Part shown: positions 1 to 64,000 of the stretch, one piece after another
Layout: the number at the start of each line of letters is the position of its first letter
How positions within the stretch are numbered: position 1 is the first letter of the stretch
Position numbers and translations under genes: made by a program
Notes under the pieces: model-generated
The model's input: only the letters and a program-made list of their open reading frames with translations
Told to the model about the DNA's origin: nothing
The model's database searches: none
Source of the DNA: a virus
Lineage: Duplodnaviria; Caudoviricetes
Length of the DNA: 64,000 nucleotides
IMG/VR virus record: IMGVR_UViG_3300010938_000036
Location: 821-64,820 of that record
Direction: 5' to 3' (one strand)

Positions 1-1
1 T

Positions 2-259
2 AATAATTTTAACCATGAATTGTTAAAAGAACTTTTATTAAAACATAAAGGAGGATTTATTTTATCCTACAATGATTCACCAACAATCAGACAATGGTAT
101 AAGGATTTTGAAATTGTAGAATTGCCTGTTCAATACACTATGGGGCAAGGAGAGACAAGAATAGGTTTAAATCGTAAAAACAAAAACAGTAATCATATAA
201 AAAAAACAAAAGAATTATTGATTGTAAAAGTGGGTGATTATGGACAAGGTAAGTCGTGA
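2..259 (+). CDS. Dam/D12-class DNA adenine methylase, C-terminal part (gene begins left of window)
   Basis: Frame is open from the window edge; FNHELL...FILSYNDSPTIRQWYKDF...KELLI is a typical D12 N6-MTase C-terminus. Confidence 0.75.
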   Translation, partial: NNFNHELLKELLLKHKGGFILSYNDSPTIRQWYKDFEIVELPVQYTMGQGETRIGLNRKNKNSNHIKKTKELLIVKVGDYGQGKS

Positions 260-300
260 TACTATTGAAGTATTGCAAGGTGCAACTTATAAGGTTAGAA
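134..300 (+). repeat. Diverged direct repeat, copy A (copy B at 2353-2510)
   Basis: Shared blocks such as GCAAGGAGAGA.AAGAATAGGTTTAA, AAGAATTATTGATTGTAAA and AAGGTAAGTCGTGATACTATTGA.GTATTGCAAGGT. Confidence 0.9.
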
Positions 301-347
301 TATCTTGCAGGGAAGGAGAAAATGGTAAGAAAGAGCTATATGACTAA
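240..347 (+). pseudogene. Truncated duplicate of the TSCPD gene 5' end
   Basis: Translates MDKVSRDTIEVLQGATYKVR then unrelated residues and a stop; intact copy at 2450 reads MDKVSRDTIEVLQGITYKIK. Confidence 0.75.
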
Positions 348-2334
348 ACACGTAGATTTGTTTACGTCTACATTATTACCCCTAAACCTTCCCGAGGTAT
401 TTAAACAAATCTACTATTACCTTTATAGTAACAGCAACATTCCAAGGGCTGAGAGACTAGGAGCCGAGATGATTAGAATTCTTTTTTGCAAGATATATGA
501 TGAAACTCATAATGGAAGTGGCAAAAAGTTCACATTAAGCTCAAACAAAAGTGACGATGAAGTAGGTAATAGGGTTAAACAACTATTTGAAAAGGTGAAA
601 GAAGATTACCCAGATGTATTTGATAAAGAAGAGAAAATATACCTTGATTATAAATCAATTAAATATGTAGTTGAGAAACTCCAAAATTATACTCTTGTTG
701 AAACAAAGAGAGATGTAATAAGTGAAGCGTTTCAAGCTTTTTGGGGGCCAGGACTACGAGGAGAAAAAGGGCAATTTTTTACTCCAAGAAATATAGTTAA
801 GATGTGTGTTGAGATACTTGACCCCAAACCCGGTGAAAGAGTTATAGACCCGGCATGTGGTTCTGGGGGTTTTTTGGTTGAAGTTTTATCACAACTGAAG
901 GAAAGAGAGTATTTTTGTAATGTTTATGGGATAGATAAAGAAGTAGATTTAGTTAAGATTTGCAAAGCATATATGGCTATTATTGGGGGTGGGCATGCAA
1001 ATATATTCTGTACAGATTCACTTTATCCAGAATCTTGGACGGAAGAAATAAAAAATAAAATCAAGGATGAAAGTTTTGATGTAGTACTTACAAATCCGCC
1101 ATTTGGAGCAAAAATATTTACTGAAGACAAAAATATCCTTAAAAACTATAAATTAGGACATAAATGGATTAAAGATCATTTAAACAACTGGAGGATCACT
1201 AATTCTGTTACTAAACGGGCTCCACAGATTCTATTTATAGAAAGATGTCTTCAACTTCTCAAACCAGGCGGTAGGATGGCAATCGTCCTTCCTGATGGAG
1301 TTTTTGGAAACCCCAGCGATAGGTATGTATGGCACCTCGTTCTAGAGAATGCAAAGATATTAGCAGTAGTCAGTTTACCTCCTGAAACTTTCCTCCCGAG
1401 CACCCACACCAAAACAAGTGTTTTATTTTTAGAGAAGACAAAAAACAATGACAAAGATTATGAGATATTTATGGCTATTGCGCACAGAGTCGGACATGAT
1501 AAAAATGGCAAAATAATATTTAAGATGGATATAAAGGGTAATTATGTCGTTGATAGTAGAGGAAATAAAATAATAGATGATGACTTACCACTCATAGTTT
1601 CCAAATATAAGGAATTTAAAGGAGGTACTCTCCAATCAAGTCGCTTTGGATTTATTGTAAGGTTATCTGAGATAAGGAATTATATTTTTATTCCAAGTTA
1701 CTATGACCCCGAAACTGCACAAAAACTAAATCAACTAGAGAAAACAAGGAAATATAAACTTACATCAATTAAAGAATTAGTTGAGCAGAAATTAATATCA
1801 ATAAAAAGAGGAAACGAAGTAGGTTCAAGATATTATGGGATGGGTGATGTTCCTTTTGTAAGGACATCCGATATTGTTAACTGGGAGATTAAAATAGACC
1901 CAGTAAAAAGTATTCCAGAGGAAGTTTATGAGCAATATAAAAAAAGGCAAGACATAAGAGAAAATGACATTTTATTGGTTACTGACGGGACATTTCTTAT
2001 AGGAAGAACAGCGATAGTTACACCGATAGATAAAAAATTGGTGATTCAAAGTCATATAAGAAGGATTAGATGTTTAAAACCGGAGAAACTACATCCTTAC
2101 TTACTACTCTACTTATTAAATACCGAAATTGTACAAAAACAAATAGAGGAAAAAACTTTTGTTCAAGCTACAATTTCTACAATCGGGGAAAGGTTATACG
2201 AAATTATAATTCCTATTCCTACAGATAGTAATACTGTAGCAAAAATAATGAACGAAGTTTCAGAGATTATAAAAATGAAAGTGGAAGCACGAACAAAAAT
2301 AGAAAATTTAATAAAAAATAGAGAGGAGGTATAA
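322..2334 (+). CDS. N6-adenine DNA methyltransferase (HsdM-like) fused to a C-terminal HsdS-like target recognition domain
   Basis: GQFFTPR, motif I IDPACGSGGF, motif IV NPPF, C-terminal TRD-like region (VPFVRTSDI...GTFLIGRTAIV). ATG 322 follows AAGGAG; ORF track start is 256. Confidence 0.85.
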   Translation: MVRKSYMTKHVDLFTSTLLPLNLPEVFKQIYYYLYSNSNIPRAERLGAEMIRILFCKIYDETHNGSGKKFTLSSNKSDDEVGNRVKQLFEKVKEDYPDVFDKEEKIYLDYKSIKYVVEKLQNYTLVETKRDVISEAFQAFWGPGLRGEKGQFFTPRNIVKMCVEILDPKPGERVIDPACGSGGFLVEVLSQLKEREYFCNVYGIDKEVDLVKICKAYMAIIGGGHANIFCTDSLYPESWTEEIKNKIKDESFDVVLTNPPFGAKIFTEDKNILKNYKLGHKWIKDHLNNWRITNSVTKRAPQILFIERCLQLLKPGGRMAIVLPDGVFGNPSDRYVWHLVLENAKILAVVSLPPETFLPSTHTKTSVLFLEKTKNNDKDYEIFMAIAHRVGHDKNGKIIFKMDIKGNYVVDSRGNKIIDDDLPLIVSKYKEFKGGTLQSSRFGFIVRLSEIRNYIFIPSYYDPETAQKLNQLEKTRKYKLTSIKELVEQKLISIKRGNEVGSRYYGMGDVPFVRTSDIVNWEIKIDPVKSIPEEVYEQYKKRQDIRENDILLVTDGTFLIGRTAIVTPIDKKLVIQSHIRRIRCLKPEKLHPYLLLYLLNTEIVQKQIEEKTFVQATISTIGERLYEIIIPIPTDSNTVAKIMNEVSEIIKMKVEARTKIENLIKNREEV

Positions 2335-2352
2335 GAATGGTAAAGGTTGAAC

Positions 2353-2510
2353 TATATTATGGAGCAAGGAGAGATAAGAATAGGTTTAATCGTAAGAACA
2401 AAATAGTAATCATAAAGAAAAGAATTATTGATTGTAAAGGTGAGTGATTATGGATAAGGTAAGTCGTGATACTATTGAGGTATTGCAAGGTATAACTTAT
2501 AAGATTAAAA
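2353..2510 (+). repeat. Diverged direct repeat, copy B (frameshifted remnant of the dam 3' end plus the intact TSCPD gene start)
   Basis: Aligns to 134-300 with substitutions and short deletions. Confidence 0.9.
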
Positions 2511-2800
2511 CGCCTTGTGGTAATATGTATGTTACGGTTAATAAGTTGGAAGATAAGATTATTGAGGTTTTTGCTAAACTTGGTAAGGCAGGTGGATGTC
2601 CGCAATGTAATCTTGATGGATTATGTAGAGTGATTTCAATTGCTTTGCAGGAAGGAACAGATATTAATAGAATTATCAAAACATTATTAGGGCATAAGTG
2701 TCTTGAATCTGGAATAGAGTTACCCGATGAAGGATTAAGTTGTCCTGACGCAGTAGGTAAAATTTTGAAAAAAGAAAATTTAAATGAAAGTAAAAAATAA
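2450..2800 (+). CDS. Stand-alone TSCPD-domain protein (class II ribonucleotide reductase C-terminal domain)
   Basis: KIKTPCGNMYVTVN, EVFAKLGKAGGC, RVISIALQEG, LSCPDAVG. Confidence 0.8.
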   Translation: MDKVSRDTIEVLQGITYKIKTPCGNMYVTVNKLEDKIIEVFAKLGKAGGCPQCNLDGLCRVISIALQEGTDINRIIKTLLGHKCLESGIELPDEGLSCPDAVGKILKKENLNESKK

Positions 2801-2820
2801 GTGGAATTAATTTTGTAATA

Positions 2821-2829
2821 TGTTATAAT
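2821..2829 (+). promoter_or_regulatory. Extended -10 promoter (TGtTATAAT)
   Basis: TGn plus perfect TATAAT, 9 nt before ATG 2839. Confidence 0.5.
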
Positions 2830-2838
2830 GGGTAAAGA

Positions 2839-3582
2839 ATGAATCAGAAGAAGGGAAGTCAGATTGATGCAGTGCAGCCATTTTTGGCTCCTGATATTTT
2901 TGATGGGTTTAAAATAAAAAAAGAAATTAAAGAACAAATTATTGAATTTGTGAAGGATCTGTTTAGTAAATTTAAGGGAGGGTTTTTATTAGTTAAGCGA
3001 ATTTGTCTGGTAGGGTCTATAATGACAAAGCAATACACTCCTTTTTCTGATGTAGATATTAATATAGAGGTGGATTATGAGAAATTTGTTAAATTAAATC
3101 CTGAATCATTAAAATATCCTTACGGTGTTTATCCTTATATGATGGATAAGATTTATTTATTTTTAGAGGGGGTACCTATTAAGGGAACAGCGAGGACTTT
3201 TTCGGTTCATATTTATTTTTATCCTTTTATTTTGTCCAGCGATAATGTTTTATGTATTTATCCTTCAGAGAAATGGATTAAGGGATTTAATTTTCCGACT
3301 TTATCTTTTGATCCAGAGAGAGAATTTTTAATTTTAAAATTATTTGCTGAAAGTATTAAAAATAAATTAATTGGAATTAAAAGGATAAAGCGGAAGGAGG
3401 TAGATTCGTTTTTGGAAGCATTTGAGGATTTTATCAGGGATTGGAGACAATATAGATTTCAAATGGCTGAGAAGGGTAAGGGGCATTTTTTATCTTATAA
3501 ATTTAGTGCCGATTGGGATTCTGGGAATATTTTTATTAAATTCTTAGGGAAATTTGCTAAGCCTAAAAGTGAGGTGGTTTAA
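2839..3582 (+). CDS. Pol-beta-superfamily nucleotidyltransferase, paralog 1
   Basis: hGS...SDhD motif: LVGSIMTKQYTPFSDVDINI. Confidence 0.7.
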   Translation: MNQKKGSQIDAVQPFLAPDIFDGFKIKKEIKEQIIEFVKDLFSKFKGGFLLVKRICLVGSIMTKQYTPFSDVDINIEVDYEKFVKLNPESLKYPYGVYPYMMDKIYLFLEGVPIKGTARTFSVHIYFYPFILSSDNVLCIYPSEKWIKGFNFPTLSFDPEREFLILKLFAESIKNKLIGIKRIKRKEVDSFLEAFEDFIRDWRQYRFQMAEKGKGHFLSYKFSADWDSGNIFIKFLGKFAKPKSEVV

Positions 3583-3956
3583 TGTTTTGGAAGGATTTTC
3601 TTTTAAAAATACAAAAAATTTATAATAAAATAAATCCAAAAACAATGGAAGATGAAGTAATTTTAGTTAAAGAAATTTTAATTGGATTGACAGATGCAGA
3701 ATTAGATTTATTTGTCAATCAAGTGAGCGAGATGATTAATGAGGAAATTTTAAGTAATGATTCAGAGATGTATGAATATATGCGAATGTTGATGGTGTTG
3801 TTATCCTGTGAATGGTGTAAGCGTAGGCAAATTATTCAGGATTATGAAATTTTATTACAAAAGGAAAATCAAAAGGGTTCAGAGGTTTTAAAAGTAATAA
3901 TTAATCCTATATTATTTAAGGAAGAACAAAATGCAAAAGAGCAGTTCTATCATTGA
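3582..3956 (+). CDS. Hypothetical protein
   Basis: 124-aa ORF overlapping both nucleotidyltransferase genes. Confidence 0.6.
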   Translation: MFWKDFLLKIQKIYNKINPKTMEDEVILVKEILIGLTDAELDLFVNQVSEMINEEILSNDSEMYEYMRMLMVLLSCEWCKRRQIIQDYEILLQKENQKGSEVLKVIINPILFKEEQNAKEQFYH

Positions 3957-4638
3957 TAGACCACAACGAGATTTAGATCCTCGTATTTTTTTTAATTTAA
4001 AATTAAGAAGAGATGTGAGGAATAAAATTTTAGATTTTGTTTTTAAAAAACTTAAACATTTTAAAAAAATTAATTTTTGGTTGCAGGATATAGTAATTGG
4101 TGGTTCCTTTACTACTAATCAATATAGGGAAGATTCTGATATGGATGTTGGTATTTTGGTTGATTTTGAAAGAATGGTATTTTGTAATCCTTCTTTAAAA
4201 TCAACAGAATTTGCATATTTAACTTTGCGTAATTTGTTTTCTAAAACTTTATGGATTAATGGTGTAGAAATTAGTTTTTTGGTTGCAAGGCGAGGGAAGG
4301 AGTATCCTTCTCCTGGACTTTATTCTGTTTTAAATGATTACTGGATTCGTGAACCCTTTTTTTTACCATTAGAAATTAATCCTGATGAACTATTTAGTAT
4401 TTTTAAAGCAATAGCATTACTGTTATCTTGTTTATTTAGACTATTATTAAAATTGGAAGGAGGGGCTTTTATAGTTTTAAGGATTATTAATTCATTAGAA
4501 CATAAGCGGGAACTGGAAAATTTACAAAGAGGAGATTATAATGAATTAAACATTATTTATAAATATTTAGAAGAACGGTATAATTTGGAAGAAATTAGGA
4601 TGGAGGCAAAAAGATTAGTTAATTGTTTAAGGAGGTAA
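3931..4638 (+). CDS. Pol-beta-superfamily nucleotidyltransferase, paralog 2
   Basis: IGGSFTTNQYREDSDMDVGI; N-terminus IDRPQRDLDPRIF resembles IDAVQPFLAPDIF of paralog 1. Confidence 0.7.
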   Translation: MQKSSSIIDRPQRDLDPRIFFNLKLRRDVRNKILDFVFKKLKHFKKINFWLQDIVIGGSFTTNQYREDSDMDVGILVDFERMVFCNPSLKSTEFAYLTLRNLFSKTLWINGVEISFLVARRGKEYPSPGLYSVLNDYWIREPFFLPLEINPDELFSIFKAIALLLSCLFRLLLKLEGGAFIVLRIINSLEHKRELENLQRGDYNELNIIYKYLEERYNLEEIRMEAKRLVNCLRR

Positions 4639-4644
4639 AGGACC

Positions 4645-4806
4645 ATGTTTAAAAAAGTCAATGAAATTGAGGTACAGAAGGAAATTAGGATTAAGATTTT
4701 TTGTCAGAAGTGTAAAAAAGAACATTTTGCGGATGAGGATTGTGAAGGCAAGGAAGGTGAGGAAGTGATTAAACGGGTGATTAAACCAGAAAAAGTGGTA
4801 GAATAA
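4645..4806 (+). CDS. Small 53-aa protein with CxxC...H...C (below the ORF-track length cut-off)
   Basis: MFKKVNEIEVQKEIRIKIFCQKCKKEHFADEDC...; GGAGG upstream; fills the gap before the protease. Confidence 0.6.
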   Translation: MFKKVNEIEVQKEIRIKIFCQKCKKEHFADEDCEGKEGEEVIKRVIKPEKVVE

Positions 4807-4810
4807 GGCT

Positions 4811-5734
4811 ATGGCATTTTGGAAAACTGCGTCAGTAGAATTTAAACCTCTTGGGGATTATACGGATTTCCGTAAACGGGCTAATGCGCTTCATCAAATT
4901 AAGGGTTATAATCTGATTGATTCATCTCATTTTGAAAAAATGGCTACTTTGTATTATGTTTCTGCTAATCCCAAAGATTATTATTTTCTTTCTTGTTTAG
5001 CAGTAAGGGCTAATGTTCCAAATAAAAATGGAGATGCTATAAGCACGGAGGAATTATTTAGATTTAGACCAGCAAGAAAGTGCAGAACTTATGAAACTTT
5101 TATTCATTCTCCTCTGCATGTTAATCATTTTTCTTCAGATCCTAAATTAGCAAAGGGGTTTATTGTTGATGCAATTTATAATGATTGGGCGGAGGATTTT
5201 GCTTTTGTTGAGACCGTTGTAGCAATAGATAAAACCAAAGATCCTATCCTTGCAGAAGCAGTTTATAATGGAAGAATTAATAAATTTTCTATGGGGTCTA
5301 TTGTTGAAGCGTTACAGTGCAGTTTGAGTCATTGTAAGAAAATTGCATATAGAGAAGAAGATTTATGTGAGCATTTAAAAAATTATAGGATGCAAAAAAT
5401 TAATGGAGAATTATGTTTTGAATGGAATATCGGTGTAGATTATGAAGAATTAAGTATTGTTGATAATCCAGCGGAGGAGATGGCGATGACAAGGGCTATT
5501 CTTGGGAGTTATCCTGTGATGAAAACATTGTCTAATTATTTGCCACCACAGAAAAGAGCGGGAATTAATGTATATGCGTCAGTTAAAAATTCTCCTAAAT
5601 GGTTTGAGATAATGGGTATTGATAGAACTGATATGGAGGTTGTTAAGCGATATTTTGAAAATTTAAATTATAGGGTTCCTCCGAGTGTTTTACGAGTAAT
5701 TGGCAGGCTTTTTGAGGAAGTGGGCAATGGATAA
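4811..5734 (+). CDS. Prohead maturation protease
   Basis: PNKNGD, LHVNH, FSMG and EELSIVDNPA motifs; first gene of the head module. Confidence 0.75.
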   Translation: MAFWKTASVEFKPLGDYTDFRKRANALHQIKGYNLIDSSHFEKMATLYYVSANPKDYYFLSCLAVRANVPNKNGDAISTEELFRFRPARKCRTYETFIHSPLHVNHFSSDPKLAKGFIVDAIYNDWAEDFAFVETVVAIDKTKDPILAEAVYNGRINKFSMGSIVEALQCSLSHCKKIAYREEDLCEHLKNYRMQKINGELCFEWNIGVDYEELSIVDNPAEEMAMTRAILGSYPVMKTLSNYLPPQKRAGINVYASVKNSPKWFEIMGIDRTDMEVVKRYFENLNYRVPPSVLRVIGRLFEEVGNG

Positions 5735-7259
5735 TTTATTAGAAAAACTTAAAAAGCGATATATGTCTGCACCATTAGAAGGGAAGCAGTTATTAAGGGA
5801 TAATTTGATTGCTTTGGCCGCTGCTTGTGGGAAGGAACAGGAAATTCAAAATTTTATTGAACAGGTTGATGGAGGAAGGATTAATTCTCTGGATGATTTA
5901 AAGGTAGCACAGGAAGAAGAAAAAAAGGATGAAATGGAAGGTGAGGAAGTCAAAAAAGAGGAGATGAGGGAACGAGTAGAAAAATTAGAGCCAGAAGAGG
6001 TAAGGGAGGAACCAGAAGTAAAGAAAGAGGTTGAGCAACAGAAATCGGATTTACAATTACAAAAAATTAATGATAATATAAATGAAGTTTTGCAGAGATT
6101 GGAACAGATAAATAAAACATTGCAGGAACATGAAACAGCGCTTAAGGAGCATAAAAGGGTTTTAGAACATTTATTGCAGGAAGAAGAGGAAGAGGAGGAG
6201 AAGGAACCAAAGGTAGATGAATTTGGAGTAAGATTTAGTTCTGATTTAGAAGATTTAAACGAAAATAAAAAATATGCTAATATAAGGAGGATTGCTATGG
6301 TGAAGGAACAATCAAATAAAGAATTAAGTCCTACAGAGCGTCGTAAGGCCAGGTTACAGAAATCTGCACAAGAGGAAGCACCTAAGTCTTTGAAAGAATT
6401 TTATAATGTTGAAAAGGATATAGAGAAGATGAAAAAACTGCCTCGAATTCCAGAGACGCCGTATACTACGAAGGAACAGTTAGAGAAGAGGAAAGAGGAG
6501 GAGAAAGAAAAAATTAAAACAAGGGTATGGGATTTGTCTCGGTTAGCGGCTGAACTGACTGATGATGAACAGAGTTGGATAGTGAGTTATGAGGGCAAAC
6601 CTATTTATGCAATTAATTATAAGGATAATGAAAATCGTGTAGAAAAGGATGAATTTGTTTCAACTGGTTTTGGTAAAGGATTATTAAAAACGCTTGCTCT
6701 TAATGGTGAGGAAGAACTGCAAAAGAAGTTTAATATAACAGTTCTTGGTGAACCTAAGAAAGAGGAGGAGAAGGAGGAAAAGAAGGAGAAGGAGAAAGAG
6801 AAGGAAAAAGAGGCTGCGTATGAGATTAAATTTGAAAGGGCATGGAGATTGGCGAATGCTGTTTTGATGAAGAATTTAAGTGATAATCCACTTAAAGGAG
6901 CGCTTTTTGAGATATTTAGTAAGAAGGCAGAACTTAAGAATCCCGTGCCATACATAGAGGAAGCATTTAGAATGGCAGCGGATAAATATTTTGATACAAT
7001 GATGTCTTTGACTAAGAAATATATGAATTTGGACGATAAAACAATTGCAGAAGTAGAAGAATTTGTTAAAAGTGCAAGAACCCAGGTGGCGAATTTGGAT
7101 ATAAATGAGAGAACTGATTTAGTAAGAGAGATGGAAGCACAAGAATTAAGGCGTAGAGCAGAAGCGGGTTCAATCCCTCTTGTGAGCAATGATTTTGTAA
7201 GGGAGGATCCGCTTAGAAGCGCTATGCCTAAACCTTTAAACTGGTATAATATTAAATAA
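5727..7259 (+). CDS. Probable capsid scaffolding protein (E/K-rich, coiled coil)
   Basis: Lies between protease and capsid genes; highly charged; internal AAGGAGG plus in-frame ATG at 6297. Confidence 0.55.
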   Translation: MDNLLEKLKKRYMSAPLEGKQLLRDNLIALAAACGKEQEIQNFIEQVDGGRINSLDDLKVAQEEEKKDEMEGEEVKKEEMRERVEKLEPEEVREEPEVKKEVEQQKSDLQLQKINDNINEVLQRLEQINKTLQEHETALKEHKRVLEHLLQEEEEEEEKEPKVDEFGVRFSSDLEDLNENKKYANIRRIAMVKEQSNKELSPTERRKARLQKSAQEEAPKSLKEFYNVEKDIEKMKKLPRIPETPYTTKEQLEKRKEEEKEKIKTRVWDLSRLAAELTDDEQSWIVSYEGKPIYAINYKDNENRVEKDEFVSTGFGKGLLKTLALNGEEELQKKFNITVLGEPKKEEEKEEKKEKEKEKEKEAAYEIKFERAWRLANAVLMKNLSDNPLKGALFEIFSKKAELKNPVPYIEEAFRMAADKYFDTMMSLTKKYMNLDDKTIAEVEEFVKSARTQVANLDINERTDLVREMEAQELRRRAEAGSIPLVSNDFVREDPLRSAMPKPLNWYNIK

Positions 7260-7273
7260 AAGGAGGTAGAACG

Positions 7274-7966
7274 ATGATAGATAAAAATAGAAGTAGAGTA
7301 AGGTTTAGGCCATTTTATAAGGTAGACCCAACTTCACAGTGGGAGGAAGGTCAGGTTGCCACATTGGTAGAGGTTGGTGGTGAGGTGATGGTAAAGAAAT
7401 ATGAAGCACAATCAGGTGAAATACCGCTGGGTATTTTCTGGTTTCCGAAAGCGCAAAGTCTTACAAGGGTAAGTTTGGAAACTGCTGTTCTTTCTGGAAC
7501 TACACCAACCAATTTGAAACATGCTAATATTGTTAGTAATTCGGTGCGTGTGACTGATGTTGCAGGAACTACTGTATATGTTGAAGGGACAGATTATACT
7601 ATTAATTATACAAATGGAACTATAGCAAGAATTGGGGCTGGTAGTATTCCAGATGGAGCAACAGTGGTAGTTCGTTATAGATATAATATTCTTGCCAGTG
7701 AACTTGCAAGGATGCCACAGCGTTTTGAGAGAGTGCCAGATGCTACACTTGGTTCTGGAACGATTACTGTAGCGGAGGGACCTGCGGAAATTTATACAGA
7801 TCAATATGATACAAGCGTTGGATATAGTGTTAATGCCGCATTGTATGCAAATGCGGATGGAAGAATTACTACGACAAGTGGTGGTCCACAAATTGGTAAG
7901 GTGATTGCTCCACCAACATTAGGATATGCACTTTTAGGATTTGCATTGAAACCTGTGATTTTATAA
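7274..7966 (+). CDS. Capsid decoration/cement protein with inserted beta-domain
   Basis: Directly before MCP; C-terminal YTDQYD...LYANADGRITT...IGKV; insert EGTDYTINYTNGTIARI. Confidence 0.55.
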   Translation: MIDKNRSRVRFRPFYKVDPTSQWEEGQVATLVEVGGEVMVKKYEAQSGEIPLGIFWFPKAQSLTRVSLETAVLSGTTPTNLKHANIVSNSVRVTDVAGTTVYVEGTDYTINYTNGTIARIGAGSIPDGATVVVRYRYNILASELARMPQRFERVPDATLGSGTITVAEGPAEIYTDQYDTSVGYSVNAALYANADGRITTTSGGPQIGKVIAPPTLGYALLGFALKPVIL

Positions 7967-7983
7967 AATTTTAAAAGGAGGTA

Positions 7984-9267
7984 ATGACAGTGAAGAATCC
8001 TTATATTAACAATTTAAATAACCTTGTAGATACGATGGTTCCCCCAAAAGGTGCTGAGTTTTCGGTAGGTAAAGGTATGGATAAAGGTGGTTCTGATGCG
8101 GTGGAGAAATATCCGCTAAGTAATGAGACACATCATTCTAAATTTAATGATTTTATTAAGGGCGGTGACCTGCCAATTGATTGGATTGACCCACGAACAA
8201 AAGAACCATTTAATCCATTGATTCAGGGTGAAACAAGGACTGGAAAGACAGATTTTTCAACTGAGAGAGTTTTTGGTAGTTCGGGACGTGAACTTAATGC
8301 GTATGATTTGAAAGAAGCGGCCAGAAATATTCAAACGGTGCTTAATCATGCTGCGTATGATGACAGGAGACCTTTGGTGGTTAATAAGAATGTCAATCCT
8401 GATGAACAAATTTCCGTGATTGCTCAATATCTAATGGATCCGAGTGGTTATGGGTTTGCCAAGGCAGGACAAGAATTGCTTAATCCTATTCGTGAGGTTA
8501 TTGATTATGAAGGATGGATTGATAAAGTTTTGGCGCCAAGACCAGTACGAAGAGGCGAAGTGGTAAAGTACGATAGGGATGTGTTCGTGTTTGCATGGGT
8601 GATCGGCGAAGATGGAGAAACGCCAGAAAGTCAGGTTGGTGGTGAGCATTTCTTCCCGCCTGAATTTGAAGTGACAGCATTTCCTACAATTGAAATCAAG
8701 AATATTTATCAGGCACAGTATGATATCCTGGCAAGGACACAGGATAGGGCTCGTCAGGCAATTGAATTTCAGAAGGATACTGCTGGTAAAAATCTTTTGA
8801 ATGCTGCTGCTACAACGGTGAATAGTGTTGTAGCATTTACTTCACTTACATTGAGTGTAGTAGAACAGATAAGGCAACAGGTAGAAAGGCATAGGTTGAT
8901 TGCTGATAAATTGTTGATTAACAGGCGAGAATTATCTGATTTACTGGAACTTGCAATTAGTTCTCCTGTTCGTTTTGACCCAGTAACACAGCGAGCAGCA
9001 ATTATGCTGGGATATGTAGGTAATATCCTTGGAATGAAGGTGATTGTGAGTGCAGGAACCAATACTTTTGAGGTGGTAAAACCAGGAGAAGTGTTTGTTG
9101 TTACATTGCCAGAGTATCTGGGTGGTATGCCAATCAGGGTAGAGTTGGTAAGTCATCCAGCGCCGTTGTTCCCATTTGGTCGTGCAGTGCAGGGATGGAT
9201 CTGGTATACGCTTCTTTCACAGATTGTTATTAATTCTGCTGGTGTTGCAAAGGGAATAAAAATTTAA
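7984..9267 (+). CDS. Major capsid protein (HK97-fold)
   Basis: 427 aa; position after scaffold; PIREVIDYEG, PEFEVTAFPTI, YDILARTQDRARQAI, GYVGNILGMKVIVS. Confidence 0.8.
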   Translation: MTVKNPYINNLNNLVDTMVPPKGAEFSVGKGMDKGGSDAVEKYPLSNETHHSKFNDFIKGGDLPIDWIDPRTKEPFNPLIQGETRTGKTDFSTERVFGSSGRELNAYDLKEAARNIQTVLNHAAYDDRRPLVVNKNVNPDEQISVIAQYLMDPSGYGFAKAGQELLNPIREVIDYEGWIDKVLAPRPVRRGEVVKYDRDVFVFAWVIGEDGETPESQVGGEHFFPPEFEVTAFPTIEIKNIYQAQYDILARTQDRARQAIEFQKDTAGKNLLNAAATTVNSVVAFTSLTLSVVEQIRQQVERHRLIADKLLINRRELSDLLELAISSPVRFDPVTQRAAIMLGYVGNILGMKVIVSAGTNTFEVVKPGEVFVVTLPEYLGGMPIRVELVSHPAPLFPFGRAVQGWIWYTLLSQIVINSAGVAKGIKI

Positions 9268-9290
9268 TTGAATAAACAAGGAGGTTTATC

Positions 9291-9872
9291 ATGGGCAAGA
9301 ATTTTAATGATATTATTCGTGATTTAGATTGGTGCGCTGAAACCTTAGAGAGGAAGGGATTACAGCGATTTGCGGAGGAAATTGATAAAATAACTGCGAT
9401 GATTGAGGATGGAGCGCCTGAAGAGGAAGTGGCAAACAATATTTTACGAGTTTCAGATATGATAAGTGAAGCAGAATTGATAAGCGCAAAGAAAGAGGAA
9501 GAGGAAGAAGAAGAGAAAGAGGAGAAGGAGGAGAAAAAGGCAAAGAAGGAGGAGGAAGAAGAGGAAGAAGAAGAGAAAGAAAAAGAAGCATCATTTAGGG
9601 AATGGCGTAGAAGGATGTTGGCAAAAAGGCGGCTTAAGGAATTAATGGAAAAAAGGAAAAAGAGGTCTTGGTTGAGAGAGGCAGAACCAGATCCCGAACC
9701 TGAACCTGAACCTGAACCTGAACCGAGAAGGCCTTATGAATATCGTCCTTCGTATGAATATAGACCCTATGAGTATAGACCGTATGAGTATAGACCATAT
9801 GAATATAGACCAACAACTGCAATGAGTCCTACTGCAAGAAGGATTAGAAGACGTAAATTAGATGAAGATTAG
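9291..9872 (+). CDS. Low-complexity putative internal head protein
   Basis: GGAGG RBS; poly-E/K tract, (PE)n and (YEYRP)x5. Confidence 0.6.
   Translation: MGKNFNDIIRDLDWCAETLERKGLQRFAEEIDKITAMIEDGAPEEEVANNILRVSDMISEAELISAKKEEEEEEEKEEKEEKKAKKEEEEEEEEEKEKEASFREWRRRMLAKRRLKELMEKRKKRSWLREAEPDPEPEPEPEPEPRRPYEYRPSYEYRPYEYRPYEYRPYEYRPTTAMSPTARRIRRRKLDED
9684..9812 (+). repeat. Coding tandem repeats: GAACCT-type hexamers (9684-9725) and five TATGARTATMGWCCN 15-mers (9735-9812)
   Basis: Read directly; the 15-mer units differ only synonymously. Confidence 0.9.
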
Positions 9873-10209
9873 AATAGACGGGCAGGAGGAGAAAGAAATC
9901 CTCCTGTCCGATTTATTGGAAAAATTTATTATGATGAATTCGAAGGATGCGTTATTAAAAGAGGTGCAATTTAATCCATTTTTTCTTTATACTTTAAAAC
10001 ATGAGTTTCCTGATTTACAAAAGAAGGGTTTTATAATTACAGTAATAGAAACATTATCACCTGAAGGTCGGTTTGTTTCTGGTAGTATAAAGAAAAAAGA
10101 ATATACATTAGATTTAGGAACAGTAAAAATATCGGAGAAAGGAATTGAACCTATTTCAGGATTAAGACCTTACACTGATTTGGTAGAATTTGTAAGGTTA
10201 CATGAATAA
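9862..10209 (+). CDS. Hypothetical protein (real start possibly ATG 9931)
   Basis: ORF track; the 5' part overlaps the hairpin. Confidence 0.5.
   Translation: MKIRIDGQEEKEILLSDLLEKFIMMNSKDALLKEVQFNPFFLYTLKHEFPDLQKKGFIITVIETLSPEGRFVSGSIKKKEYTLDLGTVKISEKGIEPISGLRPYTDLVEFVRLHE
9879..9917 (+). terminator. Probable intrinsic terminator or processing hairpin after the capsid module
   Basis: 12-bp stem CGGGCAGGAGGA/TCCTCCTGTCCG with one G-U, 8-nt loop, followed by ATTTATT. Confidence 0.55.
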
Positions 10210-10231
10210 AATTAAATTAGGAGGTGTTTTT

Positions 10232-10918
10232 ATGCCGACAAAATCAGTAAATTTAGGAGAATTTGGAGAAGAGGAGGTAAAGGAGGAGGTTAGAGAGGAA
10301 AGGGTTAAGAATATGCCTACTTTGCAGGATTTGTTTGCATCGAATAAGCGGATCTGGGTAGTAAATAGAACAAAGGAGGTATTAGGAACGCCGATGTATT
10401 TGATTTTGGATTTAGGCGGGCGGAGATCTGAACCAATACCACCTGGTCCTGAACCTTATTGTTTATCAGATAAGATTTCAAAAAAGCGGTTAGAGGAATG
10501 TGATGATTTGTTTAGACTGATTGACAGGAATGTTTTACAATTGGTTTCAGAGGAGGAAGCACAGGCATTTTATAAATCTAATCCTGATGCAAAAAAGCGG
10601 ATTGAGGCAAAATTGAAATCATTTAGTTATACAACGGAAGGTGGCTCAGTTCGTGGCTTTAAGGACTTGTTGGGTAAAAATGTATTTAAACAATTCCAGA
10701 ATGTGGCGGTTTCATCAGAAAAGGAAATTGTATCTGGTGTAAAGAAAAAGGTTTCACCGAGATTGCAATGGATTATACAGGGATATGAGGATGGCGTTCT
10801 GGACGCTGCAAAATTTAAAGATGAATTATCAGCGATTTTAAGTGAATTGACAGAAGTTGATTTATTATATATAAGACAGCATGATAAAGCGCAGAAGATT
10901 TTTGAACAGTTGAAATAG
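10232..10918 (+). CDS. Hypothetical protein, head/neck region
   Basis: GGAGG 7 nt before ATG 10232; ORF track start is 10202. Confidence 0.6.
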   Translation: MPTKSVNLGEFGEEEVKEEVREERVKNMPTLQDLFASNKRIWVVNRTKEVLGTPMYLILDLGGRRSEPIPPGPEPYCLSDKISKKRLEECDDLFRLIDRNVLQLVSEEEAQAFYKSNPDAKKRIEAKLKSFSYTTEGGSVRGFKDLLGKNVFKQFQNVAVSSEKEIVSGVKKKVSPRLQWIIQGYEDGVLDAAKFKDELSAILSELTEVDLLYIRQHDKAQKIFEQLK

Positions 10919-10920
10919 AT

Positions 10921-11514
10921 ATGGCAGAGGTTTTTGGTATAAGGACAGACAATCTTTATTGGGTTGGTGACCCTAAACGGTTTGAATTTAAGGGTTACCA
11001 GATAGATATAGATGGTGCAAAAAATTTATGGAATTCATTTAAAGGTAAAACTAAAGAAGAAAAATTAACAGATTGTCTGTCCTTTGCCAAAAATTTAGGA
11101 TTATCAGCAAGGAATTTTTGTGGAAAAATATTTTTAATGGTTTTTAATGAATTTCCAGGATATATTCTTTCAGAGGTAGAGGATATTGAGAAGGGTAGAG
11201 CATTTAAATTGTTTCATGAATTTGTTAATGATTTCTGTGAACAGCAAATTAAGAGTCCTTTGCCAGAAAAATTTTATGAACAAACTTTTTATATGACCTA
11301 TAATGATTTTATAATGAGACTTAAGAATTTATTGGACATAGCACAAGATGAGAATGAACTGGTTATTGGACTTAATTCTATTTGTCCAGACTTTGGTCAA
11401 TTTTTATTTTCAAGATGGTTAGAAAGGCAAAGAAAAATACCAGGTGTTGAAGATTTAGTTAAGAAGGCACAACTTTTGAAAACCAGATTAGTAAATTATA
11501 TTAATGGAGGTTAG
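10921..11514 (+). CDS. Hypothetical protein
   Basis: 197-aa ORF, tightly packed with neighbours. Confidence 0.6.
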   Translation: MAEVFGIRTDNLYWVGDPKRFEFKGYQIDIDGAKNLWNSFKGKTKEEKLTDCLSFAKNLGLSARNFCGKIFLMVFNEFPGYILSEVEDIEKGRAFKLFHEFVNDFCEQQIKSPLPEKFYEQTFYMTYNDFIMRLKNLLDIAQDENELVIGLNSICPDFGQFLFSRWLERQRKIPGVEDLVKKAQLLKTRLVNYINGG

Positions 11515-11515
11515 G

Positions 11516-11734
11516 ATGAGAACTTCTGAATTGGCATTGGCTGCATATTTACAAATTAAAGGACATAAGATTGAAGAAATCATCAATGAAAATGGACAGG
11601 CTTTTTTTATATTTAAGGATAATGATGGGATTAAAAAGGATGTAGTAGAGTATTCAAATTCTGATTTTGCAAGATTTGAATCTGCAATCCGAGCATTGCG
11701 GAAAATTGTTTATACTATGGTAAAAACAAGGTAG
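11516..11734 (+). CDS. DUF5659-like small phage protein
   Basis: RTSELALAAYLQIKG...AFFIF pattern; GGAGG before ATG 11516. Confidence 0.55.
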   Translation: MRTSELALAAYLQIKGHKIEEIINENGQAFFIFKDNDGIKKDVVEYSNSDFARFESAIRALRKIVYTMVKTR

Positions 11735-11737
11735 GGA

Positions 11738-12607
11738 ATGTGGGATATTACAAAAGATGTTGATATTGTTCCAAAGGATTTTGATGTATGGTTACCTTTT
11801 GAGGTAGTTAATTCTCAAACAGGGGAAAGGTATGATTTTAGTGATTGGACTATTAAACTTTATGGATTAGCAGATAAGTTAATTTCTGAAGATAAAACAT
11901 TAATCCAAAAAATAGAACCTTATAAGTTTCAATTTCATTATATACCATCCTTATTTCAGAATGAATATGAATTGTTTTTGATTTTTTATGGTGATATAAT
12001 TAATTCGTCAGAGAAGCATTTTTATAATCGTTTAATAAAGCCAGTTACACCTACTGTTTTGCGTAATATTGTTGTTTTGAGAAATCAAATTGATAAGGCA
12101 TTGAAATCAGTTCATAAAGCCGCTGATGATTTACAATATTTTGATAATAAAGAAGCACTTGATTCTACATGGCAGGATTTCCCTTTTGGGTACACTGATC
12201 AGCATTGTGTTTTATATTTGGAGTTAGGATTAGGTATGATTAATGTTACTGCACCTTATACTAATTTTACTTTATATAATTTCCCTTATGCCTATGCTTC
12301 AAATATTTTGATTGATGCTGCTACAATAGTGGCATTAGAAGCGCAGGGTATTTTTTCTATTGATACAGATTATGATTTTTCTTTGGGTGGGAAGTCTTTT
12401 ACTATCAGGCATTTTGGGGACATTTCTGCTTTTATAAGAGATATTAATGATAGGTTCCAACAGAATTTAAAAATTTTTAAATCAGCATTTAGAACCAAGG
12501 GAACTACTTTATTACAACAACCGTATGGTATTGTCGGATTTAGATTAATCCAATTAGCGCCAACTTGGCTTGCAAGATTTGGTATTGGTGTTTCTAAATG
12601 GATTTAG
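11738..12607 (+). CDS. Probable head-tail adaptor/neck protein
   Basis: Position between head and sheath genes; GYTDQH...INVTAPYTNFT...DFSLGGKSFTI. Confidence 0.5.
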   Translation: MWDITKDVDIVPKDFDVWLPFEVVNSQTGERYDFSDWTIKLYGLADKLISEDKTLIQKIEPYKFQFHYIPSLFQNEYELFLIFYGDIINSSEKHFYNRLIKPVTPTVLRNIVVLRNQIDKALKSVHKAADDLQYFDNKEALDSTWQDFPFGYTDQHCVLYLELGLGMINVTAPYTNFTLYNFPYAYASNILIDAATIVALEAQGIFSIDTDYDFSLGGKSFTIRHFGDISAFIRDINDRFQQNLKIFKSAFRTKGTTLLQQPYGIVGFRLIQLAPTWLARFGIGVSKWI

Positions 12608-12616
12608 GGTGGTGTT

Positions 12617-13531
12617 ATGAGTTTATTGTGGACGCCGATATGGAAAAAACTCTTTGCAACGAGAGCAATTCCGTTAGCGTTGAAACAGAATTACCGGTTG
12701 CTTGAAATTGTAGGAGAACCAGTTTATTTATTAATGCGTATCAGAAAATCAGATAAATTTGATATAGAACCTAAAGTTAAAATTTTTAATAAAACAAATT
12801 TGATACAGGAAGGGAATTTTTGTTATTTAGTTTTATGGAAAAAGGGAGTTAATTTAGATCAGGATTATCCTGATGTTCGTGATATTATAATAGAGAAGGG
12901 TTCTAATTCTAATTTTATTTTAATGCAAAATGTTTCTTTGCCTGAATTTTTAACTGATGTAGATTTTTATTTTACTAAAGTTATAAGGAATAATGCTGAA
13001 CTTAATATTGAACATGAAGTTAGAATATATTTCCATCAAAATTTATTAAATACAAATGATGAGTTTCATATCAAGTTTTTTACTATTCATCCTGATTTTA
13101 GTGAAGTTTATAATCAGTCTATGACCTATTCGTCATCTGCGTTGTCTTTATATGGATGGAGATTAGCGCAATGGCGGGGTTGTTATTATAGAGATAAATT
13201 TATTCATAATGCATTTTTAGTTGCTATGCCTGATTTATTAAGGGATTTAAATTTATCCAGTTCTGGGTTTATGGTGTCATCTGAATATTCTTTATGGGCT
13301 TCTCCGCCGCCCTTTGCACCATTGTTAAGAGAACATGATATAATTGTTCGTCTAAATGGATTGCGTTATGAAATACGGGATATGACATATAATATGTTAC
13401 AGAATATGTTATTACAACAAGAATTTAAAATTGGTGAAATAGAACCTTCACATCCTGTTTATAATATACCTGTAGATACAGTGGCTAAGACCTTGAAAGG
13501 ATTTCCGAATAAGATTTATACAGGGGCTTAA
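12617..13531 (+). CDS. Probable head-closure/neck protein
   Basis: Position; C-terminal PLLREHDIIVRLNGLRYEI beta-barrel-like segment. Confidence 0.45.
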   Translation: MSLLWTPIWKKLFATRAIPLALKQNYRLLEIVGEPVYLLMRIRKSDKFDIEPKVKIFNKTNLIQEGNFCYLVLWKKGVNLDQDYPDVRDIIIEKGSNSNFILMQNVSLPEFLTDVDFYFTKVIRNNAELNIEHEVRIYFHQNLLNTNDEFHIKFFTIHPDFSEVYNQSMTYSSSALSLYGWRLAQWRGCYYRDKFIHNAFLVAMPDLLRDLNLSSSGFMVSSEYSLWASPPPFAPLLREHDIIVRLNGLRYEIRDMTYNMLQNMLLQQEFKIGEIEPSHPVYNIPVDTVAKTLKGFPNKIYTGA

Positions 13532-13533
13532 AA

Positions 13534-13740
13534 ATGGATGAATTTAGAAGAATTTTTGAAAGTTTAAATAAAAAGATTAAGGATAGAATTTTATTATGGG
13601 TTTCAAAACGGTTTGGAATTGAGTTGACAAAAATTAAAATAATTGATACATCAGAGGGATATAAGATTAGTATTGGTTCTTATTATAGACAGAATGAATT
13701 ATTTGAATCAAATATAAAGAAAAAGATAAGGGCTGGTTAA
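13534..13740 (+). CDS. Hypothetical protein
   Basis: 68-aa coupled ORF. Confidence 0.5.
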   Translation: MDEFRRIFESLNKKIKDRILLWVSKRFGIELTKIKIIDTSEGYKISIGSYYRQNELFESNIKKKIRAG

Positions 13741-14339
13741 TGTATTTTGCTTTAAAAAAATATATTTTAGAGCAATTTGTGCATTACACAGATGCATTGT
13801 GTAAGGCTGTTAAGGATGGTAGAATACAACCCAAGGATATGGAAGGGAATATAATGAAAATTCCCTCAGAAGTAAAGGTTTATACTATTGATGCTTGGAC
13901 ACCACGAGTTTATCCTGCTATAACTTTGGATGTAGATTCAATTCGTATGGAATTATCCGGTATAGATAGAGGATTTGCGATGGAACAACGATCAGAAAAT
14001 AATCCTGCGGAAAAGGTTTTTGTTTATCTGGCTACCGTTGGACTTGCATTGGCTTGTTTTGGTAGAACATTAGAAGAAAGAGATATTTTATCTGATTTAA
14101 TGTTATTTTTTTATACAAGAAAGGATGTCTATGATTTTTTATTGTCCAGAAGGATAAGAATTTCTACACCTGCTAATATTAGAACTTATGGAGAGGAAAC
14201 ACCGCCTGGACAGGATTTTAAAATTTATTATGCAGGATTATCATTAGAATTAAATACAGAATGTATTATACAGGAAATTAGTAATGTTCCGACCATTGGA
14301 GATGTAATTGCTGAAGTAGAGGATCCAGTTAAAATTTAA
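13740..14339 (+). CDS. Probable tail completion/terminator protein
   Basis: YPAITL and RTLEERDILSD motifs; immediately upstream of the sheath gene. Confidence 0.5.
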   Translation: MYFALKKYILEQFVHYTDALCKAVKDGRIQPKDMEGNIMKIPSEVKVYTIDAWTPRVYPAITLDVDSIRMELSGIDRGFAMEQRSENNPAEKVFVYLATVGLALACFGRTLEERDILSDLMLFFYTRKDVYDFLLSRRIRISTPANIRTYGEETPPGQDFKIYYAGLSLELNTECIIQEISNVPTIGDVIAEVEDPVKI

Positions 14340-14340
14340 T

Positions 14341-14369
14341 TTGACTTTTAAAATTTTTTTTATTATAAT
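14341..14369 (+). promoter_or_regulatory. sigma70-type promoter upstream of the tail operon
   Basis: TTGACT-N17-TATAAT. Confidence 0.7.
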
Positions 14370-14372
14370 GTT

Positions 14373-14578
14373 AATAGGAGGTTGGAAACAGTTGAGTAAT
14401 TTATTGATAAATGTAGAGATTTCATGTAAGGTAATGGTAGGACTGAGCAGACCGAAAGGATCTCAGTCTAAGAGATTTGTGCCTGGCCGAGGCCATACTG
14501 GTAGAGATACCAGCGATGTTCTCGTTAAGGCGAGGAATTTAGTTGTGGACACTTTTGTCTACAACTAGAAAGGCAGGT
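14373..14578 (+). repeat. Dispersed 206-bp element, copy 1 (RBS + internal promoter + structured RNA)
   Basis: Ungapped match to 58271-58476 with 10 mismatches. Confidence 0.95.
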
Positions 14579-14579
14579 C
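14439..14579 (+). ncRNA. Putative structured RNA (~140 nt), copy 1, family not recognised
   Basis: Starts 7 nt after TTGATA-N17-TAAGGT (14404-14432); stems 14440-47/14462-69, 14480-84/14571-75, 14498-503/14508-13, 14519-25/14530-36, 14540-51/14556-67. Confidence 0.7.
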
Positions 14580-14584
14580 ATTAA

Positions 14585-16342
14585 ATGGCAAATAGATTAC
14601 CAGGTGTGGTTGTAAGAATAGTTCCTGAGATAGGGCAGGTAACAATACCTTTATTTCAAAGGTATGTTTGTATAATAGGTCAGGGAGAACATAGATTATT
14701 GCAATCTAATGAAGAGGTAGTGCGTAGTTCTGTAAACAATTATGATATTTTTTCTAAAAGTTTTGTAGAATTGATAAGAGTTGGATTGGTTCCAGACGCT
14801 TCTGATTTTGTTCAAGGGACACATTTTAATATTTATACGCAGGGCGGACAGAATGTAGGTATTCAATGGAATCCATTAGTTCCTGCTTCTACTAATCAAT
14901 CTTGGTCAATTGCAGAACCTTTTGATTTTACAACAAATAATAAATTAAAAATTAATATAGATGGATTAGGGGATGTTATTATAGATTTATCATCATTGGG
15001 AAATTCTGCTACTGCTGCGCAGGTTGCAAATGTAATTAATACAGCATTGAGTAATGCTTACGGAACAGCATATAATTCTGTAGCACAGTTATTCCCTTCA
15101 CCTACGAATGATAAGGTTCAACTTGTTTCTCCTACAAGTGGAGAAAATTCAAAAATTGTTTTTTATGATATTGCTAATAATGCTTTTGTGGAAATTTGGG
15201 GAAATGGACCTGCACCTAACACCTGGCCCAACGGTATATTAGTATTAACAGGAACAGGTAAACAACCTGCTGCTGGTCAAACTTATTATGTGACTTATCG
15301 TTATAAGGCACCAGATTCAACTTATGAACCTACATTGTATTTTGATTTAAAACCTATTTATAATGAACATGGAAGTAGATTTCTTGCTAATCCATCTAAC
15401 CCAACTCAGATTAATGAAATTGTTTTGATGGCAGAAATGGCATTTCAGGATTTGCCTGAGAGAATACCTGGAATTGTAGTTGCTCAATTGGATTTAAGAA
15501 ATGCAGTTAATCCTTATGAACCTACACCATTGGAATTGCGAGATGCTTATATTGCAATGTTGGAGAAGTTGGAAAGGGTAACAGAAGGGAAATTATATTT
15601 AGTTTTAAATACGACTGATAGCCAAGTTTTGGATGAATATTTTAATCATGTAAGGACGATGAGTCAACCAGAAATTAAGGCAGAAAGGATGTTATGTATA
15701 ACGATGCCTCCTGGTAGTTCAATTAATGATTATATAAGTTCAACTGGAGCGCCTCATTATAAATCAGAAAGGGTAATGTTATTTTATCCATCTATGATTT
15801 ATGTAGACAGTGTGGGGCAGGATTTACCAAATTATTATGCGCCTTTGATTTATGCTGCAAGGAAAACTGCGGTTCCTATTGCGACACCTATTAATGTAGA
15901 ACCGTTACCTGGTATTACATTAAAGACAGCACCGACTTATAATGAAAAGAAGATTCTATTGGCGAATGGTGTTGCGGTAGTGGATATTGTTGAAGGGCAG
16001 ACGGTGATTTTACATGGTATAACAACAAGAACAGATTTTGTAATTTATGAGGAAGAAAATGTGGTTGATATTGCTGACTATGTTAAATTTATATGGCGTA
16101 AAAGAATGTTTGAATTATTTAAAAATGCTCCTATAGATGCGCCGACATTAAGGTCAATGGTTACAACTTCTATTGCATTGCTTGATTCTTTGATTAGAGA
16201 TAGGATAATAGCGGATTACAAGAATATTCAAGCGGTTCAGGATAATGTTGAGCCGAGAATGGTAAGAATGCGTGGTAAGGTAAAACCTATGTTTCATGTA
16301 TTGTATATGGACATAGAATTTACATTTTCAACAACCTTATAA
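14585..16342 (+). CDS. Contractile tail sheath protein
   Basis: N-terminal RLPGVVVR; C-terminal LLANGVAVV...GITT...EENVVDIADYV...IIADYKNI...KPMFHVLYMDIEF. Confidence 0.85.
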   Translation: MANRLPGVVVRIVPEIGQVTIPLFQRYVCIIGQGEHRLLQSNEEVVRSSVNNYDIFSKSFVELIRVGLVPDASDFVQGTHFNIYTQGGQNVGIQWNPLVPASTNQSWSIAEPFDFTTNNKLKINIDGLGDVIIDLSSLGNSATAAQVANVINTALSNAYGTAYNSVAQLFPSPTNDKVQLVSPTSGENSKIVFYDIANNAFVEIWGNGPAPNTWPNGILVLTGTGKQPAAGQTYYVTYRYKAPDSTYEPTLYFDLKPIYNEHGSRFLANPSNPTQINEIVLMAEMAFQDLPERIPGIVVAQLDLRNAVNPYEPTPLELRDAYIAMLEKLERVTEGKLYLVLNTTDSQVLDEYFNHVRTMSQPEIKAERMLCITMPPGSSINDYISSTGAPHYKSERVMLFYPSMIYVDSVGQDLPNYYAPLIYAARKTAVPIATPINVEPLPGITLKTAPTYNEKKILLANGVAVVDIVEGQTVILHGITTRTDFVIYEEENVVDIADYVKFIWRKRMFELFKNAPIDAPTLRSMVTTSIALLDSLIRDRIIADYKNIQAVQDNVEPRMVRMRGKVKPMFHVLYMDIEFTFSTTL

Positions 16343-16354
16343 GGAGGTGATAGT

Positions 16355-16795
16355 ATGATAATTCCAGATACGCAGTCGAGAGTTTTTTATTCGTATACGA
16401 TTAAAATGAATGGACAATCGGTAGGAACTTTACAGGAATTTAGTCCGAGTTCAAGGAAGACGGTAGAGAGGGTCAGGGAGATTTCAGTACAGCAAGGAAC
16501 CAGAGTGATTGAGATTGTTCCTGGTGTAGTTGATTTTTCTGTTACTGTAAGTAAGATAATGTTATATAAGAAAAGACTTTTTGAAGCGCTTGGATTTGAA
16601 GTAGGAAGTTTAGAAGATTTAAATGTTCCATTTACTATTGAGGAAGAATGTAGTTTTCCAGATGGACGTAAGGAGACAATAATTTATAATGGATGTCAGT
16701 TTGAAAGTGTGGATTATACTATTAGTTTGAGAGAAACATTAGTGACTGAAAGGGCAACAATTCAGGTTGCTTATGTAACAAAGAGGATTGAATAA
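16355..16795 (+). CDS. Tail tube protein
   Basis: 146 aa directly after sheath; gp19-like beta pattern (VGTLQEFSP, EIVPG, PFTIEE, YNGCQF). Confidence 0.75.
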   Translation: MIIPDTQSRVFYSYTIKMNGQSVGTLQEFSPSSRKTVERVREISVQQGTRVIEIVPGVVDFSVTVSKIMLYKKRLFEALGFEVGSLEDLNVPFTIEEECSFPDGRKETIIYNGCQFESVDYTISLRETLVTERATIQVAYVTKRIE

Positions 16796-16862
16796 TTTAA
16801 ATTTCAGGGTTTTCTAACCCGCGATACATCTTATTTAAATCTTAAAAATTAGGAGATTTTAA

Positions 16863-17435
16863 ATGGAACAGGGTGCTTCTGTTCAGAATAATATTAAGAA
16901 TGACCAGGAGAAACAGGATTTAAAAGTTAATTCTGTTCTGGAAGATATTTTAGATTTTAAGAAAAATTTTCGTAATATAGATTTCAATAATCTTTTATTT
17001 ACAGGATATGTTCGTTCAGGGGATATAGAAGTTTTAGAAGGGTTGCGAATTGATTGCAGGACGCTTACATTGGAAGAATTAATGCAATGTGCAGAGGTGG
17101 CGGTAAAATACAAATCGCAGGATGCTCAGAATAAAGCATATATGGTAGAGTATTTGATGTATTCAATTATTACGATTAATGGTAAGTCTTTAGTAATGGA
17201 TTTCAATGAATTAAGATACTGGCGTGATAAGTATAAAAGAGATCCAACATTAGAGGAGCAGGCAAGGTGGGTTTTATTAAATAAGGTGCCTCCATTTTTG
17301 CTGGATTTATTATATATTATTGTTCAAAAATTTAGAATGGATTTTGATTTTGTATTTTTGCAGCAGATAGATGAAAGGATTAAAAAAATTGTAGAAGCAA
17401 GACAAAAAATGGATGGAGAGAAGAATGAAACTTGA
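16863..17435 (+). CDS. Tail assembly chaperone
   Basis: Between tube and tape measure; RTLTLEE, YSIITING. Confidence 0.55.
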   Translation: MEQGASVQNNIKNDQEKQDLKVNSVLEDILDFKKNFRNIDFNNLLFTGYVRSGDIEVLEGLRIDCRTLTLEELMQCAEVAVKYKSQDAQNKAYMVEYLMYSIITINGKSLVMDFNELRYWRDKYKRDPTLEEQARWVLLNKVPPFLLDLLYIIVQKFRMDFDFVFLQQIDERIKKIVEARQKMDGEKNET

Positions 17436-17691
17436 TTTACCTGATTTTTTTCAATATATAGTTTTAGAGGTGATGTGGGGATTTGGTTTTACTCTGGAAC
17501 AAATTAAAAAATTTTCTATTTATCAAATTTTTTTATTATATGTTCATTTACTTGAAAAGGAAAATCTCGAATGGATGAAATTTGAATCATTAAAGATGAT
17601 TTTACGGCCAGAACTTTATTCGCATTTAGCAGGTGAAAGGAGGATAAATGAGAAGTTTGATATAATGACACAGGAGTTTTTGAATGCCTGA
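17413..17691 (+). CDS. Second tail assembly chaperone-like ORF
   Basis: Small ORF directly before the tape measure gene. Confidence 0.45.
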   Translation: MERRMKLDLPDFFQYIVLEVMWGFGFTLEQIKKFSIYQIFLLYVHLLEKENLEWMKFESLKMILRPELYSHLAGERRINEKFDIMTQEFLNA

Positions 17692-19822
17692 TAAACTTAT
17701 AGAAAGAGGAGAAATAGAACTTCCAGTTAAAACAAATCTTTCGGATGTAGAAAAGGTTTTAAATGCTTTATCTAAAGATGTTAAAGAAACTTCTGGTAGT
17801 TTAGTTATACAGCAGAAATTAATTCAAAGAATAATTGATTTTAAGACGGGAGAAAGTCGGTTAGCAAAAAGAATAGTTACAGATTTACGTTCGCAGGATG
17901 AAATTATTGCTGGTTTACAAAAACGGTATCGATTGAACTATGAGCAGGCAGAGAAAATAAGACAGGTTTTATCAGCGCAATCAGTAACTACTGAGCGAAC
18001 TGCTGGATTCTGGGATAGATTGCATCTTCGTAGTGTGCGTTGGAATGAAAGTATACAGCGTGCCAGAGAAGGGAGTCGTGCTATTGTAACTGATACGGGA
18101 GAAGTAGTCAGAAGGCAGACATTGCAGGATAAGTTATTAGGAAATTTGGTGGGTGGGTTTAAAGAATTGATAGGAACTCTTTTGCCTGTATCTATTTTCT
18201 TTGGTGGTTTTATTATGGCTTTGGTAAAAATAGTTGATTATTTTATGAAAACAAATGCCGAGGGAGTTAGATTTAGGTCAATAATGGGTGATATAAATGG
18301 AGCATTGGCGGAAACCTGGAAAACTGGGGGTGATATTTCTTTTTTAATGGGTACGGTGTCTACTTATTTAAGAATAAATCATGAAGAAGCGAGTGAACTT
18401 GTTAGTAATTTTGTAAGTGCTGGTGGTAGTATGAAGGTTTTAGGAGATACATTAGAATCTGTAACTCAGCGAGCAGTTTTTTTTAGGACTACATCTGAAG
18501 CAACTGGTGTACAATTAAAAGATTTAACATCAATGAGTCAGCGATTAAGATTTACAATGGTAGATATGTCAGAGAAATATGCGATGAATTTAGAGTTTTC
18601 AGGTGGGAATATGCAAACTCAGGTTTATAGTGCTGATTTGTTGACATCTTATATGGCAAGAATTGCAGGTGAAGCGAGAGATCTGGGGTTGTCTTCTGAG
18701 GATGTTTTTGCTACTATGTCTGATTTGGTTAAGGAAGCAGATAGATTAAATATAGATTATATGACTTCTGTTAATGTTTATAGTGCTTTATTAAAATTAA
18801 AAAGGGAAGATGTAAGGACAATGGGAGGACTTACGCATTTATCTGAAGAAGCGATTAAAGATTTTGCTACACTGGTTGTTAAGGCGAGTGATTTATCTTT
18901 ACAAACAAAGGCCTTTATTGCAGCATTTTCTGGGCGACCTATTACAAGTTTAGTAGATTTAGAAAGAACTTTTATAAGGGGTGGAGATTTCGCAGAAATG
19001 TTAGCAGAGGCAACAAGAAAACCTGTTAATTTGATAGTAGGATTATTTAGAGGTGAGCAACAGCAAAAAATGCTTGATTTATTACAAAAGAATACTGAAG
19101 AAGGAACCGCTACAAGAAGAGTAATTTATGATGTGTATCGTAACTTATATGAACAATTAGGAATTTCTTTTGAGATGTTTGAAGCAATGGTTACGGATCA
19201 GCGGTTTACCCAGCGTTTGCATGATGCTATGCAGAAAGCCAATGAGGTAGTTAAACAGCAACAGGACACATTAATAGAGGGGGCGCAGGAGACAGCGCAG
19301 GTAGGACAGTATATTATTGCAATGTCTGGTGGGATTAGAGGAGTGCAGAATCTTATTGTAGGTTATCTTGAAAAAATGTTAGGGTGGTTACGAATCATAG
19401 CAACTCGGTTAGGATATAAAGAGGAAAAGCCATTGACGGTTTATCAAAAATTAGAATTGCCTGAAACTCGTAAGGCTTTAACAGAGATGTATAAAAGAAC
19501 TGGAAAGGAAATAGGTGAAGCCGAGTTGATGGCTACACAATTGGCAGGACAATTGAGGTTTAGATTGTCAGCATTACAATTTGCACAAACACCTTCTCAA
19601 ATTAAAGGTGCGGTTTCTCGTTTGCAGGAAGTATTGCAACCTTTTGGTTTTAAAATTAGTATAGATGCTGGTATTGATAAAGATAAGGTAATAGTAGAAG
19701 TAGATAGAATATTAACTGAAATTCAAACAAAGTATGGACATGAAAAAGCAACACAACAGCAGCAAAGAGCAGCAGCGGTAACTTTGCCAGGCGGAGCACC
19801 CCTTATACCAGGGATTAGATAA
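17684..19822 (+). CDS. Tape measure protein
   Basis: 712 aa, helical, A/G/Q-rich, hydrophobic segment LLPVSIFFGGFIMALV; canonical position. Confidence 0.7.
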   Translation: MPDKLIERGEIELPVKTNLSDVEKVLNALSKDVKETSGSLVIQQKLIQRIIDFKTGESRLAKRIVTDLRSQDEIIAGLQKRYRLNYEQAEKIRQVLSAQSVTTERTAGFWDRLHLRSVRWNESIQRAREGSRAIVTDTGEVVRRQTLQDKLLGNLVGGFKELIGTLLPVSIFFGGFIMALVKIVDYFMKTNAEGVRFRSIMGDINGALAETWKTGGDISFLMGTVSTYLRINHEEASELVSNFVSAGGSMKVLGDTLESVTQRAVFFRTTSEATGVQLKDLTSMSQRLRFTMVDMSEKYAMNLEFSGGNMQTQVYSADLLTSYMARIAGEARDLGLSSEDVFATMSDLVKEADRLNIDYMTSVNVYSALLKLKREDVRTMGGLTHLSEEAIKDFATLVVKASDLSLQTKAFIAAFSGRPITSLVDLERTFIRGGDFAEMLAEATRKPVNLIVGLFRGEQQQKMLDLLQKNTEEGTATRRVIYDVYRNLYEQLGISFEMFEAMVTDQRFTQRLHDAMQKANEVVKQQQDTLIEGAQETAQVGQYIIAMSGGIRGVQNLIVGYLEKMLGWLRIIATRLGYKEEKPLTVYQKLELPETRKALTEMYKRTGKEIGEAELMATQLAGQLRFRLSALQFAQTPSQIKGAVSRLQEVLQPFGFKISIDAGIDKDKVIVEVDRILTEIQTKYGHEKATQQQQRAAAVTLPGGAPLIPGIR

Positions 19823-20544
19823 TGTCTTTTGATACTGAAAAACTTTTTATAAGAGTTTATAATAAGGATTTATTTATGGAATATCTTGATAATCAATTAG
19901 GATTACAAGGAACTGTGGTTGCTTCTGTTTTTTTGCCTGTTAATCCTTATAATGTAACTTTTTCTAAACCTCGTTCTGTGACTTTTCATCAAACTTTACA
20001 ACCACGAAGATTTATTATTTTGGATTGGGGGCAGGATATTCAATCAATAACTGTAAGGGGACAAACAGGGAGACTTTTATCTGAAAATATTATTTATAAA
20101 GAAGAAAATACAGGTAGGGTTATTAAATATGGAGAACAGGAATTAAAAGAAATTAATTATGAGAAATTGATTTCTTTACCATTAAGAACGCCACAAAAAA
20201 ATTTGATTAATGAAATACTTAATGCTAAGACTGTTGATGATGTGGCGGTTTTTTTAAGCGCTTTACCTATAACGGAAAATGACATTTTCCAGTATTCTGC
20301 TTATAGATATTTAATGTTAAAGGTTTTAGAAAAAATTTATCAGAATTTTGATGCAAACGAACAATTAATGAGTTTGTCCTGGATGGGTAATGAGTATTGG
20401 GGTATTATTACTGATTTTTCTTATTCTTGGGATACCGGTTCTTTATGGAATATTAAGTATGAGTTTACATTTAAATATTTGCCTACATTGAATTTTCTGG
20501 AAGATTGGGAATATAATAAAAAATTAGTAGAGGGTGCAAAATAA
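19822..20544 (+). CDS. Tail tube initiator/baseplate protein
   Basis: LPVNPYNVTFS, WGQDIQSITVRGQTG, YWGIITDFSYS..YEFTF. Confidence 0.6.
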   Translation: MSFDTEKLFIRVYNKDLFMEYLDNQLGLQGTVVASVFLPVNPYNVTFSKPRSVTFHQTLQPRRFIILDWGQDIQSITVRGQTGRLLSENIIYKEENTGRVIKYGEQELKEINYEKLISLPLRTPQKNLINEILNAKTVDDVAVFLSALPITENDIFQYSAYRYLMLKVLEKIYQNFDANEQLMSLSWMGNEYWGIITDFSYSWDTGSLWNIKYEFTFKYLPTLNFLEDWEYNKKLVEGAK

Positions 20545-22490
20545 TGGCTTTAAGGAAATTTTTATTTAGGTTTAATAGTTTTAAAAAAGAACCATTTGAG
20601 GTAGAATATTCTTCGCCACCTCAATTTTATAGACCACGGTTTTTTATTTTAATAGCTTTCAATTATTTTAATGTTATATATCAGAATACAGTATTATTTA
20701 CATCTTTTAAAAGAGCGGTAGAACTTTTCGCTACGAAATTATTACCAGAGCGTATAGGATTTATGTCTTCTATTTCTTTTAATATAGATAAGGAGGATAA
20801 AAATAAAGTTTTTAGTCTTTTTTCACTTTTTGTTAATTTTTTTATTAGTTCTGTTAGTGTAAGACGAACACGGACTGATATGTCCAGTGCAACAATAAGA
20901 TTATATTTCAAAAAAGGAGAGGATATTTTTTATGATGCTATGAAAAATGTTTTAGATCAGGTATTTTTTCCATTATGTCCTATAAGAATTTTTATGCAAG
21001 GTCGGTTTGTAGAATCAATGTTATCCGTTTTTACAGGTTTTATTTCAAATGTATCATATGCAGAAGAACCTAATTTTAAATCAATTGTTATTACCTGTTA
21101 TGATATAAGTAAACTTTTGATTCTTAATCCTGTTAACATTAATCCTGGTGTTGCAGATATCCATAAATTTAATGCTGTTTTTAAAAATGTTAAAGACCAG
21201 GAGGAACTTAATCTAAGAGTGAGATTATTTTCTCAATATTTTACTCTGCAATCATATAGAGTGATAATTAATACACTTATTAATGGAAATTTAACTATAG
21301 ACCTTGAAATGGCAAAACAAATAGGAATTCCTGAAAATTTATTACCGTTGTTACAGCAGGTTAATATAAATGGAATTTATAATATTTCTGAATTTAAAGC
21401 ACAAACGCCGATAATTTCTACTTCTGTTCAGCAGGATTCTTTTTTTGTTAAAAATTTTATTTTTAAACCAGCGGTAGCATTACGACCTCAACTTATTATA
21501 TGGGGAGATGATTTTATACCATATTTTGACCTTTCTGCCGCAACAATAGAAAACTTTAATTCTGAATATAAATCAAGATGGGAAATAATAAAAGAAACAA
21601 GTGAAAGAATTTTTTTTGATTTTTATGCAACTTCCTGGGGTGATTTTCATACTCATCCATATAGATTTCATCCTCATTTTATGCAGTATGATTTATTTAA
21701 TGTTAAGGGTGAACCTGCTAAATTTAAATTTACTGAAGATAATAAAATACCGCCATCAGTATATATTTTGACTGCGGATGAAATGCTTAATTTAGATATT
21801 ACTTTTAATGAAACAAATTATTTGACAGCATACGATATAGTGGGACAATTACCCTTTATTGGGGAAGGGCAGCAGGAATTTACTACGCTTTTATTAATGG
21901 GTTCCGATACTGTATCCAGTAGAATTATGTCTCAGTTAGGATTGCGATATAAAAGAGAATTTTATCCTTTGTTAAATAAATTAGCGGTTGGTTCGGGTTC
22001 AGATATAATTGAGGATACTAAACCTTTAGAAGAAGAAATTAATTCTTTATATGCTGCTGGCAGGAATATAGAGGCATTTGTTAAACAGCAGGAATTGATT
22101 GAAAAGTTAAAAAAGAATACTACAGTTTTAGAGAAAAATCAGCGTTCTAAAAATGCTTTAGATGTTTATGCTGCGGAAAGATTAAAATTTCATAATAGTT
22201 CTTTATTTAATGGAAGTGCAACATTGATTTTGCGTCCAGAAATGGATATAGCCAAACCTTGTTATGTTCCTGATAAGGATTTGTTATTCTATATAGATGA
22301 AGTGACGCATGAGATAACAGTCGGTAGTTCAGCGACTACTACTATATCTTTTGCTTATGGTCATAAACCTACAGAAACATTTGATTTATATGGAACCTTA
22401 AAGACTTTGACTCTATCAAGGAAGGAATTGCCACTTTTATTTTACAGGGACAAATTAAAAGAAAGAAAGGAAAAGGAGGAAAAAAGTTAA
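20544..22490 (+). CDS. Baseplate hub protein
   Basis: VFTGFISNVS, ITCYD, GSATLILRPEM...FYIDEVTHEI. Confidence 0.6.
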   Translation: MALRKFLFRFNSFKKEPFEVEYSSPPQFYRPRFFILIAFNYFNVIYQNTVLFTSFKRAVELFATKLLPERIGFMSSISFNIDKEDKNKVFSLFSLFVNFFISSVSVRRTRTDMSSATIRLYFKKGEDIFYDAMKNVLDQVFFPLCPIRIFMQGRFVESMLSVFTGFISNVSYAEEPNFKSIVITCYDISKLLILNPVNINPGVADIHKFNAVFKNVKDQEELNLRVRLFSQYFTLQSYRVIINTLINGNLTIDLEMAKQIGIPENLLPLLQQVNINGIYNISEFKAQTPIISTSVQQDSFFVKNFIFKPAVALRPQLIIWGDDFIPYFDLSAATIENFNSEYKSRWEIIKETSERIFFDFYATSWGDFHTHPYRFHPHFMQYDLFNVKGEPAKFKFTEDNKIPPSVYILTADEMLNLDITFNETNYLTAYDIVGQLPFIGEGQQEFTTLLLMGSDTVSSRIMSQLGLRYKREFYPLLNKLAVGSGSDIIEDTKPLEEEINSLYAAGRNIEAFVKQQELIEKLKKNTTVLEKNQRSKNALDVYAAERLKFHNSSLFNGSATLILRPEMDIAKPCYVPDKDLLFYIDEVTHEITVGSSATTTISFAYGHKPTETFDLYGTLKTLTLSRKELPLLFYRDKLKERKEKEEKS

Positions 22491-22491
22491 A

Positions 22492-23472
22492 TTGACAGGG
22501 GTAAGAATCAGATTGGTTAAGATTGTGAGTATAGATCCATTAACAAGGACTTGTACAGGTGTAGTTATTGATACAAATACGCCAATTAATAATATTTTTA
22601 TAACAACAAGTGCGCAGGATTTAACTTTGCCTAAGATTTTTGATGAAAAGGGTGATAATAATTTAGGAGAGGGTCAACTTGGAGTAGTGATTTTTGATGA
22701 TTTTGAGAGACCTTTTTTGATTTCCTTTATAGAAGTTAATAATCCACAAAAAGTGGAACAGGCATTGCGTCCAAGAATTAGACCTGGTGAGGTTTATCGT
22801 TTTGGTCCTGCAGGTCAATCTTTAAGAATGGATGTAAATGGGAATTTTTCAATTTCATCTGCGCTTCTGGATGGTATTTTTTATGATGTTAAAAACAGGA
22901 TTCTGGCATTGCGGGCAAATTTAATTAATTTATTTGGAATTGGCTATGAGATGTTTTTGGGTATGGTTCAGCGTTTAGGTAATTTTATCTTAAAGGGAAC
23001 TGAACTGGCTTTTGAATTTGCAGTTCGTTTATTTAATCCAATAACAAAAAATAAATTAGCAGAAGTAATAATAGGTGATGTTTATGATGAAGATGGTAAA
23101 CCGATTCCAGGGAAAATGCAAAATGCAGTTTTGTTATTGCGATTATTTAATGATTTAGGAATTCAGGTTAATAAATTGATTGTGGATAAGGGTGGTGATA
23201 TAATATTAGAGATAGCAAATAGTGATATAAGTTTTAAATCAAAAATAAAAGTATCAGGAGATGTGACCTCGCAAATAGTTTTGGAAATAAAAGAATTATT
23301 AGTAGGTGGAGAAAGTAATTTAGAGAAGGTTTTATTAGGAGAGACCTTTTGGAGACAGGTTTTTATAACGCATACGCATTCTACAGCAGTAGGACCAACT
23401 TCTCCACCACAGACTGTTTTGCCTGATAATATGGTATTGGCGGATGTTATGAAGGTTAAGAGAAATATATAG
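22492..23472 (+). CDS. Baseplate central spike protein
   Basis: N-terminal OB-like region, beta-repeat middle, C-terminal THTHSTAVGPTSPP iron-binding HxH motif. Confidence 0.7.
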   Translation: MTGVRIRLVKIVSIDPLTRTCTGVVIDTNTPINNIFITTSAQDLTLPKIFDEKGDNNLGEGQLGVVIFDDFERPFLISFIEVNNPQKVEQALRPRIRPGEVYRFGPAGQSLRMDVNGNFSISSALLDGIFYDVKNRILALRANLINLFGIGYEMFLGMVQRLGNFILKGTELAFEFAVRLFNPITKNKLAEVIIGDVYDEDGKPIPGKMQNAVLLLRLFNDLGIQVNKLIVDKGGDIILEIANSDISFKSKIKVSGDVTSQIVLEIKELLVGGESNLEKVLLGETFWRQVFITHTHSTAVGPTSPPQTVLPDNMVLADVMKVKRNI

Positions 23473-23483
23473 GAGGTTGGAAA

Positions 23484-23732
23484 ATGCTGATAGCAGATAA
23501 TCTTAAACAGGTTATTTTGAATGAAATGCAGGCACAGGGGTTTCCATTACAAACGGAGGTTCAGGGTGAAATTCAAAATACTGGATTGGACAAATTAGCG
23601 ACTGCACTGGCTATAGCGATTATTGATTATTTAAAACAAAATGCTGAAGTTGTGGTGCAACCTGGAACTTTTTTGATTTCGGCGCAGGCAGGAGTTCCTA
23701 ATCCCTCGCCTGTAATTTTGACTTTGAGGTAA
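23484..23732 (+). CDS. Small baseplate-region protein
   Basis: GGAGG RBS; LATALAIAIIDYLKQNAEV motif often follows spike genes. Confidence 0.55.
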   Translation: MLIADNLKQVILNEMQAQGFPLQTEVQGEIQNTGLDKLATALAIAIIDYLKQNAEVVVQPGTFLISAQAGVPNPSPVILTLR

Positions 23733-23737
23733 TTTAG

Positions 23738-24334
23738 ATGCCACAGGTTTGGCAAAATCCAAATACGAATGAAATTGTAAGATTTGCAAATCTTGCTTGT
23801 ATTGATGATTTTATTATTGCGTTTTTATGTAAGAGTTTTAAAAATATGAATGAGGTTAAATTGACAATAGATACTTTAAGAGAAATTTTATATTTATATA
23901 GAACACAGGGGAATTTATCTGCATTGGTGGGTTTGATAAATACATTTCCTATCAGTCAATTAAAACAGATTGCTACGCTTGTTAATACTTATGAGGATTT
24001 AACTCTGACTGTTATGAATCAAACTATAAATTCTTTAAGAAACGGATTATTATCATTGGTAAAGCAATTAGGAATATGGAAGGATTTGCCTAAATATGAG
24101 GGGTTTGCTACTTGTCCAGGATTGCAAATGTTAATGCAACCGATTAATGATATTTTTATTGAGTTATCAGAGGGAATTGAATTTTTGCAATTCCAGTATA
24201 ATGCTAAGAAACGGTTTATACAGGGTATAGGGCAAAAACAAATTGTTAATACTGATTTTTTTAATGCTTTAATTAATATTTTAGATTATATGAGTGATAG
24301 GATTAATGTTTTATGTTCGCCATTTTTGGTTTAA
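23738..24334 (+). CDS. Hypothetical protein, baseplate region
   Basis: 198-aa ORF. Confidence 0.55.
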   Translation: MPQVWQNPNTNEIVRFANLACIDDFIIAFLCKSFKNMNEVKLTIDTLREILYLYRTQGNLSALVGLINTFPISQLKQIATLVNTYEDLTLTVMNQTINSLRNGLLSLVKQLGIWKDLPKYEGFATCPGLQMLMQPINDIFIELSEGIEFLQFQYNAKKRFIQGIGQKQIVNTDFFNALINILDYMSDRINVLCSPFLV

Positions 24335-24349
24335 AAATGTGAGGTTTAC

Positions 24350-25039
24350 ATGGGTCTTTTGGATGTAAAATTAAGACTTAAACAGAATGGTAAATGGGAT
24401 TTATGGATGGATAATGCTGGTAGGATTTCAACTGTGGAGAAATCAGATAAACTGGCTTTACAGGCGATACGGAGTGTTATGAATAGAACTGTTTTTTCAG
24501 GTTTTATTAATACTGCTTTTGTTTCATTGAAATCTATAATAATTTCAAATGCATTAGAAACATTACGGCGTATACAGATAGTATTAACAAATGAGGTTCC
24601 TGATAATTTAGATGGATTTCATATTTATAAATCGTTAGATGGTCTAAATTTTCAGCGGATAAATCCTGTGATGGTATTACAAAAATTTATAGATGAGGAT
24701 GTTAAAAATGGGCGAGAATATTTTTATGGATTTACGACAGTAATGAATGGAGTAGAAAGTGATATTTTTAATACGATTTCTGTCATACCGACAAAGGATA
24801 CTTCTCGTAAGGATTTCTTTTTGTTGAATTATGTTTTGGTACAGGAGGATGACGGAAGAATAATTTTTTATTTTAAAAATAAGCGTAAATTTGATGCTTC
24901 TGAATTACTTGATAAGGTTAAGGAGGTTCGTTTGGAAACTGATAAAAATGATCCTCGTAAGGTGATGGTTAAAATAGTATTGGTTAATTTAGCGAAATCG
25001 TCATCTGATTTAACAATAAATTTAGGCAGTGAGGTGTAA
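24350..25039 (+). CDS. gp25-like baseplate wedge/sheath initiator with FN3-like insert
   Basis: DKLALQAIRSVM...NDPRKVMVKI flanking GFHIYKS...FIDEDVKNGREYFYGFTTV...VES. Confidence 0.55.
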   Translation: MGLLDVKLRLKQNGKWDLWMDNAGRISTVEKSDKLALQAIRSVMNRTVFSGFINTAFVSLKSIIISNALETLRRIQIVLTNEVPDNLDGFHIYKSLDGLNFQRINPVMVLQKFIDEDVKNGREYFYGFTTVMNGVESDIFNTISVIPTKDTSRKDFFLLNYVLVQEDDGRIIFYFKNKRKFDASELLDKVKEVRLETDKNDPRKVMVKIVLVNLAKSSSDLTINLGSEV

Positions 25040-25040
25040 A

Positions 25041-26426
25041 ATGATACAAATAGTTAGTTTAGATAGTTTATTGCAAAAGTTAATTGAAATTTTAAGAATA
25101 AGGTATCCCGAAATGGATACCAGTTCTGCTTCTATTATTAATGAATTATTAGTGAAAATGCCAGCGGTTGCTGGCAAATTATTTATGGATGAACTTAATA
25201 ATGTTGTTCAACAGATAGATATTCCATCTTTGACAGGTGATAGATTGGAGGAAGTTGCTAAAACTTATGGGTTAGAAAGAAATAAGGGTAAAAAGGCTAC
25301 TGGTTCTGTGGTTTTTTATACAACAATTACTCCTTCTGTTGCTGGTTTTACTATACCGCAGAATACAATTGTGGCTACAAGAGCGGGATTAGTTAATCTG
25401 ACATATAAAACAATAGAAACTGTTACAATTTATGCTTCGGATTATAATATAGACAGGCAAAGGTATGAAAAGGAGGTTAAGATAGAAGCAACTGAGGCTG
25501 GAAGTCAATATAATATAAGTGCTGGATTAATAACAAATATACAAACACCTGTAATGAATATTCAGGGTGTGATTAATGATTCTGCTATTGTTGGTGGAAC
25601 TGACAGCGAGACGGATGATGAATTGCGGGAGGCATTGATAGAAAGGATTGTGGGTAGAAATTTAGGAACTTCAGTAGGGATTCAAGCGAGGGTAAATAGA
25701 ACTTTTGATTTACCTTCTTCTGAAATAGTTTTAGTAGACGATGATGATTCAGAAAGGTCTACGGGTGCTGATTTATTTGTTATTTTTGAAGAATTTGAGC
25801 AGGTTATAGCAGAAACTTATATTTATAATATTAATAATCCGCCATATTTTTATTTATCAAAACAACCAATTGATGAAATTGTTGAGGTTAAGGTTAATGG
25901 TAATCTTACTACAAATTGGATTTTGCACAAAGATTCAAGTCCTTTAAGAGAATCTATTTTTGCGCAGGATTATGTTGAGGTTTTGAATTTAAACAATAAT
26001 GACAGTGTTTCTTTTACTTATAAATATAGTAGAATTGATAAAATACAGGAATGGGTAGATTTACGAGAAAACCGTATTCCATCTGCTAATTTATTGGCTA
26101 AAAGAGGAGATAGATATAATGTTAATTTAAATATAACTGTTGGATGGCGAGAGAATGTTATAGTCAGTAATGAACAAAGTAGAATTATAAGTGCATTATC
26201 TCTTATGCTGGATGGGTTTGATTTAGGAGAAGATTTAGATATTTCTGATATAATAACAGCGGTGGAAAACGGATATTCTGATATTAAAATAACAAGTGTA
26301 GATTTTGTAATAGTAAATTCTTTTAGTGCAGTTAATAAATATGGTAATACTTTATTACCTGTTAATCAGAGAATAAGTGTTAATAGAAAACAATATTTAA
26401 GATTGGGTACGGTGGTCTTTACATGA
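25041..26426 (+). CDS. Baseplate J-like wedge protein
   Basis: LEEVAKTYGLER..ATGSVVF, EATEAGSQYNI, GGTDSETDDELR. Confidence 0.85.
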   Translation: MIQIVSLDSLLQKLIEILRIRYPEMDTSSASIINELLVKMPAVAGKLFMDELNNVVQQIDIPSLTGDRLEEVAKTYGLERNKGKKATGSVVFYTTITPSVAGFTIPQNTIVATRAGLVNLTYKTIETVTIYASDYNIDRQRYEKEVKIEATEAGSQYNISAGLITNIQTPVMNIQGVINDSAIVGGTDSETDDELREALIERIVGRNLGTSVGIQARVNRTFDLPSSEIVLVDDDDSERSTGADLFVIFEEFEQVIAETYIYNINNPPYFYLSKQPIDEIVEVKVNGNLTTNWILHKDSSPLRESIFAQDYVEVLNLNNNDSVSFTYKYSRIDKIQEWVDLRENRIPSANLLAKRGDRYNVNLNITVGWRENVIVSNEQSRIISALSLMLDGFDLGEDLDISDIITAVENGYSDIKITSVDFVIVNSFSAVNKYGNTLLPVNQRISVNRKQYLRLGTVVFT

Positions 26427-27406
26427 TGATTAATTTGAAGGATAAAATAGATAATATTTTTTGGGATTTATCGCCAGATACCAATATTTCTAAATATCTT
26501 GATGCTCTTAATGATTTTTATAATGATATTCTGGATGAAGCAGAGAAAGTAAATAAAAATCTATTTTTACTTCGTGCAGTTAATTTAGATTATTTTTCAA
26601 AAATCCTTTCTATTTATAATAGAAATGTTTTTTTTAGTCCTGTATACCAGAATTTTGAATATTTTAGAACTAAAGTTATTTCTGTCTGGATGGCTACTAT
26701 AACGGCACCAACTTATGAAATGATTAATTGGCTTGCAGGGGGTTATTCTTTTCAACCTTGTTTTATTGTTGTTGGTAGTTTTAGTAATTTGTTTGCATGG
26801 ACTTTGAATAATTGTTATCTTGATGGAAATGCAAATAATCCTATTATTTATACGCAACCAAGAACCTGGTTAAGGTCTCCTTATGCTTTCCAAACAATGA
26901 TACAAGTACAGGTTTTTTCTGATGGAGTTAATCAACTTGCATATCAGGAGGAGTTTAATGAATTTGAAATGTTGTTAAAAAAGTTATACGGACCTTATAA
27001 AGTTTATATAAAATTATTTCCATTCCGGGAATCACCTCCAGATTATTATTTATTTGCTTCTTTTAGTCCTTATAATTTTAATTTTATACTTAATAATATG
27101 AATTTGGATTCTGGTGGTTTTTATTTTTATATTAAAAATCCAGGAACCAATGCAAGTTTAGAGACCAGTGATAGAATGGTTAATCAGGGGATTTATGAAT
27201 TTAATGCTTTTGAGGTAATTTTATCTGATAATCTTGAACGTAGTTTCTTCTATTCATTGGATAGTGGGAATACTTGGATAGAGATTAAACCGCTTGACAA
27301 AATTCAATTAATCAGTAATAATAATATGAGGTTTAAAGTGGTTTTAGAAAGTATTAGAGACAAGGATGTGTATAGGTTTTTCAGCATTATGTTACATCGT
27401 TTATAG
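26423..27406 (+). CDS. Baseplate wedge protein (gpI-like)
   Basis: Follows baseplate J; FEYFRTKV..ATITAPT. Confidence 0.5.
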   Translation: MMINLKDKIDNIFWDLSPDTNISKYLDALNDFYNDILDEAEKVNKNLFLLRAVNLDYFSKILSIYNRNVFFSPVYQNFEYFRTKVISVWMATITAPTYEMINWLAGGYSFQPCFIVVGSFSNLFAWTLNNCYLDGNANNPIIYTQPRTWLRSPYAFQTMIQVQVFSDGVNQLAYQEEFNEFEMLLKKLYGPYKVYIKLFPFRESPPDYYLFASFSPYNFNFILNNMNLDSGGFYFYIKNPGTNASLETSDRMVNQGIYEFNAFEVILSDNLERSFFYSLDSGNTWIEIKPLDKIQLISNNNMRFKVVLESIRDKDVYRFFSIMLHRL

Positions 27407-27426
27407 TGAAGGTAAAGGAGGGATAG

Positions 27427-30285
27427 ATGAAAGGAAGTAAATATGAAAATGATATGTTGGTATCTGCTGAACATTTGAATTATACAGAGGATACCAAATC
27501 TGATGCGATTACGGAGCGAATGAAAAGTAGTATTAATCCTGGTATAGATTGGGGTTTAGGTATTAACCAAATTAATAGTAATACGATAGAGGTTCAGGAA
27601 GGGGTGGGATATACTAAAAGTGGTAATAGGATTTATGTAGAGAATACAAATAAACCGCAATTAAGTTTTTCTGCGCCTGGTGATGCTAATAAAACATATT
27701 TTATTATTTTGCGTTATAAGACAGAGCCAATTCTTGGAACAGAAGCCCCTAAATATGGCGGAGGTTATACTGCACCTATTAAACAGAAGGATAGTTTTCA
27801 GATAGAAAAGAGTGAAACTTATCCAAGTAATATTTCAGGTCTTGAGAATACCATTTGTATAGGGTTAGTGAGATTAGATTCAAATGCTTTTATTGTAGAA
27901 ATAATAGGATTAGAAAGTTTTACTTTGGGGATTTCTATAGAGCAACCAATTTATTCGCCTAATGCTATTTCAGGCATTTGGATTACTGCTATAAATTTTC
28001 CAAATTTGCCAGAAAACGGAAGTTTGAGTAGAATTAAACTGGATTATGATGTTAATTCTGGTTATTCGATTTCTTGGAAGAAAGAAACAGGCGGTAGTTA
28101 TGGAACGCCTGTAAATATAACAGGCAGTGGTTTATATATTATAAATGATTCCAATACTAATTATAATATCACAGTTTATGTTGTAATGGAACTTTTACCG
28201 AATAGCGGATTTCCGTTAGAGAAGGATTTACAGGTTTTTAAAGTTTATGACAGAATTACCAGAAAGAGGTCACAATTTTTTAGTCCAGAGGACCGGTTGC
28301 ACAGGGATTTAGTTGGTAGTCAAATTCTCCATGATAAAAATCCGCATGGTATTGGACTTAATGATTTGGGTGGTTTTAAGGATATTTTATCAGAGGTAAT
28401 AAGTCATAGGTCTGGATTGCATACTAACGGGTTAGTAGGTCCTGAACCGATTGTTAGAAATCAACTTATGCCGTCATTGATAAATACACCGCAGGAGGCA
28501 TTGCGTATTGCTGATTTAAACGATGTTAATTCTTATGTGGTGATTGATGGAGAAAAAATTATTAATGTTCCACAAACAGATATAGTTTTTGGTAATGTTC
28601 CAGGTGATAATTATACATATTTAATAGAGGTTGGGTTGACCAAAAAGAAAACTTTAATTCAGAGTCAGAGATTTAAATATTATAAGGATAATAATAATTT
28701 TAATAGTATTTTTATTCTAGATACTTCTGATGATATCCCTGTTGGAACCAGTGGGGTGCTTTATTATACAATGGCTGACGGTATAGCATTAGATTTGCAA
28801 GGAACCGGTAATTTTCGTTTTGTTAAATTGACATCTGGAGTTCCTAAACGATTTTATCTTTTAGATACTGGAACGAATTATTGGATGGATTGTTATTATA
28901 ATGGTGGTGTATTACCTAATAATGCTACTTCTACGCCTGTTGTATTTTTAAATGATTCATTAATGAAGGATAAGGATGTTTTTAGTATAACAAATATTTT
29001 ATGGAGAGGGAATGATGGTAGTTTATTTTATAATGATTTGAATCAAAAAATAGTAGATAAACGCAGGTTTGGAACAATAGGAATAGAAAATATAGGGAGT
29101 GATTTACTTGAACGGTTGACTTTTTTAAGGGATTTACGGTTTGCAGAAACGAGAAGTGATGGGGTGATTGTAGGGTTTGGATATTTAAGTGGACAGGGAA
29201 CAGGAACTTTGAATTTAGAGGGTGGTCAATGTTATATTAATGGTAGAAAGGTTAAAAAAGAACAGAAAACAAGTATAACAGGTTTTGGCAATAATAAGAC
29301 ATATATTATTTATATAGATGAAGATGGTAATATAGACAAAAAAGAGAATGTAGCAGAGGTATCTGCAACTGGGAAAAGGGTTTTACCATTGATTAGAATT
29401 ACAACAAATAGTGCAGGGCAAATTTCATCTTGGACAGATATAAGAAAGGGTGTTGGATTAATTAGTGATTTGCCATTAAGACAGGAAGGTGTTCCGATAG
29501 ATGTGCCTCCAATTAGAAATTTAGTTACCGTGAGTAATGTAGTAGGAGAGGATAAATGCCAGGCAAAATGGGGAGATAAAGATGTAGATAAAGGTTTTGG
29601 ACGTATTATATTAGGTCAGTATACTGTTTATTTAACAAAGAATTTAAGATGGGATGGAACTCAATGGTATAAAGATGTAGAGAATCATACTGCAACTGCA
29701 ATTATGTTCAGGGTGGATAGCACAACTGATGATGATGAATTCGTAAAATTTTATAGAGTTCCAGCAACTGTATCATCGCCTTTTGATCTACAGCAGTATA
29801 GAACTATAATGTTTTATACTCCGAAAACAAATGGGGCAGCAAATATCAGGTTTGGCAAGGATTGGAATGGGAATAATATTACTGATGTATATTTGTATAA
29901 TCCTTTTACTGGTGGATTAGTTAATTTGTATTTATGGGATTTAGTTGCAAATTCAGTGTATGTTAGTTCTTATATTCAAGATCAGGATGGGAATAAACTT
30001 GCCAGATGGAAAATTGTTTATCTTGGTGCTGCAACATTTAATAGTATTGGGGATAAGGTCAAATTCTCAGTTCATTCGTATATAACTGGTGGTTTTGATG
30101 TTATAATTCCATTTGTTCAAGCCAGTTTGGCTGTAAGTGGTGTTGCAATGTTTCAAACCTTCTTCAGGAATGCAGGTGGAGCTAATGAGGAAGTGGCTTT
30201 TCAAAGGATTTCTGATCTATGGGGAGGAACTGAATCTTCTAATGTTTCTGCTAATCTATATGTTTTGTTATTAGAATTTTATTGA
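27427..30285 (+). CDS. Tail fibre/large baseplate protein
   Basis: 952 aa, beta-rich; two related domains (IEVQEGVGYTKSGNRI and LNLEGGQCYINGRKV); NPHGIGLNDL. Confidence 0.6.
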   Translation: MKGSKYENDMLVSAEHLNYTEDTKSDAITERMKSSINPGIDWGLGINQINSNTIEVQEGVGYTKSGNRIYVENTNKPQLSFSAPGDANKTYFIILRYKTEPILGTEAPKYGGGYTAPIKQKDSFQIEKSETYPSNISGLENTICIGLVRLDSNAFIVEIIGLESFTLGISIEQPIYSPNAISGIWITAINFPNLPENGSLSRIKLDYDVNSGYSISWKKETGGSYGTPVNITGSGLYIINDSNTNYNITVYVVMELLPNSGFPLEKDLQVFKVYDRITRKRSQFFSPEDRLHRDLVGSQILHDKNPHGIGLNDLGGFKDILSEVISHRSGLHTNGLVGPEPIVRNQLMPSLINTPQEALRIADLNDVNSYVVIDGEKIINVPQTDIVFGNVPGDNYTYLIEVGLTKKKTLIQSQRFKYYKDNNNFNSIFILDTSDDIPVGTSGVLYYTMADGIALDLQGTGNFRFVKLTSGVPKRFYLLDTGTNYWMDCYYNGGVLPNNATSTPVVFLNDSLMKDKDVFSITNILWRGNDGSLFYNDLNQKIVDKRRFGTIGIENIGSDLLERLTFLRDLRFAETRSDGVIVGFGYLSGQGTGTLNLEGGQCYINGRKVKKEQKTSITGFGNNKTYIIYIDEDGNIDKKENVAEVSATGKRVLPLIRITTNSAGQISSWTDIRKGVGLISDLPLRQEGVPIDVPPIRNLVTVSNVVGEDKCQAKWGDKDVDKGFGRIILGQYTVYLTKNLRWDGTQWYKDVENHTATAIMFRVDSTTDDDEFVKFYRVPATVSSPFDLQQYRTIMFYTPKTNGAANIRFGKDWNGNNITDVYLYNPFTGGLVNLYLWDLVANSVYVSSYIQDQDGNKLARWKIVYLGAATFNSIGDKVKFSVHSYITGGFDVIIPFVQASLAVSGVAMFQTFFRNAGGANEEVAFQRISDLWGGTESSNVSANLYVLLLEFY

Positions 30286-30297
30286 GGAGGTGATTAA

Positions 30298-30849
30298 ATG
30301 AGATATATAATTGAGTATAATGATAAACGTATTACTAATGTTGCTGTTTGTCCAGATGATATTACTTTAACTTACGATAATAATAGGCTTACTTTAGAAG
30401 TTATGAATTTGAATGATCCTGAATTGGAACGGTTATCTGATTTTGAAAAAAGTTTGTATATTTGTAAAAGATATAAGGTGGTTAATGGACAACTAATTAA
30501 GAGTGATGTAGAGTTAGTTCAGAATATCATTGTTTTAACCACAACTGCTCAGGATACAGTTACGCCATTTGATGGGATACCAGATGTCCCTGCTGATGGG
30601 GTTACTCCTGCTACTATTACAGTAGAGGTTAAGAACCCAGATACAAATCAGGTAGATACAAATGCCAATGATATCTTGTATGTTTCTACTGAAAGAGGCA
30701 AATTGTCAACCGTAAATATTCAGTTAGTCAATGGTGTAGGTTCATTCCAGATTACCTGCACTGAAACAGTAGTTACTACTATAAGGGTCTGGCACCCGCA
30801 GGATAAATATAAACAAGGGGAAATAAAAATTCAATTTAGACCAGTTTAA
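30298..30849 (+). CDS. Tail-associated protein with Ig-like (invasin/Big_1-like) domain
   Basis: PADGVTPATITVEVK...NGVGSFQIT. Confidence 0.55.
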   Translation: MRYIIEYNDKRITNVAVCPDDITLTYDNNRLTLEVMNLNDPELERLSDFEKSLYICKRYKVVNGQLIKSDVELVQNIIVLTTTAQDTVTPFDGIPDVPADGVTPATITVEVKNPDTNQVDTNANDILYVSTERGKLSTVNIQLVNGVGSFQITCTETVVTTIRVWHPQDKYKQGEIKIQFRPV

Positions 30850-30903
30850 TAAAAATTGATTTAATTGATTCTTAAAAAGTAATAATATATTTGGTGAATT
30901 AGA

Positions 30904-31956
30904 ATGAAGTTTTTATTTTATACAGATATTCATCATGGGGCAGGATTTCGTTATGGTAAATTGAATGAAGATGGAGTTAATAGCCGTCTTTTAGCTTCTT
31001 TACAAATAGAAGATTTTATAACTTCTTTAATAGATAATCATAAAATAGATTATGTTTTTTTTCTGGGTGATTTAGTTGAAAGGAGTATGTTTGCATATAT
31101 TAATGATATGGTAAGGCAACGGATAAAAGGACGGTTATCCAAATGTCCACATTATTTTTTGCGGGGAAATCATGATAGATATTTTAAGGGAATTGATATT
31201 TATGGTGATGCTTTGAATACTTTATTAGAGGTAATAAGGGTTCCAGCAATAATAGAATTGAAGGGATTGAGGATAGGATTTATTCCAGATGGTTCTGATG
31301 GTGATGAAGATAAAATTTTAAAAAATAATAAATTGGATTTTTTATTAGTTCATAGGGACATTTTGAATGCTGATTGGGGATTTATTCGTTCTACGAAGGG
31401 ACTTGATAGTCAGAGATTAAGTAAGCAAGCGCATCGTGTTTTATGCGGGCATATTCATAAACCTCAAATTTTACAGAAAAATGTGATATGTTTAGGATCT
31501 GTAGTTCCTACTGATTTATCTGAATCTGATGGATTATCTCGTGGAATATATATATGGGATTCTGCAACGGATGAATTAGAATTGGTAGAAGTTCCAGTTC
31601 CGCAATTGGTTAAGTTAGAATGGAATTTTGATGGGAATATGAAAATGTTGGAGCAAAATTTAGAAAAATATAAGGGTCATAATGTAGTTTTATTTTTATC
31701 TGGTAAAAAGAGGGATTTATTAGAGGTTCAGGAAAATAAGAAGGATTTAGAGAAGGTTGAGTTTGAGAATTTGACTTTAATTTTAAGAGGGATAGATGAT
31801 GAAGTTAAAAATAGTGAGGTATATCAAATTACGGAGCAGGCGAGGGATTTGACTTTGGATGAGAGAATCAGGTTTTATATAGAAAAGATGGATAGTAAAG
31901 GATTGGATAAAAAGATTTTATTAGAGAAAGGATTTGAAATTTTAAATGAAGTTTGA
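30904..31956 (+). CDS. sbcD: SbcD/Mre11-like metallophosphoesterase nuclease
   Basis: TDIH, GDL, GNHD and GHIH motifs; next to sbcC. Confidence 0.85.
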   Translation: MKFLFYTDIHHGAGFRYGKLNEDGVNSRLLASLQIEDFITSLIDNHKIDYVFFLGDLVERSMFAYINDMVRQRIKGRLSKCPHYFLRGNHDRYFKGIDIYGDALNTLLEVIRVPAIIELKGLRIGFIPDGSDGDEDKILKNNKLDFLLVHRDILNADWGFIRSTKGLDSQRLSKQAHRVLCGHIHKPQILQKNVICLGSVVPTDLSESDGLSRGIYIWDSATDELELVEVPVPQLVKLEWNFDGNMKMLEQNLEKYKGHNVVLFLSGKKRDLLEVQENKKDLEKVEFENLTLILRGIDDEVKNSEVYQITEQARDLTLDERIRFYIEKMDSKGLDKKILLEKGFEILNEV

Positions 31957-34033
31957 ATTAAAAAAGATAAGGTGGCAGAATGCATTTATTTTTAATGGAA
32001 CCTTTGAAGTAAATTTTCCTGAAACTGGGGCTTTTTTGTTGGAGGGGCGAAATCTGGATGCAGGAGGTAGTAATGGTAGTGGGAAGACTTCTTTTTTGAA
32101 TTTAATACCCACTGTTCTTTTTGAGGAGAACAATTCTGGGTTAATTAAGGATAAGATTATTAATGCTAATTCTAAGGATGCTTTTATTGAATTATTTATA
32201 AATGATTATAGAATTTTATATCAACGGGGTTCAGAGAATAAATGGAGTGTTTTTAAAAATGGGACTGTTTTTAATCGTGAGAAAATAACAGATACAAAAG
32301 AGATTATTAAAGAACTTTTTGGACTGGATTTTAGGCGTTATGCCAGTATTATTCATTTGTGTCAGAATTCTACTTTAGGATTTTTTTCGTTTAGTCCGAC
32401 TGAAAGGTTAAGATTATTGACAGAGATTTTGGAATTAGAAAGGTTTGACAGGGCTTCTGATAAATCTCGTGAGAAAATGGTAGGTAGTAAGGAAAGGGTA
32501 GAGGGATTGCGACAGAGGTTAACAGAAATAGAGACAGAAAGACAGAGAATTTTAGAACAGATAAAGGGGCTATTAATTGTTCGGGATGATTTGGATACTT
32601 TGAAAAGGAAGAGAGATAGTATTGATTATGAGATAGAGCAGATGAAACAGGTTTTACTTCAGCAAAATGAAGATATGGTTCAAAAAAGGATGTTATATGA
32701 AGCATCTTTGCGTTCAAGGCAGGAGTATCAAATACAAATAGAACAAAAGAATAGAAGGATAATGCAATTAAGACAGAAGCAGAATGAATATGAAGGATTG
32801 GTTCAAAGGATTGAATATTTAGAGGGATTACAAAGTAATGTTACTGATTTAGAGAAGGAAGAGGAGTTAAAGGATGATTTGGCGGTTTTAATGGATAAAA
32901 AATTGGATTTTTCAAAAGAGATAGAGCGTTTAAGGGAACAAAAAAGGCAGTTAGAAAAAATAATAAATTTAGAAATAGGAAATGATTGTCCTGTTTGTGG
33001 TAGAGTTTTAACTGAGGAAATAATACATAAAAGGCGGAAGCATTTACAGGAAGAATTAAAACAGAAGGATAAAGAAATATTAGCCAAGGAAGGGGAGATT
33101 ACAAAGATAGATCAGGAGTTAGATAGGATAAGGGATAAGCACAAGAGATTAGAAGAACAGCGTAAGAAAAATCAGAAGATTTTATCTGAGATTTTACAAT
33201 TGCGTAAGGAATTAGAAGGTTTATCTGGGATTAATTCTGAGATTAAAATTTTAGAACAGGATTTAGAGATTTTACAAAATCAATTAAATGAAGTGAACAA
33301 TAAATTTGAGGCAGAGAGGGTTGCCTTTATAGAATCACAGGAAAGGATGAATGAAATCAAACAAAAAATAGATTTTTTATCTATGGAGCAAAAGGAAATT
33401 TTAAATCGTATTGTTTTTTATGAGCGTCAGATGGAAATAAGAGAACAGTGTGAGAGGCGGTTAGATGAATTAAAATTGAGATATGATGAATTATTACAAC
33501 AAATTAAAGAGGGTGAAATGGATGTAGCAGTTTATGATTGGTTGCAGGATGCTTTTAAGAAGATAAAATTATTTGAAATAGAGCATACAATTAATTTATT
33601 ACAGAATTATCTTAATTATTATATAGAACTATTATTTGAAAACAGGATGACTGTTCAGTTGGATGTTTTTAAATTTAAAAAGCAAAAGAAATCGGCTTTT
33701 GATTTAAAGAATGAACTTAATATAACAATTAATAATTCAGTTGTGTCGTTAGAAGGGTTTAGCGGAGGAGAGAAGCAATTATTAAGTATTGCTATGCTTT
33801 TGGCTTTAAATGATTTTTTTGGTTATAAGATAGTTTTACTGGATGAAGTTTTTGGAAGTTTGGATACGGTTAATAGAGAAAGAGTGATACGGTTATTAAA
33901 TGGATTACGGCACAAAAAATTAGTTATTGTAGTTACTCATATTGAGGATGTAAAATCTGCATTAGATTGGGATGGAGTTTTATTGGTGGAGCGTAAGGAT
34001 AATTGTTCAAGATTTATTAGTCAGGTTGCATAA
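31946..34033 (+). CDS. sbcC: SbcC/Rad50-like ATPase
   Basis: Walker A SNGSGKTS, coiled coil with CPVCG zinc hook, FSGGE signature, LLDEVFGSLD. Confidence 0.9.
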   Translation: MKFELKKIRWQNAFIFNGTFEVNFPETGAFLLEGRNLDAGGSNGSGKTSFLNLIPTVLFEENNSGLIKDKIINANSKDAFIELFINDYRILYQRGSENKWSVFKNGTVFNREKITDTKEIIKELFGLDFRRYASIIHLCQNSTLGFFSFSPTERLRLLTEILELERFDRASDKSREKMVGSKERVEGLRQRLTEIETERQRILEQIKGLLIVRDDLDTLKRKRDSIDYEIEQMKQVLLQQNEDMVQKRMLYEASLRSRQEYQIQIEQKNRRIMQLRQKQNEYEGLVQRIEYLEGLQSNVTDLEKEEELKDDLAVLMDKKLDFSKEIERLREQKRQLEKIINLEIGNDCPVCGRVLTEEIIHKRRKHLQEELKQKDKEILAKEGEITKIDQELDRIRDKHKRLEEQRKKNQKILSEILQLRKELEGLSGINSEIKILEQDLEILQNQLNEVNNKFEAERVAFIESQERMNEIKQKIDFLSMEQKEILNRIVFYERQMEIREQCERRLDELKLRYDELLQQIKEGEMDVAVYDWLQDAFKKIKLFEIEHTINLLQNYLNYYIELLFENRMTVQLDVFKFKKQKKSAFDLKNELNITINNSVVSLEGFSGGEKQLLSIAMLLALNDFFGYKIVLLDEVFGSLDTVNRERVIRLLNGLRHKKLVIVVTHIEDVKSALDWDGVLLVERKDNCSRFISQVA

Positions 34034-35085
34034 TGGAAAATTTAGTAATTTTTGATGGGAATTTATTTTTAAATTCTTCTAAGTTTATTACTATAATGGA
34101 TTGTATAAATTTTATTCAGGATAAATTGAATTTTTATCAGGGTTTTGGAACGGTAGTTTGGCAGGATTTGAGAATTAAGCGCACTGGATATTTAAATCCT
34201 ATTGATAGGTTGGGATGTAAGGAAATAGAAACTAAAATTGGTTTAAATTTTATTGCAGATTTTTTGACAGTGGTTGGTATGCCACAGGTTTTATTTCCAG
34301 AGCAATTGACATCTGAAAGTGTTAATTTGCTTTTGAATTCAGAATTTTTGACAAGGTTTTTTAAACAGAAAATTATAATAACAGAAGATAGAGAATTCTG
34401 GAAATTTGCTGGTGATAATGTTGTTATAGATTTTAATAATAAATTGATGACCAGCAGGGATATTTTGAATGAAATAGGGTTTACTCCTGAGGAATTAAAA
34501 AATGGACAGGAACCTTTATATTCACAATTGGATTTAGAGGATATTTTTATTAATACAGTTATAAATGAAAATCGTTTAAAAAATGAATTTTTAACTGCTT
34601 GTCTGACTTTTGATAATAATTTTTGGTGGGAATATGTGGATAAAAGTAAGGATAAAAGGCGAATGATTCGTTCAGAATTTTATAAAACTTGTAATAAATG
34701 TGGTAAGGGAGTAAGGCAGGATTTTTTTGACCCAAGTGCTGATATTTTTTTATTATTTAATAGACCAGTAGGATTGAATTTTAATAATAGCATTATAAGT
34801 TTTTTACAGGAGGAATTAAAGGATTATAAAATATCTTTTTTATTGGTTTCTTTATGTGATTTTTATTTACCCACATTAAATAGTAATTGTTTATCCAGAT
34901 TTTTAGCCGATTTTTCTGATATTAAAAATGGAGGTCAAAAAGTAATTATTATAATGGATGATAGAATTTTTAAAATTTTATTACATGAGGATTTATTTGT
35001 GACTAAGAATTATGTGGTTTTTCATTTGGATAATTCTTTAAATGAATTATTGCAATTTATTAAAAAGAGGGTTAGTACAAAATGA
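34033..35085 (+). CDS. Divergent 5'-3' exonuclease-like N-terminus with a possible degenerate UDG-like C-terminus
   Basis: LVIFDGNLFL and IIITEDREF; later CNKC and LVSLC...NCL spacing. Confidence 0.35.
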   Translation: MENLVIFDGNLFLNSSKFITIMDCINFIQDKLNFYQGFGTVVWQDLRIKRTGYLNPIDRLGCKEIETKIGLNFIADFLTVVGMPQVLFPEQLTSESVNLLLNSEFLTRFFKQKIIITEDREFWKFAGDNVVIDFNNKLMTSRDILNEIGFTPEELKNGQEPLYSQLDLEDIFINTVINENRLKNEFLTACLTFDNNFWWEYVDKSKDKRRMIRSEFYKTCNKCGKGVRQDFFDPSADIFLLFNRPVGLNFNNSIISFLQEELKDYKISFLLVSLCDFYLPTLNSNCLSRFLADFSDIKNGGQKVIIIMDDRIFKILLHEDLFVTKNYVVFHLDNSLNELLQFIKKRVSTK

Positions 35086-36830
35086 TTTTGGTTGAGCGGG
35101 ATAAGAATAATTTGAGGGTTTTTTCTGATATAGATTTAAAAGGGTTAGAAGTTCTCACGCTTAAAAAAATGAATAATGGGTATTTTTTAGATGTGCGGGA
35201 TTTTTTGAATTTTAAAGAAAAATTAGATGAAATGAATATTTCGGAACGGGAAATGACTAAAGAGGCAATGGATTTATTGCACGATTATTTTAATAAAATA
35301 GAAAGATATGAGGAGATTAAAACCAGTAAGATTTTGAAATATTCTAATTTTGCTGATAAGATTTCGTTACATATAAAAACGCAACCTTTTATAGACCAGA
35401 TAGCAGGTATTAACTTTTTATTATCAAGGCAGTTTGTAGGCAATTGGGATACTATGGGGTCAGGAAAGACTTTTATGGCACTTTCTGCATTTAGTATTTT
35501 AATGGATAAGGGTTTAGTTAAAAAAGGATTGGTTGTTTGTCCTAATATGGTGAAATTATCCTGGCAGAGTGAAATAGAGAAACATACAGATTTAAGTTAT
35601 AAAATTGTTGGTAATGGAACCGTTGTAGTTTTGTCAGATTTAGAGGAATATGAAAAAAATCCTAAAAATTTATTAATAATTCATTATGATTGTTTTATCA
35701 AGGAAAATATAAAGGAAGCATTAAAGAAAATGAATTTTGATGTAATAATTTTTGATGAGGTTCATTTAATTAAAAATTTAAAAACGCAGAGAACTAAAGC
35801 AGTTCTGGATTTCATTGATTATGTTAAGAGGGCAGAACCCTTAAATGGGATAGATTTTTGTGAAATTGTTAAGCCAGATAAGCCTTTTATTTGGTGTTTT
35901 TCAGGAACACCAGTATCGGAGCATCCTAATAATGCTTTTGTATTATTGAAAATTCTTGATCCTAATTTTAAAATTAATTTTTTTCAGTTTGACAGATTTT
36001 TTAATCGGTATATAACAATTAATGTTAAAAAAAGATTGATTAAAAAATTGATAGGATTTAAAAATATAAGTCATCTTAAAAGATATTTTGTTCCATTATC
36101 TATTAGACGAACTCGTGAAGAGTTGGTTGGTATGCCAGAAAAGATTTTTATGGATAGGATTCTGGAATTTTCTGAGAAACAGCAAAAAATATATAATACT
36201 GTGCGGGAGGGTGTTTTAAATGAATTACGGAAATTGGACAAAAGGGTTAATCTATTAAGATTAGAGAATGTTTTGGTGAGATTACATCAAGTTTTAAACC
36301 ATCCTCAGATTTTAGATATGACTTCTGAATCTATAAAGCATGATGCAATATTATTTTTATTAGAGGAACTCTTGCAGAATAATCAAAAAGTAATAATATG
36401 GTTTATATATAGAAAGGGAGGAGAATTGTTATATGAAAAATTAAAATCTTTGAAAATTCCTGCTGCGCTTATTTATGGTGGTGTAGAATTAGAAGAATTA
36501 GAAAAAATTAAAGATTTATTTGAAAAGGATAAGATTAGTGTTATTTTAGCATCTATTAAGAAAATGGGAACTGGAATTGATTTTTTGAAACAGGCGAGAA
36601 CTGCTATTTATTTAGATTTACCTTTTAGTTTAGTAGAATATATGCAATCACAGGATAGGATTGTCAGGAGAGGAATTTTTACTCCAGCCGTTTTTATTCA
36701 TTTAATAGTTAAGAATACTTTAGATGAATTAATTTTATCTTTATTAAGAAGGAAGACATCTTTTTTAGAAAGTATAGTAGATGATAAAGATATAGAGGTT
36801 GATATAAATGAAATCCTCCAGCAAATTTAG
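35082..36830 (+). CDS. SNF2-family helicase
   Basis: DTMGSGKT, DEVH, SGTP, GTGID, QSQDRIVR. Confidence 0.85.
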   Translation: MILVERDKNNLRVFSDIDLKGLEVLTLKKMNNGYFLDVRDFLNFKEKLDEMNISEREMTKEAMDLLHDYFNKIERYEEIKTSKILKYSNFADKISLHIKTQPFIDQIAGINFLLSRQFVGNWDTMGSGKTFMALSAFSILMDKGLVKKGLVVCPNMVKLSWQSEIEKHTDLSYKIVGNGTVVVLSDLEEYEKNPKNLLIIHYDCFIKENIKEALKKMNFDVIIFDEVHLIKNLKTQRTKAVLDFIDYVKRAEPLNGIDFCEIVKPDKPFIWCFSGTPVSEHPNNAFVLLKILDPNFKINFFQFDRFFNRYITINVKKRLIKKLIGFKNISHLKRYFVPLSIRRTREELVGMPEKIFMDRILEFSEKQQKIYNTVREGVLNELRKLDKRVNLLRLENVLVRLHQVLNHPQILDMTSESIKHDAILFLLEELLQNNQKVIIWFIYRKGGELLYEKLKSLKIPAALIYGGVELEELEKIKDLFEKDKISVILASIKKMGTGIDFLKQARTAIYLDLPFSLVEYMQSQDRIVRRGIFTPAVFIHLIVKNTLDELILSLLRRKTSFLESIVDDKDIEVDINEILQQI

Positions 36831-37599
36831 TAAAAATTTTATAAAGGAGATTAAAAGGACTGCTTTGCGTGTTCATTCTAAATCTTCATCAAGGTCAATG
36901 CCGATTGGGGTTACGGGTTTATTAGAGATGAAGGAGAATACTAATAAATTTACGCAGGGATTAGTTTTGTGGCGTAAAGCGATGTATTTTTTTTTTGGAT
37001 TGGAGCATTTAAAAATAAGTTCCGCAGAAATCAAAATTTTGAAATCCTTATGGGGTATGGTTAGCGAGGATGAATTTTTATTTAATTTGTTTTTATTAAT
37101 GTATGAATATAAATTTACAAAATGGTATAGGCAAAGACAGTTAGTGCCTTCTTTATTTAGTTTGTCTAAAAATTGGAATAGATTGAGTTTGATGCAGCAA
37201 AAATTTTTAAATCTTTTTGAGTTATATAAAAAAAATAAGGATTTTTATAATTTTTTAGGGTTACAGCCTTTTGTAATTATTGAGGACAATAAGGTTCCTT
37301 TTGGATTGAATTTGCCGGTGGATATCAGAAATAAGGGATATCAGATGCGGGATATAATACGGATTGAGGGGCGTCGTTTAATTTTAATAGATTTTAATGG
37401 AGATTTGTTTGAGGTTATGGGTTATTGTCATTTTGGTTATAAGGTAGATAATATTACACAGGAATTTGTGGAATCGCATAATGAGGTGCTCTGGGTAGAC
37501 TTGGATAAGGTTAAGGATGTTCATTTGAGATTATGGTTTAATAAAGATTTATTATTACAGGATACCAGAAAGGAAATAGAATGTTTATTGAAAGATTAG
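36808..37599 (+). CDS. Hypothetical protein (possible replication initiator by position)
   Basis: Directly upstream of the DnaC-like gene. Confidence 0.45.
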   Translation: MKSSSKFSKNFIKEIKRTALRVHSKSSSRSMPIGVTGLLEMKENTNKFTQGLVLWRKAMYFFFGLEHLKISSAEIKILKSLWGMVSEDEFLFNLFLLMYEYKFTKWYRQRQLVPSLFSLSKNWNRLSLMQQKFLNLFELYKKNKDFYNFLGLQPFVIIEDNKVPFGLNLPVDIRNKGYQMRDIIRIEGRRLILIDFNGDLFEVMGYCHFGYKVDNITQEFVESHNEVLWVDLDKVKDVHLRLWFNKDLLLQDTRKEIECLLKD

Positions 37600-38321
37600 A
37601 GCAAATTAAAAAGAAGTTTGTAAATAGTTGTAAAATCTGCAAGGGCATAGGATTTTTAGATGATGGGCGGGTTTGTGATTGTTTAATAAAATTTAGAATT
37701 TATAATAGATTATTACCAAGAGGTTTTCCAGAGGAATATTTGGACTTGGAGAAGGACGAGATTTTGAAAAATATAAAAATGAAAAAAGAAAGCGAAAAGA
37801 TTTGTCAATGGTTTTTAAAGAATCTGGATTTTGTTCTGGATAAAGGATTGAGTTTGTTTATTACTGGAAAGATAGGGATCGGGAAAACTTCTTTGGCAAT
37901 AATTTTGGCAAAAGAAATAGCGAGATGGTGTTTATCTGAGGAACATTATCAATGGGATTTTGAAGCATATTATTTGGATATAGATACTTTCTGTATGAAA
38001 GTTAAAAAGGATGAAATTTCAAATATAATGGGTGCTACGGTAGTTGTTTTAGATGAATTTGGACGGGATGCTTTTTTTACAGAAGCAAAGGATTGGATTA
38101 TACGGGAATTAGAACGGTTTTTAAGATACCGTATAGCGAATAGGTTGGTTACAATTATTTGTTCTAATGTGCCTGTGGATAATTTGGTTAATATTTATGG
38201 TGAAAGGATAAGTTCTTTATTGGGTATATCTGGGAAGGATATGAATGGGTTAGTTTATAGGTCTTTGGTATTGGAAGGATTTGATTTAAGGCGAGGCATG
38301 TTGAATTCAAGATGGGGCTGA
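37581..38321 (+). CDS. DnaC/IstB-like helicase loader ATPase
   Basis: N-terminal CKICKGIG...CDC zinc site, GKIGIGKT, VVLDEFG, TIICSN. Confidence 0.8.
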   Translation: MFIERLEQIKKKFVNSCKICKGIGFLDDGRVCDCLIKFRIYNRLLPRGFPEEYLDLEKDEILKNIKMKKESEKICQWFLKNLDFVLDKGLSLFITGKIGIGKTSLAIILAKEIARWCLSEEHYQWDFEAYYLDIDTFCMKVKKDEISNIMGATVVVLDEFGRDAFFTEAKDWIIRELERFLRYRIANRLVTIICSNVPVDNLVNIYGERISSLLGISGKDMNGLVYRSLVLEGFDLRRGMLNSRWG

Positions 38322-38322
38322 T

Positions 38323-39669
38323 ATGAAATTAAAAATTCATGAATTTGTTAAACCATTTTTAGCCGCTTTTTTAAGGGATGAAGAATTTTTTATCAGGATT
38401 AAGGATGATATTTTATTATTTACTTTTGATTCTATTCAGGCAGGGTTGGATTTTATTATAGAGAGAGCGATTAATTTTTATAATACTTATAAAAAAATGC
38501 CAAATAAAGAATTTTTGTTATTGGAGGTAGAAACAGGAGATTTTAAGGAGGAACAAGTTTTTTTATTAACTAAAATAATTGAGGAAATTTATTCTTTATC
38601 TTTAACGGATGAGAATTATAAGGTTGATAAGTTTGTCGAGTATTTTTATAAGTTATTGTTCCAAACAGAATTTGAGGAATTATTAAATGAAATTAAGGAT
38701 TCTAAAAATTTTGATATACAATCAACAATACGAAAATGTTATAAATTTTTAAATAAAATCAGTCATTATAAGCAAAAAGATTTGTTCTGGGATTTGGTGG
38801 GTGAATTTGTTAAAAGGGAAGAAGAACGAGGATTAAAAAAGGATAATAAGCGATTATTTTTAGGAATTAAGGATTTAGATGATCAACTGGAAATTATACC
38901 TGGGACAATAACTGCTTTTTTGGCGCCTTTCAAGCGTTATAAAAGTATTACCTTAACGCATGTTGGATGGGCGGCTTTAATGCAGGGATTTAATGTTTTC
39001 CATATCAATTATGAAGGAAGGCGTGAGATGTGGGAAGCAAGATATGATGCACGATTGACGGATGTAGATTATAAAAAGATTATTTCAAAGGAAATACGCA
39101 CTCCAGAGGAACAACAAAGGATTGAGACAATTTATAATATTTTATCAAAATTAAAGCAGAGGTTATTTCTTGCTTATGGTGATCCTTATAAAACTAATGT
39201 TGATGATATAGAGCGGATGATTGAAAAGATAGAGAATGATATTGGAGCGAGGATTGATGTAGTTATTATAGATTATTTTCAGATTATGGGAAGTAGTATG
39301 ATGAAGGTTCTTAAAGGCGAAGATGACTGGTTAATGCAGGGTAATATAGCATGGGATTTAGTGCGGTTAGCAAGAAATCCTGAATATGAGCGTATAATAG
39401 TAGGTGCGTTACAAACAAAAATGACTGGTCTTTCAGCGAGTTCAATTAAAAGTCAGCATTCAGGACGGTCTATAATTTTTCCACAGGCGATTGATAATTT
39501 AATAGCAATAAATCAGACTGAGGATGAATTTAGAGAAGGGGTTATAAGATTTTCTCCTTTATTTATTCGGGAGGGAGAAATTAAAAAGGAACACTGTAAG
39601 GTAGAGGCAGAATTATGGAAAATTAAGATTGCAAAGGAAGCGGATAAACTATGGAACAAAATACTTTGA
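38323..39669 (+). CDS. dnaB: DnaB-like replicative helicase
   Basis: LGIKDLD, atypical Walker A APFKRYKS, INYE, VIIDYFQIM, ALQ. Confidence 0.7.
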   Translation: MKLKIHEFVKPFLAAFLRDEEFFIRIKDDILLFTFDSIQAGLDFIIERAINFYNTYKKMPNKEFLLLEVETGDFKEEQVFLLTKIIEEIYSLSLTDENYKVDKFVEYFYKLLFQTEFEELLNEIKDSKNFDIQSTIRKCYKFLNKISHYKQKDLFWDLVGEFVKREEERGLKKDNKRLFLGIKDLDDQLEIIPGTITAFLAPFKRYKSITLTHVGWAALMQGFNVFHINYEGRREMWEARYDARLTDVDYKKIISKEIRTPEEQQRIETIYNILSKLKQRLFLAYGDPYKTNVDDIERMIEKIENDIGARIDVVIIDYFQIMGSSMMKVLKGEDDWLMQGNIAWDLVRLARNPEYERIIVGALQTKMTGLSASSIKSQHSGRSIIFPQAIDNLIAINQTEDEFREGVIRFSPLFIREGEIKKEHCKVEAELWKIKIAKEADKLWNKIL

Positions 39670-39977
39670 AAGAATTTTATTATGATTTTTTATTACAGGT
39701 TTATGAGATTTTAGAAGATGATATTGCTCAATTTTATCATGAATTAGAGAAAACTCTTGGCTACGATAAGGAGCAAGGTCAAGGTATGGAATTCAATACT
39801 CAGAGAATTATTTTTTTGTTATTTTTTTATAAGGAATTGGTAAATTTTATGACGAGATTATTTGAAACAGAAAAGGTTTTGACTTCTGAAAAAATTAAGG
39901 AACATTTTACTCAGTGGCGTAATAATCAAAAAATTTTGGAGGAGTTTGATGAATTTATACGAGTATCTCAGAAGTAA
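39651..39977 (+). CDS. Hypothetical protein
   Basis: 108-aa coupled ORF. Confidence 0.5.
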   Translation: MEQNTLKEFYYDFLLQVYEILEDDIAQFYHELEKTLGYDKEQGQGMEFNTQRIIFLLFFYKELVNFMTRLFETEKVLTSEKIKEHFTQWRNNQKILEEFDEFIRVSQK

Positions 39978-40851
39978 AAATTTTCGTGGCTGGAAGGAAC
40001 GCGGTAATAAAATTTTTATTTGTTGTCCTTTTCATGATGACCATAATCCTTCGCTTAATATAGATTTAGACAAAAGATTATGGTATTGTTTTGGTTGCGC
40101 TGAAGGTGGACGCATTGAGAGTTTTATTGCACGGTTAGAAGGGATTTCATATAAGAATGCCTGTCAGTTGTTAGATGATAGAAGTTTAAAGAAGAGGAAT
40201 ATGGTCAATAGGATTGATATAAAGAAGGGATTATCAAAAGAATTAATGTATCAGATTTATGTAGAAGCGGAACATGATTATTTACCATCTTTTTTAGAAC
40301 AGCGAGGAATTATAAAGGAGGATTTACAGCGGTTTAGATTTGGTATAGTTTTGGATGATATTATAGTTGATTTAGGGACAACAAAGTTTTCTTTGATGGG
40401 ATGGGCGGTATTTCCGATTTTTGATTGGAATGATATTTTTCAGGGGCTTTCTGCAAGATTTTTATCCTTTAAAAATAAGATTTTTTGGAATGCAGATACG
40501 ATTGCGCCTTATTTTTGGGGTGAATGGTTGGTGTCTAAAATGGAACCTGTAACTAAAGTAATTTTGGTGGAAGGGATTTTTGATGCTATTTTTTTGTTAA
40601 AGAATGATTTACCAACAATTGCAATAATGGGAAAATTTTTAAATGATTTAAAAATGAAGCGATTAATAGATAGGGGTATAGAGAAGGTTTTGATTTATTT
40701 GGACCCAGATGCCATTGAGGATGCTACAAGATTAAGACAGCGGTTAGATTTATTGGGGTTGAAATCACAAATTATAGAAGCAAATTCTGACCCTGATGAA
40801 TTGAGTTTATCAGAAATTCAAGAAATTAAGCAAGTTTTTGAAAATTTTTAA
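39946..40851 (+). CDS. dnaG: DNA primase (CHC2 zinc finger + TOPRIM)
   Basis: CPFHDDHNPS...CFGC; LVEGIFDA; LDPD. Confidence 0.9.
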   Translation: MMNLYEYLRSKNFRGWKERGNKIFICCPFHDDHNPSLNIDLDKRLWYCFGCAEGGRIESFIARLEGISYKNACQLLDDRSLKKRNMVNRIDIKKGLSKELMYQIYVEAEHDYLPSFLEQRGIIKEDLQRFRFGIVLDDIIVDLGTTKFSLMGWAVFPIFDWNDIFQGLSARFLSFKNKIFWNADTIAPYFWGEWLVSKMEPVTKVILVEGIFDAIFLLKNDLPTIAIMGKFLNDLKMKRLIDRGIEKVLIYLDPDAIEDATRLRQRLDLLGLKSQIIEANSDPDELSLSEIQEIKQVFENF

Positions 40852-40859
40852 AAAAAGAC

Positions 40860-40888
40860 TTGACAAGGGCTTTATAAAGTTTTATAAT
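40860..40888 (+). promoter_or_regulatory. Perfect sigma70 promoter
   Basis: TTGACA-N17-TATAAT; ATG at 40895. Confidence 0.85.
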
Positions 40889-40894
40889 AAAATT

Positions 40895-41095
40895 ATGAGG
40901 ATTGAATTAGATTTAATACCTTTTGAAGAAGCAGCAAGGATGATACCTTGTCATAAGACTTTATTATATTATTATTTAAAGAGGGATAAAATTCCTGTTT
41001 ATGTAATAGCCAATAGATATTTTATAGATAACGAAACATTAGAAGAAATTAGGAAAAATTTGAAGGAGAAAAAATGGACTTACAAGAAGAATTAG
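40895..41095 (+). CDS. Excisionase-like (HTH_17) DNA-binding protein
   Basis: LIPFEEAARMIPCHKTLLYYYLKRDKIP...RYFID. Confidence 0.7.
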   Translation: MRIELDLIPFEEAARMIPCHKTLLYYYLKRDKIPVYVIANRYFIDNETLEEIRKNLKEKKWTYKKN

Positions 41096-42051
41096 TAAAT
41101 TTTTGTCAAAATAAGAGTAGTTTTCAGTTTGTTTCAAATTTAATTCAGGAAGAGGTGGACGATTTACAGCAGGATTTTTTCCTTTATTGTTTCAGGCGTT
41201 TAAAGGATTTTGATAGTAGCAAGGGTTCTTTAAAAAATTTTTTCAGGGTTTTATTACAACATTTTTTATCTGAAAGGGTAAGGGTATATAATGAACATAA
41301 AAGGAAATTTGTAAATTATGAATTAATGGAGGTTTTAAGAAAAGAAGGAACCAGAGATTCTGAATTAGAGATTTTAGAACATGAAATAATAAATGTTAGA
41401 AATTTGAAGAAGGAGGTTAAAATGAAGCAAGATTTAAGAGAATTATTTTTTGATTTGATTGTAAATTTGTGGAATGAGGAGGAAAAGCGTGCTATTAAGG
41501 AGTATGTTAAAAAGGATGTTTTTACAACTGATGATATTTATCCTTGTTTTGGATTTTTTTATTGGAAGGATAAGGAGTGTGAGAAATGTATTTTAAAAAG
41601 GCTATGCAGGGAAGCAATAAAGCAAGTTTGGATACCGTATATTTTTGATTTTATAAGGACTTTAACACCAGAGGAGAAACAAGAATTTGTTTTAACAATT
41701 GTTCAGATTTTTGAACCTTTAATTCAAATTAGGAATGTAGAGAAGAAGGTCGGTTCAACTGTTTCTGGTTTATCTGCAATTCAGGATAAATATAAACTTG
41801 AGACTTATGGATTTAAGATTAATAGCAGAATGGGACGGTTAGTTTATTATTTATTAGAGAATGATGGTGATATAGATAAAGCGGTAGAACAAACTGCAAA
41901 TGAATTTCATGAAGATCCCAAAAGTATATCCAGGTATTTCAGAACGCAGGGATTTTATTTTTTAAGGAAGCGTGGGTTTAAAATAGAGAAACTTGATAAT
42001 AAAAGGATTAAATTGATTTTCCCTGAGGGGACTGTAAATGCAAATTCTTAG
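41074..42051 (+). CDS. Sigma-70 region-2-like protein with Cys-rich middle and HTH-like C-terminus
   Basis: DDLQQDFFLYCFRRLKDFDSSKGSLKNFF resembles ECF sigma region 2; CFG..ECEKCILKRLC. Confidence 0.55.
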   Translation: MDLQEELVNFCQNKSSFQFVSNLIQEEVDDLQQDFFLYCFRRLKDFDSSKGSLKNFFRVLLQHFLSERVRVYNEHKRKFVNYELMEVLRKEGTRDSELEILEHEIINVRNLKKEVKMKQDLRELFFDLIVNLWNEEEKRAIKEYVKKDVFTTDDIYPCFGFFYWKDKECEKCILKRLCREAIKQVWIPYIFDFIRTLTPEEKQEFVLTIVQIFEPLIQIRNVEKKVGSTVSGLSAIQDKYKLETYGFKINSRMGRLVYYLLENDGDIDKAVEQTANEFHEDPKSISRYFRTQGFYFLRKRGFKIEKLDNKRIKLIFPEGTVNANS

Positions 42052-43051
42052 GATAGATTTAGTATCCTTTTTAAATAGGATTTTTACAGAGCGGATTTTA
42101 GATGAACACAAAAAGATTAATTTGGTTGATGGTAATTTATTGATAGGTTTAGAAACTGTAAGATGTTTTGTAACTAATTTTTATAAAGGGAAAGTGCAGG
42201 GAACAATCTTGGCATATTCTTTTCTGGATTGTCTACGGCTTTTCCCAGAGGTGCAGATAAATGAGGATAAATTGATACTTAATCTTAATCATAAGGAAGA
42301 TTTTTTATTGGATTTGAAAGTTCGGTTGTTGCCGTTAGAACAAAATTTTAAAATTGTTCCTGAAACTAAGTCAATTGTTCGAATAAATTTAGAAACTGAT
42401 TTTTTGAAAAGAGCAGTTAGAATATTTCCAGAATTAACCAAAGGGATATTATCTACTTCTTTTTTGGTATTTATTCAGGATAAAAATTTAATTGTTTTAT
42501 CTCCTGCCAAGGTTTTGATTTTGAATAAAAAAAGTATTGGGGCAGGGATAATGGTGCCATTTAAGATGATAGATTTATTATCATTTTTAGAATGTGAAGG
42601 TGGGATACAGTTTTGGGAAAAGGATAATATTGTATCTTGTATGATTAATGATGTCAATTTACAGGTAGCGAAAACGGTAACGGAATTGGAAGGAAGAAAG
42701 ATTTTAGATTTTGTAACGGATAATTTAGAAAAAATTAAATGGATAGCAAAAGTTGAAGGTGGAATTTTGAAGAAATCTTTGGGGTATTTAAGGATACTCG
42801 ATGAAATTGTAGAGATGAATTTTGTTAAAGGAGAGATAAGAATTAAGGGTATTATAACTAATTTACGAATACCTGCAAAGGTATATAGTAGTTTTCATAC
42901 CTTTAATTGTAATTTATATTCATTATTGGAGTTTTTACAGGATGATTTGGTAGAAATTGGTGTAATTGATGAAAAGTTTTTAGTTTTTATGCAGAATAAT
43001 GATTTTTTGATTTTTTTAAGACAGAAGAAGGATGAAGATAATAAAGAGTAA
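42038..43051 (+). CDS. Possible divergent beta sliding clamp
   Basis: 337 aa, repeating alpha/beta pattern, adjacent to polymerase and clamp loader; no strong motif. Confidence 0.4.
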   Translation: MQILRIDLVSFLNRIFTERILDEHKKINLVDGNLLIGLETVRCFVTNFYKGKVQGTILAYSFLDCLRLFPEVQINEDKLILNLNHKEDFLLDLKVRLLPLEQNFKIVPETKSIVRINLETDFLKRAVRIFPELTKGILSTSFLVFIQDKNLIVLSPAKVLILNKKSIGAGIMVPFKMIDLLSFLECEGGIQFWEKDNIVSCMINDVNLQVAKTVTELEGRKILDFVTDNLEKIKWIAKVEGGILKKSLGYLRILDEIVEMNFVKGEIRIKGIITNLRIPAKVYSSFHTFNCNLYSLLEFLQDDLVEIGVIDEKFLVFMQNNDFLIFLRQKKDEDNKE

Positions 43052-44474
43052 AAGTGAATTGCCTGAAATAGGTAATTGTATTTATTTATTTTTTTTAATG
43101 GATTTTCAAGAAGATATATTAGGAATGGATACTGAATTGAGAGGTAAAATTGATGGATTAGATTTAGCCATTTTAGTAAATAATCAGGATAGTATTATTA
43201 TGCAATTGAATTCTGAATTGTTAGATTTTTTAAAAAGTATAATAGAGGACAGAACAATTATTAAGGTGATAGGTGGTGCAAGGGTTTTACCTATTATAAC
43301 TTCTAAATACGGGTTTATATGGCGGAATTTTGTGGATTTAGATTTTTTATTTTTACTCTTTGGAATAGAGAGAGGTATACGGGATTTTCGTATTAGGGGA
43401 TTATTGACACCCGAACAGTTTTTTACTTTTTATTTAACCAAGGCGAAAGCAGAATGGAATTTTTATTTATTTTTACAACAGATTTCACATTTGTTTAATC
43501 TTAAATTTATTAAATTGAGTGAGTTATTAAGGGATGTGCAGCAGATTTTTTATTTGATGAGTGTAAATGGAATTAAGGTTAATACTATTTTTTTAGAAAA
43601 TTTAATTCAGAAGAAGGATTTATTGCCAGATTTTGCAAAAAAAATTTTAGAGAATTTTATTCAGTTTATTAAAAATGACAGGATTTATTTTACTTGTGAT
43701 TTTGAAACAGCATCCTTGCGTGCAACAACAAGGAATTTTAATGTCCAAGGATTACCTCAATCTGTGGTATTGCAGAATGGTGAGATAGTTAATTTTAGGA
43801 ATTTGCTGTGTGCTGAGGACGGGTATGATTTGGTCTCTTGTGATTTTGATCAATTGGAGGTGCGTATTATAGCACATTTATCGCAGGATAAAAATTTGCT
43901 TAATTTTTTTAAACAGAATAAGGATTTTCATTTAGAGACCGCTAAATTTCTTTTTAGGGTTCAAGAAGACGATAAGGATATAAATATTTTTAGACAAAAG
44001 GCGAAAAGGATTAATTTTGCTATGTTTTATGGTATGGGTGCAAAAAAATTGGCTACTGAATTACAGATTGCAGAAACAGAGGCAGAGCAGTTAATTGAAA
44101 ACTGGAAAATATTATATAGAGGAGTAGAAATTTTAAAAGAATTTGTATATAACAAATATCAAAAGGACGGGTTTATAATAAATCTTTTTGATATGCCTAC
44201 ATCATTTATGGATGGTATTACCAAAAATGAGATTTTTAATTGGGTAATACAATCTTCTGGGTCTATTCTTTCTCATTTAAGTTTGAGACGAATTTATTTT
44301 GAATGTTTACAAAGGGATTGGGATGCTATGCCAGTTCTGGATTTGCATGATGGTTTTGTTTTTGAGGTAAATAAGGGTTATACGAAGGATTTTGTTAAAT
44401 TGTTAAAACAGATTTTTGAAGATTGGGATTTGACGGTTCCTATAACTGTTAAAATTAAAGTTAATGAGGTTTGA
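43032..44474 (+). CDS. polA: Family A DNA polymerase (compact)
   Basis: NVQGLP, motif A CDFDQLEVR, motif B RQKAKRINFAMFYG, motif C LHDGFVFEV. Confidence 0.85.
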   Translation: MKIIKSKSELPEIGNCIYLFFLMDFQEDILGMDTELRGKIDGLDLAILVNNQDSIIMQLNSELLDFLKSIIEDRTIIKVIGGARVLPIITSKYGFIWRNFVDLDFLFLLFGIERGIRDFRIRGLLTPEQFFTFYLTKAKAEWNFYLFLQQISHLFNLKFIKLSELLRDVQQIFYLMSVNGIKVNTIFLENLIQKKDLLPDFAKKILENFIQFIKNDRIYFTCDFETASLRATTRNFNVQGLPQSVVLQNGEIVNFRNLLCAEDGYDLVSCDFDQLEVRIIAHLSQDKNLLNFFKQNKDFHLETAKFLFRVQEDDKDINIFRQKAKRINFAMFYGMGAKKLATELQIAETEAEQLIENWKILYRGVEILKEFVYNKYQKDGFIINLFDMPTSFMDGITKNEIFNWVIQSSGSILSHLSLRRIYFECLQRDWDAMPVLDLHDGFVFEVNKGYTKDFVKLLKQIFEDWDLTVPITVKIKVNEV

Positions 44475-45425
44475 ATGCCATTAGTAGATAAATATAGACC
44501 AAGGGTTTTTTCAGAATTTTATGGGAATAGTGCGGTAATAGAAAGGGTTAAAAAAATATTAATACAGAAAGATATTCCGCATGCTTTTTTAATTGTAGGA
44601 GATTATGGTATCGGTAAAACATCATTAGCCAGGTTGATGGCTCGTGCTTTAAATTGTGATAAGTTTGCGGAGAAGTTGGAAATTTGTTTGGAATGTGATA
44701 ATTGTAAAAAAATGAATAAAATGACTTATGATATTTTAGAAATTGATGCAGCAACAAATCGTGGAATTCAGGAAATTCGTAGAGTGAAGGATTTTTTGAT
44801 TGCGCATCCCTTTGAGTTAAGACGCAAGGTTTTGATTTTGGATGAGACACAGCAATTGACAAGTGAAGCAGTATCCGCATTATTAAAAATTGTGGAAGAA
44901 CCTCCTGAATTTTCTTTTATTATAATGGTAACTACAAATCAGGAACAAATAATAAAGAGTTTATTGAGTAGATTATTTGTTATTAAATTGGAAAGGCCGA
45001 CATCACAGGTTTTAAGAAATTTTTTACGAGATATTTGTTCTAAAGAACAGATGAATGAGCCAGTTTTACCAGAAGGAGTTGCGACTTTTAGAGATATTTT
45101 AAATTGGTTAGAAGGTTCAAATATTAGTTTTATTAATATAAGTTTGGAACAATTTTTATTATTATGGAAGCAGGGAGAATTACAAAAAATAATAAACTTT
45201 GTGCAGGAACAACCTATTCCATTTGAATTTTTAATTTTTGTTATTAATAATTTGATAGAAAGGATAAGTAAGATTAATTCTGGAAATAATTTATTGTTTT
45301 TATCAGGGTTAATCAATATTGTTAGTTTAATGCAACATTTACCTAATACTGCTTTTAACAGGGTTTTTTTGGTGCGGTCAATTTTTATGATTGAACAGTT
45401 ATTAAATCAGTATTTAAAAAAGTAA
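44475..45425 (+). CDS. dnaX: DnaX (gamma/tau)-like clamp loader subunit
   Basis: KYRPRVF, GDYGIGKT, LNC...CLECDNC, EIDAA, ILDE, LLKIVEEPP, LLSR. Confidence 0.85.
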   Translation: MPLVDKYRPRVFSEFYGNSAVIERVKKILIQKDIPHAFLIVGDYGIGKTSLARLMARALNCDKFAEKLEICLECDNCKKMNKMTYDILEIDAATNRGIQEIRRVKDFLIAHPFELRRKVLILDETQQLTSEAVSALLKIVEEPPEFSFIIMVTTNQEQIIKSLLSRLFVIKLERPTSQVLRNFLRDICSKEQMNEPVLPEGVATFRDILNWLEGSNISFINISLEQFLLLWKQGELQKIINFVQEQPIPFEFLIFVINNLIERISKINSGNNLLFLSGLINIVSLMQHLPNTAFNRVFLVRSIFMIEQLLNQYLKK

Positions 45426-45452
45426 TAATAAATAGGACTTAAAGGAGGAAAA

Positions 45453-46184
45453 ATGGAGAATTTATGTCAGTATGAGATAGAACGGGTAATAAAGAATGTG
45501 GATGATATTATTATAGAGGTCAAGCAAGGAGATAAGATAGTGCGGTTTTCGGCAAGAGATTTAGTAGTTTCTGATGATTTAGTTTTTGATGCGAAGAGGA
45601 ATCCAGCATTGGAGGTTTTTTGGGAGGGTTTATCATCTTCTATTAAGTATATGGAAGCAGAATTAGAAATTAAAATATCCGAATATATAGCATATCATAA
45701 GCAATTTTTGAAATGGTTTTTAAAAGGTAAGGGAGAGAAGGATACAATTGAGGCGAGGAATGAGGCGTTTTTTCTGGTTTATGCTGAAAATGTTACGGCG
45801 GAGGATGAGAAATTAGCGGCAATTTTTGCTTTTAAGGGATATTGTGAGGAGAGGAAACAACCTCTAAATATGGATGAATGGAATATTTTATTGCAGTGGG
45901 TTAATAATAGTAGTTTACAGGTGAATGTTCGGGATTTTAGTGTTTTTAGACGGAAAATGTTTGCTTCTAAGGGGAATGGTATTTTTTATGATAAACTATT
46001 ACATGAACAACTAATGCTTCAAGATATTGCAAGGACTATTGATGCAATAGCAAAGGGGATGGCGCAGAAGGGAGTATTATTGGCGTCATTAATTTCAGGG
46101 CAGAAGAGTTTAATGGCTCAAAAAGAAAAGGTTTTTGAAAAGGTTTTATCTATGGATGAAAATAAAAATTTAGAGGAGGTATAA
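45453..46184 (+). CDS. Hypothetical helical protein
   Basis: Strong AAGGAGG RBS; between clamp loader and SSB-like gene. Confidence 0.55.
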   Translation: MENLCQYEIERVIKNVDDIIIEVKQGDKIVRFSARDLVVSDDLVFDAKRNPALEVFWEGLSSSIKYMEAELEIKISEYIAYHKQFLKWFLKGKGEKDTIEARNEAFFLVYAENVTAEDEKLAAIFAFKGYCEERKQPLNMDEWNILLQWVNNSSLQVNVRDFSVFRRKMFASKGNGIFYDKLLHEQLMLQDIARTIDAIAKGMAQKGVLLASLISGQKSLMAQKEKVFEKVLSMDENKNLEEV

Positions 46185-46187
46185 ACC

Positions 46188-47327
46188 ATGAAATTTGTAG
46201 AAGGGTTTTTAGGTGATGGAGCAAGGGAACAAAAAGGAATAGGCAGAGGTCCAATGTTTTGTACTCTTAATCCATTGGAAGCGGGTAAACAATTTGTTAA
46301 TCGTTTATTGTTTTTCCCATTTAGACCGTCCAGATTACCAATCTTTAATATGGTTGATCCTGAATTATATACTTTACGGGTTCCTTTACAATTACATTAT
46401 TTACTCTATGAAGATATCAATGGAGAAATTCAGAGGGCTACTTATTTGTGTAAGAGAGAAATGACCAAATTATTTATTGCTAATTTTGGTAATGGCGAAT
46501 ATTTTGGACAGGATTGTAGTCTATGTCAGCAATCTGATAAATTGTATGAAAAATATAATGAAAGAAGGAAACAGGTTGGTTTATATAAGGTTAAGATGGA
46601 TAAGGATGAATATTTAAAAAGAGTTAAAGCGGATGAAGTTCTTAATCATATATATAATGAGCAGAGGAGGTTTAAACCTATATTGAGATATTTGTATTTG
46701 GTATTTGATTTAAGTAAATATTTAGGAGAAAAGGAAGCAATGGATGAGGCGATGGGTGTTGAGTTTTTGATGGCAGGTAAACAGATTAAGGATGGATTAC
46801 AGGCGCAAATTTTAGCAGGGCATAAATTCTGGGATTTGAATGAAGGATTAAAGGTAGTAAGAATCACTAAGGATACTACTGAGGGATATACAACAAGCGG
46901 GATTTTGAGGTCAAGTTATTCTGTAGCAATTGAACCTAAAAGTTATGAATTACCTCAAGAGTTGAAACAGTATTTTGCTTCTGGACCTTTTGTAGAAGGG
47001 GATTTTATACCTTTCTGGGATGATGATATTTCTTTGGATAATTTGGTTAAAGTGGATAAGGAGATTGAGCAAGCAGGAGAAAGGGAACAACAAGAAATTA
47101 AAAGACCATTAATTGCACAGCCACAGGAGGATATTAAGCGGGATCATGAAAAAGTGCCTGAAATACCAAAGGTTATGACTAAAGGAACAGATGGTATTGT
47201 ACCGCCTGGAAGTTCTATATCCAAGGGAGTAGATATTAAAACTGTTCCTATTTCTCCGTTAAAGGAGCAAGGGAATGAGATGGAACCAAAGAAAACAGGT
47301 AGTCCTACTAAACGAATAAGATTTTGA
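46188..47327 (+). CDS. Probable gp32-like single-stranded DNA-binding protein
   Basis: H...C...CSLC zinc ligands, RYLYLVFD, VRITK, low-complexity tail. Confidence 0.5.
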   Translation: MKFVEGFLGDGAREQKGIGRGPMFCTLNPLEAGKQFVNRLLFFPFRPSRLPIFNMVDPELYTLRVPLQLHYLLYEDINGEIQRATYLCKREMTKLFIANFGNGEYFGQDCSLCQQSDKLYEKYNERRKQVGLYKVKMDKDEYLKRVKADEVLNHIYNEQRRFKPILRYLYLVFDLSKYLGEKEAMDEAMGVEFLMAGKQIKDGLQAQILAGHKFWDLNEGLKVVRITKDTTEGYTTSGILRSSYSVAIEPKSYELPQELKQYFASGPFVEGDFIPFWDDDISLDNLVKVDKEIEQAGEREQQEIKRPLIAQPQEDIKRDHEKVPEIPKVMTKGTDGIVPPGSSISKGVDIKTVPISPLKEQGNEMEPKKTGSPTKRIRF

Positions 47328-47328
47328 A

Positions 47329-47979
47329 ATGATTAAGTTTGAGGATAACGGATTTGGTTTTATAAAACGGAGTGATAGAGCAGAGGAAAAAAAAGATAGA
47401 TGTTTGACGGGATGGGAGGTAATCGATAATGTTTTGAGATTACCTCCTTTTTCTATTATACAGGTTTTTGGATGGGAAGATGTAGGTAAGACTTCTTTTG
47501 CTTTATTTTTTGCCAGAAAATTTAAAGAAAAAAATCCAGATAAACGGGTTTTATTTTTTGATTTAGATAAAACACTTGATTTAAGTTTTGCTCAAAAGAT
47601 TATTGATAATGCAGAAATTATAGTTTTAAAATTAAGTAGGATAGATGACATTTTATATAGTGTAGCAGAAATTCAACCTGAATTAATAATTTTTGATTCT
47701 ATTGTTAATTTAGAAAATTTAAATATCAGGGAAATGATAAGATTAATTAAGGGTATCAAAAATAAAATAGATAAGGGGATAATTTTATTGGTTAATCAGA
47801 AAAGGCAGAGTAATTTTGTAGAAACCATCTTTTTATGGGATATTTATTTTTTATCTTTTTTAGTGGCGGAGTTAACTAAAGAACCTCTTATTAATGATAA
47901 TTTTGCGGTTAAAATTTTTTTTAATAAAGCACCAGCGATTCTTTTAAATAAAGAATTTAAGGTTGATTTTATTTTATAA
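47329..47979 (+). CDS. Short RecA/RadB-like ATPase
   Basis: TGWEVIDNVL, GWEDVGKT, FFDLD, IIFDSI, LVNQ. Confidence 0.7.
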   Translation: MIKFEDNGFGFIKRSDRAEEKKDRCLTGWEVIDNVLRLPPFSIIQVFGWEDVGKTSFALFFARKFKEKNPDKRVLFFDLDKTLDLSFAQKIIDNAEIIVLKLSRIDDILYSVAEIQPELIIFDSIVNLENLNIREMIRLIKGIKNKIDKGIILLVNQKRQSNFVETIFLWDIYFLSFLVAELTKEPLINDNFAVKIFFNKAPAILLNKEFKVDFIL

Positions 47980-47985
47980 TTTTTG

Positions 47986-48014
47986 TTGACTTTTATTTTT
48001 TAAAACAATAAAAT
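47986..48014 (+). promoter_or_regulatory. sigma70-type promoter
   Basis: TTGACT-N17-TAAAAT; ATG at 48022. Confidence 0.65.
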
Positions 48015-48021
48015 AAAATTA

Positions 48022-48273
48022 ATGGGTAGGCGATGTTTTGAAAAAGGTTTAATTTGTAATAAAAAGGATTGTGGCTTTTTTATTTATGATATAAGGTTTA
48101 ATAATTGTGCTAAGCAGGTTAATGAGGAAATGTCAGAGGAGGAGATTTCTTTTGTAACTGGTATGGGCAAGAATGAGGTTCAGGAAATAATTAATACAGC
48201 ATTAAAAAAAATTTATAGGACTATTTATCAGAATGAAATTAGTAATTTACAAGATAAAATTAAAAAAATTTGA
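48022..48273 (+). CDS. Cys-rich N-terminus plus sigma-70 region-4-like HTH
   Basis: C..C...C...C then MSEEEISFVTGMGKNEVQEIINTALKKI. Confidence 0.65.
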   Translation: MGRRCFEKGLICNKKDCGFFIYDIRFNNCAKQVNEEMSEEEISFVTGMGKNEVQEIINTALKKIYRTIYQNEISNLQDKIKKI

Positions 48274-48298
48274 TTTAAATTCTATATTGTGTTATAAT
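48270..48298 (+). promoter_or_regulatory. sigma70-type promoter
   Basis: TTGATT-N17-TATAAT with TG extension; ATG at 48306. Confidence 0.7.
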
Positions 48299-48305
48299 AA
48301 TTATA

Positions 48306-48500
48306 ATGAATAGAACTGGTGCATTTGAGGAAATTTATACTAACCGTTATTTTAAAGCGGTAATTGATGCTATGATTAAGGGATTAACTATTTTAGCAAC
48401 TTTATCATTGGATATAGGTATTTTATTCTGGGTAAGAGGACTTAAATTTGAATTAGAAAAGAGAATTAAAGAAGCAGAAAAGAAACTTAAAAAATCTTAA
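48306..48500 (+). CDS. Small protein with one hydrophobic segment
   Basis: GLTILATLSLDIGILFWV followed by a basic tail. Confidence 0.5.
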   Translation: MNRTGAFEEIYTNRYFKAVIDAMIKGLTILATLSLDIGILFWVRGLKFELEKRIKEAEKKLKKS

Positions 48501-48511
48501 GGAGGTCAAGA

Positions 48512-49204
48512 ATGCAGTTAGATAAATTTATTGAAGCACTTAAAATGGATAGGATAGAAAGGGGATACAGGAATGATATACGAGTAGTAGGGTCTTATCT
48601 GGACAAGGAGCGGTTCTGGTTAGTATTGGCGTTTTCTGAAATGCTGGGTAGTCCAAAGGTAGAAGATATAATTGGATTGGTTTATAAGGTTTATCCTGGT
48701 TTTGATATTGATTGGAAATCTTCCTATGGAGTTAAAAATGGGACAATCTATTTGGCGTTAAAACCTTATATAGAGAAAATTGCGTTAAAGGATCCTGCTG
48801 ATATACCAGTAGGGTTTAAGGCTTGTGGTGGAGGAATTTATAGTTTAAGAGAGGCTAATGGTGAAACTTCATACTGGCTTTTTGTCAAGGAAGGGGATAA
48901 ATATTATTTAGTTCGCAAGGATGGTTCTAAACCGCCAGAAGTTGTTACGCCAGTAGAATCTAAACAGGCAAAGCAGGGATTAACAATAGGAGCATTGGTG
49001 AAGGTTTTAGGCAATCAGATCGGAATTTTAAAAGGAGTTGATAATGGTGCATATATTGTTAAGTTGTTGGGGCAAACTAAGGAAGTTAAGGTTCATGATG
49101 TAGCAGAGTTTGATATAACCAAAGAGAAGGAGTTATTGCGAGAGTATTATCTTAATTTATATCCGCCAGAATTTGTAGATGCGCTTTTAGCAGATTATGC
49201 TTAA
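48512..49204 (+). CDS. Hypothetical protein (possible head protein)
   Basis: AAGGAGG RBS; 230 aa. Confidence 0.6.
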   Translation: MQLDKFIEALKMDRIERGYRNDIRVVGSYLDKERFWLVLAFSEMLGSPKVEDIIGLVYKVYPGFDIDWKSSYGVKNGTIYLALKPYIEKIALKDPADIPVGFKACGGGIYSLREANGETSYWLFVKEGDKYYLVRKDGSKPPEVVTPVESKQAKQGLTIGALVKVLGNQIGILKGVDNGAYIVKLLGQTKEVKVHDVAEFDITKEKELLREYYLNLYPPEFVDALLADYA

Positions 49205-49216
49205 AGTTAATGAATA

Positions 49217-49609
49217 ATGGATTTAATAAACCAAGATTTATGGATTAAGGGGTTAAAACAAAAAGCAGAGGATATTACTCGCAGAGTTTTATTGGCTTTT
49301 TATGTGGTGCCTATTCATAGAATAACTGCTTTCTCAGTAAGGAAATTAGATGACGGGGTTTTAGTTTTAGTGAATGTGGATTTTTATAATTATCTAACAA
49401 ATGAGCGAAATGATATTATAGTTCCAGTTTTTTATTCTGCGAGTAAACAAGAATTTGAAAAACCATCAATTTTTTATAAGGATAGAAGGGCATTTTTGAT
49501 TTCTGATACGACTTTGCGTAGTTTATTTATTAATTATCCTATAAGTTTTCCACAAATTAATTTATTTTCGCCATTAGCACCATTATTTTATAAAAATTTG
49601 CAGAGGTAA
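49217..49609 (+). CDS. Hypothetical protein
   Basis: 130-aa ORF. Confidence 0.55.
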   Translation: MDLINQDLWIKGLKQKAEDITRRVLLAFYVVPIHRITAFSVRKLDDGVLVLVNVDFYNYLTNERNDIIVPVFYSASKQEFEKPSIFYKDRRAFLISDTTLRSLFINYPISFPQINLFSPLAPLFYKNLQR

Positions 49610-49612
49610 AAA

Positions 49613-49993
49613 ATGGAAAAAATTGATGTGATTTCAAAAGAGGTTTTAGGGATTTTTGAAAAGGTAATTCAGAGATTAATTGTAGATGCGGATGGAAATT
49701 TAAGTGTAACACAATTAGAAAAATTATCTCGTTGTTATACAGAATATATGAATGTTAATAAATTATATAAAAATTCAGTTAATGAACGGAAGAGGATTTA
49801 TGAGGAAATTTTGAAACAAATTTTGTCTATTTTAACAAGTAAGTGGAATATAATTTTACAATTTTTACATGAGGAAATACAGGAGTTTAATTTATCTAAA
49901 GAATTAAGTCATAGGTTATTGGATAAATTATCTTTAATAATTGAACAAATTTTAAAAGAAGAATTATCTAATTTTATTGAGAAGGAAGTATGA
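49613..49993 (+). CDS. Helical protein, candidate terminase small subunit
   Basis: 126 aa, helical, two genes upstream of terL; positional evidence only. Confidence 0.3.
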   Translation: MEKIDVISKEVLGIFEKVIQRLIVDADGNLSVTQLEKLSRCYTEYMNVNKLYKNSVNERKRIYEEILKQILSILTSKWNIILQFLHEEIQEFNLSKELSHRLLDKLSLIIEQILKEELSNFIEKEV

Positions 49994-50409
49994 AGTTAGA
50001 ACAAATTTTATCACGGGCAGATATAGAGAGACGGCGGCGTTCAAGAGCATATAGTGTTTTTTATGATGGTTTTGATAAGGGTAAAGGGGTTTTTTCCTTT
50101 ACTGTATCTGGTAGAGATAATTATAAAGTTAGTGTACAAATAGAACCTAAAAGTTGGAAATTGATGGCGAAAGAATTTAAAGATTTGTCTAATGATGAAG
50201 TTATAGAAAGTTTTAGAGAAAATAGGAATAAATTAGATATTTTAGTTCATTGTGAGTGTGCTGATTTTTTGTATGGAGGTTTTGCTTATATAGCGACTAA
50301 AATGGGATATGCAATTAAAAAAGAAACCAGACCTCCTATTGTGAGAAATAAAAGATTGAGAGGAAGTGTTTGTAAGCATTTGATTGCTGTTCTTGAGTTT
50401 TTAAAATGA
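49990..50409 (+). CDS. SWIM zinc-finger protein
   Basis: CECADF...VCKHL. Confidence 0.7.
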   Translation: MKLEQILSRADIERRRRSRAYSVFYDGFDKGKGVFSFTVSGRDNYKVSVQIEPKSWKLMAKEFKDLSNDEVIESFRENRNKLDILVHCECADFLYGGFAYIATKMGYAIKKETRPPIVRNKRLRGSVCKHLIAVLEFLK

Positions 50410-52283
50410 TTAATGATTTAAAGCAATGGTCTTTGCGTAATAATGAGGATTTGATTCCTAAATTGGATTTACAGGAAGCCAAGCATATTATCGAATTTGT
50501 TGAATCTCCTGTTTTTTTAGGATTTCCTAAAATTTTCCCATTTCAGAAAAAGGTTTTAATTGGATTTTTTGAACTTGCCTGTCCAGATTGCAATGATATT
50601 AATTTATCTCATATTTTGGATATAGAGGATGACAAGTTAGATAAATTAGTTTTATTTGAATATGGTGTATGTCCCAAATGTGGTAAAAATAAATTCCAAT
50701 TTTATAATGAAGGTAAATTACGATTTTATAATGAATTAGTAGGGGTGGCTGGGACAAAAGCAGGGAAAACTACATTAGTGGCATCCATGGTTGCGCCATA
50801 TATTTTGCATTGGTTAATTATACATAAGGACTTTAGAAAGTGGTTAGAAATAATACCTTGGACGACCTTACAAATGGTGTTTGTAGCGACTTCAAGGGAG
50901 CAGGTTAAACGAACTGGATGGGATTATTTTAGAACAACTATTGAGAATAGTGTTTGGTTCCAATCTTTATTTAAGCAATTGGATGATTTTGCAAGAAAAA
51001 GAAGGATTAGTAGAGATAGATTATATGTTAAAAATTTAACTTCATTACAATTAGTATGGTTAAATTTAGAAATTTTAGGATTACATTCTAATTCTTTTTC
51101 TATTGCTGGTGGAACTTTTATTTTTGCATATATAGATGAGATAGCAAGGTTTGATTTAACTGAATCTAAACGGTCAGCAGATGAAATTTATAGAGTTTGT
51201 AGGAACAATTTAGTCCCTGTTAGAGAGAGTTTAAAAAATAGATTGGATCAAAAGGATATTTATAAAAATGGCAATGTAATTGATGCTATTTTTGCTATCA
51301 CTTCATCTCCGCTTTCTATAGATGATAAAAGTATGCAATTATTAGAATCTTCTTCTTTGTTTCAGAGAAGATTTTATTTTTATAAGTCTTCTTTTGATGC
51401 TAATCCTTTATTACAAAGAGAACGATTTTTTGAGGTATTGGAAGAAGATCCTACTGGATTTTCAAGAGATTTTGATGCTGAACCAGACGATGGTGGAACT
51501 GCTTTTATAAGTAATATTGAGATAATTAAAAGAGCAATTCAATCAGTACAACCTTGTGTGGATTGGACTTTAGAATTGAAACCAGCAGGTTTTATTGGTC
51601 AAAAGGAAAATATTAGGGTATGTGTAAAATTTTTGAATGCACAACGGGAAAGAATGAATCCATTTTTTGTTCATGCTGACCCTGGACGGTTTAGTGATTC
51701 TTTTGGTATTGTTTTAGGTAAATTATTAGATGAGGAAAATTATAAAATAATTATCACAGATGTTATAGATATTTCTATACCTAAAAAGAATAGTAAGGTT
51801 TTATATGAGATTGATTTTGAAAGTGTTAAGGATTTTCTTTTACAGTTATCAAAATTTATTTATATTCGTTGTTTAAGTTTTGATAGATGGAATAGTGCTT
51901 ATTATGTTCAAATTTTAAGAGATGCAGGATTAGTAGTTAAGGATTTTAATATGTCTTATGATAATTATTTATCTTTTAGGCAGGATTTATTTGCGCAAAA
52001 AATTATTTTTCCTAAGCCAAGATTAGAGGAATGGGAGCGGAAACCTATAAAGGATTTAAGTGGTGTAGATAAAATGTTAAAAGAATTATATATGTTAAGA
52101 GATTATGGGAAAAAAGTAGACCATCCTGCAAATGGTTCTAATGATTTAATTATTGGTGCAATAGGAATTCATGCTTCTGTGATTCAATCTATTTATAACA
52201 AAAATAATTTTCTTGGCAGAGATGATAAAAAACGGTATAATATGATGCATGGACGAGTGGTGAGGTTAAATAGGTTTGTATGA
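50406..52283 (+). CDS. terL: Terminase large subunit
   Basis: Walker A AGTKAGKT, Walker B AYIDE, ITSSP, RNase H-like HADPG..DSFG, FDRWNS, DHPANGSNDL; N-terminal CPDC/CPKC insert. Confidence 0.85.
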   Translation: MINDLKQWSLRNNEDLIPKLDLQEAKHIIEFVESPVFLGFPKIFPFQKKVLIGFFELACPDCNDINLSHILDIEDDKLDKLVLFEYGVCPKCGKNKFQFYNEGKLRFYNELVGVAGTKAGKTTLVASMVAPYILHWLIIHKDFRKWLEIIPWTTLQMVFVATSREQVKRTGWDYFRTTIENSVWFQSLFKQLDDFARKRRISRDRLYVKNLTSLQLVWLNLEILGLHSNSFSIAGGTFIFAYIDEIARFDLTESKRSADEIYRVCRNNLVPVRESLKNRLDQKDIYKNGNVIDAIFAITSSPLSIDDKSMQLLESSSLFQRRFYFYKSSFDANPLLQRERFFEVLEEDPTGFSRDFDAEPDDGGTAFISNIEIIKRAIQSVQPCVDWTLELKPAGFIGQKENIRVCVKFLNAQRERMNPFFVHADPGRFSDSFGIVLGKLLDEENYKIIITDVIDISIPKKNSKVLYEIDFESVKDFLLQLSKFIYIRCLSFDRWNSAYYVQILRDAGLVVKDFNMSYDNYLSFRQDLFAQKIIFPKPRLEEWERKPIKDLSGVDKMLKELYMLRDYGKKVDHPANGSNDLIIGAIGIHASVIQSIYNKNNFLGRDDKKRYNMMHGRVVRLNRFV

Positions 52284-52840
52284 TGAAAAGGATAAAAGGA
52301 GAAAATTTAATTAAGGAGGAATTGCAAAAAGTAACTCATTTAGAGGTTATGCAAGCATTTGAGATGTTGCTTAATTATGTTAATGACAAGAATGAATTGC
52401 CAGAAAGTATTTTTCAGGAAGTTTTCAGTAAGTTATCCGATGATGAAAAAGAATTATTAACCGGAATGTTAATTTCTAAAGGGATTAAGGTTTTACCATT
52501 AAGTGCGGAGAATATTAAGCAAGCAGAAATTGAAACGGTAGAGCAGAAAAGGGAACAAGAATTGGAAAGATTAAAAAGCGAAATTTTAAATGCTTTAAAT
52601 GAGGATGGAGAGATTACAGAGATGAAATTAGAAAAAATTTTGGAAGGGGTTGAAGATGTTGTTCTTAAAGCAAGAATTTTTGAATGGTTGGCAGAAACTC
52701 CTTTGATAGAAAGGATTAAGGTTAAAAAGAAGGCTTTTTTTGAATTAGGAGAGATTAGAACTGTACCCAATAAGGATTATAAAAAAAAGATTAAGAAAAG
52801 AATTAAAATGATAACAGGTGATTTTATTTGGCATAAATAA
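52280..52840 (+). CDS. Acidic helical protein with two sigma70 region-1.1-like repeats (tentative)
   Basis: NELPESIFQEVFSKLSDDEKELLTGMLISKGIKVL and GEITEMKLEKILEG...IFEWLAE. Confidence 0.4.
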   Translation: MMKRIKGENLIKEELQKVTHLEVMQAFEMLLNYVNDKNELPESIFQEVFSKLSDDEKELLTGMLISKGIKVLPLSAENIKQAEIETVEQKREQELERLKSEILNALNEDGEITEMKLEKILEGVEDVVLKARIFEWLAETPLIERIKVKKKAFFELGEIRTVPNKDYKKKIKKRIKMITGDFIWHK

Positions 52841-52891
52841 TTTGTTGTTTTTTTTAATAAATTTTTTTAAAATATATAGAGAGGTGTAAAA

Positions 52892-53407
52892 ATGCTTAAT
52901 GGTGTTTTGCAGATTAATGGAAAGCAAATAACAGCGGTTTTACCTGAAACTCACAATGAAAGATTAAGTGGATTAGATTTTAAAAAAATTGATGGAGCGA
53001 TGGTTTTTTTATATTGTTGTCCTTCTTATGTAATTTTTCGTGGTTGTCAGGATAGACCAATTGATATTGCTTTTTGTAAAAGGGAAGGGAATCTTTTTAA
53101 ACCAGTTAAAATTATTTCTTCTTTGCAACCTGGAGAAGTATGTTCAATGGATAAAATTGAGTGTGTAATTGAGGCAGAAGCAGGAAGTTTCTATAAATTT
53201 GGATTAGTACAAGGAGTAGATACAGGTGTGCAAATTTTTTTACAGGTTAATGGTTTATTAAGAAATGTTGCAGAATTTTATGAGCAAAAGAAAGAAGGAC
53301 AGATGGAATTAAAGGCAAAAATTAGTGAAGAATTAGAAAGAGCAGGAATTACCAGAGAAGATTTTTTAAATTTTTTATCAAATTTTAAAATAAATAAGGA
53401 GGTTTAA
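52892..53407 (+). CDS. DUF192-like protein
   Basis: ERLSGL, MVFLY, PIDIAF, VIEAEAG. Confidence 0.6.
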   Translation: MLNGVLQINGKQITAVLPETHNERLSGLDFKKIDGAMVFLYCCPSYVIFRGCQDRPIDIAFCKREGNLFKPVKIISSLQPGEVCSMDKIECVIEAEAGSFYKFGLVQGVDTGVQIFLQVNGLLRNVAEFYEQKKEGQMELKAKISEELERAGITREDFLNFLSNFKINKEV

Positions 53408-53409
53408 AA

Positions 53410-54381
53410 ATGAGAAAGGGTTTTGTGATTGTAACAAAAGAACCACAGAGGGTTGGAACAATTTTAGATTTTTATGATGATGGTATAGAGGTAGATTTTG
53501 GTGATAGGACTTCTGTAATACAAACTGATAAAATTGATTGGACTAAGACGGCGGTGCTACAAACAATAGCGGTTCTGGATAAATTGATAAAAATTTACGG
53601 GCAACCTAAACCGAGTGTTCGGGAGACACCTATAACAGAAGAGGAATTAAAATTGCCTACTACTCCTCAAATGCCATTTGTAGAAAGGTTCCCAGCAAGA
53701 CCGCCAGGATTTCCGTCAGAATTAGAGGTTCCTAAACCTACATTAGAAAGTTTAGTAGAGTTAGATAAGGCATTGGTGAGAATGCTTGATAAAATAGAGC
53801 GGTTGGTAAGTAAGCGGGCAGAGGTTCAGGCGGAGTTGGAGAATTTTAATCAAAAGGTTAAGGAATTACGGACAATTTCTAAGGAATTTGAGGAGCAGAT
53901 TCGTAAAGAGGTTTTGGATGTAGCAGCGCAATTGCAGAAAAATTTAGAGGGGTCGGAAGAACTTGCCTCTTTCTTTGGGAAATATCGGGACAAGGTATTG
54001 CAGTTAATACGCTGGATTAAGATAGAGACAGTTGAACCTCCTGCAGAAACTTTATTGGAGGAATTATTAAAAATTATTAAGGAAGAAGCGCCACGAAAGT
54101 TTGATAGAATTACTCAAAGGTTAGAACAAATTAAAAATGATATAACACAAAAATCTGAGGAATTGAGTTCTTATCTTGCGATTGCACCACTGGGTTCTAT
54201 AAAAGGTTATAAGACAGCGCAGGTTTTGGAAACTGTTAAGGGGTGGATAAGAAAACTCTGGGATTGGATTAAAGGTGTTTATAGGTCTGTGGTAAGGTGG
54301 GGAAGTGAAATTCAGAATATTCTGGATGAAACCATAGAAACTTATACTGATTTAGAAAGAATAACGAAGGAAATTTTATGA
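53410..54381 (+). CDS. Hypothetical coiled-coil protein, possible internal head protein
   Basis: AAGGAGG RBS; C-terminal amphipathic W-rich helix. Confidence 0.6.
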   Translation: MRKGFVIVTKEPQRVGTILDFYDDGIEVDFGDRTSVIQTDKIDWTKTAVLQTIAVLDKLIKIYGQPKPSVRETPITEEELKLPTTPQMPFVERFPARPPGFPSELEVPKPTLESLVELDKALVRMLDKIERLVSKRAEVQAELENFNQKVKELRTISKEFEEQIRKEVLDVAAQLQKNLEGSEELASFFGKYRDKVLQLIRWIKIETVEPPAETLLEELLKIIKEEAPRKFDRITQRLEQIKNDITQKSEELSSYLAIAPLGSIKGYKTAQVLETVKGWIRKLWDWIKGVYRSVVRWGSEIQNILDETIETYTDLERITKEIL

Positions 54382-54659
54382 AGTTTAAATTTACAGAACC
54401 GATAACGGATATCTCTAATATATCTGCTGCTAATGGGATGAGTACGGATATAATGATTTTTAGGCGTAAGGAAAAGAATATTTTTTCTTTTGGGCGGAAG
54501 GAAAGAGCATTGATTTATTTTACAGATGGTAAGATTAATATCAGTACGGATGATTTTTTGATTGAGATACCGAGTGAGAAAATTTTGAATATAAAAGAAC
54601 GGGTTGCAAAATGTGAAAAAATGTTAGAAGGATGGCAGGAAGATGCAGATAGTTTTTGA
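54378..54659 (+). CDS. Hypothetical protein
   Basis: Coupled ORF. Confidence 0.5.
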   Translation: MKFKFTEPITDISNISAANGMSTDIMIFRRKEKNIFSFGRKERALIYFTDGKINISTDDFLIEIPSEKILNIKERVAKCEKMLEGWQEDADSF

Positions 54660-55128
54660 ACCAGATTTAAAATCATATTTTATTAATTCAGACGGGCAGG
54701 TGCAATGGGTTGGTTCTGATATGGTAGCGATAAGATTATTGGTTAATAATGGTTTTCCAGAATGGGCAGCAAGAAAAGGAGTATTGTATGCAAGAATGAA
54801 TCAGGGTTTATGGATTGATCTGGATAAATTTATACGAGAAGCATTTAAAAAAAATGCTATAACTGAGAAGGATATTCAAAATTTATTAACGACTGTAAGA
54901 CCTTCTACAGAGAAAAAGACCAAAGATGATATTAAAAAAGAATTACAGGACTTAGAAGTGATTGTGAATAGTATACCATCAACTGCTCGTAAAGTTATAA
55001 ATATGGTTTCAAGTATTATAGAGAGGGAATTAGATGAAAATGAAATTTTAAGAATTTATAATATTTTATATAGTTGGAATGAATTATTAATGGTGGTTAA
55101 TGCTTCTTTAATGAAAGGTATTAAATGA
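54643..55128 (+). CDS. Hypothetical protein
   Basis: 161-aa ORF. Confidence 0.55.
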   Translation: MQIVFEPDLKSYFINSDGQVQWVGSDMVAIRLLVNNGFPEWAARKGVLYARMNQGLWIDLDKFIREAFKKNAITEKDIQNLLTTVRPSTEKKTKDDIKKELQDLEVIVNSIPSTARKVINMVSSIIERELDENEILRIYNILYSWNELLMVVNASLMKGIK

Positions 55129-55165
55129 ATAAAAGAGATTTAGATAGATAAAAGGAGAAAATGAA

Positions 55166-56329
55166 ATGAATATAACCCTAAATGTAAAAGAACTAAGAAA
55201 AAAGATTGAGGGTTTGTTTAATAAAGAAGCACGATTAATTACATTAGAGCAATTAAATGCTCCTCCTGTAGTTCTTACAAAATCATATTTTGGGTATCCT
55301 ACTGGAGAGCCAGAAAAACGATTGGCGGAAGTTAGTTCTTGGTTGGAAGAACTTAATAGAAAATATAATTTAGGGTTGGAGATTTCTCTTGATATAGAAA
55401 GACATAAGGTTGAGGCATATACTCCTGATGGTCAGTTAGTTGCTTTTTTTGATTATTCAGAAGTTGGTAAACGTGTAAATAAAAATCAAAATTTTAAAGA
55501 TTTGTTGAAATTAATTGAAACTAAGATGGCTGGAAAAGAAAAATTTTTAAGGAAATTTATGGGAAAATTTAAATTAAAATTTTTTATTGATTTGGAATTT
55601 TGGATGCGGGATTTGTTGATTTTTGAAAGAGGATCTATTGTATTTGAAGATGAAAGGATTGTTAAAGATAAAAGTAAAACATATTTATCAATTGGGTATA
55701 TTGTAGGATCTTATTTAGATAATATGTATGATTGGTTTGATATAAGATTTAAATGGGGTGAAAAGAAGGAAAAAAGAGCGCTTTTTGATTGGTATGTAGA
55801 ACGAATTAAAGAGGAATTGAAATATGTTCGTGAATCAGAAATGGATGAGGAAAAGATGAAGGAAAGCGAATTAGAATTAATGGTTAAACTTAGATTGTTA
55901 GAACAAAAAGTACAACTGGAAATGTTATCGTATTTACCAAAACATACTGTTGATTTAGAATATTTTTTTACCGAGAAAATTAAAGAGGGAACCTTATTAG
56001 AAGAACTAATGTTTCTTTTTGTAGTAGAGAATTATAAATTAACAGCCGATGGTAAAGTATTAGAAGAAGAAGAAGGATTAGTACAACAACCTTATATGAT
56101 TATACAAATTTTTGCGAAAAGAAAACTAATTGATGTCTTTAAGATCCTGAGTGATTTTTCTTTTTATGATGGTTTAATTATTGATATAATTAAAGAATAT
56201 GGACTTACGGATAGATATGATATCAAGAAGGAACAGGATATAGAAAGAGCATATGGAGATCCTGAAGTTCAAAAATGGTTTGAGCAGGCTTTAGAAAAAC
56301 GAGTTTTAGAATTAATAAAACAAGAATAG
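55166..56329 (+). CDS. Hypothetical protein
   Basis: 387-aa ORF; AAGGAG RBS. Confidence 0.6.
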   Translation: MNITLNVKELRKKIEGLFNKEARLITLEQLNAPPVVLTKSYFGYPTGEPEKRLAEVSSWLEELNRKYNLGLEISLDIERHKVEAYTPDGQLVAFFDYSEVGKRVNKNQNFKDLLKLIETKMAGKEKFLRKFMGKFKLKFFIDLEFWMRDLLIFERGSIVFEDERIVKDKSKTYLSIGYIVGSYLDNMYDWFDIRFKWGEKKEKRALFDWYVERIKEELKYVRESEMDEEKMKESELELMVKLRLLEQKVQLEMLSYLPKHTVDLEYFFTEKIKEGTLLEELMFLFVVENYKLTADGKVLEEEEGLVQQPYMIIQIFAKRKLIDVFKILSDFSFYDGLIIDIIKEYGLTDRYDIKKEQDIERAYGDPEVQKWFEQALEKRVLELIKQE

Positions 56330-56338
56330 AGTAGGTTA

Positions 56339-56399
56339 TTTGAAGATAAAGGCAATTTTAGTAGATGAACAGATGAAACTTTGGCAAAGCAGATTGCAA
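56339..56399 (+). pseudogene. Degenerate remnant of the 5' part of the gene at 58483
   Basis: Aligns with 58521-58585, including an exact GCAAAGCAGATTGCAA; indels break the frame. Confidence 0.6.
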
Positions 56400-56445
56400 G
56401 ATTTTAAATATAAATGGTGATTGATGTTTTAATTAAGGGTATTAA

Positions 56446-58275
56446 ATGAGTGATGAAATAAAAACTAATAATGAGAAATTGCCTACAGTGGTGCCTTTTG
56501 GGGTTAAGGCACGGGGAGGATTTTTTAGTACTGCTGAATTTAAGGTAAGAGCGCAACCTTTTCTTGGATTGGGTGGTCCTATTTCTGCACCGCAGGGTGG
56601 ACTTGGAACTGTTATAACCACAGCACCTATTTTTTATGATATTCGTTATTTTACTCCTGATAAATTTTATTTCCCAAGACAAGAATTAGAACAAAATGAT
56701 ATATGGCGTTTAATTTATAAAAGGGACCCTATTGTTGGTGCAGCAATTGATTTGTATGCTGAATTTGCCTGGTCTAATTTTGATTTGGTAGGAATAGATG
56801 ATACTGCTGTTCGTTCTGTTTATGAAAATACAGTCGCAAATTTAAATTTGTTATCAATTTTGCCAGATATGACTAAAGAATTTTTAATCATTGGTAAGGT
56901 TATACCACATTTAATTTTTTCAGAAAAGGATGGGATTTGGAAACATGTTTTTATTCATGATCCTGACTATATTAAAATGACGGTGCTACCTTTTGCTAAT
57001 GAGGAACCAATTTTGGATTTAAAGGTGCCACCTGAATTAAGACAATTGGTAATTTCTCCTGATCCAAGAATACAAAAAATTGTAGCAAAATTGCCAGAGA
57101 GTATGGTGACTGCAATATTAAGTTCGCAATTTATTCCTTTGGATAATTTAAATGTAACTGTTATTCCTCGTCGGGCTTTTGCTTCTGATTGGAGAGGGAT
57201 TTCTATTTTAGAAAGACTTTACAGGATGTTAATGTTTGAGGATTTTTTGATGAATGCAGCATTGGCTGTTGCACAGCGTAATGCAGTTCCTTTAAGAATT
57301 TTTAAATTGGGTGATCATAAAGTTGATTGGTATCCTACAAAAGAAGATGAAAATGCGTTGAGTGAATTGTTGGCGATTGCAGAGGCGGACCCGATGTCCG
57401 CTTTGATAATGCATTCTGGAATAGAAGTAGAATATGTTGGTGTTTCTGACCGTTTTTGGAATGTTGCAAGAGAATGGGATTTTATTGAAAATATTAAATT
57501 GGTGGGATTAGGTGTAAGTAAATCTTTTCTTATGGGGGAGGCATCTTTTGCCAGTGCGGTAGCGGGTTTGCAAACTTTTGTTCAAAAGGTAGCAGGATTG
57601 CGTATGAAATTTGAAAATGAATGGATTGTTCCTAAGATTTTTAAAACAATTGCTAAAATACATAAATTTTATAAACGGACACCAGCAGAATTATCATATC
57701 GTATTCGTTTACAAAAGGAGGATTCAGATTTATTATACCCTGTTATTAAATGGCACAGGTCATTAGAGCCAACTCAAGATACATCTTTATTAAGCGTTTG
57801 GCGAGAATTACATGATAAAGGTATAATTTCAGATAGAACTTATGCTGCTGGTGCTGGTCTTAATCTGGATGTAGAAAGACAAAATAAATTAGAAGAAGAA
57901 CAATATAAAAAGAAGATAGAAACAATGGTAACAAAAATTCAATCTCAGATGGGGAATGAAACTGGATATCATGTTCCTTCTAAATATATACATGCATCTT
58001 GTTTTGATAAGCAAGGATTTTTTAAAGGTGTTCATTATTCTGAATTAGAACCAGTAATAGCATTTATTAAAGGGCATCAAGTAGATGAATTTAAAGGAAT
58101 AGATAATTCTTTGTCTTCAATATATCATTATTTGCGGGAGAAGAATTGGGATGATAAAAAATTAGATGCATTGACAGAATTATTAAAAATTGAGAAAATA
58201 TTAGTAACTCCTGATAAAATTTATGAAGAAATAGAGAAAGAGACATTACAAAAAGATTTTTTATCAGGGAAATAG
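56446..58275 (+). CDS. Portal protein
   Basis: DPIVGAAIDLYAEF, WRGISILER, PLRIFKLGD, LGVSKSFLMGEASFA; 609 aa, near terL. Confidence 0.8.
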   Translation: MSDEIKTNNEKLPTVVPFGVKARGGFFSTAEFKVRAQPFLGLGGPISAPQGGLGTVITTAPIFYDIRYFTPDKFYFPRQELEQNDIWRLIYKRDPIVGAAIDLYAEFAWSNFDLVGIDDTAVRSVYENTVANLNLLSILPDMTKEFLIIGKVIPHLIFSEKDGIWKHVFIHDPDYIKMTVLPFANEEPILDLKVPPELRQLVISPDPRIQKIVAKLPESMVTAILSSQFIPLDNLNVTVIPRRAFASDWRGISILERLYRMLMFEDFLMNAALAVAQRNAVPLRIFKLGDHKVDWYPTKEDENALSELLAIAEADPMSALIMHSGIEVEYVGVSDRFWNVAREWDFIENIKLVGLGVSKSFLMGEASFASAVAGLQTFVQKVAGLRMKFENEWIVPKIFKTIAKIHKFYKRTPAELSYRIRLQKEDSDLLYPVIKWHRSLEPTQDTSLLSVWRELHDKGIISDRTYAAGAGLNLDVERQNKLEEEQYKKKIETMVTKIQSQMGNETGYHVPSKYIHASCFDKQGFFKGVHYSELEPVIAFIKGHQVDEFKGIDNSLSSIYHYLREKNWDDKKLDALTELLKIEKILVTPDKIYEEIEKETLQKDFLSGK

Positions 58276-58476
58276 GAGGAAGGAAACAGTTGAGTAATTT
58301 ATTGACAAATATAGAGATTTCATGTAAGGTAATGGTAGGACTGAGCAGACCGAAAGGATCTCAGTCTAAGAGATTTGTGCCTCGCCGAGGCCATACTGGT
58401 AAAGATACCAGCGATGTTCTCGCTACGGCGAGGAATTTAGTTGTAGACACTTTTGTTTACAACTAGAAAGGCAGGT
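58271..58476 (+). repeat. Dispersed 206-bp element, copy 2
   Basis: Ungapped match to 14373-14578; includes the portal stop codon. Confidence 0.95.
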
Positions 58477-58477
58477 T
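58337..58477 (+). ncRNA. Putative structured RNA (~140 nt), copy 2
   Basis: Follows TTGACA-N17-TAAGGT (58302-58330); same stems as copy 1, with a cUACGg tetraloop. Confidence 0.7.
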
Positions 58478-58482
58478 CGAGA

Positions 58483-58716
58483 ATGTTTGAGATTATAAGT
58501 TTTGTGTTAAAAAAAGCGTTTTTGAAGATGAAGGGGCTTTTAGGTATTGATGAGGAGATTGAACTTCTTGCAAAGCAGATTGCAAAACTTTCTAAAAAGC
58601 CAGGATTTGACCAGGCAAGGATAAGGAATTTGATAGTAGTAGAATTGATGTATCCGCAGGCGGTTTTTGATGCGGCTTGGGAAAGATACCTGAAGGAATA
58701 TAAAGGAAAAGCATAG
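58483..58716 (+). CDS. Small hypothetical protein (LKKAFL motif)
   Basis: ATG 58483 at the same offset from the element as the sheath ATG in copy 1. Confidence 0.6.
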   Translation: MFEIISFVLKKAFLKMKGLLGIDEEIELLAKQIAKLSKKPGFDQARIRNLIVVELMYPQAVFDAAWERYLKEYKGKA

Positions 58717-59499
58717 GTGGATGTAAGAAAAATTAAAATTATTTTAAAGAAGGCTTTTCTTCAAGTTAAATTATTAGAATTGTCAAAATTTAAAATTGAT
58801 TCTCAGGAAAAGGGAGAATTGGGTGAATTTTTGTCTTTAATGTTATCTTTTTATGAGGCATTTGAAAAAATTAAAAAAAATAATGAGTGGATGGACAGGA
58901 TTAAACAGAATAAGAAGGAGGAATATTTTAATCAACTTTTTGATTTTATTTCAAAATTAAGGGCAATAGCAGGATATTTGAATAAATTTTATCCAGATGT
59001 TTTAAAAATGAAAACTTATGCTATTAATAAATTTGAGGCATATTATACAGAGTTGGACAAAATATGGCGGGAGAATAAAAAAATTTTGGAGGAAGTTGAT
59101 AAATTAGATTGGTTATGGAATGAGGTAGAAAGGCGATTGGGTAAAAGAATGGATTGGAATGGATTGATAAGATTTATAGATGATTTTTTGAAAGTACCCT
59201 GGGAAAGCAGGAAAGAAGTTAGTTTTTTAGATTTATTTTATAATCTTTCAAATGAGCAAAGAAACAAATTAATTGCTATTTTTAATACTTTTATAAGAGA
59301 CAATAAAGAATTATGGGAAAAGTTAAAGACTGAATGGCGTATTCCGACGGAAGCAAAGGAATTGTTACAAAATTTAAGGGATCTTTTTTCTTCTTTTTGG
59401 CCTAAATTGAAAAAGGATGAAATAGAAAATTTCTTATTGCAATTACGGGGCGATGTTTTAGAAGAGGTTATGGAGGATTTAGGCTTATTAAAGGAATGA
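58717..59499 (+). CDS. Hypothetical helical protein (LKKAFL motif)
   Basis: 260-aa ORF. Confidence 0.6.
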   Translation: MDVRKIKIILKKAFLQVKLLELSKFKIDSQEKGELGEFLSLMLSFYEAFEKIKKNNEWMDRIKQNKKEEYFNQLFDFISKLRAIAGYLNKFYPDVLKMKTYAINKFEAYYTELDKIWRENKKILEEVDKLDWLWNEVERRLGKRMDWNGLIRFIDDFLKVPWESRKEVSFLDLFYNLSNEQRNKLIAIFNTFIRDNKELWEKLKTEWRIPTEAKELLQNLRDLFSSFWPKLKKDEIENFLLQLRGDVLEEVMEDLGLLKE

Positions 59500-59819
59500 A
59501 TTATATAATTGCGAGAAAGGGGCAAAAATTTTTAGCAGATACTCGTAGAGGTTGGGAGATTATTCTTGATTCTAAAAAAATAAGGATGACGGAAGGGTGG
59601 ACGGGGCTTAATAAGGAACCAACAGGGCGAAGGGTAATTTTGAGTGGGAATAAAGATTTATTAGAGGAAGTAGGTAGAATTTTATCAAGATGTTTAGTAA
59701 AGGATAAGGATTGGAATAATGTTTTTATTTATTGGTTTGGACTAAGAGGTTTAAAAGATTTTTTGTTGCTTTTTTTGTTGAAATGTGTTAAAAAGGAACT
59801 TAGAATAAGACGGGTTTAA
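59496..59819 (+). CDS. Hypothetical protein
   Basis: Coupled ORF. Confidence 0.5.
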   Translation: MNYIIARKGQKFLADTRRGWEIILDSKKIRMTEGWTGLNKEPTGRRVILSGNKDLLEEVGRILSRCLVKDKDWNNVFIYWFGLRGLKDFLLLFLLKCVKKELRIRRV

Positions 59820-59832
59820 AATGAGGTGTTAA

Positions 59833-60183
59833 ATGTATAGTGTTAAACAGAAAGAATTAAATCCTAACGAAGAATTTTATTTTGTATTTGATATTATTTA
59901 TCCATTGAGAATTTTCCGTGTTTGGGTAAGACCAGGGGATGAAGTGGGAACTTTGATGAATTATGAAGTAGAATTTTTCTTTGATAAAGAGAGTCAGTTA
60001 TTGCGTTCTCGGAATCAATCACAGATTGATTCGTTTAGTTTTGATTTGTTCCCAGCGAATAGTTCAAAATATAGTGATAGAAATTTTCCGATTGATATAA
60101 GTGTCAGGATTAAAAATTTAAGTACGCAAAGAAAGAATTTTTATGTGGCTTTTGTAGGAAAGGGTTTAGAAGAAATGGGATGA
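59833..60183 (+). CDS. Hypothetical beta-rich protein
   Basis: GAGGTG RBS; 116 aa. Confidence 0.55.
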   Translation: MYSVKQKELNPNEEFYFVFDIIYPLRIFRVWVRPGDEVGTLMNYEVEFFFDKESQLLRSRNQSQIDSFSFDLFPANSSKYSDRNFPIDISVRIKNLSTQRKNFYVAFVGKGLEEMG

Positions 60184-60192
60184 GGTGAATTT

Positions 60193-60381
60193 ATGAAGAC
60201 TGAAATTGTTGCATTAATTAATGCTTTAGAGGATGAATATCAAGGGATAGAATTTTATAAAGAATTAGCAAAAATGTTTGATAATCCAGAAATACGGAAT
60301 GCTTTAAATCAAATTGCTAAAGAAGAACAGGGACATTATGAATATATTAAAAAATTGTTATTTTATTATAAACCTTGTTGA
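60193..60381 (+). CDS. Half ferritin-like/rubrerythrin-type protein
   Basis: ALEDEYQGIEFYKELA...IAKEEQGH (E...ExxH) in 62 aa. Confidence 0.7.
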   Translation: MKTEIVALINALEDEYQGIEFYKELAKMFDNPEIRNALNQIAKEEQGHYEYIKKLLFYYKPC

Positions 60382-60392
60382 GGTTATGAATT

Positions 60393-60890
60393 ATGGCTAC
60401 GTCTGAACAAACAAAGCAGGCATTAATTAATAGTTTGAAGGAGTCACCTTATCCGAAGGTTGTTAATTTTGCAAATAATATAGGGGAGAAATGCTGGGAT
60501 GATTTAGCGGTTGAGTTTTATCAACAGCAAAATTTCAGTATAGAGGAGAAGCAGGATATTTTTAATCGGCTTTTGCAATCTCCCGATCCAGTGGTTAAGA
60601 AGATTTTAGTAATTTTTGTTGAGCGGGAGGATGAATATGTAATAAATCAGATTTTGCAAAATGCGGATAATAATACTAAAAAATTTGTGGCAAGATATTC
60701 GTCAAGTGATAATGTAAGGATGAGTTTATTATCACAGAATCCAGATAAGGCGTTGTTAAAGGAAATCATTGCTGGTATGATTGATAAAAAATTGGTTGAA
60801 CAATATAAGGATAGTTCTGATGCAGAATTGAAGCAGGCATATTATACAAGAATTGATAAATCAGGATTAATAAGAAGAATATGGAAATAA
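60393..60890 (+). CDS. Hypothetical helical-repeat protein
   Basis: HEAT-like short helices. Confidence 0.5.
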   Translation: MATSEQTKQALINSLKESPYPKVVNFANNIGEKCWDDLAVEFYQQQNFSIEEKQDIFNRLLQSPDPVVKKILVIFVEREDEYVINQILQNADNNTKKFVARYSSSDNVRMSLLSQNPDKALLKEIIAGMIDKKLVEQYKDSSDAELKQAYYTRIDKSGLIRRIWK

Positions 60891-60908
60891 ATTTTGGAAA
60901 GGTAAATT

Positions 60909-62216
60909 ATGAATATACTTGGTAGTTTTTACAATCAATTATTGCATAAGTTTTATACGGGATTAAAAATATATGTAGATTATCAGGGTGGTTTATCTAC
61001 AAATGATGGATTAAGTCCTCAAGCGCCAGTTGATACAATAGCCACTGCTTTGAATAGAGCAAGTGGTTTTTATTCTCTTGCGAAAATGATTATTGTTATG
61101 AGGGGTAATCCAACTAAAAAGGGTGATATAATAGATGAACCGATTTCTATAAATATTCCGAACACAGTAATTGATTTTAATTTTATACCTATAAGATTAA
61201 CTGTTGATGGAATTGCAATATCTTTGCAGGAAGTTTTTACAGGTGTTGTCAATGCGAATATTGATTTGTTTGACCAACCAACTTATGGTGAAGGTATTGT
61301 AATGAATGGCGGATTGTTTAATTTTGTAGTAAATAGTTTGATTCAAAATTGTAAAGGTAGTGGAATCAGTGGTTATGGTAGTGGGAAAGGCGATTTAATA
61401 ATGGGCAATATTTTAATAAATAATGATGTTGGCTTGTGGATAAAGGAAAGAGGTGGAATTATTGTTCAGGGTAATTTGTTTGCCTTAAATTCAACTGCAA
61501 TTAAAAGTGATGGTGGTAATGGGCAGGCATTTGTTACAAGAAATATATTTCAGAGCAATATTGTAGATGTAGAAGAACAGCAATTTTATCAAGAATCACT
61601 GGATGGTGTAGGTAGTTTGAATAAATTGACTTCTCCATCCGCATCTTGGGCACCAGGACAATATACTGGATTTTTGTTGATTGACAGTGCAGGTAATGGG
61701 TATAAGATAACTGGTAATACTGCTACTGAATTGAATGTTGTAGGAGTTAATTTTGATGGTAGCGCAAAGGATGTAACTCCTGCGGATGGTCATTTCTGGA
61801 TTGTTCATTCTGAAAATGATGTGTTCTTTTATGAGAATTACTGGGATAAATTAAAGAACGCATCATTACAGATTTATGGTGATTCAAATGAAGATGGTAT
61901 ACTTGACAGATTAATTTCAATGCCTGAATTTGGTATTGGAATAGGGAAGAGTACAGTTATTGATAAGAAGCCATTGACAATGGAAGGTATTTTTTCAGAT
62001 GCTAATATTTTAGATACAAGTAATTTAATTTTAAATCAACTTTATTTCTTGAATAGCAGGGAATTTCAGAAAGCCTTAACGGATATGCCAAATCGTAATA
62101 TAAGGGCTGGTATGTTAGATTTTATAAGGTGGAAAATTTGGAATCAAAATTATAAACAAGAATTAGATTATGATAGTTCTTTGGATGTAATTAAAACTAA
62201 GATTATTAAAGAATAA
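60909..62216 (+). CDS. Right-handed beta-helix (pectin lyase-like) protein
   Basis: IYVD..GLSTNDGLSPQAPVDTIATAL leader; N-rich repeats NSLIQNCKGSGI, GNILINNDVGL, GNLFALNSTAI. Confidence 0.65.
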   Translation: MNILGSFYNQLLHKFYTGLKIYVDYQGGLSTNDGLSPQAPVDTIATALNRASGFYSLAKMIIVMRGNPTKKGDIIDEPISINIPNTVIDFNFIPIRLTVDGIAISLQEVFTGVVNANIDLFDQPTYGEGIVMNGGLFNFVVNSLIQNCKGSGISGYGSGKGDLIMGNILINNDVGLWIKERGGIIVQGNLFALNSTAIKSDGGNGQAFVTRNIFQSNIVDVEEQQFYQESLDGVGSLNKLTSPSASWAPGQYTGFLLIDSAGNGYKITGNTATELNVVGVNFDGSAKDVTPADGHFWIVHSENDVFFYENYWDKLKNASLQIYGDSNEDGILDRLISMPEFGIGIGKSTVIDKKPLTMEGIFSDANILDTSNLILNQLYFLNSREFQKALTDMPNRNIRAGMLDFIRWKIWNQNYKQELDYDSSLDVIKTKIIKE

Positions 62217-62225
62217 GGGGTATCT

Positions 62226-62939
62226 ATGATATTACAAAATATAAAAAATGTATTAAGAAATATCGGAGAATTTTTGATAGTGTCGCAGGTAGAATTGGAA
62301 GGAGTGTTGGATGCCTGGATGCATGGGAAACCTCGTAAGGGTAAATTATATTGGACAGATGGAGAGTTTGTTTATTATCATGATTCTAAAGTTTTAAAAA
62401 GAACACCAAGGGGTTTTGCGCTTTCAAATCAAGGATGGGTTACTTCTACTACGATATCTGTTTTTATGACTATTTTACAAGTATTGGCAGGTTATAATTA
62501 TTATGTTTTTAAAAGAGGCAGTAAAATGTTCATAGAGGATAAAGCATCGGGTAAGATTTTTGAGATTCCTACTGGTAGAGATAAATGGATAGAATTTACA
62601 GAAAATGGTGCATTAATTGAGGAAGGTTTAAAGGAATATACTTATGAAGAGACCGAAAGGGAAACAAGAGAATTTACTAAAAAGATAAATCAAATTTTGA
62701 ATAAGATATTAACACAATTGACATTAACGGGTGATTTTTATGAATTGAGTGATTTAGAAATTCCAGAATTAGGAATGACCTTCGGTGAACTCTTTGAAGA
62801 TTATATAAGGCCAAGAAGGAAAATTTATGATTTTTATACTGATAGGATGAATGATTTTATTAAAACTTATTCAGATATGTTTAAAGATGATTTGCGTTAT
62901 GCTATTCGTAAATTTTTTGAGACAGGACGATTAAGATAG
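62226..62939 (+). CDS. Hypothetical protein
   Basis: 237-aa ORF. Confidence 0.55.
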   Translation: MILQNIKNVLRNIGEFLIVSQVELEGVLDAWMHGKPRKGKLYWTDGEFVYYHDSKVLKRTPRGFALSNQGWVTSTTISVFMTILQVLAGYNYYVFKRGSKMFIEDKASGKIFEIPTGRDKWIEFTENGALIEEGLKEYTYEETERETREFTKKINQILNKILTQLTLTGDFYELSDLEIPELGMTFGELFEDYIRPRRKIYDFYTDRMNDFIKTYSDMFKDDLRYAIRKFFETGRLR

Positions 62940-62955
62940 GGATTTAAGGGATGCA

Positions 62956-63660
62956 ATGGCTACTAATGCTCTTGCGATTGCAACAAATGGTTATGCAGGA
63001 TCTATAAATGGGTATTTATCTGATTTATCTTTATCTACAGATGGATATTATGGTATTATAACGCAATTTCCGTTTGGTCTTTTAGTTCATAATATTCAAT
63101 TATATGAGATTAATACACAAAATCCAATTGTTGGTGCTATTGTAGAACTTTTTGATTCTACTAATCATATAAGACTTCGTTCCGGAATAAGTGATGTTTA
63201 TGGTAGGGTTTCTTTTGGTGGTCTTTTGTATGGTCAGTATTCAGTTAGAGTGGCTAAGTTAGGAGTATATAATTTTCCAGTGGAATTAATTTCAGTAATA
63301 AATGATCATACAACTTCTATTATTTATGGTTCTCCTATTGTATTATCGGGACCAGGAATAATTGGATTGTGTCGAATACATGTATTTTTAGTTGATTTTG
63401 GTTTAATTCCTTCTAAAGGAATTAAAATTTATGTTAGAGTGGTTTCTTTGCCACAGAAGATAGATGGATTTTTATTGGATTGGCTTGCAAAGACTTTTGA
63501 AACGGATGAAAATGGGTATGCTTATTTTGATGCAATTAGAGGCGCTAAAATTTTTGTGCAGATTAAGGAAGCAGGAATTGAACGAGAATTTTTGGTTCCT
63601 GATACTGACACTATTTTATTAAAGGATTTAACTTTCCCGCCGAGAAGTTCCCTTCCGTGA
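62956..63660 (+). CDS. Virion-type protein with carboxypeptidase-regulatory-like beta-sandwich domains; 3' end runs into the IS end
   Basis: PIVGAIVEL...SDVYGRVSFGGLLYGQYSVRV; TDENGYAYF. Confidence 0.55.
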   Translation: MATNALAIATNGYAGSINGYLSDLSLSTDGYYGIITQFPFGLLVHNIQLYEINTQNPIVGAIVELFDSTNHIRLRSGISDVYGRVSFGGLLYGQYSVRVAKLGVYNFPVELISVINDHTTSIIYGSPIVLSGPGIIGLCRIHVFLVDFGLIPSKGIKIYVRVVSLPQKIDGFLLDWLAKTFETDENGYAYFDAIRGAKIFVQIKEAGIEREFLVPDTDTILLKDLTFPPRSSLP

Positions 63661-63688
63661 GGGAGGGGATGAGAGGCGGTAATTTTTG

Positions 63689-63717
63689 TTGATTTATGTT
63701 GAGTTATATTATATAAT
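63689..63717 (+). promoter_or_regulatory. sigma70-type promoter inside the IS left end
   Basis: TTGATT-N17-TATAAT. Confidence 0.6.
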
Positions 63718-63758
63718 AGTTATATGAAATCAGGTTACCCTAGAGGATATAAAACATT

Positions 63759-64000
63759 ATGTCCAGATCCAGAAAGAAAGGTAAATCAGGTAACAGAAAC
63801 CTGCTGAATGTAGTTTATAGGTATCTGGCCTATTTGACACCTTTGCAGGAGTTGAAGATAGAGAACTGGTTTTATATCCTTTGGAACCTGTATAACTCTG
63901 CGATAGATGAAAGACAGAGAATATATAAGAGTGAAAAGAGAAGTATCAGTTACACGGAGCAGCAGAATAGTCTTCCACTTATTAAGAAACTTGAACCGAT
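63759..64000 (+). CDS. tnpB: TnpB RNA-guided nuclease, N-terminal part
   Basis: MSRSRKKGKSGNRNLLNVVYRYLAYLTPLQELKIENWFYILWNLYNSAIDERQRIYKSEKRSISYTEQQNSLPLIKK matches the HTH_OrfB_IS605 pattern. Confidence 0.8.
   Translation, partial: MSRSRKKGKSGNRNLLNVVYRYLAYLTPLQELKIENWFYILWNLYNSAIDERQRIYKSEKRSISYTEQQNSLPLIKKLEP

Follow-up and report, generated by a model that had tools for sequence, protein, structure and literature searches.

A cassette of about 200 bp, with a predicted RNA fold on its plus strand, is present twice in the DNA of an uncultivated large phage analysed here (a window of 64,000 nucleotides), lying directly upstream of the tail sheath gene and of the gene that follows the portal gene. 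We tentatively favour, with somewhat less than even confidence, the interpretation of this cassette as a lineage-restricted, non-coding, cis-acting mRNA leader that has been copied between genes.

The two copies align without gaps and with ten differences (197 of 207 positions identical), and a search of the genome against itself recovered them at 95% identity over query positions 1–206, which bears out the 206-bp ungapped repeat reported in the initial annotation. The cassette is the largest direct repeat of the window (family D1; Table 1) and occupies its two longest intergenic gaps, 5′ of the tail sheath gene and 3′ of the portal gene. Family matches identify these neighbours as phrog_2839 (sheath) and phrog_16240 (portal), in agreement with the proposed location next to virion genes. 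The portal stop codon (TAG, 58273–58275) falls within the first five bases of copy 2. The repeat is also more GC-balanced than its surroundings, as had been noted, with a GC content of 0.47 in the core (47% in the copies) versus 0.317 (32%) across the window. A covariance-model search with filters off revealed no third full-length copy in the window; its four remaining rows were weak, including two minus-strand matches on the P5 palindrome (E 0.06–0.11) and two with E above 3. A third copy is represented on another metagenomic contig (85.7 kb) by P0004, an outside homolog of an open reading frame (ORF) in the cassette. The differences between the copies are not adenine-specific and no reverse transcriptase was found in the 64.8-kb record, and the template and variable repeats of a diversity-generating retroelement were rejected as a candidate. 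Several features described below are absent from the initial annotation, namely the 58-codon ORF with its AGGAGG, the near-consensus promoter-like site outside copy 1, the lack of the element in relatives and the ribosome-binding site at the 3′ end.

Table 1. Features of the two cassette copies and their immediate surroundings, in window positions.
Feature	Position	Strand	Basis or remark
Near-consensus sigma-70-type promoter-like site, TTGACT-17-TATAAT	14341–14369	+	just 5′ of copy 1, outside the repeat; 11 of 12 consensus positions
Repeat copy 1, whole cassette	14373–14579	+	alignment, own-genome search, repeat family D1
AGGAGG Shine-Dalgarno, left edge of the repeat	14376–14381	+	anti-Shine-Dalgarno duplex energy −10.9 kcal/mol, equal to or stronger than that of 85% of the 74 ORF starts in the window
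58-codon ORF, TTG start, copy 1	14392–14568	+	spans the folded domain; ends 16 nt before the sheath ATG
Internal promoter-like TTGATA-N17-TAAGGT, copy 1	14404–14432	+	−10 hexamer below the consensus scan threshold
Predicted hairpin P1, GGACUGAG...CUCAGUCU, inner CC-GAAA-GG, copy 1	14440–14469	+	fold predictions; P0004 homology begins here
Predicted multibranch domain, copy 1	14474–14579	+	RNAalifold consensus
Predicted closing helix, copy 1	14474–14480 with 14573–14579	+	RNAalifold
Predicted hairpins P2; P3 (GAGA loop), copy 1	14481–14493; 14494–14518	+	RNAalifold
Predicted hairpins P4 (UAAG loop); P5 (14 bp, CUUU loop), copy 1	14519–14536; 14538–14569	+	RNAalifold
GAAAGGCAGG ribosome-binding site, then 6 nt, then sheath ATG (14585)	14570–14587	+	from the 3′ end of the repeat
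Repeat copy 2, whole cassette	58271–58477	+	alignment, own-genome search, D1
58-codon ORF, copy 2	58290–58466	+	
Internal promoter-like TTGACA-N17-TAAGGT, copy 2	58302–58330	+	−35 hexamer a perfect consensus
Predicted folded core, copy 2	58338–58477	+	P1 58338–58367; closing helix 58372–58378 with 58471–58477
Predicted hairpins P2; P3 (AAGA loop); P4 (cUACGg loop); P5, copy 2	58379–58391; 58392–58416; 58417–58434; 58436–58467	+	
GAAAGGCAGG ribosome-binding site, then 6 nt, then ATG (58483) of a 77-codon ORF	58468–58485	+	

The conserved core of approximately 140 nt (14440–14578) is predicted to fold into five hairpins. Every prediction contains P1, the CUGGUA-GAGA/AAGA-UACCAG and UUCUCG(U/C)-UAAG/UACG-GCGAGGA hairpins and the 14-bp UAGUUGU(G/A)GACA-CUUU stem, and P3–P5 are the same in the single-copy folds and in the RNAalifold consensus, whereas the closing helices differ. 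The multibranch domain closed by UGCCU/AGGCA, as originally described, appears in the minimum free energy (MFE) structure of copy 1; the two-sequence consensus instead uses GAUUUGU/GCAGGUC together with a local GCCU/AGGC hairpin, which leaves the closing helix ambiguous. Both copies fold better than their shuffled sequences on the plus strand (z = −4.0 and −3.8), and the minus strand also beats its own shuffles (z = −4.9). The fold itself is specific to the plus strand, since its roughly eight G-U pairs would become A-C mismatches on the opposite strand (MFE −66.8 for the plus strand versus −50.7 for the minus strand).

The earlier claim that the differences between the copies keep the fold extends to all six that fall in the core: three are unpaired and three are one-sided changes that keep a pair, none breaks a pair, and this holds only for the plus strand. 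Among the 51 consensus pairs in the two DNA sequences, none is changed on both sides, four carry one-sided pair-keeping changes and none is broken. When 20,000 sets of six random substitutions were simulated, 2.0% broke no pair (P ~0.02), a figure that is optimistic because the structure was derived from the same two sequences; of 400 simulated sequences, 3.5% matched the observed one in how well they folded. The states shared with P0004 imply that the ancestor had GAAA, GAGA and cUACGg loops, the first two belonging to the stable GNRA class and the third to the UNCG class. Since the copies split, copy 1 has undergone UACG to UAAG and C-G to U-G changes and copy 2 a GAGA to AAGA change, each weakening one 'ideal' loop or pair, a pattern that weak constraint or slow decay would explain no less well than function. 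The relationship of the three sequences is star-shaped, and each window copy has about two derived core changes of its own. The initial description of the element as a conserved functional RNA thus stands in that the plus-strand fold is kept on the plus strand; it falls short in that the comparison comprises three close sequences, includes no two-sided change and finds relatives without the element.

The promoter motif TTGA(T/C)A-N17-TAAGGT is present in both copies as initially reported, and the expected start (+7), position 14439, lies one base 5′ of the start of P1, consistent with its predicted place at the base of the first hairpin. The internal promoter is less convincing than its motif: the −10 hexamer TAAGGT fails the 4-of-6 rule of the promoter scan, and the stretch is poorly kept in P0004, where 2–3 of 13 residues match at the amino-acid level. 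A phage sigma factor able to read such an odd −10 was considered and dropped, the one candidate being the ORF at 41074–42051 with a sub-threshold match to Sigma70_r2 (17.3 and 15 bits versus a cut-off of 24). The promoter-like site just outside copy 1 is far closer to consensus than the internal one, and a relative (locus L003) has TTGACA-17-TAAAAT at the matching position. Promoter-like sites in the copy 1 region as a whole do not exceed the shuffled expectation (13 found versus 10.3, sd 3.7). Judging from its sequence, the outer site probably drives the sheath mRNA, in which case the cassette would become the 5′ leader of that message.

No terminator with a T-rich tail was found after P5 in the two 2-kb regions scanned around the copies, where the scan flagged just one terminator-like feature, the weak P4 hairpin inside the structure. 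The structure is therefore unlikely to give a free-standing small RNA and more likely to be a leader read into the next gene. The right boundary of both copies lies 6 nt before the ATG of the next gene, and the GAAAGGCAGG motif that they bring to this position has an anti-Shine-Dalgarno duplex energy of −8.8 kcal/mol, which equals or surpasses in strength that of 78% of the 74 ORF starts in the window. The site is predicted to be mostly paired, with an unpaired probability of 0.24–0.36 in copy 1 and 0.07–0.38 in copy 2; its occlusion is a thermodynamic guess, as the closing helix varies between predictions.

These elements suggest the following model of a copied leader. At least two genes in this phage have the cassette immediately in front of their start codons, a third copy being on another contig, and in 5′ to 3′ order it contains AGGAGG, a weak sigma-70-like promoter motif, the predicted five-hairpin RNA domain of about 140 nt on the plus strand and GAAAGGCAGG 6 nt before the ATG. 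Transcription from the outer promoter-like site and/or from the weak one within would make copy 1 the 5′ leader of the sheath mRNA, whereas copy 2 would form an intercistronic leader that separates portal from the gene after it. Close to the 5′ end, the compact hairpin domain may protect or process the message in cis, and the closing helix may partly hide the ribosome-binding site of the downstream gene. If so, downstream translation would depend either on ribosomes loading at AGGAGG-N10-UUG and reading through the 58-codon frame or on a helix-opening factor. The cassette may have spread by recombination or duplication of the leader module, with no transposase of its own involved. The window contains a second duplicated 5′ leader (~134–307 and ~2353–2517), which flanks an inserted methyltransferase-like gene, suggesting that leader duplication is a habit of this phage genome.

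The homologous sites in relatives, located by alignment-based searches, do not carry the element. It is absent from all three tail sheath loci, where the leaders are 80–110 nt long, and from all 26 portal loci, where the next ORF is at most 55 nt away from the portal gene or overlaps it. The covariance model gave no match in these 29 loci or in 25 whole related viral records. This distribution points to a lineage-restricted insertion; because the sheath and post-portal genes are expressed in relatives without such a leader, the latter is generally dispensable for these genes, which counts against the leader model. Among 50,697 GenBank phage records, blastn found no match to the cassette, and exact 19–20-mers from P1 had no match in IMG/VR. 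Two matches of a P1 19-mer in genome contigs (Bradyrhizobium and Pirellulaceae) were rejected as chance, since the model R1 gave 6.3 bits over 24 nt in one case and nothing in the other. Scans with back-translated peptides, using P0004 or the three-sequence alignment as the pattern, yielded 14 fitting stretches in viral contigs, 86 in metagenome contigs and 21 in genome contigs, none of them a relative. Locus searches seeded with the sheath or the portal protein singly gave nothing.

The same distribution could result if the cassette were a selfish, non-autonomous element that has no phage function and relies for its movement, via single-stranded DNA or RNA, on an enzyme whose gene lies elsewhere. 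We consider this unlikely, if far from negligible. The non-homologous locations of the two window copies, a third copy on a separate contig, equivalent sites that are empty in all relatives examined and the star-shaped relationship of the three sequences with about two derived core changes per window copy would all be expected of such an element. So would the sharp boundaries of the core, within which P0004 fits 40 of 41 residues as compared with 2–3 of 13 before it. Both insertions lie 2 nt after an AGGAGG and 6 nt before an ATG, and a selfish element would be tolerated only in the spacer from a Shine-Dalgarno to a start codon, since it substitutes a ribosome-binding site of its own and its frame is open. 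Hairpin-dependent single-strand transposition is a mechanism with hairpins at the ends and a fold on one strand, and the cassette resembles this in its hairpins near the ends and its one-strand fold. However, it has no terminal inverted repeats, the sole inverted pair within 14330–14600 being P5 itself (14540–14567), and no clear target duplication; each junction of each copy has an AGG, but this is indistinguishable from element or Shine-Dalgarno sequence. Nor was any TnpB (PF07282, PF01385), Y1 transposase (PF01797), reverse transcriptase (PF00078) or HNH (PF01844) domain detected in the 64.8-kb record, which represents about 37% of the genome, even though PF01797, PF01385 and PF07282 were searched at E up to 1. 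Moreover, three copies are known in total, with none in the GenBank phages, in the IMG/VR, metagenome and genome scans or in the 25 related viral records. IS200/IS605-type elements are hairpin-ended, and the cassette shares with their derivatives and with MITEs its small size, non-coding nature, intergenic location at several sites, absence from relatives and near-end hairpins, but differs from them in its ends and target sites as just described, in the absence of a partner transposase or TnpB within that 37% of the genome and in its three known copies. MITEs have been reported in viruses (PMC11602168).

A role beyond that of a passive leader was also considered, in which the RNA would ride on RNA polymerase (RNAP) as an antiterminator or anti-pausing element like HK022 putL/putR, act on the ribosome-binding site as a switch that responds to a ligand or a protein, or cut the polycistronic message as a self-cleaving or processing RNA. 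Such a role is rather unlikely in our view, although the multi-helix domain, the stable loop classes and the pair-keeping substitutions are in line with it. Two mutually exclusive folds are predicted for the 5′ strand GAUUUGUGCCU, which either forms a local GCCU/AGGC hairpin or engages the ribosome-binding site through UGCCU/AGGCA or GAUUUGU/GCAGGUC, and a G-to-C difference at 14485 extends the local hairpin in copy 2. According to the HK022 literature, put RNAs are about 70 nt long with two stem-loops, bind the zinc-binding domain of the RNAP beta′ subunit and suppress termination (PMC9378689). Like putL and putR, the cassette comprises two similar structured RNA copies per phage, downstream of promoters, with no dedicated gene and with action, if any, in cis. 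In contrast to them, it has about 140 nt and five helices and abuts start codons, whereas the put sites lie in early operons of a lambdoid phage; the two were compared by description. Moreover, no strong intrinsic terminator that could be overridden was seen directly downstream in the two 2-kb regions around the copies, the sequences are too few to reveal conserved junction nucleotides, and relatives lack the element.

Known RNA families do not account for the element either, in agreement with the initial annotation, which had been unable to assign it and had asked for an Rfam scan. Rfam 15, with its riboswitch, ribozyme, intron, omega-RNA/HEARO and sRNA families, gave no match at the gathering score over the whole window, and a search of 14250–14700 at E up to 10 returned only two chance-level minus-strand matches (E 2.4 and 4.2; 15 bits versus a gathering threshold of 82.3, and 8.9 versus 60), with no riboswitch, ribozyme, intron or antiterminator among them. 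Comparison by eye of P1 with the consensus features of hammerhead, HDV-like, group I intron and group II domain-5 RNAs led to the rejection of all four, as key positions do not fit and Rfam was silent. The roles put forward in the initial annotation, including a ribozyme, a packaging-type RNA and a regulator of late genes, are thus conjectural. Literature searches gave nothing specific on such a cassette. A survey that catalogued 8,495 candidate RNAs from IMG/VR required at least three IMG/VR regions and covariation (PMC10690425). We assign a low probability to the core at 14440–14578 founding an undescribed phage RNA class, which would be either a portable, put- or switch-like controller of late genes acting on RNAP or the ribosome, or a coloniser of the spacers between Shine-Dalgarno and start codons, mobilised as RNA or single-stranded DNA and carrying its own ribosome-binding site.

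Finally, the cassette contains a frame open in both copies and in P0004, and a duplicated gene for a protein of 58 residues, started at AGGAGG-N10-TTG, with an incidental RNA fold, would explain this frame together with the strong Shine-Dalgarno at a workable distance from the TTG. This reading is very improbable. The copies differ by six non-synonymous and two synonymous changes in the frame (pN/pS 0.91), its codon-usage scores (−3.3 and −1.3) are 3–4 sd below those of real-gene windows (14.0, sd 4.4), and its GC3 is 0.41 versus 0.23 for real genes. Neither Pfam nor PHROG contains a match, a profile search of 1.84 billion cluster representatives returned its own cluster only, and the AlphaFold model of the product has a mean pLDDT of 59.5 and a pTM of 0.24. 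Among 5.8 billion proteins there is one outside homolog, P0004; it is 74% identical, but has a different start and a Q in place of the stop codon, and its open frame is no independent evidence, since without one P0004 would not have entered the database. The 58-codon ORF is therefore probably not a conserved protein, and could still be translated as a coupling or leader ORF. That the repeat is an assembly artefact or a chance similarity is scarcely credible: the window is a fragment assembled from a metagenome, but the copies differ at ten positions and in their flanks, both 58-codon ORFs are recorded on a 119-kb contig that is longer than the 64.8-kb record, and 197 identical positions out of 207 are impossible by chance in a 64-kb window.

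As a copied leader, the cassette has its closest counterparts in the PeSLs (promoter-early stem-loops) of T4-type phages. As two reports describe them, PeSLs are mobile regulatory cassettes for which spread and gene shuffling through recombining copies have been proposed; they are about 100 bp long, their single G/C-rich stem-loop is a terminator, and they are numerous, occurring in hyperplastic regions near orphan genes (PMC2839356, PMC4122927). Both are repeated intergenic cassettes of large myoviruses that combine a sigma-70-like promoter (in the present cassette a weak promoter-like site), stem-loop structure and, at the 3′ end, a Shine-Dalgarno with the next start codon, the last of these being found here as GAAAGGCAGG-N6-ATG in both copies, and the second duplicated leader of this window flanks an inserted gene. 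The present cassette, compared by description and not by sequence, differs in its length of about 200 bp, in the predicted five-helix domain (about 140 nt), which follows a weak promoter and lacks a terminator, and in having two copies in 64 kb beside core virion genes. Another comparison is offered by the 5′ mRNA stabilisers of Gram-positive bacteria (STAB-SD, polypurine and 5′ stem-loop), which are short. In a similar manner, the cassette has a perfect AGGAGG a long way ahead of the gene, at or close to the point where the sheath transcript is predicted to begin, with stable predicted hairpins after it, but these stabilisers have nothing like its 140-nt multibranch domain.

With three known instances, the cassette is a well-delimited candidate and not an established discovery, and its value lies in being a specific and cheap target for assays. 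Should the core prove to be an antiterminator, a switch or a mobile RNA of a novel kind, a new RNA class would be established. If the portable leader is real, messages could be stabilised or gated with it as a small natural part, and it would mean that large phages outside the T4 group rewire the expression of their core virion genes by copying ready-made modules.

The cassette is a real, sharply delimited, lineage-restricted and structured element. Window positions 14373–14579 and 58271–58477 match without gaps and with 10 differences in the alignment, and the search of the genome against itself gave 95% identity across 206 nt, confirming the ungapped near-identical repeat described in the initial annotation; it is the window's largest direct repeat. 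The reported GC balance was likewise borne out, the ~140-nt core having 47% GC against 31.7% for the window. According to the ORF and gap lists, the copies lie in intergenic gaps of 245 and 207 nt, longer than any other in the window, the third longest being 116 nt. A covariance-model search with filters off found no further full-length copy in the window; its four other matches are all weak, two of them on the minus-strand P5 palindrome (E 0.06–0.11) and two at E >3.

Features of the cassette (coordinates of copy 1) and genes adjoining each copy
Feature	Position	Strand	Description
AGGAGG	14376–14381	+	5' end of repeat
58-codon frame	14392–14568	+	opens at TTG ten bases after AGGAGG
Internal promoter-like site	14404–14432	+	TTGATA/TTGACA-N17-TAAGGT; motif match
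Hairpin P1	14440–14469	+	inner GAAA loop
Multibranch domain	3' of P1	+	P2, P3 (GAGA/AAGA loop), P4 (UAAG/UACG loop), 14-bp P5
3' end of repeat		+	GAAAGGCAGG, then 6 nt, then next gene's ATG
Outer promoter	14341–14369	+	TTGACT-17-TATAAT; near-consensus; just outside copy 1
Copy 1, upstream neighbour			199-residue ORF of unknown function
Copy 1, downstream neighbour	14585–16342		tail sheath gene (phrog_2839, E 1.4e-12)
Copy 2, upstream neighbour	56446–58275		portal gene (phrog_16240, E 5e-92)
Copy 2, downstream neighbour			77-codon ORF of unknown function

At both sites the cassette sits 2 nt past an AGGAGG and 6 nt ahead of an ATG, and the first bases of copy 2 contain the portal stop codon. 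The AGGAGG at its extreme 5' end is reminiscent of STAB-SD and polypurine stabilisers. The promoter-like TTGA(T/C)A-N17-TAAGGT proposed earlier is present inside the repeat, and the outer near-consensus promoter lies beyond copy 1; the promoter scan found no comparable outer promoter at copy 2. The 58-codon frame stops 16 nt before the downstream ATG, and the ribosome-binding site formed by the last bases of the repeat scores −8.8 kcal/mol, at or above 78% of 74 ORF starts. Scans of the regions around the copies revealed no T-rich terminator 3' of P5 in either of them.

All genes of the window are carried on the + strand and also encode a head protease, a major head protein, a tape measure protein, replication genes and the large terminase subunit; the closest GenBank phages are distant jumbo phages (portal identity ≤36%). 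The 325-residue ORF 41074–42051, flanked by the primase and DNA polymerase genes, has sub-threshold matches to Sigma70_r2 (17.3 and 15 bits, cut-off 24) and may be a phage sigma-like factor able to read odd −10 elements such as TAAGGT or TAAGAT. Elsewhere, TATAAT/TAAAAT promoter-like hexamers lie ~7–10 nt before the next ATG at 2801–2838, 47980–48021 and 48274–48305, so several phage messages would have little or no leader. A hairpin lacking a clear T tract, GGGTTTTCTAACCC, lies within the gap (16796–16862) that follows the tube-like gene (phrog_985), and may be a terminator or processing site.

Four sheath homologs besides the window's own were found (52–63% identity), and the element is absent from all three sheath loci recovered. 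Their leaders, ~80–110 nt long, contain a promoter-like site and a Shine-Dalgarno sequence. In locus L003, TTGACA-17-TAAAAT directly follows the upstream stop and corresponds to the outer promoter of copy 1; in L004 (3909–3937) and L005 (3910–3938), TTGATA-17-TAAGAT lies upstream of the sheath gene. The form TTGAYA-N16-17-TAAGAT also occurs once in the window, at 61681–61708 inside ORF 60909–62216, and may represent a kind of promoter peculiar to this phage group. Portal homologs comprise 84 proteins, and at each of the 26 IMG/VR loci recovered (43–55% identity) the next ORF overlaps the portal gene or starts within 55 nt of it, the apparent 438-nt gap of L024 being filled by a 158-codon ORF. 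Precomputed intein and homing-endonuclease domains (PF14890, PF14528, PF05203) occur in eight of the 84 (P0065, P0067, P0069, P0070, P0074, P0077, P0081 and P0087), seven of which have 984–1055 residues and P0077 711; the phage group thus includes portal genes that bear inteins, whereas the window's own portal lacks these domains. R1, the covariance model built from the two cores, recovered only the two window copies from 30 sources totalling 320 kb and gave no match in 25 whole related viral records. Other searches for copies among GenBank phages, IMG/VR, and metagenome and genome contigs returned nothing or chance matches. Given its absence from relatives, the cassette is a gain in this lineage.

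Hairpins P1 and P3–P5 are present in every fold prediction. The closing helix varies between predictions: the UGCCU/AGGCA closure initially proposed is that of the copy 1 MFE structure, the consensus having GAUUUGU/GCAGGUC plus a local GCCU/AGGC hairpin. Both strands fold better than shuffled sequences (z = −4.0 and −3.8 for the + strand, −4.9 for the − strand), and therefore energy alone does not pick the strand; the + strand is the more stable (−66.8 versus −50.7 kcal/mol) owing to some eight G-U pairs. Of the six core differences, three are unpaired, and three are one-sided changes that preserve pairing on the + strand only (U-G to C-G, G-U to A-U and G-C to G-U). When six random substitutions with an equal number of transitions were simulated 20,000 times, every pair survived in 2.0% of runs, a test that favours the fold since the structure was derived from the same two sequences; among 400 simulated mutants, 3.5% equalled the actual second copy in folding. 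The earlier claim of a conserved functional RNA is only partly supported: pairing is kept on the + strand, but no two-sided compensatory change separates the copies, the relatives lack the element, and only three close instances are known.

The most likely reading of the cassette is a copied cis-acting leader, to which we give somewhat less than an even chance. Since no terminator is seen and the next gene takes its ribosome-binding site from the end of the repeat, the element would be read within that gene's mRNA, as a ~210-nt 5' leader of the sheath message and, 3' of the portal gene, as an intercistronic leader. We infer a cis role in which the compact set of hairpins close to the 5' end would shield the message or serve in its processing, and the closing helix would partly hide the ribosome-binding site (predicted P(unpaired) 0.07–0.38). 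Ribosomes that load at AGGAGG-N10-UUG and translate all 58 codons could then unwind the helix, thereby coupling translation, which would explain an open frame despite amino-acid drift. Spread is best explained by recombination of a leader module. The window has a second duplicated leader: a direct repeat at ~134–307 and ~2353–2517 (~88–90% identity, small indels) that flanks the 692-residue methyltransferase-like ORF 256–2334. It comprises the leader and first ~20 codons (MDKVSRDTIEVLQG.TYK) common to this ORF and ORF 2444–2800, suggesting that the methyltransferase-like gene was inserted with duplication of its neighbour's 5' region.

A selfish mobile element would fit the distribution and the sharp ends, but terminal inverted repeats are absent and no partner enzyme was found in the 64.8-kb IMG/VR virus record, whose estimated completeness is 37%. 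For a put-like antiterminator, switch or ribozyme, consistent with two promoter-proximal copies and with alternative pairings of GAUUUGUGCCU, the sequences are too few to judge; Rfam gave no support for any known family of these kinds, in line with the original failure to assign one.

A small protein gene is disfavoured by pN/pS, codon usage, family searches and the AlphaFold model alike. The 58-codon ORF shows six non-synonymous and two synonymous differences (pN/pS 0.91), codon-usage scores of −3.3 and −1.3 against 14.0 (sd 4.4) for 290 in-frame real-gene windows, GC3 of 0.41 against 0.23 in real genes, no Pfam or PHROG match, and a model with pLDDT 59.5 and pTM 0.24; no sign of protein-level selection is apparent in these figures. 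Among 5.8 billion proteins, three sequences were returned, namely the window's two ORFs and P0004, an outside homolog of 62 residues (74% identical); no further relative emerged from 1.84 billion representatives searched with a profile. An assembly artefact is ruled out by the 10 differences and distinct flanks, both ORFs being also present on a longer 119-kb contig.

From L18, the first codon within hairpin P1, to N58, P0004 agrees with at least one of the copies at 40 of 41 residues; just before L18, only 2–3 of 13 agree. Its start codon differs, and in place of the stop it has Q followed by KGR, the translation of AAAGGCAGG in that frame. The conserved unit is therefore the folded core, sharply bounded by P1 and AAAGGCAGG, rather than the ORF or the promoter-like stretch. 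At G32 and R38, P0004 has the state of copy 1, and at A45 and T46 that of copy 2, so that about two core changes are derived in each window copy. The ancestral core loops were GAAA, GAGA and cUACGg, representatives of the stable GNRA and UNCG classes; in each window copy one of these loops has become weaker since.

The significance of the cassette is limited by its three close instances, and its activity is a prediction from sequence and fold. It may already be listed among the models of a large IMG/VR structured-RNA survey, which required at least three regions and covariation (PMC10690425). As a duplicated promoter-proximal RNA, its closest functional analogy is HK022 putL/putR (PMC9378689), from which it differs in size and fold. 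The closest described kind is the PeSL cassette of T4-type phages, which combines a promoter, a stem-loop and a 3' Shine-Dalgarno sequence with start codon, and is repeated and spread by recombination (PMC2839356; PMC4122927). Compared with PeSLs, the present cassette differs in size and copy number, has a five-helix, presumably transcribed domain in place of the terminator hairpin, and adjoins core virion genes.

Follow-up and report, generated by a model that had tools for sequence, protein, structure and literature searches.

Two closely similar copies of a short, strongly folding insert of 195-205 nt were found in the window (the whole 64,000-nt stretch of phage DNA analysed), each located between the Shine-Dalgarno sequence (SD) and the start codon of a structural gene: the tail sheath gene and the gene that follows the portal gene. 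At both loci, the insert is an insertion relative to related phages. Judging from sequence, we assign a probability of roughly 0.4 to the reading that it is a non-autonomous cassette, placed, or copied by recombination at ribosome-binding sites (RBS), just behind the resident SD at each of the two late structural loci. It would be retained in the mRNA, would provide a replacement SD and perhaps translational coupling via an open frame, and would not be an intron.

The two copies were aligned without gaps over 205 columns, with 95% column identity (Table 1). An nhmmer search over the window returned these two copies alone, and the copy number in the 64.8-kb record is two. Either copy starts with ATAGGAGGnnGGAAA, and the homologous block ends 6 nt upstream of the ATG of the sheath or post-portal gene. 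Homology stops at column 205 (AAGGCAGGT); in the 6-nt tails before the ATG, five out of five positions differ, followed by a common A. As the initial annotation had reported, exactly 196 nt separate the SD-containing 15-mer (SD1) from the gene ATG at both sites (ATAGGAGGTTGGAAA to ATG 14585 in copy 1; ATAGGAGGAAGGAAA to ATG 58483 in copy 2), a spacing that is identical because the copies are collinear and their tails equally long. The gene ATG is not the next ATG after the SD, as had been stated, since the insert contains three internal ATGs (columns 51, 61 and 143), and copy 1 contains four. No terminal inverted repeats were observed at the insert ends; the only inverted repeats were internal hairpin arms (H5 and, in copy 2, also 58380-58387/58426-58433).

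Table 1. Location of the insert copies, their parts, and the neighbouring genes and signals in the window.
Feature	Positions	Strand	Basis	Remarks
Homologous block, copy 1	14374..14578	+	alignment	columns 1-205, ATAGGAGG to AAGGCAGGT
Homologous block, copy 2	58272..58476	+	alignment	columns 1-205
SD1 15-mer, copy 1	14374..14388	+	pattern scan	ATAGGAGGTTGGAAA; relatives have SD-N7/8-ATG
SD1 15-mer, copy 2	58272..58286	+		ATAGGAGGAAGGAAA; its TAG is the portal stop codon
Third occurrence of the 15-mer	23469..23486	+		followed by ATG 23484 of an 82-codon gene (phrog_5576)
58-codon open frame, copy 1	14392..14568	+		TTG 10 nt past GGAGG; TAG 16 nt before sheath ATG
58-codon open frame, copy 2	58290..58466	+	gene call	gene P0090 in public collection
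SD2, copy 1	14569..14578	+		AAAGGCAGGT; immediately 3' of the frame's TAG; AGG 7 nt before ATG
SD2, copy 2	58467..58476	+		AAAGGCAGGT
Non-homologous hexamer, copy 1	14579..14584	+	alignment	CATTAA; resident spacer remnant or filler (compare ATTAAAT in L024)
Non-homologous hexamer, copy 2	58477..58482	+	alignment	TCGAGA
Hairpin core, copy 1	14440..14569	+	fold	same core as in copy 2
Hairpin core, copy 2	58338..58467	+	fold	
H1, copy 2	58338-58367	+	fold	GAAA loop
H2, copy 2	58379-58391	+	fold	
H3, copy 2	58392-58416	+	fold	
H4, copy 2	58417-58434	+	fold	
H5, copy 2	58436-58467	+	fold	14 bp
Closing stem, copy 2	58372-58378 with 58471-58477	+	fold	weak
Tail sheath gene	14585..16342	+	PHROGs match	phrog_2839
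Portal gene	56446-58275		PHROGs match	phrog_16240; upstream of copy 2
Gene after portal	58483..58716	+		77 codons; no family matched; native codon usage (0.338)
Sigma-70-like promoter	14341..14369	+	11/12 matches	TTGACT-17-TATAAT, just 5' of copy 1

The prediction that relatives would lack the insert at the sheath and post-portal loci was borne out. Two syntenic sheath loci of relatives carried SD-N7/8-ATG instead of the insert: L024, with a sheath protein 63% identical and 11 of the 13 tested window proteins matched in conserved order, exhibited the junction GAAGGAGG-attaaat-ATG, and L025 (sheath 52% identical; 9 of the 13 tested proteins matched) exhibited GAGGAG-aggttgat-ATG. Downstream of the portal gene, the next ORF began between -14 and +55 nt from the portal stop in 21 out of 21 relatives' loci, and at most 13 nt from it in 19 of these, in a comparison confined to relatives about 50% identical, several of whose loci are near-duplicates; the closest portal homologues, P0002-P0005, are 58-70% identical and lie outside this set. 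At the position of the copy 2 SD1, the stop codon was directly followed by GAG, GAGG or GGAG in 5 of the 21 loci, as in the window. No homology to the post-portal gene was detectable in the downstream genes of these portal relatives (~50% identical). Both occupied and empty sites were thus found among related genomes, as expected of MITE- or MPME-like elements.

A pattern scan for the SD1 15-mer, allowing at most one mismatch, yielded three occurrences in the window versus 0.12 expected, and at least three in none of 100 shuffles. The third occurrence (23469-23483) was identical at 15 of 15 positions and adjoins ATG 23484 without a gap, just as had been read from the letters; this site may represent an unoccupied target, the scar of an earlier insertion or a short patch that was copied. 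The AGGAGG of the copy 1 SD1 is, to judge by the relatives' junctions, probably the resident sheath SD. Within the cassette reading, the boundaries of the element may be drawn in more than one way, and SD1 may be part of either the target or the element. Transcription from the promoter upstream of copy 1 would start about 7 nt downstream of it, placing SD1 at the extreme 5' end of the transcript. The initial annotation had proposed a mobile element that targets RBS spacers and carries its own RBS and promoter; the empty sites in relatives and the terminal SD-like sequence agree with this, but the promoter does not, as the scan listed no promoter-like site inside copy 1 and a single one in copy 2, overlapping the ATG. 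The latter candidate (TTGACA-17-TAAGGT) was rejected, its -10 hexamer matching at three of six positions.

Deletion of the insert leaves an ideal RBS at both sites, a reading of the letters that we reproduced, and relatives carry exactly such RBSs. These features would suit a 5'-UTR intron, self-splicing or processed, whose removal rebuilds GGAGG-N7/8-AUG and switches on translation, as would the compact multi-hairpin fold with its GAAA loop. In size, the insert comes close to the smallest group I introns. Moreover, inteins were present in the portal genes of 8 of 84 relatives, and self-splicing parasites therefore circulate in this clade. However, no Intron_gpI, group II or ribozyme family was matched at gathering score over the window, or among the five weak matches with E ≤ 10 over 58200-58560, and the splice junctions as first suggested (A|C and A|A) do not provide what group I introns require, a U ending the 5' exon (paired to G in P1) and a G ending the intron. 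Splicing at the single U shared by both copies near the 5' junction (columns 19-20) and at the last shared G (columns 203-204) would put SD and AUG about 18 nt apart, and an intron would have no use for the SD that the insert carries 7 nt from the AUG. No convincing P3/P7-type pseudoknot was apparent by eye. A precedent is the c-di-GMP-dependent group I ribozyme of C. difficile, which, according to PMC3984707, lies in a 5' UTR between RBS and start codon, with removal joining the two, as removal of the insert would. That ribozyme can be recognised as a group I intron and includes an aptamer, whereas the insert had no Rfam match and unsuitable splice-site letters. Overall, we regard the intron that had been suggested as very unlikely.

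Folding predictions were made for both copies. The RNAalifold consensus consisted of two hairpins (columns 15-54 and 67-96) and a multi-branch domain (columns 101-206), with about 12 nt of single strand between the three domains. No helix between columns 9-20 and 200-211 was present in this consensus, and an 8-nt long-range helix seen in copy 2 was discarded, two of its pairs being broken in copy 1. A structure-bridged ("split") RBS, in which the fold brings SD1 and the AUG to working distance, had also been put forward. The strong SD1, predicted to be unpaired, and the stable predicted fold of the insert agree with it, and the principle is established for spacers of 22 and 27 nt in T4 genes 25 and 38 (PMC3014915), where structured RNA separates SD and AUG. 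The same source places the split RBS in close kin only and absent from more distant relatives, a narrow distribution that the insert shares. However, the T4 spacers form one hairpin, whereas the insert, at 196 nt about 7-9 times as long, forms three separate domains with no helix joining its 5' end to its 3' end; moreover, it has a second SD beside the AUG, which makes bridging needless, and its frame is open throughout. We consider bridging highly improbable.

Fold z-scores ranged from -3.6 to -4.6 for the + strand, whose G-U pairs gave its fold an advantage of 11-13 kcal/mol in stability over that of the - strand. The G+C content of the core was 47%, versus 31.7% for the window, i.e., about three standard deviations above the mean of 150-nt windows. 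Hairpin loops were GAAA, GAGA/AAGA and UAAG/UACG. Among the substitutions between copies, all four in paired columns kept a standard pair, and the four others fell in unpaired columns. Together with the alien codon usage and lack of homologues of the open frame, described below, and with the start of copy 1 near the transcript start expected from the near-consensus promoter, these features would agree with a functional non-coding structured RNA, either a shared cis-acting leader or an RNA processed from the mRNA. Copying would have brought it to a second late gene, and its open frame would be fortuitous. As a leader, such an RNA might act in stability, antitermination or thermosensing, or be of the protein-operator type. 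We view this explanation, including these roles, as possible though somewhat unlikely: the preservation of pairs was not significant (P = 0.117), with no pair changed on both sides between the two copies; z-scores of the - strand were equally strong (-4.35 and -5.46); no Rfam family was matched; the insert was found in no second lineage that would allow a covariation test; and the frame was open beyond chance (P ~0.006). The strength of the fold also goes against the cassette reading: five hairpins, with GAAA, GAGA and UACG loops among them, fit the usual picture of a functional RNA better than that of a frame that ribosomes ride through.

The insert frame, which the initial annotation had overlooked, contained no stop codon over columns 1-192, versus 9-10 and 4-5 stops in the other two frames. 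With dinucleotide shuffles, P was 0.0054 and 0.0071 when this frame alone was considered, and 0.019 and 0.024 when any frame could be open. These are post hoc values; counting six frames, P is about 0.04-0.05. The frame's stop lies directly 5' of the SD-like AAAGGCAGGT. An ordinary small protein gene, with 58 residues, a TTG start, its own RBS and two copies, would turn the 196-nt gap into an overlooked gene. This agrees with the open frame, with the order SD-N10-TTG, 58 codons, TAG and next SD, which is normal operon packing, and with the public gene call in copy 2. We nevertheless judge it unlikely; the ORF does not appear to be an ordinary native gene. Its codon score was -0.05 and -0.10 per codon in the two copies, versus 0.343 ± 0.109 in genes, with no more than 3 and 2 out of 316 gene windows, respectively, scoring lower, while eight out of eight other small genes of the phage scored 0.27-0.50. 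Six of the eight nucleotide differences between copies within the ORF were non-synonymous and two synonymous. A phmmer search of 1.84 billion representatives returned the ORF itself alone (P0090), and PHROGs returned no family. The AlphaFold2 model from the single sequence (mean pLDDT 63.9, pTM 0.28) was uninformative, as was the language-model recognition value (ESM Atlas) of 1450; 91 of 100 proteins from known families attain 2300, but according to the tool a lower value says nothing on whether a gene is real. The hairpin content of the region is exceptional. Further points against the cassette reading are that TTG starts are rare among the ORFs of this phage and that the UUG of copy 1 was predicted to be mostly paired, with an unpaired probability of 0.01 at 37 °C and 0.34 at 70 °C.

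The second SD-like sequence (SD2) was located at a constant 7 nt, counted from its AGG, before the gene ATG in both copies. The predicted anti-SD duplex was -8.8 kcal/mol for SD2, -10.2 and -10.9 kcal/mol for SD1, and -12.4 kcal/mol for a strong phage gene, using an assumed general anti-SD that may differ from that of the host. SD2 had been described as paired in the closing stem; this was an overstatement, as about half of it is occluded, with a mean unpaired probability of 0.47-0.76 at 37-70 °C, compared with 0.68-0.98 for SD1. Of the seven pairs in the closing stem, three are G-U in one copy and four in the other. A stop codon abutting the next SD was also observed at other junctions of the phage, e.g., before 7274, 16355 and 53410. 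Against the cassette reading, SD2, with its bulged C, is the weaker of the two SDs, although the sheath protein must be made in quantity.

In the cassette reading, the insert would stay in the mRNA and be harmless to essential genes, we propose, because it is built like the phage's own gene junctions. Captured SD1 (AGGAGG), unpaired and 10 nt before the UUG, would load ribosomes; the UUG would open the 58-codon frame through all five hairpins; and this frame would end at UAG, followed by AAAGGCAGGU (SD2), 6 nt and the gene AUG. Given this junction-like layout, translation of the sheath and post-portal genes would most likely be initiated from SD2. Ribosomes coming from SD1 would melt the hairpins, terminate 16 nt upstream of the gene and may help its expression by termination-reinitiation. 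We infer the translation of the frame, the coupling and the route by which the cassette moved; the GC-rich RNA itself may contribute to stability, to regulation or to its own propagation.

Copies beyond this phage lineage were found by none of the pattern, blastn, covariance-model or nhmmer searches. Exact and degenerate core patterns gave none in viral, metagenome or genome contigs, exact patterns being blind to diverged copies, and blastn against 50,697 phage records gave no match to the insert. In the loci of 23 relatives, a covariance model (R1; 149-nt core, two near-identical rows) found none at E ≤ 10, and an nhmmer search of these loci (207,882 bases) gave no match with E below 5.6. Rfam 15 (4227 families) gave no match at gathering score over the window. 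Logan contigs of a DNA run labelled as hot springs metagenome (X1) contained a strain 2-3% different; its contig over 14470-14560 carried copy 2 letters at 3/4 of its differences, and none of the X1 contigs bridged the insert or showed a joint across it. TnpB (PF07282), Y1 transposase (PF01797) and HNH families had no match in the 64.8-kb record, which covers ~37% of the genome; TnpB or a Y1 transposase would be the partner enzyme of an IS200/IS605-derived element (PATE or omega-RNA carrier). An undescribed class of compact, protein-less structured RNA element of about 195 nt, homing between SD and start codon, appears distinctly unlikely. Such an element would be tolerated through RNA-level excision, as a new small ribozyme or intron, or through translational transparency, and the site at 23469 would be an unoccupied target. 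The GAAA loop, together with UCUAAG/UAGGA at the base of H1, is reminiscent of a tetraloop and its 11-nt receptor.

Among known systems, the mycobacteriophage elements MPME1 and MPME2 resemble the insert in being very small, in occupying varied sites in collinear genomes with empty sites in kin, and in having a small ORF and no target duplication. MPME1, however, is 439 bp long, has terminal inverted repeats and encodes a longer product of 123 codons, whereas the insert has 195-205 nt, no terminal inverted repeats and, unlike MPME1, a specific location behind an SD; a sequence relation between the two would not be expected. At one end of MPME insertions lie 6 bp whose origin is unexplained (PMC3029335). 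Similarly, a non-homologous hexamer lies between the right end of the insert block and the ATG. "STAB-SD" 5' stabilisers of Gram-positive mRNAs and translational coupling to an upstream ORF are also known, and in these, as in the insert, a strong SD far upstream could bring in ribosomes that melt structure or shield the mRNA; they are, however, resident leaders, whereas the insert is present as two copies absent from kin.

For annotation, the insert calls for caution: a gene caller turned it into a 58-residue hypothetical protein, and a tool-free reading into a 196-nt untranslated gap. What normally allows an insert to persist in an essential phage gene is self-splicing, whether as an intron or as an intein. 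Here, a tiny insert was found in the region where translation of each of two essential virion genes is initiated, with no sign of splicing. If capture of an SD for a ride-through frame, together with donation of a new SD, is true, this would be a different and very economical form of neutrality for a parasite or a regulatory cassette. If the insert, carried by a phage apparently from a hot spring, is instead a self-excising or regulatory RNA of a new kind, a new RNA class would be added.

Re-reading the sequence confirmed both the letters and the 196-nt spacings that the initial annotation had described at two genes, as well as the 15-mer in front of a third ATG. This 15-mer pattern occurs three times, against 0.12 expected, and three occurrences were obtained in none of 100 shuffles. 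The two copies of the insert, copy 1 before the sheath gene and copy 2 after the portal gene, align without gaps at 95% column identity and are the only ones in the record. Their homology stops at alignment column 205 (AAGGCAGGT), followed by the unlike hexamers CATTAA and TCGAGA, respectively, and then by ATG. This ATG had been taken for the next one after the upstream Shine-Dalgarno sequence (SD1), which is incorrect, as three to four ATGs lie inside the insert.

Positions of the repeated 15-mer and of the portal and sheath genes
Feature	Position	Strand	Remarks
15-mer ATAGGAGGTTGGAAA	14374-14388	+	followed by 196 nt, then ATG 14585
15-mer ATAGGAGGTTGGAAA	23469-23483	+	directly adjoined by ATG 23484
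15-mer ATAGGAGGAAGGAAA	58272-58286	+	followed by 196 nt, then ATG 58483
Tail sheath gene	14585-16342	+	phrog_2839
Portal gene	56446-58275	+	phrog_16240, E 5e-92

The window covers 64,000 of the 64,820 bases of the record, which is estimated to be ~37% complete; its G+C content is 31.7% and nearly all ORFs are on the + strand. The closest named phages are distant (portal identity of 36% to Virus Rctr197k and 30% to Bacillus phage G), and a close strain was found in one sequencing run only (X1, labelled hot springs metagenome). The contig of this strain on copy 1 differs at positions 14516, 14525, 14528, and 14547; three of these differences match the letters of copy 2, so the contig is probably copy 2 of that strain. 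The remaining one (14516 A>G) would make U-G of a predicted U-A pair and replace Asp by Gly in the open frame described below. Candidate promoters with the motif TAATTTTTGTTGAYT..., of the TTGACT-17-TAAAAT type and similar to the promoter upstream of copy 1, are repeated at 47977-48015 and 63680-63718, and more weakly at 35746-35784. Purine-rich GAG/GAA/AAG runs inside two ORFs (6178-6812 and 9490-9587; a loose 26-nt unit, 12 times) correspond to low-complexity Glu/Lys-rich protein segments. A second long direct repeat (138-305 versus 2353-2520; ~170 nt, ~88-90% identity, small indels) flanks a 692-codon N6 DNA methylase ORF (256-2334; PF02384, E 7e-44), and its second copy extends into a TSCPD-domain ORF (2444-2800; PF12637), a region presumably linked to ribonucleotide reductase. 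The arrangement has the appearance of a 2.2-kb insertion, carrying the methylase, into a ribonucleotide-reductase-like gene region with duplication of the target.

Relatives of the sheath locus were located through a sheath protein search. Two loci were compared, L024 (sheath 63% identical; 11 of 13 tested window proteins matched, in the same order) and L025 (52% identical; 9 of 13 matched), and in neither was the insert detected with a covariance model, with nhmmer, or with the ORF as tblastn query. The interval between the homologue of the 199-codon gene and that of the sheath gene is 79 nt in L024 versus 245 nt in the window, and consists of TTGACA-17-TAAAAT, a ~45-nt leader, and GAAGGAGG-attaaat-ATG; in L025, the region upstream of the sheath gene ends in GAGGAG-aggttgat-ATG. 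Because the resident leader of L024 is missing from the window, what happened at the sheath locus seems closer to a replacement than to a simple insertion. The portal site was compared with 21 loci, ~50% identical and including several mutual near-duplicates. The next ORF, picked mechanically as the first of at least 45 codons and without detectable homology to the window's gene, starts -14 to +55 nt from the portal stop in all 21 loci, and within 13 nt in 19. GAG, GAGG, or GGAG directly follows the portal stop in five (L003, L006, L007, L008, and L014), as in a relative reading ggaaaaTAG-GAGTTTATT-ATG versus gggaaaTAGGAGG in the window. Accordingly, SD1 at the portal site looks resident and the 196 nt added. 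Empty sites were thus found at both loci, as the initial annotation had anticipated. Intein or homing-endonuclease domains (PF14890, PF05203, PF14528) were observed in 8 of 84 portal homologues (P0056, P0058, P0060, P0061, P0065, P0068, P0072, and P0078), and in L020 and L023 a gap of 0.6-1.2 kb separates two parts of the portal match; no such insert is present in the portal gene of the window.

Two models fit the boundaries. In the first, a cassette of columns 11-205 entered the 8-nt resident spacers (TT|CATTAA and AA|TCGAGA) 2 nt past AGGAGG; the varying dinucleotide and hexamer, together with the L024 spacer ATTAAAT, speak for it, and GGAAA at 23469 would be either a scar or a small patch acquired by copying. 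In the second, the target is ATAGGAGGnnGGAAA|ATG, as in the initial annotation, unoccupied at 23469, and the hexamers are filler, recalling the unexplained 6 bp of MPME insertions described in PMC3029335 (section 17); this model requires a near-identical ribosome-binding site at three genes, whereas the other such sites of the phage are not alike. Recombination with ATAGGAGG as microhomology is also possible. The insert has no terminal inverted repeats; no Y1 transposase, TnpB, or HNH was found in the record, a genome fragment; no similar DNA was found among 50,697 phage records, nor the insert itself when viral, metagenome, and genome collections were scanned for exact patterns. Promoter scans did not support the insert-internal promoter proposed earlier.

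One reading frame, overlooked in the initial annotation, is open across the entire insert. This frame, with a TTG (58290; 14392 in copy 1) 10 nt downstream of GGAGG, has no stop in columns 1-192, versus 9-10 and 4-5 stops in the other two; in 20,000 dinucleotide shuffles, 58-codon openness arose in that frame in 0.54% and 0.71% of trials, and in 1.9% and 2.4% when any of the three was counted. Its codon score (-0.05 and -0.10 per codon, versus 0.343 ± 0.109 for genes) is very low, no more than 3 and 2 of the 316 gene windows falling below it, and all eight other small genes score 0.27-0.50; six of the eight in-frame nucleotide differences between the copies change the residue. Among 1.84 billion representatives, the only match to the ORF was itself, an Atlas search with its product gave no usable match, and AlphaFold2 returned a pLDDT of 63.9. 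These properties are atypical of a native protein gene, and a real orphan mini-protein, which the openness of the frame might suggest, seems improbable. The TAG stop of the frame is adjoined by AAAGGCAGGT, whose AGG lies 7 nt upstream of the gene's ATG; this stop-SD-~7 nt-ATG layout also occurs at several native junctions of the phage.

Both copies fold far more stably than their shuffles (z-scores of -3.6 to -4.6). The consensus comprises, in its 5' part, an AU-rich hairpin and H1, interrupted by an internal loop and capped by a GAAA loop, and, in its 3' part, a multi-branch domain (H2-H5; loops GAGA/AAGA and UAAG/UACG) closed by a weak 7-pair stem taking in part of AAAGGCAGGU. The 149-nt core has 47% G+C versus 31.7% for the genome, ~3 sd over the mean of 150-nt windows. 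The + strand folds 11-13 kcal/mol more stably than the - strand, for which z-scores are equally strong. Four of the ten differences in columns 1-205 fall in paired columns, and all four keep standard pairs through G-U (chance P = 0.117 by simulation), no pair being changed on both sides; two copies, nearly identical, are too few for covariation to settle the matter. A purely non-coding functional RNA appears unlikely, though to be taken seriously. Within 58338-58371 (14440-14473 in copy 1), one strand of the H1 base reads UAGGA and its partner UCUAAG, an arrangement that, with the GAAA tip, we take to resemble the GAAA tetraloop and 11-nt receptor motif. In copy 2, CCTCGCCG (58380-58387) and CGGCGAGG (58426-58433) could form an 8-bp long-range helix, a rival of H2 and H4; this was rejected, two of its pairs being broken in copy 1. 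Rfam matched no family over the window at gathering score, and at E ≤ 10 around copy 2 gave five weak, chance-level matches, with no intron or ribozyme. That the insert is an intron, for which the C. difficile group I riboswitch offers a precedent (PMC3984707, section 10), is very doubtful.

With an assumed general anti-SD, from which the 16S 3' end of the host may differ, predicted pairing energies were -10.2 and -10.9 kcal/mol for SD1 and -8.8 for SD2, the SD-like motif at the insert's 3' end (one bulged C), versus -12.4 for a strong gene of the same phage. At 37-70 °C, the predicted unpaired probability was 0.68-0.98 for SD1 and 0.47-0.76 for SD2; that of the UUG in copy 1 was 0.01 at 37 °C and 0.34 at 70 °C. 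SD2 had been described as paired in the closing stem: it is partly included in the predicted stem, but at these probabilities is not locked away. A structure bridging SD1 to the ATG, as in T4 genes 25 and 38 (PMC3014915, section 29), is very unlikely.

We tentatively favour, with a probability of about 0.4, a non-autonomous cassette that is retained in the mRNA and tolerated by donating SD2 to the downstream gene. Such a cassette leaves the high G+C and hairpin density of the RNA unexplained; it would account at once for the insertion and the open frame, for a peptide sequence that does not matter, and for a 3' end built like a gene junction. The captured SD1 would drive the frame, and this ride-through translation could open the hairpins and bring ribosomes to 16 nt upstream of the AUG.
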